Positions 1-64,000 of a DNA stretch of 64,000 bases are shown here, one piece after another. A program made the translations under genes and the position numbers. Origin of the DNA: Eledone cirrhosa (Eukaryota); NCBI GenBank assembly GCA_964016885.1, contig OZ024741.1, positions 160,270,001-160,334,000 of the forward strand, in the 5' to 3' direction. The notes under the pieces were generated by a model, which did no database searches, was not told where the DNA came from, and was given only the letters and a program-made list of their open reading frames with translations. Numbering within the stretch: position 1 is the first letter of the stretch; each line of letters begins with the position of its first letter.

Positions 1-62
1 GAAGGATCAAAGACAAGGTTGATTTCGGCGGGATTGGAACTGAGAAGTTAAAGGGCCGGAAC
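1..62 (-). mobile_element. tRNA-derived SINE fragment (same family as 9356-9545)
   Basis: gaaggatcaaagacaaggttgatttcggcgggattggaactgaga is a diverged reverse complement of the SINE core/B-box region seen repeatedly in this window. Confidence 0.6.
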
Positions 63-445
63 ATATACATATGCAAATCATTTTTGTCCGAAGCTTTCCC
101 CATTCAGCCGCTAATAAATAGTTGCACCATTTTGTATTTATATTTCTCTTTAATGAATTCACATGTCTCATCCATGTCGACAGTCGAAATTCGATATAGG
201 ACCCACTACCGTTCTCGTATGATATCCAAGGATGACCGGCTGCCTATATTGATACATCTATTGTTGTAGTTTTCGGGAAGGTTTTTTATGTTTGTTGTTG
301 TTTTGTTTTGTTTTTTTCCAATACAATAAACTACAGTGTAGTTTTGGCTTCTTCTCCTGCTTCCCATTTTCTAGACTATATCACAAACGAACATGGAAAA
401 CATTCTGGAGTATTAAAAGAAAGACTCACACATACACATGCTTCT

Positions 446-960
446 TTATACATATATACATACATACATGCATTCATACACACATACATACACACATACA
501 TACATACATACATACATACATACATACATACATACATACATACATACATGCATATATACATGTATGCATACATACATATATATATACATACGTACGTACA
601 TACATACAGGTATACATACATGCATACATGCATACATACATGCATATATACATGCATACATATATACATACGTACATACATACATGTATACATACATACA
701 TACATACATACATACATACATACATACATACATACATACATACATACATACATACATACATACATACACACATACATACATACATACATACGTGCGTACA
801 TACACACATACATGTATACATACATATATGCATGCATACATACATACAAACATACAAACATACATACAAACATACATACATACAAACATACATACATACA
901 TACATACATACATACATACATACATACATACATACACACACACATACATACATACATAAT
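446..960. repeat. (TACA)n compound microsatellite
   Basis: Direct reading; explains the HTYI/MYVC ORFs. Confidence 0.95.
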
Positions 961-1135
961 ACTTATATATGCATGTCTGAACTTACGTACATGCATACAT
1001 ACACATGCAAGTGTACATATATGAATTGGTAAACAATTGTGTTTACATATGGAGAAAAGGTACTCATAAAGACAAATGTGCATATTTGATCAGAAACAGA
1101 ATCCCTGAGTTTCACGTCTCTGATAGTTCAAACGA

Positions 1136-1183
<48 letters not shown>

Positions 1184-1237
1184 CGTTCTGAATTTGTTTA
1201 GCAAGATTCTTTATCTGAAAGCGTGTGTTGAAACCGA

Positions 1238-1606
1238 TATTGTTATGCTTTGGGAGGGTCATGTTGCCAATAAGAAACACACGCACCAGTTATTTCACTT
1301 CAATTTATTATAAATTAAATTTATAAATTTAGGAATTTATAAATTTCCGGTTGGTTGGTTGGTTCCACAATCAGACGATTGTTCATATATTGTCAAAGCT
1401 CTCAAAGAATCCCCAGTCACTGAAGAGGTCACAGAATGTGTGACGAAAGAACTTTGACAATATATGAACAATCGTCTGGTTGTGGAACCAACCAACCCAC
1501 CGGAAATTTATAAATTCCTAAATTTATAAATTTAATTTATAATAAATTGAAGTGAAAGCAACTGGTGCGTGTGTTTCTTATTGGCAACATGACGCTCCCA
1601 AAGCAT

Positions 1607-1612
<6 letters not shown>
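1238..1612. mobile_element. Fold-back (inverted) pair of Penelope 3' terminal segments with hammerhead motif
   Basis: 1404-1610 matches the 3' end of the Penelope copies (29085-29288, 44125-44328). 1238-1403 is its reverse complement. Followed by (TA)n. Confidence 0.85.
1416..1458 (+). ncRNA. Minimal type I hammerhead ribozyme (Penelope terminal)
   Basis: GTCA-CTGAAGA-G-GTCACA gaatg TGTGAC-GAAAG aa CTT-TGAC; stems I and II pair. Confidence 0.75.
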
Positions 1613-1646
<34 letters not shown>

Positions 1647-1653
1647 GATGATG

Positions 1654-1701
<48 letters not shown>

Positions 1702-2244
1702 GTGTGTGTATATATATATATGTGTATATATATATATGTATATATAAATATATATATATGTGTGTGTATGCATATTTCTAGGGTGAAGATTTTCTTTTGT
1801 AAATTCATATACATACGTGAACGTGTATGTGTGCATGTATATATATTTTAGTGTGCATATTATTACTATGTGTATATTAATTATAAGTGTTTTGATGAGT
1901 GAGTGAGAAGCAGTAATGGGCACAACTAGAGTCTAGCCAAGCAACCAATCAACCAATCAACCACAGAATAACGAACTAATGAACCAATTAAACGATAAAA
2001 CAAATTTATTAACAACCATTAAAATGTTTCGTTCTTTCTTTATTATCAGTCCCTCTGATACTGTTTTCCATCGTCAATTCTTTCTGTTTTTTTTTTTCTT
2101 TTTCTTAGGTTCCTTTTCTCCCGCTCATTTTCTCATATATATATATATATACACATATGTAGTAAAAGGTAAACAGTAATAACAACATAATCGGTACAGT
2201 ATATCCTTGAAATAGCAGGTACGCTTGAAATAGCAGGAAGAGGG

Positions 2245-2280
2245 TCTTAACGTTTCGCACGCTAATCCTTCATCAGAAGA
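2245..2280 (-). ncRNA. Minimal hammerhead motif (stem II degenerate)
   Basis: Minus strand TCTT-CTGATGA-aggattagcgtgc-GAAACGTT-AAGA; same family as 18389-18424. Confidence 0.55.
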
Positions 2281-2703
2281 AAGAATGAGAAATAAGATAG
2301 TTTGAAGGGACGGGCGGAGTGGAATTGGAAAAAAATGTCTTTAGATAAAAATAACAAGTATATTCATGTTGACATCTCTTAAGAGATAAAGTGGACAATA
2401 TATAAATATAGACTTTCGCGCGCGCACACAATATTGATTATAGAAATATGTAGCTTAAAATACAAGCAAAATATTCTTTTGAATAAAGCTTTAGCAGAGT
2501 GTTCTGTTGCGGTGGGAAAATCCAGGTTTAGAGTTATAATATAATATAATTTAACACATATAATATAATATGATATAATATAATATGATATAATAAAACA
2601 TAACATAATATAATATATGTAAGCCCAAACGGGATTTTATTTTCGATTCTTGTTTTCATATTTTTTTCCTCTTGCTTTCCTGTATTTTTTCTTTCATTTT
2701 CTA

Positions 2704-2738
2704 TCTTCTGAAGAAGGGCGTAACCCGAAACGTTATGT
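2704..2738 (+). ncRNA. Hammerhead core with decayed stem I
   Basis: CTGAAGA-a-GGG cgtaa CCC-GAAACGTT; stem I pairs poorly. Confidence 0.45.
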
Positions 2739-2860
2739 ACTGACTTGTCTTTTCCCAAATCTCCTGACCGTTAAACTACTATTCACAGTTTGAACCAATT
2801 CCGTCTTGTTTTAGTTTATACATACATGCATATATAAACACACACACACACACACACAAT

Positions 2861-2960
<100 letters not shown>

Positions 2961-2987
2961 ACACATACACACACAGATATATATATT

Positions 2988-3716
2988 CTAGGGCGGATAA
3001 AATTCCCGAGATCCATGAACGAGATCTCTCCAGCGGTCTCTGTCCCTCATTATCACTGCCATGTCCTGCGTCTCCAACAGACAAGTGTCTGTCCTTAGGG
3101 CATCAACATACGTTAACCTTGGTCTTCATCTTCCAGTGTGTCCATGTAGGGGCTCCCACAGGCGCACTGAGTGCAGTGTCAACTCTAGATGTCGGTGAGC
3201 ATGTCCAGCTAACCTCAGTCTCCTCTGTGTCACTTTTGAGCAGTGAAGGATGCAGAGGATTTGATGCGGGAGGTTGAGACTGTGTCGATGAGTGTGGGGC
3301 TGAGAATGAATGAGACTAAAACAAAATATCTGGTAGAGAATGTTGAGAAGCCAGAGGGGATCACTAATGTAGGCGGGAAGCCGCTAGAATTGGTTGAGGA
3401 CTTCCTGTATTTGGGAGCAAAGGTTAGGAATACGAAGAGATGATGTGGTTGAGAGGAAGAGCAAAGCCTGGGCGGCGTGCCACAGCTTGAGATCGGTGTG
3501 GAAGTCGGACCTTCGTAAAGACCTGAAAATCGGCCTCTTCATTGCTGTAGTGGAGTATGTGCTGCTGTACAGGTCTGAGACTTGGACACTGACCAAGAAA
3601 CTCACTCAGATGGTGGATGGGTGCTACACGAGAATGCTGAGGATGGCTCTGAACATTAATCAGTATACACTGAGGATGAAAAACTCAGAGCTGTATAGGA
3701 GCCTCCCAGAAGTCAG
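2988..3716. mobile_element. RTE-clade LINE 3' fragment with internal inversion
   Basis: Plus 3243-3716 encodes frameshifted RT C-terminus (VEDFLYLG...VLLYRSETWTLTK...CYTRMLR). Minus ~3160-2988 encodes the extreme C-terminus (LWEPLHG...RPRLTYVDAL...RDRDRWR) ending in (TA)n. Confidence 0.75.
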
Positions 3717-3760
3717 ATATATATATATATGTATCTATATGTATATATATATATATATAT

Positions 3761-4112
3761 AACCAAATGTTAAACACGTTTCATTGATTATTCAATGAAT
3801 ACAGTTTTACAATAGATTAAAAGCACTCAACAAAGACGTTTTCTGGAGTTATTAATATTATTCAAAATATTAATAAATCGAGACATTCACATAATCAAAA
3901 TATATGTTTTATTATATATATTTCGGAGGTACTGTGTTGTTTTTTCAGTACGACCTCATCAGATAAAATACATAAATTGATGCATGACATACCGCAACTG
4001 TGCTGATGGTTCAATTCCAGTCTTGGCAGAAAAAACAACACAGTACCTCCGAAATATATATAATAAAACATATATTTTGATTATGTGAATGTATCCATTT
4101 ATTAATATTTTG

Positions 4113-4118
<6 letters not shown>
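3761..4118. mobile_element. Fold-back HHR element in (TA)n
   Basis: Inverted repeat ~3856-3946 vs ~4029-4118. Minus-strand HHR 3907-3968: TTTTAT-CTGATGA-GG..GTACTG/CAGTAC..CC-GAAAT atat ATA-ATAAAA. Confidence 0.75.
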
Positions 4119-4201
<83 letters not shown>

Positions 4202-4712
4202 CTTGGGTAGGGTCATATTGTTATAATATTGCAAGAAATAATAACAAAACACAGTCACTGTTTGGTTTGGATTGATTTTCGGCTTCTGTATCTTTTATAT
4301 CTCCATAGTTAATTTATAGTGTGTTTTGTTATTTCCGGCAATATTATTGACCTTCCCCAAGTATAACAATATTTGTTTCGACACACGATTTCATATCAAA
4401 AACCTTGCAAAACAAATATATATTAGTGAAAATTGATTCTTCACAAATCGATACTCCGAGTTTTCCATCTTTTATCATGAGACGATTTTGAAAAATGTAG
4501 CATGAAATTTGTACATAATGAATTCTATCATAACTAATGGTGATCAGTTAATATAGAATAGGCAAAAGAAAATTATTAGATGGCGATATAAGCCTTCTTT
4601 AAAATATTAGAAGTGTGACACTTAGAGTGGTAAAAATAAGAATATATTATTCAGTAGAGTAGAGGTAAGAAAATACAGGAAGATATATATATATATATAC
4701 ATACGTATATAT

Positions 4713-4770
<58 letters not shown>

Positions 4771-4850
4771 GTATCTACATATATATATGTGTGTGTGTGT
4801 AAATATTCACACGTACTCATATATATATATATACACTCACATATATATAC

Positions 4851-5150
4851 ATCCCACCTTGTCTAAAATCTATGGCAAACTCCCTCGAGCCTCTGCCCTT
4901 CTAAAATCCCGGAGAGCTCAATTTGCTGGCCACTGTCACCGTGCCAGCAATGAAATCATATCCGCTCTCTTGCTCTGGAACCCTGACTCCAGCCTGACTA
5001 GGAGTAGGAAGCTGTCATTCCCTGACGTTATCTCTAGGGATACGGGAATCAGCAGACAGGACCTGGGGGCAGCGATGGGGGACAGGGGATTCTGGGGCAT
5101 GAGAGTGAAATCCATCATCTCGACAGTAGTCGACGAGTGGTGGTGGTGGA
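4851..5150 (+). mobile_element. RTE-clade LINE 3' end fragment
   Basis: [12 protein letters not shown]...RRAQFAGHCHR...LLLW...DRGFW, then short (TGG)n tail; flanked by TA-rich repeats. Confidence 0.7.
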
Positions 5151-5287
5151 TATACATATGTACGTATGGGTTATATCGAACAATAATAATAATGTTCGAT
5201 TCGTTAATAAACAAATGGCCCGATTTGAAGCTGTGCCGTGCCGGTGTCCGATCGTCACATGTTTGTTCAAACACTGGCTTTGAGGAA

Positions 5288-5328
5288 CAATCAACATGTT
5301 TCTGTGTCATTGCCCTTCATCAGGACTG
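5288..5328 (-). ncRNA. Hammerhead motif, decayed stem II
   Basis: CAGTC-CTGATGA-...-GAAAC at GTT-GATTG. Confidence 0.5.
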
Positions 5329-5520
5329 TATACTTCTGCCAGTCTGTTGAACGTTTGAAAATATATAGTATTTTCTTAAGGACACATCGGCTGTTTAACC
5401 TCATTTGCATACCGAGCGAATTACGGCTGGCCATGTCAAATATTAAAAATAAAATTAAAATTTTATTTCTCAGCTTAGCACAGCTGATACATAAATGTAA
5501 GTATGCACACGTACACACAC

Positions 5521-5555
<35 letters not shown>

Positions 5556-5750
5556 CATACATACACATATATACATATACATATGTATGGGTTATATCGA
5601 ACAATAATAATGTTCGATTCCTTTGAAGCTGTGCCGTGCCGGTGACCTATCGTCACCTGTTTGTTCAACACATATATGTGTACGTATGCATACTTACATT
5701 TGTGTATCAGCTGTAGGGTGAGAAATAAAATTCTAATTTTATTTGTTATA

Positions 5751-6346
5751 TATATGAATGTATGCATAGTATATTTGGCAATATACCGTATGTTTAATTA
5801 AAAACATTTTGAAGACCATACGCTATCATTTTAAAGTAGTGACTAAGTCACTTCTATTCGGCGAAAGAAGGCAGAGAAGCTAACAGTCTGTTTCATGCTG
5901 TTTAGCAACCATCAGAGCTACGTACTACCCTCTTCCGCCGAAAATTATAGAAGCTGGATTCTTATAGAATTCCAGTAATAATCAGTGGCTGATTAAACAG
6001 AGCGATGTATACATGAATGTATGCATAGTATATTTGGCAATATACTGTATGTTTAATTAAAAACATTTTGAAGACCGGCAATCGCTCTGTATAATCAGCC
6101 TCTAATTATTACTGGAATTCTATAAGAATCCAGCTTCTATAATTTTCGGCGGAAGAGGGCAGTACGTAGCTCTGATGGTTGCTAAACAGCATGAAACAGA
6201 CTGTTAGCTTCTCTGCCTTCTTTCGCCGAGTAGAAGTAAGTGACTTAGTCACTACTTTAAAACTGATAGCGTAAAGTCTTCAAAATGTTTTTAATTAAAC
6301 ATACGGTATATTGCCAAATATACTATGCATACATTCTTGTATACAT
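5751..6346. mobile_element. ~259-bp HHR repeat unit: ~1.25 units minus + 1 unit plus (retrozyme-like fold-back)
   Basis: Direct repeat at 5754/6013, inversion near 6077. HHR-like folds at 5858-5942 (-) and 6146-6229 (+) with long extended stem I. Shares motifs (aaacattttgaagacc, ttatagaat, agcgat) with the 310-bp array. Confidence 0.75.
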
Positions 6347-6377
6347 GGCTATTTCAGGGCACCAATCCTAGTACTTA

Positions 6378-6447
<70 letters not shown>

Positions 6448-7352
6448 TACAATAAAATTGTAAAAATTATATTGATATTGACAATTGTTCCTGTGCAAAC
6501 ATTGTAACAGGAGCAAGGCAAATAACTCTTTGTGATTAACGTCTTTTAGTTGTCTTTTAATACGAGGGTTAAAATGTATCATTCCACGTTTTTTTTCGTG
6601 GATTCTGTTACTTCAACCATATAGCTGGATGCTCATCGTTTTTTTATTCAGCCATTTGGGGGCACAACTGCGAAATAGGAACTTCGAAATACATCTGCGA
6701 TAGCATAATATTTTTGAACGTTCATCTACTCCGTGGTTATCTCGAAACATTAGCGATATTTTATTACATTATCAGAGCTTGCTTGTAGAGTTACATCAAA
6801 TGTACCATGTACATAAGGGGCACACCGATCAAGGATTGACCATGGGTTTTAAGCATCACAAAACGTTTCTTTTGGAATAAAACGAGTGACAAAGTTTGCT
6901 CTAGAACTGTCAAATGTATGAATATATTGACTAAAACGCCGTAGTGATTCTCAGGCCAATATAATTACTAGGGATTGTTATTGTCGAACAGATTTCAGTT
7001 TTTTGAAGACGAAATTACGGTTTATTGCTTGGGATTACACAATTACAAACAGAGGAAAAATCTATATTGGTATTAAGATGTATTTGGTATTAAAATGAGT
7101 AATGGAATTTGATAAATATTTTCAACAAGAAGTAGCTTATCCTAAACATACATATTCATTCGTTATTCCATGTCGAACATCCAACATTCATTGAGTCATT
7201 CAAATATGTTTACAGTATAGTCACCATACGCAGACATTCAGGATGCGAAAAATTTCGATCAACGATTTGTGACGTTTCAGTTCTCAATAATTTGTCACTC
7301 TATTTTCAGATTTGAATACAAACTTTTCTTTCCATTTTTAAACTTGCGTGTT

Positions 7353-7384
<32 letters not shown>

Positions 7385-7514
7385 ACTATCTAACTATCTA
7401 TCTATCTATCTGTCTAACTGTCTCTCTATTTGTCGGTCTGTCTGTAAATCAACTATCTATCTAATTCTCTCTCCCTCCCCCGTCTAGCTCTCCCTATATA
7501 TATATATATATATA

Positions 7515-7711
7515 GGAAAAGTGTCAGGACCCCGACGACAGAACTCCGGCCGTTTCGACAGCTATTTTTGAACGTTCAGAAATACCTGTCGAAACGGCCG
7601 GAGCTCAGCGTCGGGGTCCTGACTCTTTTCCTATTACCCACTCTACTACCCATAGTATCGAGTACTCTGGTGTGTTATGGTCCATCTGGTTCATTAGCAC
7701 ACTTCTTTCGT

Positions 7712-7712
<1 letters not shown>
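7515..7712. mobile_element. Short fold-back element in (TA)n (family also at 40490, 52220, 53370)
   Basis: Hairpin 7515-7631 plus shared tail attacccactctactacc...ttcgtta. Confidence 0.75.
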
Positions 7713-7746
<34 letters not shown>

Positions 7747-7989
7747 CACATGTATATATCTATATGCATATATATTTTTTTATTTACACAAAACAGACAC
7801 ATACACACCATTCCCATCAAATATTTTCTTATACATCTCTTCTTCTCATTAGACACAAATGTACAAATACGCACACATAAGTATATATTTAAAAATTCAG
7901 ACACACCTATGCACATACACACGCACTTCCATCAAAGATATCAAAAACACACGCACACACAAAGAAGAGATAACATGCACACTCACAAA

Positions 7990-8294
7990 ATGCACTCCAT
8001 CTGCACACACACGTAACAGCACCAATGATACATCTGGACTCTCTAAACCCCCCATCCCCCCACCCCTCCCACCGGACTGCTTGCCTCTCCCACTTACTCA
8101 TCTTAAAAAAGCTCTTTGTTTTAACCTTCCAACCTCCGTTTCTCCAGTCTCCTCTCTCTCCCAACTTTACTCTTTCCTGATGAAGGACTGTCGTCCGTTA
8201 CGTTAAAACATTTATCACCTCCATTCCTAAGCTTGAAACTAATAAGACTGTGTTTTTTCATGTATTCATTTTGTTATTTTTGAATTATATATGT

Positions 8295-8325
<31 letters not shown>

Positions 8326-8330
8326 AATCT

Positions 8331-8374
<44 letters not shown>

Positions 8375-8868
8375 GATATTAATAAATGGAAACTATATTT
8401 ATAAAACCATATTTATTCATTATACATATTTCAGGGATACCAAATTAAATTATGGTATGCCTTCATCAGACAAAATACAATATATAACAGTTTTACAAAT
8501 AAGCTTTGACGTACTCTATTAAAATGCAACCATTGTTTTTGGAAGTCATCCGGATATATATATATGTGTGTGTACATATATAATTCAAAAATAACAAAAT
8601 GAATACATGAAAAAACACAGTCTTATTAGTTTCAAGCTTAGGAATGGAGATGATAAATGTTTTAACGTAACGGACGTCAGTCCTTCATCAGGAAAGAGTA
8701 AAGTTGGGAGAGAGAGGAGACTGGAGAAACGGAGGTTGGAAGGTTAAAACAAAGAGCTTTTTTAAGATGAGTAAGTGGGGGAGGCAAGCAGTCCGGTGGG
8801 AGGGGTGGGTGGTTGGTGTAGAGAGTCCAGGTGTATCATTGGTGCTGTTTTGTGTGTGTGCAGATGGA

Positions 8869-8875
<7 letters not shown>
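7990..8875. mobile_element. Inverted pair of HHR-type elements with a second HHR element nested in the central (TA)n
   Basis: ~7990-8310 is the reverse complement of ~8555-8875. Cores at 8173-8208 (+) and 8660-8695 (-) have GAAA changed to GTTA. Nested minus HHR at 8414-8477. Confidence 0.7.
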
Positions 8876-8925
<50 letters not shown>

Positions 8926-9355
8926 GGCGGCCCTTAGCAATAGGTAAGCTTGCTGCTCCCACCCCCTGGGTTGTGCAAGATTCCAGCTCAATCGGACAAC
9001 TGTTAGGCGACCCTCAAACGCCTTGAAGTTGGAACATAGTATACGCAACGATTAATTCTGTTCAAAAGCGATATACTGTTCCCTATCTCGACCATCTTCT
9101 TTTTTCTTCTTAGAGAAATTTATGTCAACACATCCAGGCAACCCCAGCAAATATTTAAAAACGTTTTGAATCAAATTTACCAGTAGTTAATTAGAAAAAT
9201 TCCTGAAATAACATGAAAAACTTAAGAGATATTAGGATTTCTTAATAAAGCACACAACTTCTATAAGAGAAACGCATTTTTATTTACAACAATAATTTCT
9301 ATAGAATCACAAACATAATGTGAACACTGAACACTGAATATTGAACATTATTTTT

Positions 9356-9545
9356 GCGGTGGATTGGCAGTATCGTTAGAGGGTCGGACACCATGCTTTG
9401 CAGCAAAGAGTTACGGCCTTTATGGTCTGAGTTCAAATCCCGCCGATATTAACTTTGCCTTTCATCCTTATGGGGTCGATAAAATAAAGTACCAGTAATA
9501 CACTGGGATAATTGCTGGCCTTGTGCCAAAAGTAGAAACAATTAT
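9356..9545 (+). mobile_element. tRNA-derived SINE (octopus-type)
   Basis: A-box-like tggcagtatcg, B-box gagttcaaatcc, core ctttgcctttcatcc..ggggtcgataaaataaagtaccag, tail ggccttgtgccaaaagtagaaacaatta. Confidence 0.85.
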
Positions 9546-9895
9546 TTTTGCATAAGAGAGGATTTAGTGGCAGTTGGGTATGTTTTAAGGTTTTCGGTAA
9601 CGATCTGTAAAACAAATTGTTTCTGAGTTTCATCTTTTGTGAGAATGTTATTGTAATCCTGAATGAGTTTGACATCTGTTTCTGCAACATCATTCACAAT
9701 AACTGTCTTCTCAAGTTTTTCAAGTCCACTTTTGTAACCAGGATCATCCTTCCATGTTGAAGGGTCTTTGTCGAGGAATTCGGTGCTGATAGAAAATCTC
9801 GTGAAGAAAGTTTTTGTACCAGGAGTTACAAAAGACGAAAACTCAATGTTTGTAAAGGAAGAAAAGTCATCTTGGTGCAGAGAGTACCTCTTCAG
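9542..9895 (-). pseudogene. Transposase C-terminal fragment
   Basis: Manual translation ...FVTPGTKTFFTRFSISTEFLDKDPSTWKDDPGYKSGLEKLEKTVIVNDVAETDVKLIQDYNNILTKDETQKQFVLQIV...*; the VNDxAERGVKL-type motif is typical of hAT-related transposases. Confidence 0.6.
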
Positions 9896-10242
9896 TTGAT
9901 CTTTTCTTCTTCCTCTTCTTCACCTTTGACACTCCTTTTATCCTTGCCCTCCTTGCTCTCATTTTCTCATTGCTCTCCTTGCTCTCCTTTTATCTTTGCT
10001 CTCTTTGCTCTCTTTGCTCTCCCTTTATCCTTGTTCTCCTTGCTCTCCTTTTCTCATACTCTCCTTGCTCTCCTTTCTCTCATTTTCTCATTGCTATCCT
10101 TGCTTTCCTTTTCTACTTCCTCTCCTTGTTCTCCTTTTATCCTTGCTCTTCTTTTCTCCTTTCTCTCCTTTTCTCTTTGCTCTCCCTTTCTCCTTGTCTC
10201 TATGTACTTGTTTATATAATGAGAACTGAGGAGCAAGGAGAG

Positions 10243-10344
<102 letters not shown>

Positions 10345-10640
10345 AGGGAGTGTAACTTGGAGTTACTGTAGGTTCACCCGGGTGAGCATTCGATGTATAG
10401 GTTCACTTCAGTGTCGAGGTGTAGAGCTATACAGAGTGTATTATAGTTAAATAGGAGATAGCAAGGACAATTGGTTACTCCTTCATTACGTTTATTGGTA
10501 GGTGACGTGCGTTTCGCCACTGACAAGCTCAAGGTTCGATCTGTATCGGTACAGATCGAACCTTGAGCTGGTCAGTTGCGAAACGCACGTCACCAACCAA
10601 TAAACGTAATGAAGGAGTGACCAATCGTCCTTGTTATCTT
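10345..10640. mobile_element. Fold-back element carrying the 3' half of a hammerhead
   Basis: Hairpin ~10455-10638 centred near 10547; GAAAC gcac GTC-ACC at ~10580-10594. Confidence 0.6.
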
Positions 10641-10646
10641 ATATAT

Positions 10647-10699
<53 letters not shown>

Positions 10700-11805
10700 C
10701 TCATTTCTCTCAGCTGTCAACCACATACGGATATATGTGTTTGCCCTCTACCTGCGCTCTGTCCCCAGCTTTGCAAGTTGCCTTCCCCGTTATATTCATT
10801 GTCACTTATCCTTCTAATACTAAGAACAATTTTTTAATTGAAGAGAAAATTATATAAGAGATAACAAATTTTTATCTGAAAAGATGACCGCGCGAAAACT
10901 TCAAAATGTTCACGGTCGATGAGGGTCGCCTTGCAGTTGTCCGCTTGATCTAAAGTTTTGCATATATTTGTTTTTTTGTTAATTGGGACAAGATAGGGGG
11001 TTGGGAGCTAAACCTTTAGAAAGCTGAAAAATAAAGGCCATCCTAAAGCGCCAAAAAATCTATGATCCGCAATAAACAGCTGATGAAGGGCTACTTTTCT
11101 TCTCTTGTTTACATCCCTATTACCATCTTACACTATATATATATTAATTTATTTTAATAAATATTTGCTCTACGGTTCTTATATATTTGATATATATTTA
11201 TCCTTATCGAGCCCTCTTTGGATTTTAGTCTTCAAATTTATTATTATTACTATATACCTGCAGTATTTTTCTCCATATTTTATTACATATATTTACCCAA
11301 ACTGCGATTCTGTGTTTTTCTCTCTCTCTCTCTTACTGCTCCCCCATTCTCTCTGTTTCTTCTACCTTCTTTCGCCCCCTCTGTCATGTCAGTTAACTCT
11401 TCCTCACACTTTCACTCACTCACTGTTTCTCCTCTCTTCATTTCATCCTGTACACCACGAAGGCTATTTTTCTCTCTTCTCACATGGCCATCGTTCGTGT
11501 AAGGTCTTTTTTCTAAAGCGCTCATATATTCACCTAGCTTATGCTAAACAGAATAATTATGAAGCTTGTTTCATTCCCCTACGGTTAGCTATACTCTTTG
11601 TTGTTCTCCTGTCTCACTCGCTTTACGCGTTTTAATTGTCCTAATAACTTATTTTAGTTATTATTGCACCGACGTGAGGTATATGATTTTTAATGCAATG
11701 AAATATCTATGATCGTCGGCAAATCACTGATGAGGGACTCATTTTATTACATGTTATCCATGCGCTACCTGCAGTATTTTTCTCCATATATATATATATA
11801 TATAG

Positions 11806-12769
11806 TTAAAAGAATAGAGGTGTAACACACAAGTTATTATATATTGGTAAACGGAATAGAAAATGCTGACAAATTGTTCACAGTTGAAAAATGGTTTAAT
11901 TAGGAATAAAAGAGTATTAGTGATTGTATGGGTTAGTATTCAGTTGTGGTTTTAAGTTTTTAAGTTTTTACCGGTTGCGCATTTCTAAATGCTTTTCAAA
12001 AATAATTTTGAGATAGAGTGTCCGTGCTGTTTGCTCTGATCTGATTAGTTTTGGGAATTCTACCTGTTTTTATGTTAAAAAAATGGCTCCAGCGTTATTT
12101 TTGTGTTGTAAAAATGCTTGTGGTCAAAACAATTTTGATTGGTGGGTAGAGGTCATGTGAATGTAAAAAGTTGATTTTGCGCCAAGACTGTTTTTATGTT
12201 AAAATGTTAGAAAAGTGGCTCCAGCAAAGATTATGGTCAAAACAATTTTGATTGGTCGGTAGAGGTCACACACACACACACACACACACACATTTGTTGT
12301 GAAAGAGTCATTTCTCAATCTTGGCGCAAAACCAATTTTTTATCCACATGACCTCTACCGACCAATCAAAATTGTTTTGACCATAATCTTTGCTGGAGCC
12401 ACTTTTCTAACATTTTAACATAAAAACAGTCTTGGCGCAAAATCAACTTTTTACATTCACATGACCTCTACCGACCAATCAAAATTGTTTTGACCACAAG
12501 CATTTTTACAACACAAAAATAACGCTGGAGCCATTTTTTTAACATAAAAACAGGTAGAATTCCCAAAACTAATCAGATCAGAGCAAACAGCACGGACACT
12601 CTATCTCAAAATTATTTTTGAAAAGCATTTAGAAATGCGCAACCGGTAAAAACTTAAAAACTTAAAACCACAACTGAATACTAACCCATACAATCACTAA
12701 TACTCTTTTATTCCTAATTAAACCATTTTTCAACTGTGAACAATTTGTCAGCATTTTCTATTCCGTTTA

Positions 12770-12775
<6 letters not shown>
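11806..12775. repeat. ~430-bp-arm inverted repeat element in (TA)n
   Basis: ~11838-12268 is a near-perfect reverse complement of ~12347-12776. No HHR core found. Confidence 0.8.
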
Positions 12776-12813
<38 letters not shown>

Positions 12814-12882
12814 GGACTAAACTCTGTGAGTGAACACCGTTAATTTTCTCCCTCATATCAAGGATTTGAAGACAATTCATTT

Positions 12883-12956
12883 TCACCAGACGAGATCAGT
12901 GATAATCGATCATGGCTACACGATCGATCTATCTCTTATTGAAACATGTGTCGTGA
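12883..12956 (+). ncRNA. Hammerhead motif with long stem II (core CAGACGA, U4 mutated)
   Basis: TCAC-CAGACGA-...atcgatc/gatcgat...-GAAAC atgt GTC-GTGA, extension tcatttt/aaaatga; inside an element 12811-13147 bounded by (TA)n. Confidence 0.6.
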
Positions 12957-13145
12957 TTAAAATGATTGGAAATTTATACCATGCCTTCGGATCTTTATTT
13001 TGATACAAATACTCCGTTTTACATCATCTAGCTGTTCACATAAATGGAATTGGAGATATACAAAAGCGTGGAGAACTTAATATTGCTAACAAAAAATTAT
13101 TGGACCGTTTGACACAACCAATAATACACCTTACTATATAACAAC

Positions 13146-13176
<31 letters not shown>

Positions 13177-13231
13177 AAATTTCGCTCTACAAGGCTGAAT
13201 ACAATAAATGTAATCTGAGTTTTTCGAATAT

Positions 13232-13448
13232 TAATAATTGTTTCTACTTTTCGCACAAGGCCAGTGCATTACTGGTACTTTCGCACAATTATCCCAGTGC
13301 ATTACTAGTACTTTATTTTATCGACCCCGTAAGGATGAAAGGCAAAGTTAACCTCGGCGGGATTTGAACTCAGAATGGTAAGGGCCGTAACTCTATGCGT
13401 CAAAGCATGGTGTCCGATCCTCTACCGATACTGCCAATCCACCGCCCT
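13232..13448 (-). mobile_element. tRNA-derived SINE
   Basis: Reverse complement of the 9356 family. Confidence 0.85.
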
Positions 13449-13629
13449 ATATTAATAATAACATTCGATTCGTTTGCAATTATGCAAACAAGCCTCAATT
13501 TTATAGCCATGTCAGTAGAATGAACACTTCATTCTTGCTCTTATGTTGGCATGGCTATAACAGTGAGGCTTTTTGCATAATTGCAAACGAATCGAATGTT
13601 ATTATTAATATTCGAAAAACTCAGATTAC

Positions 13630-13663
<34 letters not shown>

Positions 13664-13667
<4 letters not shown>

Positions 13668-13996
13668 AAGTGTATGTCAACATTGGTAAAATTAGCTTCG
13701 TTTATTCATATTCGCTGCTATATATATTTCAGTGATAGCCATTATTCAACAGCTATGACCTCATCAGACAGTAAGAACTTGAGCAGAAAAAACAGGAAAA
13801 CATGATGTTGTATTAGATTTTACCTTGTTAATCCATTGATATGTTCAGATCCAGAGTGTGGTGTTAGTCCTCTAAGGAACTGAAAGCATATGGATTAACA
13901 AGGTAAAATCTATTACAACATTATGTTTTCCTGTTTTTTCTGCTCAAGTTCTTACTGTCTGATGAGGTCATAGCTGTTGAATAATGGCTATCACTG

Positions 13997-14030
<34 letters not shown>

Positions 14031-14155
14031 GCAGCAAATATGAATAAACCAAGCTAATTTTACCCTGTTGACTTATACTTCTTGTTTTTACATCACTCGA
14101 TAGTAAAGGGACCAGCCTGCATACTGAGGTGTCGGTAAACATCCGACACTTACTC

Positions 14156-14161
<6 letters not shown>
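13664..14161. mobile_element. Tail-out fold-back HHR element in (TA)n
   Basis: Minus HHR 13715-13771 (CTGT-CTGATGA-GGT c ATAGC..GCTAT c ACT-GAAAT atat ATA-GCAG). Plus copy from 13955 with stem III loop expanded to (TA)n. Confidence 0.8.
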
Positions 14162-14196
<35 letters not shown>

Positions 14197-14479
14197 ATAT
14201 ATGGACACATGCTCTCTCTCCTCCCTCCCTCTTTCTCTCTCACTCTCATTCATACACATATTCACAAACACAATCATCTACACATACCCACACACACACA
14301 ATCACACATATACACCTTATCTTAAATACACATTCACTCCAACTACTCATCCACAACCAAATGACACACAAAGAAAATCGATGATCTACAAGATTGAAAA
14401 TATATATACAAAAAATATAAATAAAATAAAAATCGAAATTTCTGGAATCGTAAAAAAAAATTGACATCGAGATGTTTGT

Positions 14480-15195
14480 TGTGTTTTTATTATTATGGGA
14501 CTTTCATCCTTGCGGGCTCTATAAAATAAAGTACCAGTAATACACTGGGATAATTGCTGGCTTTGTGCCAAAAGTAGAAACAATTATTATGGGAAGTATT
14601 TAAGGCGATGGATTGGCAATATCGGTAGGATGTCGGGCGCCATGCTTTGCAGCATAGAGTTACAGCTCTTTACAGTCTGTGTTCAAATCCCACCGAGGTC
14701 AACTTTGCCTTTCATCCTTACGGGGTCGATAAAATAAAGTAGCAGTTAGGCACTGGGGTCGATTTAATCGACTTTCCTCTCCCCGAAAATCGCTCGGTGG
14801 ATTGGCAGTATCGGTAGAGGGTCGGACACCATGCTTTCCAGCATAGTTACGTCCCTTTACGATCTGAGTTCAAATCCCGCCGAGGTTGACTTTGCCTTTC
14901 ATCCTTACGGGGTCGATAAAAGAAAGTACCAGTAATGTACTGGGTAATTGCTGGCCTTGTGCCTAAAGTAGAAACAATTATTATGGAAAGTATTTAAGGC
15001 GATGGATTGGCAGTATAGGTACAGGGTCGGACGCCATGCTTTGCAGCATAGAGTTATGGTCCTTTACGGTATGTGATCAAATCCCACCGAGGTCAACTTT
15101 ACCTTATATCTTTAGGGGTCGACAAATTAAAGTACCACTAATGCACTGGGTTATTTGCTGGCATTGTGCCAAAAGTAGAAATAATTATTATGGGA
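14480..15195 (+). mobile_element. Head-to-tail cluster of ~4 tRNA-derived SINE copies
   Basis: Repeated ggattggcagtatcggtag...gttcaaatccc...gcctttcatcc...gtagaaacaatta, with repeated linker ttatgggaagtatttaaggcga. Confidence 0.8.
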
Positions 15196-16369
15196 AGTAT
15201 TATAGTTGTTTCCAGCTGAAGTTCCAGCTACCAAAATTTGCTAGCTGGCATTCAAAAATGTCAGTGTTTTATGGATAAATCTATAGATCTGTGTTGTTGC
15301 TGTTACAGTTGGTACAGTCATGTGTTTGGCTGTACCACTCCTGGCATGACCTTCTAGTAGAGCATGGCTTCCCTTTTCCACAAGAGTCAGTTTCTGGATA
15401 TCTTGTACAAAACATCCACAAGCTTTCTAACTTTTCTTGAAGGTATTTTCAACCCTTACCATCCCTCCACTAAAGCTACCCACAATTATTGGTACTATCT
15501 GCGCTTGGTATTCCTTATGATTTTCTCCCGTGTTCCAATTAAAATGATAGATCTGGCCGCCTTGCTGTACAAGCTTTTCTTAACTGGTACTCAAAATAAC
15601 TAACTTTAACCTGTCATATTCTAACACCTAGTCGTTCTCCCATGCTTTGTTTTTGTGTGTGTGTGTGTTTTTTTCTAAATTGCACATTCGTCTAACAGCA
15701 GCCAGATACTAAAGGGTTAACTGTCTCCTTTTGGTCCAAGCACAATCAACACTTATCTGTTTCTGTTAACCGGCCTCTGATCTTTCATAGTCTAATCTCT
15801 ACTATTTGTTGCTGTATAGTCAGTATTGCTGCTGTCTTTTCCCGGTCCAAGTTACTTTCAAGTCACTTGTCACTCTTTCTGTCTTGCATTTGAAATACTG
15901 CCCTTTGCATTTCTTCTCTTTCTGCTGTTTTCATTTTTTAAAACTTTCTCCCAACACTACTTTCACCCTATTCCTAAGATATCAAAGTATATCTGGCGGT
16001 AAGAGAACTTAATGCCTAAGCCCATTCCATCTAGGGTATCTTTTGCTTCTCTCTTAATATATTTGTATTTGCCGGGTGTTTCTCACTGTCAGGCAACTCA
16101 GAGCCATTCACTATTTGCATTTGCCAAATAACAGGTCCCTTTCACTTTTGTCTCCTACAAACACTTTAATCCTTTTCCTCCATCTCTACGTTTCAAGTAC
16201 AATCTGTCATTGCTAGATTGTCTGCCTAAGACATCATTGTTCATAAGCTCTCTCTCTCTATTTATCAGCATATCAAGTTCCTTTAATTCATTTCTTGGAA
16301 AACAGAAGATATTCGTATGGAAAGCTGCATCGTGCTGATTGCTTTCATCAGCTTATTATTAGTAGTAGT

Positions 16370-16950
16370 GTGGATTGGCAGTATCGGTAGAGGATCGGAC
16401 GCCATGCTTTCCAGCATAGTTACGCCCCTTTACGATCTGAGTTCAAATCCCGCCGAGGTTGACTTTGCCTTTCATCCTTACGGGGGTCGATAAAATAAAG
16501 TACCAGTAATGCACTGGGTAAGTGCTGGCCTTGTGCCTAAAGTAGAAACAATTATTAGTAGTAGTGTTAATTCCTAATTTTGGCACAGGGCCAGTAATTT
16601 ATGATAAGGGAAAAGGGATTGTATCGATCCTAGTAATTAACTGGTACTTTATTTTATCAACTCTGGTAGGATGAAAGGCGCAGTTGACCTCGATGGGATT
16701 TGAACTCAGAATGTAGAAAGTCGTAAGTAAATATGCTTTGAGTATTTAACTTCTACGCTCTGAGTTCGAATCCCACCGAGGTCAATTTTGCCTTTCATCT
16801 TTCCAAGATCTCTAAAATAAAGTATCAGTCACATACTGGGATTGATTTAATCGATTTTAACCCTCTTTTAAATTATCAGCCTTGTACCTAAACTAGAAAC
16901 CATTTAAGAGCGGTGGATTGGCAGAGTCGTTAAAGTGTCGGACTTAGCAC
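16370..16950. mobile_element. SINE cluster (+16370-16558, -16570-16740, +16755-16900)
   Basis: Same SINE core on alternating strands. Confidence 0.75.
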
Positions 16951-17611
16951 AAAGAACCAGAACGTTGGATAGAACAAAGCACTCTATGTCATTGCTGATG
17001 CTATACACACTCTTCGCCCCAAAGAAGATAGATTCACCAAAACACTACAATCAATGGATCACTGAAGCAATGCTTCATCTCTCTACAACTACAATGTTTT
17101 ATTGTCCTTTGAAATATATATTTCCAATCCATGTCTACTCTAGCTACGCCTGTTGCACTCTTTCCTTCTTCTTTCGTCATCCCTCGTAGTTCTCCATTCT
17201 CCTACCCTCACCCACTCGCACAAAAGATCTTTTTAAATGAAAAATTCTCCCTGTATCAAAGTTTTCCCTAAAGATTTAAATGTCAGATATTCAAGTTGAA
17301 CATCAACTGCATCACTCTCACGAATCTAGGAAACCCTTCAAAAAGTCAGGAGTTTTCTCGTACTTCCTCTGAATAAATAAGAAATACAACCTAACAAAAA
17401 CAAAACTAGGGTAATATCTTCAGTGACGTACATCATCTCCATTTAAGGGAGCACATCGTAATAGTAGTCAAATTACCCTTGAATTATACTCCACTGTTTA
17501 TATATAGAAAGAACACATTATATAATATGTCTCCCTGTATTAATGATATTACTGTTGGACTTCCACCGTTTCCGACAACGAATTCTCTAGTTACTTCAAA
17601 CAACGTAACAA

Positions 17612-17842
17612 TCTGCTCATGAAATTAACATCTAAGTGGCTGAGCATTCCACAAATATTTGCACCCTTAATGTAATTCTCGGGAAGATTCAGCGGTGGTC
17701 CCTCATCTTTGCCAGCTGAGTAAACTAAAGCAACATGAAAGAAAGCGTCGTACTTGAGGACACACCGTGTTGCCTGGTCTGGGAAGCGAACTCACGACCT
17801 TACGATTGTAAGCTGAACACTCTAACTATTAAGCCACGCTCC
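17612..17842 (-). mobile_element. Second tRNA-derived SINE family (decayed)
   Basis: Minus strand cgtggcttaatagttagagtgttc...gtgagttcgcttccc (A/B boxes), then gtgtcctcaagt...actcagctggc core. Confidence 0.55.
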
Positions 17843-18388
17843 TCCAACCACAATACTATGTTGGGGTTTGAACTCAGAAGTGCGAAGTACTAGTTACTGG
17901 AACAATCCTCAATTTGCAACATGCTTTCACACCTTTCAACTGTAAACTGTATGGTGAGTATTTAAGGCTAGATGGGCTGGGCTATGAAAAATCTGTATTT
18001 ATGATGTCGTCAGTTAAAAATATATGGTTTGAGTATCAAACCTTGCACTGGGTCAACTCTGATCTCTGATCCTCTATGGTCAGTAAAAGAAATACCAAAG
18101 TCATGCATTGAGGATGATTCAAACCCTATAGAAATGTGTAAAGCAGAAAAGTGAGTATACAGCAACAACAATGAGAACAAACTGGAACGTCTTTGATCAG
18201 AGATTTGATGGATCAAATCTGCTCCTTCACTAAACAGCAGCGAAATATACATATATATATATGAGTGTGTGTGTGCATGTGTGTGTGTGTATGTGTAAAA
18301 AGTAAACGAGATAAACACATCAGACGATGAAGTTCTATGAAAATATATATTTTAGTTTCACGCTTAATATTTAATATAGAAGCAAAAG

Positions 18389-18424
18389 TTTTAACGTTTC
18401 GGACGCTAGTCTTTCATCAGAAAA
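18389..18424 (-). ncRNA. Minimal hammerhead motif
   Basis: TTTT-CTGATGA-a-aGAC tagc GTCc-GAAACGTT-AAAA. Confidence 0.6.
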
Positions 18425-18779
18425 TAGAATGAGAAATTAAAGAAGAAATAGAAAGATAGAAAAGAATCAGCAGTGGCAGGGACCAAAAAGATTTCTTCTA
18501 GAAAAGACAGATATTCAGGGTGAGAGGGATAGAGAAAACACTAGTCGCTGTCTCTTCAAGTACAAAACTACTGAATTCATGCCTAAGATGAGTTAGATCT
18601 CTGCTCCATAATATTCATTTAATAACCACTTTACTGTACTGCCTTCACGGTGTCTCAGCAGTTGGTTTCCAGCTAAAGTTTTGCATATTTTCTGTTTATT
18701 TATGCTTATAAGATTATCTCCGACTGATACGGCTTGAAGTTAAACAATCAAACAAACGCACCCTCATATACAAGCACAC

Positions 18780-18843
<64 letters not shown>

Positions 18844-18854
18844 ACGCGTGTGTG

Positions 18855-18898
<44 letters not shown>

Positions 18899-19211
18899 TA
18901 TATGCACATACACACACACACATATATATAAATAAATATATATATATATATATAAATATATATGCACATACACACACACACATATATATAAATAAATATA
19001 TATATACATACATATAAATGTTGTTATACTTTGGGAGGGTGATATTGTTGTAATAATATTGTCAGAAATAATAACAGAACACATTCACTGTTTGGTTGGT
19101 TTTCGCTTTTGTATCTTTTATATCTCCATAGTTAATTCATTTGGCCATGAATGTTTATCACTGAGTGACCAACGGTCAAAAATACAGATATAAATACATA
19201 TATATATAGTC

Positions 19212-19255
19212 TAACAAAGTTCTTTCGTTGCACATCTGCAACATCATCAGTGGTA
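19212..19255 (-). ncRNA. Minimal hammerhead motif
   Basis: TACCA-CTGATGA-t-GTTGCA gatg TGCAAC-GAAAG aa CTT-TGTTA; stem III identical to the Penelope HHR. Confidence 0.7.
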
Positions 19256-19350
19256 CTATTCTCATGTTTCCCCTGCTGTATTGTATGTATTGTAATGTCT
19301 ACGCCATTTTTATTTTATCTATTTATTTATTTTTTTATTTTTGTCTTATG

Positions 19351-19385
<35 letters not shown>

Positions 19386-19418
19386 CAAATATATATATAT
19401 ATATATACATATATATAA

Positions 19419-19509
<91 letters not shown>

Positions 19510-19513
<4 letters not shown>

Positions 19514-19640
19514 GAAACACACAGATACATGCGGACACACACATATATACATGAATGCATCCGCACCCAACTGTGAGTTAAGGGTGCCAACTTCACCGAT
19601 GTTGCTCAATGAATTTATTTATTTATTTTTGTCTTATGTA

Positions 19641-19732
<92 letters not shown>

Positions 19733-20848
19733 TATAAATATATATATATACATACACAGTTGGGTGCGGATGCATTCATGTATATATGTGTGTGTCCGCA
19801 TGTATCTGTGTGTTTCTAAATATATTGTTAATAACTCCCTCTGGTCGAGCAATCTTTGAAGTGTGGGGACAACTGGAAAGCTTCCATTACTCATACTTCT
19901 CGCCTTCTTCACCACCTCCTCTACGGCCTCGATATGAATACCCCCTCCGCCTCCGTGGTATTTTCTTCGTGGTTATAAGAGGCTTAGCTCTGTTTCTCGA
20001 CCGTTATATCGCGTGACTATCTCCCCCTCCGCCTTTTGGGATTCTTTCTCACGTCGTGTAGACGCGTTCTTGAGACTAGTAAAATGAGGTATGCTCTTGA
20101 TAAGTCGGCAGACCTCGCAGGGACTCTATATCTTTATGATATATTGTTTTTGTTTATGCCACGAAACTACGTAGTCGAGGAATTTAGGAGCAGTTTAGGT
20201 ATGATACATTTTATTACTAATTATATCTAAATGTTTCTTCTCTCTTCATAATGTATTTTTAACTCTGATACTGGTTCAGTCTAGTTCAACTGAATTGGTC
20301 TGTCCCAGTCATTCATTGAGCAACATCGGTGAAGTTGGCACCCTTAACTCACAGTTGGGTGCGGATGCATTCATGTATATATGTGTGTGTCCGCATGTAT
20401 CTGTGTGTTTCTAAATATATTGTTAATAACTCCCTCTGGTCGAGCAATCTTTGAAGTGTGGGGACAACTGGAAAGCTTCCATTACTCATACTTCTCGCCT
20501 TCTTCACCACCTCCTCTACGGCCTCGATATGAATACCCCCTCCGCCTCCGTGGTATTTTCTTCGTGGTTATAAGAGGCTTAGCTCTGTTTCTCGACCGTT
20601 ATATCGCGTGACTATCTCCCCCTCCGCCTTTTGGGATTCTTTCTCACGTCGTGTAGACGCGTTGTTGAGACTAGTAAAATGAGGTATGCTCTTGATAAGT
20701 CGGCAGACCTCGCAGGGACTCTATATCTTTATGATATATTGTTTTTGTTTATGCCACGAAACTACGTAGTCGAGGAATTTAGGAGCAGTTTAGGTATGAT
20801 ACATTTTATTACTAATTATATCTAAATGTTTCTTCTCTCTTCATAATG

Positions 20849-20850
<2 letters not shown>
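19510..20850 (+). mobile_element. 595-bp tandem unit (~1.8 copies) with variant hammerhead, plus short inverted copy at 19510-19615
   Basis: Direct repeat 19755/20350. HHR-like folds at 20094-20179 and 20689-20774: CTC-TTGATAA-GT c GGCA..TGCC AC-GAAACTACGTAGTC-GAG. Confidence 0.7.
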
Positions 20851-20907
<57 letters not shown>

Positions 20908-20948
20908 CAACGGACAAACAGCGATGTACGATAATCGTATGTCCGTTC

Positions 20949-20991
<43 letters not shown>

Positions 20992-22660
20992 AAGATCAGA
21001 ATTAAGAGTATTCCGCACCGTGTTTTAGAATACGGCGGCGATTGAAAATTTGAAAATAGAATTATAGGATTCAGCTGTATTTTGACAGCAGAAAATCGTC
21101 AAAATAAAAGGGTGTAGAAGCCTGCATAACGGAAATAAGTCGGCATCAGCACACTCGAGTATCAAACTCACACCTCTTATTATCTGTATAGGTGTGCTAG
21201 CCTAACAATCTGCCCATTTCTTCCATAATGGGGGCTTATATTCAGTTATTAGACGATTTTGTGTTATCAAAATAAGGCGCTAAACATAGGTCAAATCCCT
21301 ATAACCTATAACGCAATCACAGAAATAGCTGCGGTGAAACCTACGAATATTTTAACTCAAATCAACTCAAATAAAATGTACTTGGAGTCAGGATTTATGA
21401 GGTTTATGAGTTTGCTGTAGGTCTGAAGGCACGCTGGCAATAAACCGGAGATTTATTTATTGTTTGACAGATAAACATTTTCGTTGTATTAATTTAGTGA
21501 GAATGATAGGGTGGGTGCAAAGAAATAGATAGTTTTTATGTGGTGTTAAGTGAAGTTGTAGATTCGTTATTTAAGTGGCCTATTCTAAAAGTTGGGATTG
21601 TTAGTTCGAATCATGGGGGTTTAGTTTTCACAGCATCAATAACAAATAGTGTATAAGTAAGACAATAATAACAACAATATTAGAGACAATAAAAGTAATA
21701 AAATAGTAAAATATGCATGGTAGATAGAGATAACATGATGAATAATATTAGGGATACATTGAGATGATCATAATAATAAATAGAAGAAAATAAGATTTAA
21801 AGGAGTGTAGGAGTAATAAGATAATGTCCTTAGAATTAAGTTCATCTGTTAGAGATCATGAGTGCTAATGTGAGATACGTAGATATAATTGTTTGGTACG
21901 AAGGAGTAAACAACAGCAAAGATGGGATTGATTTATGGGCTGATAAGATAGTTGTAGACATTACTGCTCCATCTTAGTAGTATAGATCTATCTACCATGC
22001 ATATACCTCATAAATCAGCAAACGCATATACCTCATAAATCCTGACTCCAAGTACATTTTATCAGTTATCTCTTCACCACCTTAACACTACATCTAATGT
22101 AACCTATAGAAGTTTTCACATGTCAATTTCATACATCTGTATCATATCAGTTCGTTTAATATGCTAGATTCATCATTATACTCTATTTCTTACTTATATT
22201 GATATTATTATTTTAACTATTCCGTATCTAGTTATTTTATTATTGATATTATTGTTCTGGTTTAATACCACCCCTCTATAAAAGCCATGCCTTGTGTATC
22301 TTCCTCACTTTCGCGTGCTCTGATTAAAACGACTGGTTATAAACAAAGTATTGGAGATCGATTGACGCAACATCAAGCGAGTAGCGAACTCTAGACCTAC
22401 CAGATCAAAGAAACAATTGTCAGCAATGTGAATAAAGCCCTTATTGTATAGCAAACCATGTCACTCTTCTTTCTTGAATTATTATTACTCCAAGTACAAA
22501 CTACATAGAAATCACCGCGAACTCGCAGCATCACTATGGAAACGTCATGTTGAGTCAAACTAAGCCACACGTTAATACCATCCACTACACGGAGTACTCT
22601 AACTGGACTACATCTAAGTGGACTACCTATAACGATAACCTGTTATGCCGTATATATATA

Positions 22661-24474
22661 TAATGATACTATTTATAGTTATGAATATACTATACTATAA
22701 ACAACTATAAACAGGAAAGGTCAGTAATTTATTACTACCTTATTACCAGTAAGAGAAATAGCTCAATGTAAGAACATCAGGTGTTTTACAGAGCAGGAAT
22801 ATAAATTACACAAGTATCAAAGTTATGTTCAAATCATTTAATCGCTGACAATTGTTTCTTCCAAACTTTAGTTTGGAGTCATCGGAGCATTATCAATGTT
22901 GGTACATATAATTAACCTCCTATTCAACTGAACAATCATATAGATACATATATATTGATGTTGTGAACAACAGTTTAGTATTTACAGGGTGTAATGGATG
23001 CGACATATATTATACGAGAAATGTACAATAATTAAAAATAAAATTAAAATTAAAATTAAAATTAAAATCACAGTGGAATACATGCGACAGATAATACAAG
23101 AGAATAGTCTAATAATTAAAGAGGCAATGAGAATGAAGTACATATTCAAGCGTGTAGAGTATGCACATGCGTTAGTCATATATATGATAAGGAAATAAGC
23201 AAAGGTATATATGAATACTGTATGGCAAGGTATTACATAAAATACAAGCACTTTAAGCGAATATGTTAGTGTATTATGGAGGATGTAATGCGAAGATAGT
23301 TTCTGCAGAGTTCAAATTTGTATGAGTGTAGAATATGAAAGTTACTGATTTCCCATCCATTACATATGTTAAGTTATATTTTAGTTAATGTTTGTATTGA
23401 ATGTTTTTAGTTAGTTATAGTAATGGATTGTAACTTGGTCTTATTGTATAGCCATTATATAGTGTCACAATTGAATCCCTTTTACATAATGTTATATATT
23501 TATATATATAACAGCTATACATTATTCCATATCTTGCCTAGTATTGGGTAGATAACAATCTAATGAAACCTTTAATATATTATGAGAGAGTAGACTGTAT
23601 TTAAAATTAAATATAAATATATAACATTATGTAAAAGGGATTCAAATGTGACACTATATAATGTTTATTAGAGCAAAGAATTTAAATAGTGTAATGGGTT
23701 AGTTACCTCCCCTTACGCATTAGCTCCCCTTAATTGTTATCTCATATCCACTTCCGGATATTAAACCGTTGGAAAATCTCGCTGTAGAACAACTCTAATC
23801 CATGAATATGAATACAATAAGACCAAGTTACAATCCATTACTATAACTAACTAAAAACATTCAATACAAACATTAACTAAAATATAACTTAACATATGTA
23901 ATGGATGGGAAATCAGTAACTTTCATATTCTACACACATACAAATTTGAACTCTACAGAAACTATCTTCGCATTACATCCTCCATAATACACTAACATAT
24001 TCGCTTAAAGTGCTTGTATTTTATGTAATACTTTGCCATACAGTATTCATATATACCTTTGCTTATTTCCTTATCATATATATGACTAACCCATGTGCAT
24101 TCTTTACACGCTTGAATATGTACTTCATTCTCATTGCCTCTTTAATTATTAGACTATTCTCTTGTATTATCTGTCGCATGTATTCCACTCTGTGCTTTTA
24201 ATTTTAATTTTAATTTTAATTTTAATTTTAATTTTAATTTTAATTTTAATTATTGTACAATTCTCGTATAATATATGTCGCATCCATTACACCCTGTAAA
24301 TACTAAACTGTTGTTCACAACATAAATATATATGTATCTATAAGATTGTTCAGTTGAATAGGAGGTTAATTATATGTACCAACATTGATAATGCTCCGAT
24401 GACTCCAAACTAAAGTTTGGAAGAAACAATTGTCAGCGATTAAATGATTTGAACATAACTTTGATACTTGTGTA

Positions 24475-24480
<6 letters not shown>
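22661..24480. mobile_element. Large tail-out fold-back HHR element in (TA)n
   Basis: ~22797-23448 is the reverse complement of ~23815-24480. HHR at 22843-22889 (-) and 24392-24438 (+): TGCT-CCGATGA-cTCCAAAC taaa GTTTGGAa-GAAAC aatt GTC-AGCG. Related decayed copy at 29326-29610. Confidence 0.8.
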
Positions 24481-24519
<39 letters not shown>

Positions 24520-25415
24520 TATATATAAATAGAGCGCGGGATAGAATGTGTTGGTTTAGTGAGAGAGGGGGAATTAAGAGAGTGAAAGAGAGGGAATTAT
24601 GTAGTGAGTTATAGAGAGAGGGGGAGAGTTTATTGGCCTGGTGAGAGAGTGGGTAATCTGAGAGTGAAGTATATAGTGGAATATAGAGAGGAGGGAAGAA
24701 TTTGGTCGTCTAATGAGAGAAGGGGAATTGTGAGAGAGAGTGAGGTATGTAGTAGGATATAGAGATTGGTAGATAGGTTTGTGGTTTAGTGGTAAAGGGA
24801 GAATTGAGAAAGAGTGAAGTATAGTGTTGTATATATTGAGAGAGAGAGGTTGTTGGTTTAGTGAGAGAGGGGGAGAGAATGATGTAATGAGATATAGAGA
24901 GGGGAAGTGAATTTGGTGGTCTTGTGAATGTCGGGGAATTGTGAGAGAGAGTGAGTTATGTAGTAGGATAGAGAGAGAGAAGGAAAGAGTTTGTTGGTTT
25001 AATGAGAGAGGGTAAATTAAGGGAGTAAGAGAGAATGGTGTATGTAGTGGGATATAGAGAGGGGGAGAGAATTTGGTAGCCTAGTGAGAGAGGTAAATTG
25101 TGAGATAGAGTGAGGTATGTAATGGAATATAGAGAAAAGAGAATTTAGTGGTTTAGTGAGTAAGGGGGAATTGTGACAGAGAGTGATGTATGTAGTGGGA
25201 TATAGAGAGGGGCAGAGAGTTTGGCGGTATTGTGAGACAGGGGTAAATGTGAAAGCGATAGAGAGTGAAGTGTGTAGTGGGATATAGTGAGGTGGGGGAG
25301 AGAAATTGGTAGGCTAGTGAGAAAATGGGAATTACAAGAGTGATAGAGAGTGAGGAATGTACTGGTATATAGAGAGGGGAGAGAATTTAGTCATCTAGTG
25401 TGAGGGGGGAATTGT

Positions 25416-25461
<46 letters not shown>

Positions 25462-25462
25462 T

Positions 25463-25548
<86 letters not shown>

Positions 25549-25890
25549 GTAGTTGTAAATAGAACGAGGCAGAGAGTTTGGCGGTTTAGTGAGAGGGGGA
25601 TTGTGAGAATGATAAAGAGTGAGGTATGTAGTGGTATAGAGAGAGGCGGAGAATTTTTTCTGGTTTAATGAGAGAGGGGGAATTGTGGGAGTGAGAGAGA
25701 GTGAAGTATGTATTGGAATTTAGAGAGCGAGTGAGAGTTTTGTGGTTAGTGAGAGAGGAGGAATTGTGACATTAAGAGATGGGGGTATGTAATCAGATAT
25801 AGAGGGGAGAGAGTTTGGTGATTTAGTGAGAGGGGGAGAATGTCGGTCTAGTGAGACTATGTAGCGGTATGTAGAGAGGGTGAGAAAGAT
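24520..25890. repeat. Degenerate purine-rich minisatellite (~75-bp unit) with embedded (GA)n
   Basis: Recurring gagagaatttggtggtttagtgagagaggggaattgtgagagagagtgaggtatgtagtgggatata. Confidence 0.8.
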
Positions 25891-26023
25891 ATAATATTTT
25901 ATAGAGCGACAAAATAATTGTAGGACAGAAGAAAAATGTTTTAATATTCGGTTTCACAGTAAAAGCAACAAGTGCGTGTGTTTTTATTGGCAGCATGACC
26001 CTCTCAAATTATAACATATTTAT

Positions 26024-26100
<77 letters not shown>

Positions 26101-26101
<1 letters not shown>

Positions 26102-26545
26102 TGTACACGTACATACATATATATATACAGACGTACGGTAGTATGTATATATATATACATACATGCACACATATATATATATGTACGTATGGATTCACCG
26201 AACATTTATTATAATGCTCGGTGTGTTTCTAAACAAACATCCCGTATTAAGCCGTAGTGTCCACCAACCATCGTTGCTCGTTAGTGTTGAACAAACGAGC
26301 AACGATGGTTGGTGGTCACTACGGCTTAATACGGGATGTTTGTTTAGAAACACACCGAGCATTATAATAAATGTTCGGTGAATCCATGCGTACATATATA
26401 TATATGTGCATGTATGTATATATATATACATACTATTGTACGTCTGTATACATATATGTATGTACGTGTACATACTTATATTTAAGTAACAGCCGTACTA
26501 AGAGTAGGAAATGAAATTTCGTTTCATTTTTTCCGTTTATATATA
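26101..26545. mobile_element. Fold-back element in (TA)n (family also at ~5150-5750 and 33400-33590)
   Basis: ~180-bp arms around 26287; shared tail aacagccgtactaagag...gaaatgaaatttcgtttcatttt. Confidence 0.7.
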
Positions 26546-26760
26546 TATATGTAGAGGTTATATTTAATTTGTTGGGATACAACAAGCTAAAATATTTTTA
26601 TAACTGATATAAAGCACTCAACAAATTATTGGAGTAAATATACAATATATTAACAAAAAATGCAACCTTACCGGTTGGAGCTTCCTGATTAGCTACAACC
26701 GGTAAGGTTGCATTTTTTTCAGGGTATGTCAATATTTATTTATAAAACTAATCTGTATTA

Positions 26761-26826
26761 TATTTTATCTGATGAAAGCGCACCATAATCTACCTTGGTG
26801 GCCCTTGAAATATGTATAATGAAATA
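26761..26826 (+). ncRNA. Type I hammerhead motif (family of 8414 and 40664)
   Basis: TATTTTAT-CTGATGA-aagcgcacca..tggtggccctt-GAAAT atgt ATA-ATGAAATA. Confidence 0.7.
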
Positions 26827-26868
26827 AATATGGTTTTATAAATATAGTTTCCATTTGTTAATATATTG

Positions 26869-26959
<91 letters not shown>

Positions 26960-27063
26960 ATAATTTGTTATAATATTGTTATATATTGTTATAATATTGT
27001 TATATATATATAGTGAAAGAGTGAAGAATAACATGGTCGGTTGTACAGAAAGGGTTTTATTTA

Positions 27064-27178
27064 CAGTATTAACAATTGTTTCATTGATCAGGTGAGTTTA
27101 AAGGCAGCTGATCACTCGAAGTTGCGTCACTCGATCTTAAATACAGTGTGCGTCTCTGATCAAATCATCGGAATACTG
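27064..27178 (-). ncRNA. Type I hammerhead motif with long stem II insert, core CCGATGA
   Basis: CAGTATT-CCGATGA-tTTGATCAG...CTGATCAAt-GAAAC aatt GTT-AATACTG (7-bp stem I, 8-bp stem II). Confidence 0.7.
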
Positions 27179-27412
27179 GAAGGTGTAACACATGGCACTG
27201 GTATTTATAGATACATCGGAGAATCAAGTGAATTATAACCATAACACCAATAAAAAACATAATAAATATTAATAAACGTATAAAGATGTAAAAAATAAGT
27301 AAAAATTACGGTTACTGATAATAGTAGTAGTGGTGGTGGTAGTTGAAGTTATAATGGTGAGTAAGAGGATGTGTAAAATAGTGATGACAGTAATGATAAT
27401 AAAATGATTATT

Positions 27413-29282
27413 TATAGTAATAATTATCTAGATACATATGACCTTAGCAATATGAGCCCTACAAGACCAGCAAGAGGTCATTACCATTACCTCAATGGCC
27501 AAGAAAACCCACACAGATAGATGGAACGGGTGGACCAGAGCCATACGGACCCCCGAAAACCACGATGAACTAAAGAAAATGATTGCACATGCGGTGGGGG
27601 GCCAGTATAAAATTAACCCTTAAGAAACATATGTTCAAATTTAATGGAAAAACATATGCCCAAGAGGAGGGAGCAGCCATTGGTGTTAGCATTGCAGGCA
27701 ACATAGCTAACCTATTCATGGTATGGTGGGACAGTAGACTTAAACTTAAACTTAAAGAACAATTAGAAGACAGCAACCTCTTAACTCCCGCTACGTTGAT
27801 GATATAAACATCATAGTAAAAACACCCCCACTAGAGAACAGTCAGTAAATAGAGAAAACACCATGGAAAGCATCCAGCAAATAGCTAACTCCATCCACCA
27901 GAGTATTAGAGTTACTATAGACTACCCAAGCAAACACCCCAAACATCGATTACCTGTACTAGACACAGAGCTCTGGTTAGATACCATTAATAACAAAAAA
28001 CAAATCCTCCATTCCCATTATGCCAAACCCATGACTTCCAAATATCTGATCCACCGAAACTCAGCTGTTTCGGACAACACCAAAATCAACATACTGATTG
28101 CGGATTTGGTACGGGTGATGAGAAACGTGTCCCGCATGTGCAACCCCAAAGAACTAGAGAGACACATACAACACTTCATCCACCGGAGAGATAAAATCAG
28201 AGTATATGGAGGAGCCAGAACCAAATGGGGGAAAAATGGTAAATAATGATACAAATGGGACCTGCCCGTTGTATAGGAGCAAATTTTGGAATAGAATAGA
28301 AAGAACTAGGAATAAGGTTAATAGAATAAACTCATGGTATGATAGCAATAAATACCAGAGTGTAATGTTCAATACAACCCCTAGAGGTGAATTAGCTTAC
28401 AAATTTAGAAGGGCCCTAGATAAATATAAACTCAATATTAAGATAGTAGAAAGACCAGGTACCTCCATAAAATCAGTTATTAGCAATACATACCCTTTTC
28501 AAAGACCTCCCTGTATAGATAAGAAATGTATAATCTGTAAACTAAGCCTCCATATTAACTGTAAAACTAGAAATGTAGTATATAGCATAAGATGTACTGA
28601 AGGAAAATGTAGAGATAAGAATATAGTGTACATAGGTGAGACAGCTCGTAGTATAGGGGAACGGATAAATGAACACTGGCGAGACCTTCAAGATAGTAAA
28701 GAATCATCTGTACTATCTGTACCAACATACTAAAATAGAACAATAGGGTAAATTAGAGAACATAGAAATAAAAATAGAATCTACACACAGAAAAGACGCA
28801 ATGTTTAGACAAATCACAGAGGCAATAAACATAAATGAACTCCAACCAAAATTAAATAGAAAGCATGAATGGAATAGCAACATCACAACTTACAATTAAG
28901 GACAAAATGGAAACACACACACATAGAACAAACAACCAACCAGTAACATGTAAATAAACAAATAAATAAACAAATATAAAACACAGAGACACCCGGATGT
29001 AACACATGCGCAAACTAAGCACACAACAGACACAAAAATAAGGTGGCGTAGGACAGAACAAAGGAGAGGCACAAAAACAAAGAAAAGAATCCCCAGTCAC
29101 TGAAGAGGTCACAGAATGTGTGACGAAAGAACTTTGACAATATACGAACAATCGTCTGGTTGTGGAACCAACCAACCGGAAATTTATAAATTCCTAAATT
29201 TATAAATTTAATTTATAATAAATTGAAGTGAAAGCAACTGGTGGGTGTGTTTCTTATTGGCAACATGACCCTCCCAAAGTAT

Positions 29283-29288
<6 letters not shown>
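27413..29288 (+). mobile_element. Penelope-like element, 5'-truncated, decayed (RT + GIY-YIG), with terminal HHR at 29096-29138
   Basis: YAQEEGAAIGVSIA, LPVLDT, PCIDKKCIIC, NCKTRNVVYSIRC...YIGETARSIGERINEH across frameshifts; ends in (TA)n. Confidence 0.9.
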
Positions 29289-29328
<40 letters not shown>

Positions 29329-29668
29329 AGATACTATTTATAGTTATGTTATTTTAAACTTTTTATAGTTATGTATATTTTAAACTATAAACAGGGAAGA
29401 TCAGTAATTTATTACTACCTTATTACCAATAAGATAATTAGCTCAATGTAATAACATCAGTTGTTCTACAGGGCAGTTATATAGAATTCACAAGAATCAA
29501 AGCTATGTTCAAGCACTGAAAAATGGTCCGAACACTCCAAGCCTAGGTTTGGATAAAACAATTGTAAGTGAATAAATGCCTTGAACATAGCTTTGATTCT
29601 TGTGAATTCTATATATATATATAGTGACAAAACATAAGTCAATTGCATGAACTCATAATCCTTTATTT

Positions 29669-29724
29669 ACTGCTATATATAATTCGATGATAGCCATTGA
29701 ATGGCTATGACCTCATCAGGCAGT
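29669..29724 (-). ncRNA. Hammerhead motif (family of 13715), GAAA changed to GAAT
   Basis: ACTGC-CTGATGA-GGT c ATAGCCA ttcaa TGGCTAT c ATC-GAAT tatatata-GCAGT. Confidence 0.6.
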
Positions 29725-29790
29725 TAGTCAGTTCTTAGATATGCCAGCTCTGTGTTTATAGTGTTGATGGTATCAGAGCCTTGGGACATA

Positions 29791-29936
<146 letters not shown>

Positions 29937-30494
29937 GAGAGAGAAGAATGCATACTGGCCGAAACCTATCAAAGTTATGTGGATATGATATATATAGATA
30001 TATGTGTGTCTGTGTGTGTGCGTGTGTGTGTATGTATGTATGTATATCAACAAGTTCCCCACTCTTTATTCATTCTGTCAAAATGTGAACTTTTTAATGA
30101 GAAAATCAGCAGGCGTTATTTAAGTAGTGTAAATGAAAATCTTTATCTAAACAGAGGGAAAGTGAGAGTGTGAGAGAGAGAGTGGGGAGAGAGAGCAGGA
30201 GAGAGAGAGAAAGAGAGAAGGGAGATCAACTGGATCCCAGATTTATTTGTTCAAATTGTCAATAGGATGCATTGAGAAATGCAAACGTAACCGCAGCGTA
30301 AAGCCGATCTATTTCAAACCTTCGCCCTTCATCACAGACATCATCATCGCGGATGACACGAAGCAGTGATTTTTGTTGGTTTTCCTTGATTTTGGTGACT
30401 TTCGTATTACTTCATAAGCGTACATATATGCACATGTATATGTACATATATATGCACACATACATGCACATACACACATATATATATGTGTGTG

Positions 30495-30554
<60 letters not shown>

Positions 30555-30630
30555 TGTGTGTGTGCGCGCGCGTGTGTGTGTGTGTATGTATATAAATATA
30601 AATATAAATATATTTATATATATATATGTA

Positions 30631-30720
<90 letters not shown>

Positions 30721-30723
30721 AAC

Positions 30724-30757
<34 letters not shown>

Positions 30758-31339
30758 GTATGTATATATATATACATATACATATATTTATATGAACACA
30801 CATTCGCACACATGTATATATTCTGTTGACATAATATTTCTCATGATGAATTAAATGTAATCATAGTTCTCCTCTCTCTCTCTCTATCTATCTATCTATC
30901 TCTCTCTCTCTATCTCTATCTCTATCTCTCTCTCGCTCTCGCTCTCTCTCTTTCTCTTTCTCTCTTTTCATAACGAATGACTGAAGAGACTGACAACAAG
31001 AGATTAAGACCTCAAATATTGGTGAAATCCAACACAATCTGTGCACATCGTGTTTCCTTTTATCGTATTTGACCGATTTCATTCAGTATTGTTTGTTTTT
31101 GTTGTTATTGTTTTTCTTTATCGCTCGCTGCAAAGAGTGGTTAAAACAACATATAACATTCTCTCAAAATTAGATTTGATATACCGCTTTCTATCCACAC
31201 GAGAAGTAGTTATTAAGTTATCTTATTTTTCAAGTGTTTGTAATAAATATCTTCTGTAAAACGGTAACTATTATGTGATCTAGCGCACGCGGCTTTATTT
31301 GACTTTTTCTGATAGGAGAAACCCGAAGGTTAGCTAATG

Positions 31340-31730
31340 GAAGAAAAATCCAAGAATGTACAACATCCTTATAAAGCTCTTGAAACACGGAGAGGCAGAA
31401 CATATCAAGCCATTGACAGTTACCTGTCAGGAGATAGGGAAAGCGGTCGCAGTCATGAGACCTGTCCAATCCTTGATGCTGATGATCCAGGGCTCTGAGG
31501 AAGTATTAGGCATCATTTTCAAAACAATTCTCCAAAACACTGATAAAAAAGGGTGAAGAATAGGCAAACAAGTAAAACACTGTACCGTCAACATCATAGA
31601 CTGGACAGGTCTCATGACTGCAACAGGTTTGTGGATGACAGGGGAGAGAAGTCAGTTGCGATTCCTGACTTCCAGAACATCAAGAGTAGCGCCTTAATGA
31701 GTTGCTTCAACAGTTACGAGAAGATGCTGA
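31340..31730 (+). pseudogene. Highly decayed RTE-type reverse transcriptase fragment
   Basis: NILIKLLKHGEAEHIKPLTVTCQEI...QSL resembles RTE DNIPAELLKHG..ALT..CQKIW..TQSL; interrupted by a small inverted duplication (31448-31480 / 31590-31622). Confidence 0.45.
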
Positions 31731-31734
31731 TGCT

Positions 31735-31912
31735 GATAATTGTTTCTACTTTTGGCACAAGGCCAGCAAATTACTCAGTACATTACTGGTACTTTATTTG
31801 ATCGACCCCGTAAGGATGAAAGGCAAAGTTAACCTCGACGGGACTTGAATTCAGACCGTAAAAGGACGTAACTATGCTGGAAAGCATGGCGTCCTACCCT
31901 CTACCGATACTG
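31735..31912 (-). mobile_element. tRNA-derived SINE
   Basis: Reverse complement of the 9356 family. Confidence 0.85.
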
Positions 31913-32104
31913 ATACTGATAATGATGATCTGTATGTGTGTGTGTGTTTGCTTTGACCAATATTCACTTTGTATCGTAACCAATATATCTAAAAGTAAAA
32001 ATTACAACGAACTTCTCGATCTAAATTAAAGCACATATTATGTGACGAGAGGCCGGCGGTATTTTTTCTTTCTCTTTCTCTACATGATTATATCTGTCTC
32101 TTTT

Positions 32105-32141
<37 letters not shown>

Positions 32142-32184
32142 TTATCTCTATCTATCTATATATATATCTATCTCTCGCTCGAGT

Positions 32185-32255
<71 letters not shown>

Positions 32256-32256
32256 T

Positions 32257-32361
<105 letters not shown>

Positions 32362-32734
32362 CATTTTAACACATCATTAAATATTCATATATCTGCGTGT
32401 GTATGTGTGCGTGTCAGTACAAATATATGTGACTGAATGTCTATGTGTACGTGATTAAGTTGTGAGAGTGTGTTAAATCTGCAAAGAAATGAAGAAACCA
32501 AAAATGCAGACGATGGCAGGGGATGGCGGTGTAGAAAAGCCAAAAGCAAAAGAAGTAACGTGGCATAAAAAAACAAAAACAAAACATCTAATATAAGCTT
32601 GGTTTTATATATATATATATATATACACACACATGTATGTATATATATGCATATAATATTATATATTATATTTTATATATTATATATATATGTATATATA
32701 TATATGTGTATATATGTATATATATACATGTATA

Positions 32735-32768
<34 letters not shown>

Positions 32769-33270
32769 CATACATACATACATACATACATACATACATA
32801 CATACATACATACATACATACATACATACATACATACAGATAGATAGACGTGCCAACACTTTAAAGATATCTGTACATGTTGAAATAAAATCTAGATCAA
32901 CAATTGAGAGAAAAAGAAGTGAGCAAATTTGCTTGTAATCAGATAACGTAGTTTTACAAGAGATGTGATTTTTCTTCAATCTTCTATGTTAACAATAACT
33001 GAAGTGTAAGGAGTGTAAGTATGTAAGTGTGTATGTGTGGGTGTGTGTATGTGTGTATGTGAGAGTGTGTGTGTACGCTTGATTTTTTTTTTCATTCTTT
33101 TGTTATCGCTGTGTCTTGGCAATCAGTCAACTTCATTTCACACGAATTATACTTTTGACATATTCTTTCTTTTATTTTCTTTTGTACAATAAATATGACA
33201 ATATTTCATATGTAGGCACACAACGAACACCTGAGCCTCCCCACATATGTATATACATATACACACAGAG

Positions 33271-33330
<60 letters not shown>

Positions 33331-33345
33331 GTGTTTATCTATCTA

Positions 33346-33401
<56 letters not shown>

Positions 33402-33583
33402 CCGAGCATTATAAAAGATGTTCGGTGAATCCATACGTACATATATATATATGTGTGCATGTATGTATATATATATACATACTACTGTACGTCTGTATAC
33501 ATATACGTATGTACGTATACATACTTATATTTAAGCAACAGCCGTACTAAGAGTGAGAAATGAAATTTCGTTTCATTTTTTCC

Positions 33584-33650
<67 letters not shown>

Positions 33651-33744
33651 CATATATATAAATACACACATACATATATATATATATGTCTGTGTGCCTG
33701 TATGTACATATATACGCATATATGTGTGTATCTATATATGTATG

Positions 33745-33838
<94 letters not shown>

Positions 33839-33845
33839 CATACAT

Positions 33846-34729
33846 GTATATCTGGTCGATTTATACATGCTGTAGAAATATTCGCTAAATAATCCGTCGT
33901 AACCGCCGCGAAGGGGCTGCTTTCGGTTATTTGTCGGAGATTTCTTCATAGGAGCCTTTATTCTTATAGCTTGGTCTAATTGATTTTTTATATGGTTAAT
34001 TATGCTAATTGGGAGAGGAAACGGTATATATTTTATCTGGCGATTCTATAGACATGTTTTATGATATATAGCTCTGATTATTTAATTTATTAATTCTTCA
34101 TTGAACCACAAAGTGACCCGTTACAAAACACATATATATTTATGACTTTATATATATATATATATATATGTAAACCTTTATATGTAATAATCTCCCGTTA
34201 GGTTGAGATACAATTTTGGCTGTATTGGGCTGCGTTTTCTAGCAAAAAGCCTACCAGCCGTACGCAACTAATAACATCCTTTCTAACTTGACCGCTGCCA
34301 CGTCACGATTCTTAGCCACTTTTGAATGTATTCTTGGCGCGATCACTTTGGAAAATTAATTGTCTAAATTTGAGCTAACTTCCTGAAGAATCCGAAGCTC
34401 TAGATTTCCAATGTTATCGGATGTCGTAAAATGCGGATGAAACCATTGTAGAGGTAATTAAATATGTACACCTTCTTCTAGTTTATTTTACACCTAATTC
34501 TGTTTAGTTGACTGTATATCTGGTCGATTTATACATGCTGTAGAAATATTCGCTAAATAATCCGTCGTAACCGCCGCGAAGGGGCTGCTTTCGGTTATTT
34601 GTCGGAGATTTCTTCATAGGAGCCTTTATTCTTATAGCTTGGTCTAATTGATTTTTTATATGGTTAATTATACTATTTGGGAGAGGAAATGGTATATATT
34701 TTATCTGGCGATTCTATAGACATGTTTTA

Positions 34730-34733
<4 letters not shown>
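33846..34733 (+). mobile_element. ~668-bp unit in partial tandem (~1.3 copies) with intact-looking hammerhead
   Basis: Direct repeat 33846/34514. HHR 34378-34455: ACTTC-CTGAAGA-ATCCG...CGGAT-GAAAC catt GTA-GAGGT. Flanked by (TA)n. Confidence 0.75.
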
Positions 34734-34818
<85 letters not shown>

Positions 34819-35226
34819 TGTATGTATATGCATTCGTATTGAGACGCACGTTTACATGCCTATATATGTCAGTTTTTGTGTGTTTGAGGAAATGATGTGT
34901 ATACATAAAAATGCAGTATATATTGTTTTTTGCAAAGTAAATAAACGACAAAAAATATGCAGGAGAGTCAATAGATAAATCTCAAAATGTTATATATATA
35001 AATCAGATACAAACATACCCATACTCACTCATACTCACACACACACTCACTCACATGCACCCGCACATGCACAGACACATTTATATATAATATATATATA
35101 AATATATATATATATATGTATGTATATACATATATATATGTATATATATATATATATGTATATACATATATATGTATACATATACTCACACACGCACTCA
35201 CAACACTCACACACATACACCCGCAT

Positions 35227-35319
<93 letters not shown>

Positions 35320-35521
35320 GGTGTTAAAGTTTGCTTGAGGCATTGTGAAATGTGTAAAATATGTTGATTGGCGTGAGCCCGAAATATTGGGATTAAATCT
35401 CCACTACGGTAACCCTTTTACCTTTGTTTTGTTTTCATTTTCATTTTCACTTTTCTCCTATTTCTCACTCACTTCTTACCTCGAGATTTCCCATCTGCAT
35501 TGTTGTGGCTTTCTAAACTAC

Positions 35522-35585
<64 letters not shown>

Positions 35586-35787
35586 CATATATATATATGT
35601 GTGTGTATGCGGGTGTATGTGTGTGAGTGTTGTGAGTGCGTGTGTGAGTATATGTATACATATATACATATATATGTATATATATATATACACACATATG
35701 AATATATATATGCATACATACATACATATATACACACACTCCCTCTTTGTTCACACGCATGTAAATATATATATCACATATATATAT

Positions 35788-35832
<45 letters not shown>

Positions 35833-35877
35833 TACGTATATATATATATATATTTATTTATTTATTACTATATTTAT

Positions 35878-35945
<68 letters not shown>

Positions 35946-35959
35946 GATATATATATATA

Positions 35960-36033
<74 letters not shown>

Positions 36034-36560
36034 GAATAAGGAAAAGCGAAGTAGTTTCAGATGTTCAAGTCCTTTAATAACAACGCTGTGATATATATTT
36101 CAATGGTGACACTGGCCACACTGTTCTGTGTGCGAGTGTCGTGACATCATCAGACAGCTTGTTACATAATAAGGTTATGTTTCCGAGGCAATCCAAATTG
36201 AATCGACATGGGAACGGATGAAATGCGTGCCTTTGGGTCTCTCACCCGTTCCCCTGTGAGTACCAATTCACTCCCACCGGTCTGCGCATGCGCATGTCCG
36301 AAGGAAGTTGACCATTAGCTACCGCAGATTTCAACGAAATTCGCTTAGTCAGGTCACCCTCTCAGCCACACAATGGCTCGTATCACAGTTTACTGCTACC
36401 CATCCCGACTGTGGCAGTCAGCCGAAAGCCAAAGGGGATGGGATAGTGTTAGTTCCTACTTCGCTTTTCCTTATTCGATATTTACTCCATCACTCCTATG
36501 TGGAAAAAGTACGTTGAGTGCTTGAATTGAATTGCATCAATATTTACCCTAATAATTATA
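36034..36560 (-). mobile_element. HHR element in (TA)n with short inverted segment
   Basis: Minus HHR 36085-36158: GCTGT-CTGATGA-..GACACT..AGTGTC..-GAAAT atat ATC-ACAGC. gaataaggaaaagcgaagtag is inverted at 36456-36476. Confidence 0.7.
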
Positions 36561-36567
36561 TATATAC

Positions 36568-36673
<106 letters not shown>

Positions 36674-37894
36674 TATTTATACTAGTTATCAGAAAATGTA
36701 GTTGCTTAGTCAGCCATTTTAAGTTTTCCGTTCATGATTGTCTGTCAACGTTAACTATTTAGGTAACTACGCTGAGTATACTAAGATATATATTTATCCT
36801 TTCTATTATCTATCAGTCCATCCATCTATCTATTTAACAATCTATTAGCCTATAAATCTCCCGGCCTCTTTATCGTTCTATCAGTCAAGCTGGCTTGAAA
36901 AAATTGTGCTTCGCTGGTGGAGTTTAATACCACCGAAACATGTCGGCAGGTCTAAGTTTATCTGCTTTGAGCGTTACTAATAATTACTACTGGATGTTTG
37001 TATTATTTCTCCTGCTTAGAGACAAATTTTGATTAATTGAAACATTTTTGAGTACGTCATTCGGTATACAATCATCCCTAAAGTCTATCAACCTATCGCT
37101 CTTTCAATCAATTAGTTTTCTAGTTTATCGATCTTTCAATCTATTTATCTTTCAATGGTCAGTCTATCATTCTGTCAAGCTATCAGAATTTTACTCTGTT
37201 AAGAAGGTTGTTGACTTAAGAGGAATTAAGAAAATTGCATAATTGAAATGTATGCATCAGACACAAATGACCATATTAATAGTCGACCACTATAAATAAT
37301 TGTTTCTACTTTTAGCACAAGGTCACCAATTATCCCAGTGCATTACTGGTACTTTATTTTATTGACCCTGTAAGGATGAAAGGCAAAGTTATTTGGGAAA
37401 TCGGAGACGGAAAAATATGGACAGAAGCGCCTATGAGGAATCGAACTCTGCATCTCGCAGATGCGTGCCTCAACCACTACGCTAAAGAGCGACTGACAAT
37501 CAATTTCTATATATTACTTTGTTAATATATTAAACTATCGATCTATTAATATCTCTGTTTATTACCCTATCAAGCTGTCACTCAATTAATTTATCAATCT
37601 ATAAATCTATCAGTCTATAGTTTGTCGGTTTGTCTGTCATCAACCTATAAATCTATCAATCAATCGTTTTATGAATCTATCAATTTATCAAACTATAAAT
37701 CTATCACTTTGCCAATTTATCAATGTATCAATATCCAAGTCTCTCAATCAATCACTAAGTCTATTCATCAATCAGTCCTACTATATCAATATATTTTTCT
37801 AGGAATCTATCAATATGAGAATTTATCAATCTACTAATTTATCAATCCACCGAGCTATTAGTATCTCAGGCTATCAGTCTATTAATAGGATGTT

Positions 37895-38100
37895 TAATTT
37901 AGGCCCAAAGCCTAAATTTATAGGGAGGGAAAATTGATTAAATCCACCCCAGTACGTTATTATATCGATATTGTTATTTTAACGACCGTGGAGTGATGAA
38001 AGACAAAGTTGAACTCAATGGGATTCAAACTCAGAACATAGAGCTCCGTAATTAAATGCTGCAAAACATTTTGTCTGACGCTCTAACGAATCTTGCCAGC
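37895..38100 (-). mobile_element. Decayed SINE (another fragment at 37296-37392)
   Basis: gatgaaagacaaagttgaactc...gggattcaaactcagaac. Confidence 0.65.
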
Positions 38101-38781
38101 AGTTTGTTAGTGTATCAAGTTAGTCAGTTAGACGAATAGCCAGATAATTTGATATGTCTTAATAATAAAATATCCTGGCTTTGAGACACCGAGGTTGAGT
38201 TAATTACTTTATAACTCTCTCACGGCCCCTAACCTGCCAGCTCGTTCCATAGTCTGCAGTTAGATGAAAGATGGACTCCAGCATGCTGCCTTGATTTTAA
38301 CACTACATACATCTTCAGTGATGATCGAATGAACATACTATGAAAAAGGAGGAAGTTGTAGTTAAGAAAATAGTGTTTATTTTAGAGGGTTATGGTAATG
38401 CAAATAGGGCATCAAATGTTAAACAATAAACGATAGGAAAGTTGTTGGAATATTAACTTGAAGGTGTTTATTTGGTCTTTAATATTTCGGGAGAAAATCC
38501 CTTCGCCAAAGGAAAGGTTGTGGAAACTATGTCGGATCAGGATAACTTATACTGTACTAATGCTGATAGTTTTCAATCAGATTGATGTAGACCACTAAAA
38601 AGCACAATTTTCTAGTCTATAAAAAGTCCCAATATATAAATCTATGTGTATGTATGTATGTATGTATGTATGTATGTATGTATGTATGTATGTATGTATG
38701 TATGTATGTATGTATGTATGTATGTACGCATGTGTGTATGTGTGTACGCATGTGTGTGTGTGTGCGTGTGTTTGTGTGTGC

Positions 38782-38812
<31 letters not shown>

Positions 38813-38826
38813 CGTGTGTTTGTGTT

Positions 38827-38929
<103 letters not shown>

Positions 38930-39122
38930 ATATATGTTTCAGAAGTGGCTTTCTTCATATTAACTATGTATATGTATATATGTATGGATGTGTGCTTGTA
39001 TGTATGCATATGTGTATGTATGAATGTGTTTTATGTGCGTATGTATGTATGCGTTATATGTGTGTATGTATGAATGTGTATATGTATATAAATATATGTA
39101 TATATGTGTGTATGCATACAAC

Positions 39123-39170
<48 letters not shown>

Positions 39171-39241
39171 TGTATGTATGCATGTATATAAGTATATGTA
39201 TATGTATATATGTACATATGGATGAGTTATATGTGTACATG

Positions 39242-39465
39242 CAGTGGCGGACTGGGTCTAAAAATATCGGTTGCCAGGGGATGAAGGGGGCCCACCTACA
39301 TATAGAATGCTATCATTTAATTTTTATAATGAATAAATAACATTTTCCAAAAATACATAAGTGGAAACAAAACAGTGCATGAAATTTTTGCGGAAAAATA
39401 TCTTACCTTCCCCAATAAAAAATATTATGTATTTTGCGAAATCCAGAGACTTTCAATAATGACCA
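39242..39465 (+). mobile_element. hAT-type MITE end (second copy at 40236-40440)
   Basis: Both copies start CAGTGGCGGACT, typical of hAT TIRs, and share ~200 bp. No matching right TIR found. Confidence 0.5.
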
Positions 39466-40139
39466 GAGGTCGACTCTAAATATTACTAATTGCTCTAGGA
39501 AAGCCATGAACGACACCACATCTTTTTAAATTTGATTTGGAAAGTAGGTTTATAATTATCAATTTTCATTATGCTTTTGTAGCTGTCTCGGTGGCCTAGT
39601 TGGAGGAACCGTAGACGGTGGTGATCCAGGTCCAAAGTTCGATCATGGTCGGGAGTAGGGTTTCCGGTAAACCTTTTCAATTTTTTCTATTGGTTGTAAA
39701 ATAAAAACTGAAAAAGCTTACATGTATCTCTTGACCAGGATCGAGCCTAAGTACAGGATCTCTACCGTCTCTAGTACTTACCGCCAGGCCACAGAGACAA
39801 CTACGAATACCGAATCAAAATTCATACTTATAAACCTACTTTCAAAATTTTCAAAATAAAGCGTTGTGGTGTCGTTCATGTATTTCTTAATGTTATTGTT
39901 CCTACTTAAGGTCGACTTCTAAATCATTTGGGTGTTCCATCCGCGTTTTGTTTCTCATCTATCTAGTCTACATTTTAACCTGTAATCCAAGTTTCATTTC
40001 CGTTCCACCTCATTTCTCTCACCCACCTCTCTCTTTTTCTCTCTGTGATATATGAATCCACTATGATTTGGGCTCACCTTATTCCTATATATATATGTTT
40101 TTGCATGTCAGTTAGATTCTAACTTACAATGATTGACAT

Positions 40140-40235
<96 letters not shown>

Positions 40236-40460
40236 CAGTGGCGGACTAGGTCTAAAAATATTACTTGCCAGATGAAGGGGGCCCACCTATATATAGAATG
40301 TTATCATTTAGTTTTTGTAATGAATAAATAACATTTTTTTTTAAATACATAAGTGCAATCAAATTTTTGCGGAAAAATATCTTACCTTCTCCAATAAAAA
40401 ATATGTATTTTGCGAAATCCAAAGACTTTCAATAATGACTTTTGGTCTTTCACTCTCACT

Positions 40461-40491
<31 letters not shown>

Positions 40492-40663
40492 ACGAAGGAA
40501 GTGTGGTAAGGAACCAGATGAACCATAACGCACCAGAGTACTCAATACTTAGGGTAGTAGAGTGGGTAATAAGAAAATGTTTAACCCCGGGGTTAAACAT
40601 TTTCCTATATATATATATATACAATATATTAACAAATGGAAACTATATTTATAAAACCATATT

Positions 40664-40729
40664 TATTTTATTATACATATTTCAAGAGCCTTCAAGGCAA
40701 ATTATGGTGCGCTTTCATCAGATAAAATA
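40664..40729 (-). ncRNA. Type I hammerhead motif
   Basis: TATTTTAT-CTGATGA-AAGcGC..GCtCTT-GAAAT atgt ATA-ATAAAATA (8-bp stem I). Confidence 0.7.
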
Positions 40730-40936
40730 CAATACAGATTAGTTTTATAAATAAATATTGACATACCCTGAAAAAAGACAACCTGAACGGTTGGAGCTTC
40801 CGGGATAGTGGAGATATTACATTTATTGAGGGTGATAGAAAGTTATGATTGAGTATGCAAATGAGTGTCCGAAAGGTTGAAAAGATAACGGTTTATTTAA
40901 ATTAAACTGTTGGAAGAAGGTGATATTGTGAGGGAG

Positions 40937-41085
<149 letters not shown>

Positions 41086-41353
41086 AGGAAAGCACGAACG
41101 GGAGAAAATTTTCCTTCATCAGTTGTCTGCTGGGGATCATGGATATTTCTACGCACTAAAGACAAGATATCTAGCTCCAGTGCGTCAATAACTAAAGGAA
41201 GGGGGTGGGGGGGGGGGATATATAATAGAAGAGAAAGGGGAAGAAAAAGGAAAAAACAGCGAAAAAAACGGAAAACAACAAACCGAAGAGGGGAAACCCG
41301 AAGTGCGAAAAAATTAAAGTCGACATCAACTACTGAGCTTAAGTCCGAGGCTG

Positions 41354-41459
<106 letters not shown>

Positions 41460-42034
41460 TATACATATCTATATCTATCTATATATATATATATATATAT
41501 AAGCAAAAGGGATATTCAATTTGTTGGTAATTCAACGAATATAAATGTTTATAACTGATTCAGATCACTCGACAGAGTTTCTGGAGTATATATATATGAC
41601 CCCGCACGTGGGTTCAGATAACGGTCAGTTCCCTAGCTTTGCATAGAACTAAATACCTGTTGAAAAAGTGACTTCCTTGTTCGATCATCATACCAAAAGC
41701 TTAACATTATTTGTTTAAGCAGACAGTACCTGATTTAGGAGTTGCAGAAACCCCATATTGGATTTTACCACTGTTTCCTGGGGTCCGGGTATAATTTTCA
41801 ATCATATTTTATTATTTGTTTGACCCGAATAGCTTGCTCGCTTCTATGGCTTTGCGGTTAATGGTTTAACCATCGTCTCAGTGTGTTTGGCCTTTTAACG
41901 TATGTTTATTGCTCTAGTTCACTCGTTTCTTTTGAATGCTTGCCACACAATTCGGAAGTTGTTTTTCGCTAATTTCCAATAGCCGAAATGCGATTCTCGC
42001 TAATTTATAATTGTATATATATATATATATATAT

Positions 42035-44328
42035 AACAATGACGTGCCAGCGTTGTATGGGCTTCGAAAAGCCCATAAAACGAGCAGTGACCCTGTCACA
42101 GGACCACCACCACGGCCAGTCTGTGGAGCTAACATTGCTAGTAACTACAGACTTTCCTACTTCCTCTCCCTGATCATACGCCCCATCATTGAAATGTCCC
42201 CAGATATATGTGACAGCACGGAGGACCTCCTCAGCAGAATCAGCGAGAGTAACCGATCTAGGGACCTAACAAACTGCATAATAGGTAGTATGGATGTTAT
42301 GTCTCTGTATCCATCTATTGACGTGGATTTTGCTGTGGAGAAATGCGTAGAAATGATCAGTGAGAGCAATGTTGAATTCCGTGGGATTGATACCAGTGAG
42401 TTGGGACTCCTACTTAAACCTACCTATAGTAATAATTATCTAGATACATATGGCCTTAGCAACCTGTGCCCTACAAGACCAGCAAGAGGCAGACTACCTC
42501 AATGGCCAATAAAACCCACACAGATAGATGGAACGGGTGGACCAGAACCATACGGACCCTCGAAAACCACGATGAACTAAAGAAAATGATTGCACATGCG
42601 GTGGGGAGCCAGCATAAAATTAACCTTTAAGAAACATATGTTCAAATTTAATGGAAAAACATATGCCCAAGAGGAGGGAGCAGCCATTGGAGTTAGCATT
42701 GCAGGCGACATAGCTAACCTATTCATGGTATGGTGGGACAGTAGACTTAAACTTAAACTTAAAGAACAATTAGAAGAGCCCTTAACTCTGATAATGTACT
42801 TCCGCTACGTTGATGATATAAACATCGTAGTAAAAACACCCCCACTAGAGAACAGTCAGGAATTAGAGAAAAACACAATGGAAAGCATCCAGCAAATAAC
42901 TAACTCCATCCACCAGAGTATTAGAGTTACTATAGACTACCCAAGTAAACACCCCAACCATCGATTACGTGTACTAGACACAGAGCTCTGGTTAGATACC
43001 ATTAATAACAAAAATCAAATCCTCCATTCCCATTATGCCAAACCCATGACTTCCAAATATCTGATCCACCGAAACTCAGCTGTTTCGGACCATACCAAAA
43101 CAAACATACTGATTGCGGATTTGGTACGGGTGATCAGAAACGTGTCCCGTATGTGCAACCCCAAAGAACTAGAGAGACACATACAACACTTCATTCACCG
43201 TTTGCAGTTCTCTGGTTACAATCAGAGAGATAAAATCAGAGTATATAGAGAAGCCAGAACCAAATAGGAAAAAATAGTAAATAATGACACAAATGGGACC
43301 TGCCCCTCGTATAGGAGCAAATTTTGGAATAGAATAGAAAGAACTAGGAATAAGGTTAATAGAATAAACTCATGGTATGATAGCAATAAATACCAGAGTG
43401 TAATGTTCATCGATACAACCCCTAGAGGTGAATTAGCTTACAAATTTAGAAGGGCCCTAGATAAACATAAACTCAATATTAAGATAGTAGAAAGACCAGG
43501 TACCTCCATAAAAACACTTATTAGCAATACATACCCTTTTCAGAAACATCCCTGTATAGATAAGAAATGTATAATCTGTAAATTAAGCCCCTATATTAAC
43601 TGTAAAACTAGAAATGTAGTATATAACATAAGATGTACTGAAGGACAATGTAGAGATAAGAATATAGTGTACATAGGTGAGACAGCTCGTAGTATAGGGG
43701 AACGGATAAATGAACACTGGCGAGACCTTCAAGATAGTAAAGAATCATCTGTACTCTACTAACATGCTAAAATAGAACAATAGGGTAAATTAGAGAACAT
43801 AGAAATAAAAATAGAATCTACACACAGAAAAGACGCAATGTTTAGACAAATCACAGAGGCAATAAACATAAATGAACTCCAACCAAAATTACATAGACAA
43901 CTTGAATGGAACAGCAACATCACAACTTACAATTAAGGACAAAATGAAAACACACACGCACATAGAACAAACAACCAACCAGTAACATGTAAATAAACAA
44001 ATAAATAAACAAATATAAACACACACAGACACACGGATGTAACACATGCGCAAACTAAGCACACAACACACACAAAAACAAGATGGCGTAGGATATAACA
44101 AAGGAGAGACACAAAAACAAAGAAAAGAATCCCCAGTCACTGAAGAGGTCACAGAATGTGTGACGAAAGAACTTTGACAATATATAAACAATCATCTGGT
44201 TGTGGAACCAACCAACCAACCGGAAATTTATAAATTCCTAAATTTATAAATTTATTATAATAAATTGAAGTGAACAACTGGTGCGTGTGTTTCTTATTGA
44301 CAACATGACCCTCCCAAAGTATAACAAT
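42035..44328 (+). mobile_element. Penelope-like element, 5'-truncated, frameshifted (RT + CCHH-type Zn finger + GIY-YIG), terminal HHR at 44136-44178
   Basis: PALYGLRKAHK, PRPVCGA, IIGSMDVMSLYPSI, YAQEEGAAIG, YFRYVDDI, LRVLDT, VVYNIRC...YIGETARSIGERINEH; both ends in (TA)n. Confidence 0.92.
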
Positions 44329-44345
44329 ATATATATATATATATA

Positions 44346-47300
44346 TGAATATAGACATAGAATATTCGAAAATATTCTGTATGTTTATAATAAACATTTT
44401 GAAGACCTAATCGCTATAGAATAGAATACGTCACGTATTACAATTAGATTCTCGATAAAAGCAAGGGAAGTAATCTACGCGTTTCATTCTCGTTAGAAAT
44501 CATCGGGACTACATATCCAGTGCTTTTATCGAGAATGACACAGCTAGAGACTTATAGAATACTTAGCTGTGTACAGGAACTGGTTTGAAAGAGCGGTTGC
44601 CGGTCCGGCAGAAATTAGAAATTGGAATAAATGCTCTGAAATAGCGATATATATGTGAATATAGACATAGAATATTCGAAAATATTCTGTATGTTTATAA
44701 TAAACATTTTGAAGACCTAATCGCTATAGAATAGAATACGTCACGTATTACAATTAGATTCTCGATAAAAGCAAGGGAAGTAATCTACGCGTTTCATTCT
44801 CGTTAGAAATCATCAGGACTACATATCCAGTGCTTTTATCGAGAATGACACAGCTAGAGACTTATAGAATACTTAGCTGTGTACAGGAACTGGTTTGAAA
44901 GAGCGGTTGCCGGTCCGGCAGAAATTAGAAATTGGAATAAATGCTCTGAAATAGCGATATATATGTGAATATAGACATAGAATATTCGAAAATATTCTGT
45001 ATGTTTATAATAAACATTTTGAAGACCTAATCGCTATAGAATAGAATACGTCACGTATTACAATTAGATTCTCGATAAAAGCAAGGGAAGTAATCTACGC
45101 GTTTCATTCTCGTTAGAAATCATCAGGACTACATATCCAGTGCTTTTATCGAGAATGACACAGCTAGAGACTTATAGAATACTTAGCTGTGTACAGGAAC
45201 TGGTTTGAAAGAGCGGTTGCCGGTCCGGCAGAAATTAGAAATTGGAATAAATGCTCTGAAATAGCGATATATATGTGAATATAGACATAGAATATTCGAA
45301 AATATTCTGTATGTTTATAATAAACATTTTGAAGACCTAATCGCTATAGAATAGAATACGTCACGTATTACAATTAGATTCTCGATAAAAGCAAGGGAAG
45401 TAATCTACGCGTTTCATTCTCGTTAGAAATCATCAGGACTACATATCCAGTGCTTTTATCGAGAATACGTATTCTATTCTATAGCGATTAGGTCTTCAAA
45501 ATGTTTATTATAAACATACAGAATATTTTCGAATATTCTATGTCTATATTCACATATATATCGCTATTTCAGAGCATTTATTCCAATTTCTAATTTCTGC
45601 CGGACCGGCAACCGCTCTTTCAAACCAGTTCCTGTACACAGCTAAGTATTCTATAAGTCTCTAGCTGTGTCATTCTCGATAAAAGCACTGGATATGTAGT
45701 CCTGATGATTTCTAACGAGAATGAAACGCGTAGATTACTTCCCTTGCTTTTATCGAGAATCTAATTGTAATACGTGACGTATTCTATTCTATAGCGATTA
45801 GGTCTTCAAAATGTTTATTATAAACATACAGAATATTTTCGAATATTCTATGTCTATATTCACATATATATCGCTATTTCAGAGCATTTATTCCAATTTC
45901 TAATTTCTGCCGGACCGGCAACCGCTCTTTCAAACCAGTTCCTGTACACAGCTAAGTATTCTATAAGTCTCTAGCTGTGTCATTCTCGATAAAAGCACTG
46001 GATATGTAGTCCTGATGATTTCTAACGAGAATGAAACGCGTAGATTACTTCCCTTGCTTTTATCGAGAATCTAATTGTAATACGTGACGTATTCTATTCT
46101 ATAGCGATTAGGTCTTCAAAATGTTTATTATAAACATACAGAATATTTTCGAATATTCTATGTCTATATTCACATATATATCGCTATTTCAGAGCATTTA
46201 TTCCAATTTCTAATTTTTCTGCCGGACCGGCAACCGCTCTTTCAAACCAGTTCCTGTACACAGCTAAGTATTCTATAAGTCTCTAGCTGTGTCATTCTCG
46301 ATAAAAGCACTGGATATGTAGTCCTGATGATTTCTAACGAGAATGAAACGCGTAGATTACTTCCCTTGCTTTTATCGAGAATCTAATTGTAATACGTGAC
46401 GTATTCTATTCTATAGCGATTAGGTCTTCAAAATGTTTATTATAAACATACAGAATATTTTCGAATATTCTATGTCTATATTCACATATATATCGCTATT
46501 TCAGAGCATTTATTCCAATTTCTAATTTCTGCCGGACCGGCAACCGCTCTTTCAAACCAGTTCCTGTACACAGCTAAGTATTCTATAAGTCTCTAGCTGT
46601 GTCATTCTCGATAAAAGCACTGGATATGTAGTCCTGATGATTTCTAACGAGAATGAAACGCGTAGATTACTTCCCTTGCTTTTATCGAGAATCTAATTGT
46701 AATACGTGACGTATTCTATTCTATAGCGATTAGGTCTTCAAAATGTTTATTATAAACATACAGAATATTTTCGAATATTCTATGTCTATATTCACATATA
46801 TATCGCTATTTCAGAGCATTTATTCCAATTTCTAATTTCTGCCGGACCGGCAACCGCTCTTTCAAACCAGTTCCTGTACACAGCTAAGTATTCTATAAGT
46901 CTCTAGCTGTGTCATTCTCGATAAAAGCACTGGATATGTAGTCCTGATGATTTCTAACGAGAATGAAACGCGTAGATTACTTCCCTTGCTTTTATCGAGA
47001 ATCTAATTGTAATACGTGACGTATTCTATTCTATAGCGATTAGGTCTTCAAAATGTTTATTATAAACATACAGAATATTTTCGAATATTCTATGTCTATA
47101 TTCACATATATATCGCTATTTCAGAGCATTTATTCCAATTTCTAATTTCTGCCGGACCGGCAACCGCTCTTTCAAACCAGTTCCTGTACACAGCTAAGTA
47201 TTCTATAAGTCTCTAGCTGTGTCATTCTCGATAAAAGCACTGGATATGTAGTCCTGATGATTTCTAACGAGAATGAAACGCGTAGATTACTTCCCTTGCT

Positions 47301-47753
47301 TTTATCGAGAATCTAATTGTAATACGTGACGTATTCTATTCTATAGCGATTAGGTCTTCAAAATGTTTATTATAAACATACAGAATATTTTCGAATATTC
47401 TATGTCTATATTCACATATATATCGCTATTTCAGAGCATTTATTCCAATTTCTAATTTCTGCCGGACCGGCAACCGCTCTTTCAAACCAGTTCCTGTACA
47501 CAGCTAAGTATTCTATAAGTCTCTAGCTGTGTCATTCTCGATAAAAGCACTGGATATGTAGTCCTGATGATTTCTAACGAGAATGAAACGCGTAGATTAC
47601 TTCCCTTGCTTTTATCGAGAATCTAATTGTAATACGTGACGTATTCTATTCTATAGCGATTAGGTCTTCAAAATGTTTATTATAAACATACAGAATATTT
47701 TCGAATATTCTATGTCTATATTCACATATATATCGCTATTTCAGAGCATTTAT

Positions 47754-47759
<6 letters not shown>
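44346..47759. repeat. Bipolar tandem array of 310-bp hammerhead-ribozyme units (non-LTR retrozyme-like)
   Basis: Period 310 (44347/44657/44967/45277; CTGATGA at 45702, 46012, 46324, 46634, 46944, 47254, 47564). ~3.6 units minus, ~7.4 units plus, switch at 45466. Flanked by (TA)n. Confidence 0.92.
45672..45760 (+). ncRNA. Type I hammerhead ribozyme with extended stem I (representative of 11 copies)
   Basis: ATTCTCGATAAAAGCA ctggatat GTAGTC-CTGATGA-tTTCT aacg AGAAt-GAAAC gc GTA-GATTAC ttccct TGCTTTTATCGAGAAT; predicted cleavage after GUA (45732). Confidence 0.85.
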
Positions 47760-47837
<78 letters not shown>

Positions 47838-48179
47838 ATAAGTGTGTGTATATGAGTATGTATGAATGTGTAATATATATATATATATGCATCTATGTAT
47901 GTATATATGAATGAATGGATATTCCAAGTTATAAGCCACAGTTATATCTGTTAACCTGTGTGTAAATATGTTGGTGTTTTGTATTTTCAGGATATTCTCT
48001 TTGTCTATTTGTATATCTATATGATATGACTATACTATGATATCTCTCCTTCTGTCTGGCCGTCTCTCTGTCTATTTATTAATTTACGCCTGTGTCTCTC
48101 TCTGTCTGTCTGTCTCTGTCTATTTATTAATTTACCCCTGTGTCTCTCTCTGTTTGTCTGTCTAACTGTATCCCTGTCT

Positions 48180-48365
48180 GTCTGTCTATCTGTGCGTCTG
48201 TCAGTACATCTGTGTGCCTGTCAGTGCATATGTGTGTCTGTCAGTACATACATGCGTCTGTCAGTACATCTGTGTGTCTGTCAGTATATCTGTGTGTCTG
48301 TCAGTATATCTGTGTGTCTGTCAGTATATCTGTGTGTCTGTCAGTACATCTGTGTGTCTGTCCGA
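48180..48365. repeat. 20-bp minisatellite (tgtgtgtctgtcagtayatc)n
   Basis: About 9 tandem units read directly. Confidence 0.85.
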
Positions 48366-48680
48366 CTGTCTATGCGGCCGTCTATCAATCAGCATGACTG
48401 CGCTCTACACCATTCTCGTCAATGTGCTATTATTTGTCTGTCTGTCAGCCTGTCTGCCTTACCGCCTGCCTGTTCGCCCTTCTGTCTGTCTGTCGGTGTG
48501 CTGACTCAACTGAAACTCACCAGCAATCCATGTAAAATGTGGTTCTCCCTAAGGGACCACTTCTCGTCTAATCAGACAAGTGACAGCCGAAAGGGGACGA
48601 AGCCAACGATAATTTGCACACCTAATGTATTGCCTTTGACGGGAGCGGTCGTTTGTCTTTCATTTCACATTACGTTTACA

Positions 48681-48737
<57 letters not shown>

Positions 48738-49700
48738 CACCTCGAGTGTTTACAGGCGCTCACAGCCCTCTACCAAGCGGAAACGGCAATCAGCGGAGAC
48801 TCCACTTCGACATTCTATAGGGGATTAGTGGAGGATAAGTGCGACAACGTTCTCGGGGAAACTCTAGGCATCGAGGAGGACGAACTGACCAGTCCGTTCG
48901 GGAGGACTTTCCGTCCAGGGCCTATGGATAACTTCCAGAGGTCTCTGGCCTGGCAGTGCTAACGAGGAGCTCTACCAGTTCGAGACAAAATCTACAGGCA
49001 CGGACGCCCTGGCAGAGATCCTGCCAAAAGGACATGTCCAAGATGCGAGCAGGACATCGAAACCGTTCTGCACGCAATAGTTCGGTGCCCAGGGGTGGCC
49101 GAGCCGTGGAATTGTGTCGAAGAGCTGCTGTCACGTGTGGGACGCATCCAGTTGTCAGCCGAGTCCATCGTGAGGATCACCCCGCCGCCTTCATTTAAGA
49201 ACGAAGGAGAAGCGGTTTTCCTCTGTCTGGTGGCTATGGAGAAAGAGGTAAATGGTGGACGAGGTTAAAAGGACTGAGGGCAAACACCTTTCTCTCCGGA
49301 CAACAACTTATCCCCTTCTTTAAGTATCACTTCAGAAGGAAGGTGAGAGTGGAGAGAGAGGTGCTACACCCCAGTAAATTCGCTGAAAGGTGGGTGTATG
49401 TGGCGAAAATGGCCCGAGTAAATGGGCCTTCTCTGTATATAAAACTGTAGGTTGAGGAAGATAAACAGAGGGAAGACAGGAACACCTACAAAACGTTTTC
49501 CTGGTGTTGAGGGCTGTTCTATCCACGGGGTGTAAAACAACCCTGCAGTAACATTCCCCCTACTGGGGATTTCAATTGTAATTTTATTATATATAGTTTA
49601 TTGTTATTTATTAATGTTAAAGTTATTTTTATGTAAAAACCCCGCCGCCACGTCTTGTAATGTCCCATTTTTGTACGCCCCTGTGGCAAATAAAGAAAGA
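48738..49700 (+). mobile_element. Tx1/L1-type LINE 3' fragment in (TATC)n
   Basis: HLECLQAL...GPMDNFQRSLAWQC homologous to ORF2 C-terminus; 3' UTR ends AATAAAGAAA then (TATC)n. Confidence 0.85.
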
Positions 49701-49718
49701 TATCTATCTATCTATCTA

Positions 49719-50436
49719 TGCTACCGAGGAACTCTACCAGTTCGAGACAAGCTCTACAGACACGGGCGCCCGGGCAGAGACCTTCGAAAAAGATCTGTCC
49801 GCGATGCGAGGAAACCATTGCGCACGCATTTGTACACTGCCCGGGCGTTACCGACCTGTGGGGCTATATAGAACGATTTTTGTCGCGGGTGGGACCAATC
49901 CAGTTGACCACCGAGTCCATTGTCATGATCAAACTGCCACGCTCCTTCAAAAACGAAGGAGAGGCGGTTTTCCTATGTATTATGGCTATGGTGAAAGAGG
50001 TTATATGGTGGACGAGGTTAAAAGGGCTGAGGCCAGACACCTTTCTCTCCGGCGAACAACTGATTCGTTTTTTCAAATATCATTTTGAAGAAGAATCAGG
50101 ATGGGGAGAGAGGTGCTGTACCCCAGCAAATTTTATAAAAGGTGGGTGACTGTGGCAAAGATGGCCCGAGTGGTTGGGCCTTCTCTCTATATAAGCCTGT
50201 AGGTTGAGGAAAAACAGGAAGAGGGGAGGGGAGTACTCACTCTTGGTGCTCCTGGAGATGAGGGTTGTACATTTTTTCGGGGTGTGTACAACCCCTAGTG
50301 TAACGCCTCCCCCCCTATTGGGGATTTCAATTGTTATTTGCTATTTTATTAATGGTTTTATTTTCATATACCTGTATGTAAACTCCCCATTTGTATTTGT
50401 CCCCTTCTTTTGCGCCCTTGCGGCTAATAAAGAAAT
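49719..50436 (+). mobile_element. Tx1/L1-type LINE 3' fragment, tandem to the previous one
   Basis: KKICPRCEETIAHAFVHCPG zinc knuckle; AATAAAGAAA end. Confidence 0.85.
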
Positions 50437-50510
50437 GTATCTATCTATCTCTTTAACTACACACACGCACACACATATATACATATATATATATTAATAT
50501 ATATATTATG

Positions 50511-50545
<35 letters not shown>

Positions 50546-51049
50546 GGGGGGGTGATATGTGAGATAGATAGATAGATAGATAAATAGATGCTGTTTTTAT
50601 TGCCCGAATATAGGTATAAAGCCATGGAGGATACTCGTTCGGACGTCACACATTTGCTCTTCTTTCCAGAAGTTATTTGTAGAAAGGAGTTTCTTACAGG
50701 CAGATAGCTGTTGCTAAACTACTGATAATGTAGTAGTTGCCAAGTGATCCTGATAATTATATTCGCAGCCGTACAGGCAACTCTGCGATTCACAGAGGAA
50801 AATAGAGAAACAATTTTTTTCGTTAACGGAAAAATATTCTTTTTTTATAGCGAGGCTACCTATATGTTTATTGTATATAAACATACACTATATATTTATA
50901 TATGTTTCCAGGGAACACATGCTAGCGTTGATTCAAATTGACAAAAATGGCCATGCCAGAAGCACTCAACCGGGGTGCTTTCATAGAGGAAACAAAGAGC
51001 GAGATGCAATAAAATAATAAATATATCGAACTAGAAGAAACAAAATAAT

Positions 51050-51267
51050 GGTTTCTTATGTAAGCACAAGGCCATCAATTTTGGGGGAAGGGGAAAGTCG
51101 ATTAAATCGACTCCAGTGCGTGACTGGTACTTTATTTTATCGACCACGTAAGGATGAAAGGTAAGTTAACCTCGGCGGGATTTGAACTCAGATCAAAAAA
51201 GGGTCGTAACTCAATGCTGCAAATCATGGCGTCTGACCCTCTACCGATACTGCCAATCCACCGCCCT
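51050..51267 (-). mobile_element. tRNA-derived SINE
   Basis: Reverse complement of the 9356 family. Confidence 0.85.
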
Positions 51268-52178
51268 AGAAGAAACAAAATAATAAAGTTCAACTTACAA
51301 TTTAAATGCAGGTTAGTCCCCTGGGAGTTAGAAATAATTATGAAACGAAACTTATGAAATTGAATGGACACCACTTCAGTCGTTTTCTCAGTCACTCAAT
51401 AATTTAATTAGATCTGTATTATTAAAATACAAACCCAACCTATTAGAGCGTACACTTAATGTTAATCAGTAAACGACTTCATGTCGGTAGGAAATTGGAG
51501 TTACCCAGACCTAGGCACCAGTTTCTAAGTTTTCGATCTGAACAGGGTAGTCAAAAGGAACAACCATGTGCTGAAATTAGGTAATGTAATACATACACGT
51601 GCGCGCACGCACACACACACACTCATACACACACACATACATACACACGGACACACTCATACACACACATACATATATACATACATACAAACGCACACAC
51701 ACACACACACACGCACACACACACACATATATATATATTATTTCTGAAGACGGCATATATGTGTGTTTGGTATGTATATTTAATCTTGATAGTTTGTATA
51801 ATTTTGTATAATTTTGTACATAGATCTGTTGAATATGCATGCCAATTCTAACACATATATATCCTAGAAACGATCGTTAAATAATGAACTTTTTTTGTTT
51901 AATATAAGGAACTGTTTCATTGTTTTATTCATTATTTGTTTAATATTTTATCTTGACTCTGTATTCCGTTTATCTTTCACCGAAAGTGATTTTTCATTAC
52001 ATCTCTTCTTTCCATGATATCCGGAATACATTGAGTTCTTCATACGGATTGGACACTACCGTAAACTCTTGGTAGATTTATCTACATATATATATATATA
52101 TATATCAAGCGTGAAACTAATAATAATAATATTTATACTGCCTCTTCGTTTTTCTGTTTTTTGTTCTCTGTTCACTTT

Positions 52179-52219
<41 letters not shown>

Positions 52220-52221
<2 letters not shown>

Positions 52222-52414
52222 CGAAGGAATTGTGATAAAGAACCAGATGGACCATAACGCACCAGAATACTCAATACTTAGGGTAGTAGAGTGGGTAATA
52301 GGAAAAAGTATGACCCCGACGGCAGAGCTCAAGCCGTTTCGTCGGCTATTTCTGGACTCCAGAAATAGCCGTCGAAACGGCTTGAGCTCTGCCGTCGGGG
52401 TCATACTTTTTCCT
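52220..52414. mobile_element. Short fold-back element in (TA)n (7515 family)
   Basis: Near-perfect hairpin 52299-52414 centred near 52356. Confidence 0.75.
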
Positions 52415-52769
52415 ATATATATATATGTATATATATAAAAGTTTGATTCCCGATTGGGACCGAGAAATGACCACTGTTGAATAAGGTACTTTAACTATCT
52501 ATTTAGACTAACTGAAAATAATTTTAAAACGAAATATTACCAACTTATCTATATCTTTGATAAATCCGAAAATATATATGACACATCCTCATACATGAAT
52601 GTTTTGCCCTTGAAAGAGAGAAATTCAGTCTGGTGGAATCTGAATTTTGTAAATCCAACAACTGTTTTCATTGACATATTACAGACGCAAGACACTGCCT
52701 ATGGTTTTTACATCATTTTGAAAGTATTCGAGAATTTGGAGAAATTTAGTAAAAATCTCGAAAGGAAAA

Positions 52770-53130
52770 GACTTTCAGCATTATCCGTCAAAGATGAAAG
52801 ACCTGATCTTGGATTACTACAATAAATTTTGGTTGGGGTGGCGGAGAAGAATAGTAATCTAGCCATTAACATGGTCAGAAAAGGGGGAATGCAGAAGTCT
52901 TGTGTCCAAGACGGATGTAAAGTAGACCTCGACCAGATGATCACAACAACACAGCTCCCAGGGTTTTTAGGTGGACCTTACAGTGCCTTGAGAAGTCAAA
53001 ACCCGAGAAAGCATAATGTCCAAGCCAGCCCATTCAAGAAATAGAAAGAGATCAAGGTATGGAAAGAAACGGAAAGAGATCAACAATTTCCATTTTCAAT
53101 ATCTAGAGTTGTCATTTTCCCCATTTCAAA
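52770..53130 (+). pseudogene. Decayed RT fragment of a Hero/NeSL-like (RLE-type) non-LTR element
   Basis: Pieces YPSKMKDLILDYYNKF, LAINMVRK, D.MITTT, KPAHSR resemble that RT family; recalled similarity only. Confidence 0.45.
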
Positions 53131-53252
53131 GGAACTACAGAGGAAGGTTTTTGACTCCACTATATATGTATGTATATATATAGAGAGAGAGAGAAAATTG
53201 CGTATTCGGACAATTGTTTTTTTTTTGGTACAATCTCATTTCTCTCTCTCTA

Positions 53253-53530
<278 letters not shown>

Positions 53531-53989
53531 TATATATATATATATATATATATAAATACACACATATGCATGTATGTATATGAATGTGTGTCCGTATGTT
53601 CGTGTTTGTATATATTCATCCATCTATCTATCTTTCTATCACCACCCAACACCCCCACCTACCTTACCTTCCAGTGATCAATTTTTAATTATTGGTCTAT
53701 TTCTGTGGCAAAGACGTTTTCTGACACAAGTACGCGTGAGTGCACATAAACACACACACACACACACACAAGCACACACAAGCACACACGCACATACATA
53801 CACAGGTGCAAAAACACATATGCATGCGTGCGTATACGTACGCATGTGAATGCACACACGCACACGCACATACACGTGGACACGCAAGAACAAACATACA
53901 TGCACGTGCGTGCACAAGTAAGCATGCATGCATGCACACTCGCACACATTTTATAGGAAATACATACCAGAATTTTTAGCATTCTATAA

Positions 53990-54023
<34 letters not shown>

Positions 54024-54255
54024 GGTGGTGGCAGTGGTGTGGTGGCGGTGAAGGTGGTGAAAATCAGGAACATGATGATGATGATGATGATGATGAGTAT
54101 AATGATGGTGATGATGATGTTGATGATAAATGCTACGAGACAGAACAAAAAAAATGATGCTACACACGATACTAATTAATTAATATGATTTAATTAAATA
54201 TGTATAAGGATATATACATATGAAAATATATATGTATATACATACATATATATAC

Positions 54256-54317
<62 letters not shown>

Positions 54318-55109
54318 TCACACACACATATATACATATATATATATGCACACACATATATACATATATATATGTATATACATATATATATATATATGTA
54401 TATATATATAAGTATATGTGTATGTATATATGTGTGTGTGTGTGTATGTGCGCGCGTCTGTGTGCGCGCGTGTGTGTGTGTGTGTGTGTGTGTGCTTGTG
54501 TGTGCTTATATACGTACAAAATCTCACATAAGTTTTATAGTGTTTTGAATAACATCGATTAACCGAGATTATCCAGTTTAATTAGAAGTGAAAATCTTCA
54601 TTCTAGAAATCTAAAGGCAATAGACAGGGGAGATAACTGCAATAGCATTACCTAATCTAAATTTTGTTGAGGTAGGGGAATTACGCCAACACATTTTGTG
54701 ATGGCTTTTGTCTTTAAACTCAACTGGTAAAAGATACAGACATAATCAGTACCACTACATTCTCTCTTTCTATATATACAGATTACGTCTCCGCTTGGAA
54801 TGAATATACTCCGCTGATGAGATCCAACACGTCCGAAACACACTCTTTAATTTCATTAAAATTGCCATTAATGACCGAATCCGTTTCTATCCTATCAGCA
54901 TTGTCTTTATTTTCTTTTAAAAAATTGGATTAGATCATATTGAATTTGTCACAGTATTTTAGATGTTAACCACTCCTTCCGGGAAAATTCGTCTTTTAGT
55001 GCAAGGATAATTTAAGGGTTTCATTTTACTTTTCTACAATATTACATATTTGAGTCTCTCTCTCTCTTACTCTCTCTCTCTCTCCCCTTCTCTCCCTCTC
55101 TCTCTCCCC

Positions 55110-55181
<72 letters not shown>

Positions 55182-55187
55182 TCTCTC

Positions 55188-55242
<55 letters not shown>

Positions 55243-55336
55243 CTCTCTTTCTCGCTCTCTCTTACTCGGTATATATATATATACATATATATATAAATAT
55301 ACATATACATGTATATATATATATATATCTTCTTTA

Positions 55337-55422
<86 letters not shown>

Positions 55423-55694
55423 ATGTATGTATAAACATATATATATAATATATATACATTATTTATTTATGTATGTGTACCATGCATATATTTATTACGA
55501 TATATATACACATATTCATTTATTCAGATATGCACGAATGTATGCCTATATGACTTATACACAATGGCGTCGGTCAAAAGTGGTTTCGTTTTAATTAAAG
55601 ACCAGAGGATATTGTAAATTAAAGAAATAATAGTTGTTTCCGGATATAAAGTTTGGTCTTACATAAATGTTTCCATTGCTTTTCCTCGTCGTTT

Positions 55695-56740
55695 ATATAG
55701 TTGTAGTTGTAGTTGTTTTTTGTTTCTTTTTATCGTTGTTTTGGTTGTTGTTGTTGTTGTTGTTATGTTGTTGTTGTTGTTGTTGTTGCTTCTCTTGTTG
55801 TTGCTGTTGTTGTTGTTGTTGTTGCTGCTCTTGTTGTTGCTGTTGTTGTTGTTGTTGTTGTTGCTGCTGCTGCTGCTGCGTACTCATATGCACCTTGTTG
55901 TGATTGCTGCTTACTGAGTTGTTATTCGTTTTGTTGTTGCAGTGGTTGTGGCGGTTTTGCTAGTGGTGCTGCTGCTATTGTGGCGGTTGTGTTGGTGGTT
56001 GTGGTCGTGATAGTGGTGGTGATGGTGGTGGCGATAGTGGTGGTGGTGGTGGTGGTGGTGGTGGTGGTGGTGGTGGTGGTGGTGGTAGTGGTGGTGGTGG
56101 TGGTGGTAGTGGTGGTGGTGGTGGTGGTGGTGGTGGTGGTAGTGGTGGTGGTGGTGGTGGTGGTGGCGATCGTTGTCGTCGTCGCGTTGGTGCTCCTGCT
56201 GTCGTGGTGGTAGTTTGGTGGTGGTGGTGGTGGTGGTGGTGGTAGTGGTGGTGACGATAGTGGTGGTGGTGATCGTTGTCGTCGTTGCGTTGGTGTTTCT
56301 GCTGTTGTGGTGGCGGTGATGGTGGTGGTGGTAGTGGTGGTGGCGATCGTTTTCGTCGTCGCGTTGGGGCTCCTGCTGTTGTGGCGGTAGTGTTGGTGGT
56401 GGTGGTGGTGGTGGAGATAGTGGTGGTAGTGGCGATAGTGGTGGTGGGATGGTGGTGATTGTCGTCGTCATCGCGTTGGTGCTCCTGCTGTTGGTTGTGG
56501 TGGTAGTGGTGGTGCTGCTGTTGGCGGTGGTCTCGCTGGTGGTTAGTGATGTTGATGGTGATGATGGGGATTGTGGTGGGTGGGGGTGATTATTCCGATT
56601 GCTATTGTCATTGTGTATTTGCTTTTATTCAAACTACTATTGTTAATTTTACAGGTTTTTAATTTACTGCTCTTGTACTTGTTAATGTTGTTGATGTTAT
56701 TATTATTGGTGTTGTTGTTGTTGTTGTTGCTGTTGCTGTT
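55695..56740. repeat. (GTT)n/(GCT)n/(GGT)n trinucleotide repeat field
   Basis: Direct reading; explains the polyV/H/Q/C ORFs. Confidence 0.9.
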
Positions 56741-56850
56741 TCAATTGAATGGACTGGGGGTTAATACAATTGAAATATTGCATCAGGAAAATATTTTCAA
56801 TAAGAGAAAGAGAAAAAGATAGATAGATAGCTAGATAAATAGATTGATAA

Positions 56851-56891
<41 letters not shown>

Positions 56892-56892
<1 letters not shown>

Positions 56893-59417
56893 TTCTTTAT
56901 TTACCATAAAGGCATAAAAAGAAGGGACAAATACAAAGGGGGAGTTTACATATAATCGAGTAAAAAGGGTGTAACATGAAAATAATCGAAAATAACCTCA
57001 AAAGGGAGGGGACGTGATGGGGGTTGCACACACCCCCGAAAAAGTGTGCAATCCTTTGCCCGGGGAGCACATGGAGAAGGTGCTCCCCTCTCCTTTACTT
57101 CTTTACCTACAGGATGGTATACAGAGAAGGCCCATTTACACGAGCCATTCTCGCCACTATCACCCACCTTTCATAAAACTGCCTGTGGCCAAGCACCTCT
57201 CTCTCCATTCTTATCCTTCTTCCGAAGTGATATCGGAAGAAGTAGACCAGACTATGGCCAGAGAGGAAGTTGCCTGACCTCAGACCTTTCAATCGTGTCC
57301 ACCAAACAACCTCTTTCAACATGGCTATTACGCACAGAAAAACCGCCTTTGCTTCCTTTGTGAAGAGGGGAGGCGGTTTGATTGTCATCACGGACTCGGC
57401 GGTCAATTTAATCGGCGCCACCCGCGACAGCAGTTGTTCGGCGTAGCCCCACAGATCAGCCACGCCCGGAGATTGCACCAATGCGTGCGCTACGGTTTCT
57501 TCGTGACGCACGCATCTAGGGCAAATCTTTTTTGAGGGATCCCTGCCCGGGCGCCCGTGTCTGTAGAGCCTCTCTCGAACGGGTAGAGCCCCTCGGTAGC
57601 ACTGCCAGGCCAGTGACTTCTGGAAGTTGTCCATTGGTCCTGGGCCGAAAGTCCTACCGAACAGGCTGGCCAGTTCGTCTTCTTCCATGTCCAGCGACTC
57701 TCCAAGGGTATCATCGCCCCTGCTAGCCACCAGCCCTCTATAGAATGATGAGGTGGATTCTCCACCGATGGCCTGGCCCGCTTGCCAGAGAGCCCTGAGC
57801 GCCTGAGCACACTCAGTGTGCCAGTCTCCCAGTTTTCCGGATCTTTGCTTGACCCAGGACTGTAGCTCGGTGAGTAAGACGAGTCTCGGAAAGGCTCGTT
57901 TCACGAACGGAGCCCACACCGGTTGACCAGTGAGGAATACCTGTAGGTGCCGTAGCCTTAATGCGTGCCTACGCATCATCAACCACGGCATCCCCAGCCC
58001 TCCTTTCGAAGGTTGTTGGCAGCAGATGGATCTTCTCACCATAGGAGGACGCTTCTTCCAAAGAAATTGGAAGAGCATGCGTTCCATGGTGGTGAGTGTT
58101 TCCTTAGGGCAAGGCACGACAGTCAGGCGGTAGTAAGTGACGGACGCTATGTAAATGTTCGCCACCTCCGCCCGGCCTTTTAGGGACAGCTTACACTTGG
58201 CCCATTTCTGGGTTAGTGCAAACACCTTGTTCGTAACCTCGTTCAAGTTCTTTTCCACCTGGAGGTCCGGTCCAAACCAGACCCCAAGCAACTTTACCGG
58301 GCCCTCCGTCCAGTGTCCGACGACACCGTCAGGAGGCATCGGTTTGCCTCTCCACGTTCCGAGTTGCAGCCCGATGGATTTTTCCCGGTTCAGTTTCGCT
58401 CCTGACAACCTTTCGTACTCCTCCAGTAAGGTACCGATCGCCTCGATCTCCGAGTCGGTTGATACCATTACTGTTACGTCATCGGCGTAGGCCGACACCG
58501 CTTTGCTCAATTCTGGTTCCAGGGGGATACCCTGCAACAACTCCAACTTCCTCAGTAAAGGCTCGAGAGTCAATACGTACAGAAGGGAGGAGAGAGGGCA
58601 CCCCTGTCGAATGGATCGTGTGATTTCGAACGGCTTCGAAAGGTAGCCGTTCACCTTGATCCTAGAACAGATGTGGTTGCTATGTATGGCAGTGATCCAG
58701 CCTCTGAAAACAGGACCGAACCCAGCCGCCGCTAGCACCGCATCCAGGTAACCATGGTCGACCCTATCGAAGGCCTTAGACTGATCCAAGTTGATCAGGG
58801 CCCCACCGAAGCCGGGTTTGTTGCCAACCCTCTCTATGATGTATCGCATGAGGTGGAGGTTATCGTGAATGGACCTGGATGGGATAGCACATGTCTGCGC
58901 ATCTCCCACCAGGCCACCCACGACAAGCGCCAACCTCTTTGCTAACACCTTGGCCAAAATCTTTAACTCTGTGTTTAGCAGGGTTATGGGCCGAAAATTA
59001 TTTATACTATCCCCCTTGTTCTCGTCCTTCCTCACCAGCGTGACTACGCCCTTGGCTACAGAACAAGGAATTCTCCCGTTCTGCTGCCAATTGCAGTAGA
59101 CCGCTTCGAGGAGTTCGGAGAAGAAGACCGGCATTGCTAAATAAAGTTCGTAAGGTATACCATCGAGACCTGGAGATTTGCGTCTGCTGCATTGGCTCAG
59201 CGCATCTCCGATCTCATCAGCCGAGATTGGTCCCTCGCAGGACTCTGCCTCTTCGCTCGAGAGACGCGGCAGGCCGTCGAGGTATGGACCGAAATCCACG
59301 CCCCGGCCCGGACCCTCGCCTCCCCCGAACAATCGGGCAAAGTGCTTTTGAAAGGCCTCGCACATCTGCTTAGGCTCCCGGATCACTCGTCCATCTTCGT
59401 CTTGCAACGACCGGAAT
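56892..59417 (-). mobile_element. 5'-truncated Tx1/L1-type LINE with open RT-containing frame (59417-57107)
   Basis: KSPGLDG, NFRPITLLN, LDQSKAFD, RQGCPLS, AYADD, CPRC..H; flanked by (GATA)n on both sides. Confidence 0.92.
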
Positions 59418-59477
<60 letters not shown>

Positions 59478-59481
59478 CTAA

Positions 59482-59551
<70 letters not shown>

Positions 59552-59784
59552 TTCTTTATTAGCCACAAGGGCGCAACAAGAAAGGGGACAATACAAAGAC
59601 ATGCCGGGGATTTTACATACAGTCGTGTAAAAAATATAAAAACAAACAATTTCAACAATCGAAATCCCCAATAGGGGGGAGGAGCCACAAATGGGTTGTT
59701 TAATACCCCGTCGATAGAACAACCCTCAACTCAAGGAGCGTGTTGTGCAAGTGCTCCTTTCTTCCTTTTGCTCTCTTCCTCAAC

Positions 59785-62700
59785 CTACAGGCTTATAAAC
59801 AGAGAAGGCCCAATCACTCGGGCCATTTTCGCTTCATTCACCCACCTTTCAGTAAATTTACTGGGGTGCAGTGCCTCTCTCTCCACCCTGATTCTCCTTC
59901 TAAAGTGATACTTAAAGAATGGAATCAATTGTTGTCCGGAGAGAAAGGCATCTGTCCTCAGTCCTCTCAACCTCGTCCACCATATAACTTCTTTCACCAT
60001 AGCCACCGTACAGAGGAAAACCGCCTCTCTTTCGTTTTTTAAAGAGTCTGGCGGTTTGATCCTTACTATGGACTCGGCATTCAACTGTATTTGTCCCATA
60101 CGCGACAGCAGTTGTTCTGCATAGTTCCACAGGTCGCTTACGCCCGGGCAGTGTACAATTGCGTGCAGAACTGTTTCAATGTCCTGCGCACATCTTGGAC
60201 ACGTCCTCTTGGAAGGCTCCCTGCCAGGGCGTCCGTGCCTGTAGATCTTGTCACGAACCGGTAGAGCTCCTCGGTAGCACTGCCAGGCCAGGGACCTCTG
60301 GAAGTTGTCCATAGGTCCCGGGCGGAAAGTCCTACCAAACATACTGGTGAGCTCATCGTCTTCGACGCCCAGAGTCTCTCCGAGCACGTCGTCGCCCTTG
60401 TAACGTACAATCCCTCTATAGAATGTCGAAGTGGAGTCTCCACTGATTGCTGCGCCCGCTTGCCAGAGGACTGTGAGCGCCTGAGCGCATTCAATGTGCC
60501 AGGCGTCCATCGTTTTCGGTCTTTTCTTCACCCAGGACTGCAGCTCCGTTAGCGAGACGAGCTGTGGGAAAGCCTGTCTCACAAACGGTGCCCACACCGG
60601 TTGGGGGTCGGTGAGGAATACCTGGAGATGCCGCAGCCTCAGCGCATGTTTGCGCATCATCAGCCACGGCATTCCCAGCCCTCCGTTGGAAGGGTGCTGA
60701 CAGCAGACGGATCTCCTCACCAGCGGAGCCTGCTTCTTCCACAGAAACTGGAAGAGCATGCGTTCCATCTTGGCGAGGTGTTCACGGGGACAAGGCACGA
60801 CAGTCAAGCGGTAGTAGATGACGGACGCTATGAAAGTGTTCGCCACCTCCGCTCGACCTTTCAAGGACAGTTTGCACTCTGCCCACTTCTGAGTGAGTGC
60901 AAACACCTTGGCCGTGACCTCGTTCCAGTTTTTCTCCACCTGGAGGTCTGGACCGAACCAGACCCCGAGCAATTTCACCGGTCCGTCCGTCCAGCGTCCA
61001 ACGACGCTGTCGGATGTCATCGGTTTGCCTCTCCACGTACCGAGTTGCAAACCGACAGACTTGTCTGGGTTTAGTTTTGCTCCCGTCAGCGTTTCGTATT
61101 CTTTCAGTATGTTGCCGATCACCCCGATTTCCGAGGTGCTCGACACCATTACTGTCACGTCGTCGGCATAAGCCGACGCCGCTTTGCGCAGTCCCGGTTC
61201 TAGGGGGATGCCCTGCAACAGCTCCAATTTCCGCAGTAGTGACTCTAGAGTCAATACATACAGAATGGAGGAGAGAGGGCATCCCTGTCGAATGGAACGC
61301 GTGATTGCGAACGGCTCCGATAGGTAGCCGTTCACCTTGTCCCTCGAGCAGATGCTGGTGTGCATCGCCTCGATCCATCCTCTGAACACGGGACCGAAAC
61401 CGGCCGCCTTGAGAACCGCTTCCAAGTATCGATGGTCGACCCTATCGAATGCCTTAGACTGATCCAAGTTGATCAGAGCCCCACCGAAGCCGGGTTTACT
61501 ACCCACCCTCTCTATGATGTATCGCATGAGGTGGAGGTTGTCGTGTATGGACCTGGTCGGGATTGCACACGTTTGCGCTTTCCCTACCAGGTTCTCGACG
61601 ACAAGCGCCAACCTCGTCGCTAGCACCTTGGCCAAAATCTTTAACTCTGTGTTGAGCAGAGTTATGGGCCTGAAGTTGTTAATTTCGTCCCCCTTGTTCT
61701 CGTCTTTCCTGATCAGCGTTACTACGCCCTTGCCTGCAGAACTGGGAATTCTCCCGTTCTGCTGCCAATTGCAGTAGACGGCTTCGAGGACGCCAGAGAA
61801 CAAGTCCGGCATGCCTATGTAAAATTCGTAGGGTAGACCATCTAGACCGGATGACTTGCGTTTCCCGCAGCGGCCCAGAGCGTCCCGTATCTCAGTGTCC
61901 GTGATCGGTCTTTCGCAGAACTCGGCGTCCGTGTTCGAGAGACGCGGCAGGCCGTCGAGGTATGAACTAAAGTCCATTGCCCCGTTCGGCTCACCGTCGT
62001 TCTGCTCAAACAGTCGCGCAAAGTGCCGCTGAAAGGCCGCGCACATTTGCTTGGGGTCAAGTAGCACGCTTCCGTTTTGGTCTTTCAAAGACCGAATCGT
62101 GGACTTGTTGCCACTTTTTGCCTCCGCCACTCGGGCCCAGCTGACAGCTTTCGCTCCTTCGTTTCCTAGAGCACGTGTTTTGCTTCTGACCACGCAGCCT
62201 TCGTGTTTCGCATCGAAGAACTGGTCCAGTGCCGTTCTCGACGCTAACACTCTAGCCGCGTTGCCACTTCTAAGTGCCTCCTCTACCTTGGCTACTAGTT
62301 CTCTTTCTATTCTGTTTTTCTCTAAGGCTAACTCTCTGCTATACCCTATCGATTCTATTCTAATTGCTTTCTTGAGAGAGTACCACCATCTATTGTTGAC
62401 GATGGCTCCCGTTAACTGTTGCTTGACTAGTTTACTTATCCGTTCACTGTAAGCTTTACGTGCCGGCAACGACACGTTCAGCTTCCAGTATCCGGGACCC
62501 TGTCTATGTATTCTATCACGGTTGACTAAGCAGACGACTAACTTGTGATCTGAATAGGCAACCATGTGCATTCGTGGACAGCTTAACATATCCTTGTCCC
62601 TTTCTCTAATGAAGAACCTATCTAAATACGATCTAGATGTCCCACTGCGGTTTACCCACGTCCACTGTGGTGCAGTCGGGAAATCCAGTCGATACCTATC

Positions 62701-63231
62701 GGCCAGTTGGAATTGGCCGATTAAAGTTTTGAGGCTGTTGCACCCCGCTCTACTGGGACATGCTCCCACATAGTCCCATCGTGCATCTAGGATACCATTC
62801 CAGTCCCCCACTAAAAGTAAGGAGCGAGACGTTCCCAGAAAAGACTCTAGACGCTTAAAGAAGTCTGGCCGTGATTGCGATTGCCCGGTCGGGGCATAAA
62901 CGGCCACCAGTCTGAAGGCTCCACCTCCGATACTGTTCACGTCTAGGACTACCAGTCTACCCTCCGGGTCCAAGTGTACTTGCTGTACTCCGACGTCCAG
63001 GTTCTTCCGAAACATAATAGCCACTCCACCTCCACCTCCTGGCTGACAGAGAGATGCGTAGATCTCAAAGTCGTCGAAGATGGGGGTTAGTTGCTGCCTG
63101 TTGTGGATTCTGGACTCGGTGATGGCTATCACATCCATACTGTGTGACCTAAGGTCGTTTAAAAGTTGGCCCTGTTTCCAGGGCATCCCTAGGCCACGCA
63201 CATTCACGGTTCCAACTCGTAAACCAGCCAT
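59785..63231 (-). CDS. LINE ORF2: APE endonuclease + reverse transcriptase + C-terminal zinc knuckle (1148 aa)
   Basis: TVNVRGL, ITES, VYAP, GDWN, YLDRF, SDHK; PGYWKLN; LDQSKAFD, QGCPLS, YADD; CPRC-X8-H-X4-C. Confidence 0.95.
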   Translation of the reverse strand: MAGLRVGTVNVRGLGMPWKQGQLLNDLRSHSMDVIAITESRIHNRQQLTPIFDDFEIYASLCQPGGGGGVAIMFRKNLDVGVQQVHLDPEGRLVVLDVNSIGGGAFRLVAVYAPTGQSQSRPDFFKRLESFLGTSRSLLLVGDWNGILDARWDYVGACPSRAGCNSLKTLIGQFQLADRYRLDFPTAPQWTWVNRSGTSRSYLDRFFIRERDKDMLSCPRMHMVAYSDHKLVVCLVNRDRIHRQGPGYWKLNVSLPARKAYSERISKLVKQQLTGAIVNNRWWYSLKKAIRIESIGYSRELALEKNRIERELVAKVEEALRSGNAARVLASRTALDQFFDAKHEGCVVRSKTRALGNEGAKAVSWARVAEAKSGNKSTIRSLKDQNGSVLLDPKQMCAAFQRHFARLFEQNDGEPNGAMDFSSYLDGLPRLSNTDAEFCERPITDTEIRDALGRCGKRKSSGLDGLPYEFYIGMPDLFSGVLEAVYCNWQQNGRIPSSAGKGVVTLIRKDENKGDEINNFRPITLLNTELKILAKVLATRLALVVENLVGKAQTCAIPTRSIHDNLHLMRYIIERVGSKPGFGGALINLDQSKAFDRVDHRYLEAVLKAAGFGPVFRGWIEAMHTSICSRDKVNGYLSEPFAITRSIRQGCPLSSILYVLTLESLLRKLELLQGIPLEPGLRKAASAYADDVTVMVSSTSEIGVIGNILKEYETLTGAKLNPDKSVGLQLGTWRGKPMTSDSVVGRWTDGPVKLLGVWFGPDLQVEKNWNEVTAKVFALTQKWAECKLSLKGRAEVANTFIASVIYYRLTVVPCPREHLAKMERMLFQFLWKKQAPLVRRSVCCQHPSNGGLGMPWLMMRKHALRLRHLQVFLTDPQPVWAPFVRQAFPQLVSLTELQSWVKKRPKTMDAWHIECAQALTVLWQAGAAISGDSTSTFYRGIVRYKGDDVLGETLGVEDDELTSMFGRTFRPGPMDNFQRSLAWQCYRGALPVRDKIYRHGRPGREPSKRTCPRCAQDIETVLHAIVHCPGVSDLWNYAEQLLSRMGQIQLNAESIVRIKPPDSLKNEREAVFLCTVAMVKEVIWWTRLRGLRTDAFLSGQQLIPFFKYHFRRRIRVEREALHPSKFTERWVNEAKMARVIGPSLFISL

Positions 63232-63272
63232 GTTGGTGAAGAAAAGTTGGAGAAAAAGGACGAAAGGTGCAC

Positions 63273-64000
63273 TTACCTTTTCGTTTCCTGGAGATCGGGT
63301 TGTTCAATCTCCATTTGGGTGCTGGATGGGGTGTTGGGTGGGGTGGGGAAACATTTCAACAGGACGCGGTTGATGGGTTTGTGGCAGGGGTTGCCCACGT
63401 CCTGTGAACATTTAATTTTCAGGTCTTTATAGGTTTCTATAGAAACCCTTATAAGTTTAAGGTGTGGAGACGATTCTGCCTTGACGAAAGTTTTGCCCTC
63501 CGTCTCCACCTTGGGGTTTTGGGAGATGACCTCCATCAAACTCTTGTTGTTTGTGTTGATGTATGCGTATTGTTGTTTGTGTTTTTGTTGTATTGTTTTA
63601 GTTTGTTGTTCATCTGGGAGTTTTCTTTTTATGGTGGGTGCTTGTGTTTGGGGTGGTGTTGGTGCTGGTTTTGCTGATAGGGGGGTGTTTGACTGTGGTG
63701 TTGTTTGTGTTGTTGTTTGTGTCTGTGGTTGTGTGTTGGTGTTGGTGATTGGAGTTTTGGGGGTTTTGTGGTGTCTCTTTTTTTGTTTTTTGGATTTCCG
63801 CGGTTCTCCCTCTTCTTCACTTAAAGAAGGAGAAGCAGCTTCATCCGTCGATGAATAATCATCGTCAGGTGTGTGGGGTAAGGGTATGTTGTGTGGTGGT
63901 GGAGGTGTTTCGGTATGTGTGTTTGTAGTAGTGTTTGATGGAGTGGGATGGAGTGGGGATGTATTCTTCAGGGGTGTTGTCTCTGTTTTTTCTGTTGTTG
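63273..64000 (-). CDS. LINE ORF1 C-terminal part (low-complexity T/P/Q/K-rich), truncated by window edge
   Basis: Manually read open frame ...SLSEEEGEPRKSKKQKKRHH...NKSLMEVISQ...LQETKR* ending 41 nt before the ORF2 ATG. Confidence 0.65.
   Translation of the reverse strand, partial: TTEKTETTPLKNTSPLHPTPSNTTTNTHTETPPPPHNIPLPHTPDDDYSSTDEAASPSLSEEEGEPRKSKKQKKRHHKTPKTPITNTNTQPQTQTTTQTTPQSNTPLSAKPAPTPPQTQAPTIKRKLPDEQQTKTIQQKHKQQYAYINTNNKSLMEVISQNPKVETEGKTFVKAESSPHLKLIRVSIETYKDLKIKCSQDVGNPCHKPINRVLLKCFPTPPNTPSSTQMEIEQPDLQETKR

What the first reader, a model, noticed from the sequence alone, without database searches (positions are those of the whole stretch)
44346..47759. Bipolar 310-bp tandem array with a hammerhead ribozyme in every unit (retrozyme-like concatemer)
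Seen: 11 nearly identical non-coding units, each with GTAGTC-CTGATGA-stem II-GAAACGCGTA-GATTAC, closed by a 16-bp perfect distal stem and an internal loop. Four ribozymes face left and seven face right. The array is bounded by (TA)n and starts ~20 bp after a Penelope 3' end. Known: Penelope-like elements carry minimal type I HHRs, and metazoan non-LTR retrozymes are small tandem HHR repeats that yield monomer/circular RNAs. Inference: this is a rolling-circle reverse transcript of a ~310-nt circular RNA, inserted by a Penelope RT/GIY-YIG enzyme. The ACGCGT palindrome in stem III suggests cleavage as a dimer of adjacent units. I am not aware of such a family described in this lineage but cannot search.
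Basis: partly seen in the sequence, partly recalled or inferred. Interest (0 to 1): 0.92.

Follow-up and report, generated by a model that had tools for sequence, protein, structure and literature searches.

The report
Hammerhead retrozyme arrays with Penelope footprints
This is one of roughly 1,600-2,000 young copies of a small parasitic RNA element carrying a self-cutting ribozyme; the element is a known kind, but the very regular two-armed shape of its insertions shows how Penelope-type jumping-gene enzymes probably paste such RNAs into DNA, by copying one small RNA template from two start points at once.

Summary
The array is real: 3.6 + 7.4 units of 310 bp, head to head, with 11 type I hammerhead motifs (one with a core mutation). 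It is a non-LTR retrozyme, a known kind already proposed to be mobilised by Penelope-like elements (PLEs). New is the insertion evidence from 100 loci. All 82 two-armed arrays scored are head to head, with one 3' end at a 'short' site and one about 35 nt further on (the PLE 'tail'), both in (TA)n. The arms share one haplotype in 44 of 45 arrays (7.3 when shuffled). 5' ends do not pile up at the cleavage site. Array-wide variants spare the ribozyme fold (13 of 14, against 10 of 31 private ones). Two autonomous PLE families here show the same end rule. Best reading: both target strands prime reverse transcription at two internal sites of a monomer template, probably a circle. No RNA, cleavage or partner enzyme was shown. 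The neighbouring Penelope is there through a shared target. The scan noted retrozymes, and one ribozyme-free PLE-type array, on other DNA before.

The parts
44346..45466 (-). Left arm, 3.62 units, ribozyme sense reading leftwards; 4 hammerheads (predicted cuts after 45406, 45096, 44786, 44476); 3' end at the 'short' site (unit position 130, counting 45733 as 1)
45467..47759 (+). Right arm, 7.40 units; 7 hammerheads (predicted cuts after 45732, 46042, 46354, 46664, 46974, 47284, 47594); 3' end at the 'long' site (unit position 165)
45733..46042 (+). One cleavage-to-cleavage monomer, 310 nt, the inferred RNA template
   Evidence: closed 340-nt contigs of this unit in runs X1 and X2
45672..45760 (+). 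First right-arm hammerhead: distal stem 45672-45687/45745-45760, proximal stem I 45696-45701/45733-45738, core from 45702, stem II with U.U base, palindromic stem III 45726-45731, GUA cut after 45732
45791..45877 (+). Long hairpin that holds the short priming site (TA-like tract, unit positions 130-139) on its 3' side; the best conserved part between this family and the older sister family
47725..47759 (+). PLE-type 'tail': the 35 nt by which the right end extends beyond the left end
   Evidence: PMC8557442 passages, PMC11167929
45451..45482 (.). Head-to-head junction at 45466/45467 (unit positions 250 and 45), at the foot of the 16-bp stem; each of 82 arrays has a different junction
44328..44345 (.). 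Left (TA)n target tract
47760..47829 (.). Right (TA)n target tract
42047..44327 (+). Neighbouring 5'-truncated, broken Penelope-like element (RT and GIY-YIG pieces, C-x4-C-x2-C linker) with its own hammerhead at 44136-44178; same (TA)n target, not shown to be the mobiliser

Best explanation
A young non-LTR retrozyme family mobilised in trans by a Penelope-like RT/GIY-YIG protein. Steps: (1) an arm is transcribed outwards as a multimer (inferred); (2) two adjacent hammerheads fold together through the ACGCGU palindrome and release a 310-nt monomer (fold computed, cleavage inferred); (3) the monomer is closed to a circle in which the lone ribozyme cannot form a stable stem III (inferred from related retrozymes); (4) the PLE protein cuts both strands of a (TA)n tract, and each 3' end primes cDNA at an internal site of the RNA, one at unit position about 130-139 and the other at about 163-174 (end positions shown; enzyme inferred); (5) each cDNA runs round the monomer a variable number of times and stops at random (homogeneous arms and random 5' ends shown); (6) the two cDNA 3' ends are joined by microhomology or short insertions, giving a head-to-head array with a tail on one side (junctions shown). 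If only one cDNA is kept, a single arm results, mostly with the short end.
For: 82 of 82 two-armed arrays among 100 loci are head to head with one short and one long end; 27 of these come from loci picked by internal variants, not by their ends. 179 of 180 scorable 3' ends have (TA)4 within 40 bp. Same rule in two autonomous PLE families: 8 of 9 and 4 of 4, with tails of about 60 and 65-75 nt. In vitro a PLE protein cuts and extends both strands and starts at two internal sites that bound the tail (PMC11167929). Monomer bottleneck: 37 array-wide haplotypes in 87 arrays; arms identical in 44 of 45 against a mean of 7.3 (max 16) in 2,000 shuffles; rare variants 158A>G (36 units genome-wide), 119T>G (29) and 92A>G (47) lie on both arms of every two-armed array that has them in more than one unit (3 of 3, 2 of 2, 4 of 4). 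No stop at the cut site: 3 of 182 5' ends within 5 nt, 6.5 expected. Fold under selection: array-wide substitutions in the ribozyme domain keep it in 13 of 14 cases, private ones in 10 of 31, Fisher p = 2e-4 (10 of 10 against 2 of 16 in the first set). The unconstrained minimum-energy fold of two ribozymes is the double hammerhead, -109.3 against -90.0 kcal/mol for two local ones. Microhomology of 2 nt or more at 33 of 55 junctions without insertion, 18% expected at random.
Against: No RNA, circle or cleavage was observed here. In the anole PLE, ribozyme cleavage was not needed for insertion in vitro and no RNA-seq reads ended at the cut (PMC11167929); only 1 of 9 Xenopus retrozyme dimers cleaved in vitro (bioRxiv 10.64898/2026.07.22.740005). 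Two molecules from one homogeneous source array would also give matching arms. L072 has a mosaic arm, and L066 has a one-unit variant in register on both arms, which fits a multimer template. A 46-unit arm shows internal block duplications, so the longest arms need not be single RT runs. None of 43 array-wide variants hits the 15 core positions, but only about 2 would be expected, so the core alone is not significant; one array-wide change breaks a stem II pair and two stem I insertions were not scored. The mobilising PLE was not identified. One PLE locus, L131, has two long ends.
Confidence: 0.62

Rival explanations
1. Same PLE double priming, but on an uncleaved linear multimer; the ribozyme is a structural passenger.
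For: Cleavage dispensable for the anole PLE in vitro; no 5' pile-up at the cut is also expected here; one in-register shared variant in L066.
Against: Copying different source units cannot fix a new variant in all units of both arms, yet 37 array-wide haplotypes occur in 87 arrays; only 1 of 100 private events is shared in register over about 170 overlapping units; no junction is shared among 82 arrays; the fold is preserved by propagated variants.
Confidence: 0.12
2. Monomer template, but linear: the RT jumps repeatedly from the 5' end to the 3' end of a cleaved monomer held together by stem I, or two monomers from one transcript are held as a ribozyme dimer and serve one arm each.
For: Explains homogeneity and matching arms without ligation; the dimer fold is favoured; mosaic arm in L072.
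Against: No indel at positions 309-2 in 591 units and no 5' pile-up at the cut, whereas end-to-end jumps are usually imprecise (recalled); no array with a multi-unit variant fixed on one arm only among 45.
Confidence: 0.15
3. One priming event followed by fold-back or self-priming (the self-priming idea of PMC3846280 for head-to-head PLEs).
For: Gives matching arms by construction; some junctions lie at the 16-bp stem (window, L034, L068); 9 of 55 junctions are near-palindromic.
Against: Offsets between the arms' 5' ends look uniform (5 of 82 within 31 nt, 8.5 expected; 7.3 near-palindromic expected by chance); either arm can be the longer (23 against 17); in L081 the 11-nt long-end arm lies outside the other arm; a fold-back copy has no reason to stop always at the other site.
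Confidence: 0.07
4. A DNA satellite grown by unequal exchange, or an assembly or fold-back read artefact.
For: Local block duplications exist in one 46-unit arm; L057 is duplicated across a gap.
Against: About 1,600-2,000 dispersed arrays, 82 different junctions, unequal arms, fixed asymmetric ends; run X3 shows loose (AT)n ends at 45871 and 45902, the same two sites (this run may be the source sample).
Confidence: 0.04

Closest known systems
Metazoan non-LTR retrozymes (Cervera and de la Pena 2020, PMC7229834; Li, Clavereau and Pollet 2026, bioRxiv 10.64898/2026.07.22.740005)
   Same: Non-coding tandem units of 150-450 bp, G+C under 45%, a type I hammerhead in each unit; palindromic stem III as in axolotl HHR_Amex1 and U.U at the base of stem II as in HHR_Amex2; circles as RT templates and PLEs as mobilisers are proposed there.
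   Different: Neither text, as far as read, describes head-to-head arrays, tails or fixed 3' ends ('inverted' occurs 0 times in PMC7229834). Li et al. favour local tandem growth by unequal crossover; here arrays look born as multimers. Expression and circles are shown there, not here. No sequence match of the unit body to a PLE pLTR was found.
EN+ Penelope-like elements (Neptune/Poseidon/Naiad architecture; PMC8557442, PMC3846280, PMC11167929)
   Same: Inverted 5'-truncated copy head to head, 30-40-bp tail on one end, (TA)n target, hammerhead upstream of the 3' end, two internal RT start sites.
   Different: No ORF; many rounds of a 310-nt unit. The papers call the tail optional or often on one end and attribute it to EN resolution, or the inversion to self-priming; the strict one-short-one-long pairing with matching arm haplotypes is not stated in the passages read.
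Non-autonomous Chlamys elements such as MRC1 (PMC8557442)
   Same: Non-coding, PLE-mobilised, multicopy head-to-tail insertions.
   Different: Green algae; 3' ends resemble the autonomous partner; canonical hammerheads mostly absent from Chlamys.
L1 twin priming (recalled, no call)
   Same: Both target ends prime cDNA and the two cDNAs are joined by microhomology, giving a head-to-head inversion.
   Different: There the second primer anneals at a variable internal site of a linear poly(A) RNA; here both sites are fixed, about 35 nt apart, and both arms are multimers.

Membership tests
Type I hammerhead ribozyme, canonical metazoan form | CUGAnGA / GAAA / NUH core with helix I 6 bp, helix II 4 bp, helix III 1-2 bp with palindromic loop | tested here: met
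   definition from PMC4209133 passage
Type I hammerhead ribozyme, canonical metazoan form | Match to an Rfam hammerhead model | tested here: not met
   no match at gathering level or at E<=10
Type I hammerhead ribozyme, canonical metazoan form | Self-cleavage | not testable with these tools
   only indirect: fold preserved by propagated variants and core kept in the sister family
Non-LTR retrozyme | Non-coding tandem units of 150-450 bp, low G+C, type I hammerhead in at least two consecutive units | tested here: met
Non-LTR retrozyme | Dispersed multicopy family without LTRs | tested here: met
Non-LTR retrozyme | Expressed as monomeric linear and circular RNA | tested here: inconclusive
   no run on record as RNA; closed contigs in runs of unknown kind arise from tandem DNA too
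PLE-mobilised insertion | Inverted 5'-truncated copy, head to head | tested here: met
   82 of 100 loci by script, none tail to tail in the first 66
PLE-mobilised insertion | 30-40-bp tail on one end | tested here: met
   82 of 82
PLE-mobilised insertion | (TA)n target preference | tested here: met
   179 of 180 ends
PLE-mobilised insertion | Sequence kinship with the pLTR of an autonomous partner | tested here: inconclusive
   no partner among 30 of 44 module hits; a second PLE family shares only about 26 nt of ribozyme core and stem II
PLE-mobilised insertion | Target-site duplication | tested here: inconclusive
   not resolvable inside (TA)n
Plant LTR retrozyme | Type III hammerhead in two LTRs | tested here: not met
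   type I topology, tandem units

The most novel reading that the evidence does not exclude
The PLE enzyme works as an asymmetric dimer on a single covalently closed 310-nt RNA circle: its two halves cut opposite strands of (TA)n, prime at the two ends of the tail, and both roll round the same circle. That one mechanism would explain pLTRs, tandems, head-to-head inversions and the one-sided tail of Penelope-like elements, and give their hammerheads a job.
Probability: 0.4. Interest if true: 0.85.

Novelty: new member of a known kind. Interest (0 to 1): 0.63.

Why it matters
How PLEs form their tandem and inverted structures, and what their ribozymes are for, is called unresolved in PMC8557442 and PMC11167929; how animal retrozymes are mobilised is called unresolved in the 2026 preprint. 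A very young family of near-identical arrays turns each insertion into a record of one reaction. It gives structural evidence that a retrozyme uses PLE machinery, a strict rule (one start site per target strand), evidence for a monomer template, and evidence that the ribozyme fold matters for spread. It also supplies a 310-nt substrate with mapped start sites for the existing in vitro PLE assay.

Tried and rejected
DNA search of the own genome with the monomer returned nothing because common words are skipped; patterns were used instead. Rfam: no hammerhead hit. No RNA holder listed: no evidence either way. Closed 340-nt contigs identical to the window unit in X1 and X2 are not taken as circles, since the runs' kind is unknown and tandem DNA gives the same. 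Partner search: 30 of 44 hits of a relaxed hairpin pattern were retrozyme-type copies or fragments, with no PLE ORF running into the module; ribozyme and tblastn scans of fetched loci found other PLE families with unlike ends; the priming-hairpin profile found nothing in 5 loci of the second PLE family. Adjacency to the neighbouring Penelope rejected as evidence. Arm-identity test on the neighbouring PLE family was inconclusive, several arms being too short or mis-paired. A-to-I editing of the template: array-wide A>G against T>C 9:4, private 17:20, p = 0.2, sample biased by my own A>G searches and confounded by G.U tolerance: not claimed. No parent unit of a rare haplotype was identified; the single-unit hits mostly lie on other backgrounds. 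Fold-back rejected. Rows dropped before counts: the cut second array of L050 (same as L051) and the first L057 copy (duplicate across a gap); L183, two-armed with one long and one short end, was binned as single-armed by the script, and L081 with its 11-nt arm also counts as single there. The lineage was not confirmed by a database.

Full report
Observation. The array is as described. A left arm 44346-45466 (3.62 units, ribozyme sense on -) and a right arm 45467-47759 (7.40 units, +) point away from each other between two (TA)n tracts. There are eleven hammerhead motifs, ten with an intact core. The unit has no ORF of 100 aa or more. The ribozyme has a 6-bp proximal stem I, an internal loop, a 16-bp distal stem, a 4-bp stem II over a U.U pair and the palindrome ACGCGU in place of stem III, which matches the canonical metazoan type I form (PMC4209133, passages). 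Rfam does not detect it. With two ribozymes in one transcript the unconstrained best fold is the double hammerhead with a 6-bp inter-unit stem III: -109.3 kcal/mol against -90.0 for two local folds, pair probabilities 0.89-0.98, z = -5.9.

Host and copy number. The genome has 3.0 Gb. Its mitochondrial ND2-COI-COII region looks octopod to me; that is recalled likeness, not a database result. The 43-nt hammerhead of the window's type has 4,033 exact matches. End-specific patterns give 793 and 945 plus-strand sites (minus-strand counts are inflated by overlapping matches), from which I estimate 1,600-2,000 arrays. Two-armed arrays average 10.1 units. Private changes are rare, 100 events in 591 units, so the family is young. 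Six public runs under four organism labels hold the unit; none is on record as RNA.

Architecture of the family. I parsed 100 loci. Set 1 is 66 from the window and the first 110 Mb of C1, picked by the ribozyme pattern (10) or by an end pattern. Set 2 is 34 on C1-C4, C6-C8, C28 and C284, picked by internal variants or lying beside such hits. 82 were scored two-armed, all head to head, and all 82 have one 3' end at the short site (mostly unit positions 128-139, the unit's own TA-like tract) and one at the long site (mostly 163-174). Independent choice of sites would give half. Of 18 scored single-armed, 13 end at the short site and 5 at the long; two of the 18 (L081, L183) have a second arm on inspection and obey the rule. 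179 of 180 scorable 3' ends abut (TA)n. All 82 junctions differ; 33 of 55 without insertion have 2 nt or more of microhomology (18% expected), and 27 carry insertions, several copied from nearby unit sequence. 5' ends are spread over the unit (chi-square p = 0.11 in set 1), with 3 of 182 near the cut site against 6.5 expected. Run X3 shows loose (AT)n ends at the same two sites.

These are PLE hallmarks. An inverted 5'-truncated copy, a 30-40-bp tail on one end and (TA)n targets are described for PLEs (PMC8557442, passages; PMC3846280, passages). A purified anole PLE protein cuts and extends both strands, starts reverse transcription at two internal sites that bound the tail, and is predicted to be a dimer (PMC11167929, parts 1-2 of 4 read). 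Two autonomous families in this genome follow the same short-plus-long rule: the neighbour's family in 8 of 9 two-armed loci (L131 has two long ends; L121 and L132 were unclear and not counted) and a second family, which has a 758-aa open frame with a weak GIY-YIG hit, in 4 of 4.

What the template was. Each array is nearly homogeneous, but arrays differ: 37 array-wide haplotypes in 87 arrays, 27 seen once (partly enriched by my variant searches; 26 in 60 before them). The two arms agree in 44 of 45 arrays against 7.3 when arms are shuffled. Rare variants counted genome-wide lie on both arms of every two-armed array that has them in several units. Copying a heterogeneous multimer cannot do this; a one-unit bottleneck followed by amplification during insertion can. 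Exact junctions at the cut site and no 5' pile-up there favour a closed circle over end-to-end jumping. Fold-back is disfavoured by uniform arm offsets, by either arm being the longer (23 against 17) and by L081. Variants that passed through this bottleneck keep the ribozyme fold: 13 of 14 substitutions in the domain against 10 of 31 private ones (p = 2e-4); most are G.U-tolerant stem changes or fall on the free core position and loop II. An older homologous family keeps the core and the priming hairpin with a different stem sequence.

Against and open. No RNA, cleavage or circle was seen. Cleavage was dispensable for the anole PLE, and 8 of 9 Xenopus dimers did not cleave. Two monomers from one homogeneous locus would also give matching arms; one mosaic arm (L072) and one in-register shared variant (L066) exist. 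A 46-unit arm grew by later duplication. The partner is unknown. The neighbour is broken, its family is older (93% DNA identity between the two long window copies) and its adjacency is at background level. The second PLE family (18,023 exact ribozyme matches) shares the core and stem II only.

Known versus new. The kind is in print: non-LTR retrozymes with circles as proposed RT templates and PLEs as candidate mobilisers (PMC7229834, passages), and a preprint arguing PLE origin from co-occurrence and pLTR similarity (bioRxiv 10.64898/2026.07.22.740005, parts 1-3 of 5 read; supplements not seen). A circle template for PLE tandems was proposed in 2014. In eight library searches and the texts read I found no description of head-to-head, tailed retrozyme arrays, of the one-site-per-strand rule, of matching arm haplotypes, or of a cephalopod retrozyme. 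Subscription papers and supplementary figures (for example Fig. S9 of PMC7229834, Figs S1-S2 of PMC11167929) were not seen and may bear on this. An earlier unchecked scan note (e1-7881736) reports PLE-type ends on a ribozyme-free tandem element in another genome.

Verdict. A new member of a known kind, real and ordinary as an element, but unusually informative about an open mechanism. Interest 0.63; the single-circle, two-RT model has probability about 0.4 and would merit 0.85.

Noticed in passing
window 5747-6385: An older, homologous retrozyme family, also head to head with one short and one long end in (TA)n; further copies in L033 and among L139-L168.
   Followed up: partly
L036:1-1130, L039:1000-1385, L095:2000-3050, L205; L057:1-960: Two more hammerhead repeat families of about 400-480 bp with palindromic ACTAGT stem III; the first also forms head-to-head arrays, and the 310-bp family has inserted into its internal TA tract in L036.
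   Followed up: partly
window 1182-1611, 27413-29287, 42047-44327: Three copies of one abundant Penelope-like family (27,523 first-look candidates); the first is a short head-to-head copy with a tail of about 60 nt. Longest open frame seen 866 aa (L132).
   Followed up: partly
L208:4265-6578 (-), L206, L207, L209, L210: A second PLE family with pLTR-ORF-pLTR layout, a 758-aa open frame and a ribozyme whose core and stem II nearly match the retrozyme's; 18,023 exact ribozyme matches; possible ribozyme donor or mobiliser.
   Followed up: partly
L188-L189 (G000:C1:217.795-217.810 Mb): 46-unit arm, heterogeneous, with repeated blocks of units: expansion after insertion.
   Followed up: partly
L072, L074; unit position 276: 276A>G in stem I recurs on several haplotype backgrounds and switches within an arm; RNA editing of the template or template switching are possible, not shown.
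   Followed up: partly
L052:1399-1670: 272 bp of unrelated G+C-rich sequence captured at the junction between the arms.
   Followed up: no
runs X1 and X2: Each holds a single closed contig identical to the window's unit with no variants, although that haplotype is a minority in this assembly; kind of run unknown.
   Followed up: no
window 57107-59725 and 59785-63303 (-): Two adjacent LINE-type open frames (872 aa RT; 1172 aa endonuclease plus RT), apparently tandem young copies.
   Followed up: no
window 2280, 5327, 18424 (-): Further solitary hammerhead-like motifs of other families.
   Followed up: no
G000:C2:345.137 Mb, 115.16-115.18 Mb, 163.79 Mb, 206.20 Mb: Nuclear copies of mitochondrial COI.
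   Followed up: no
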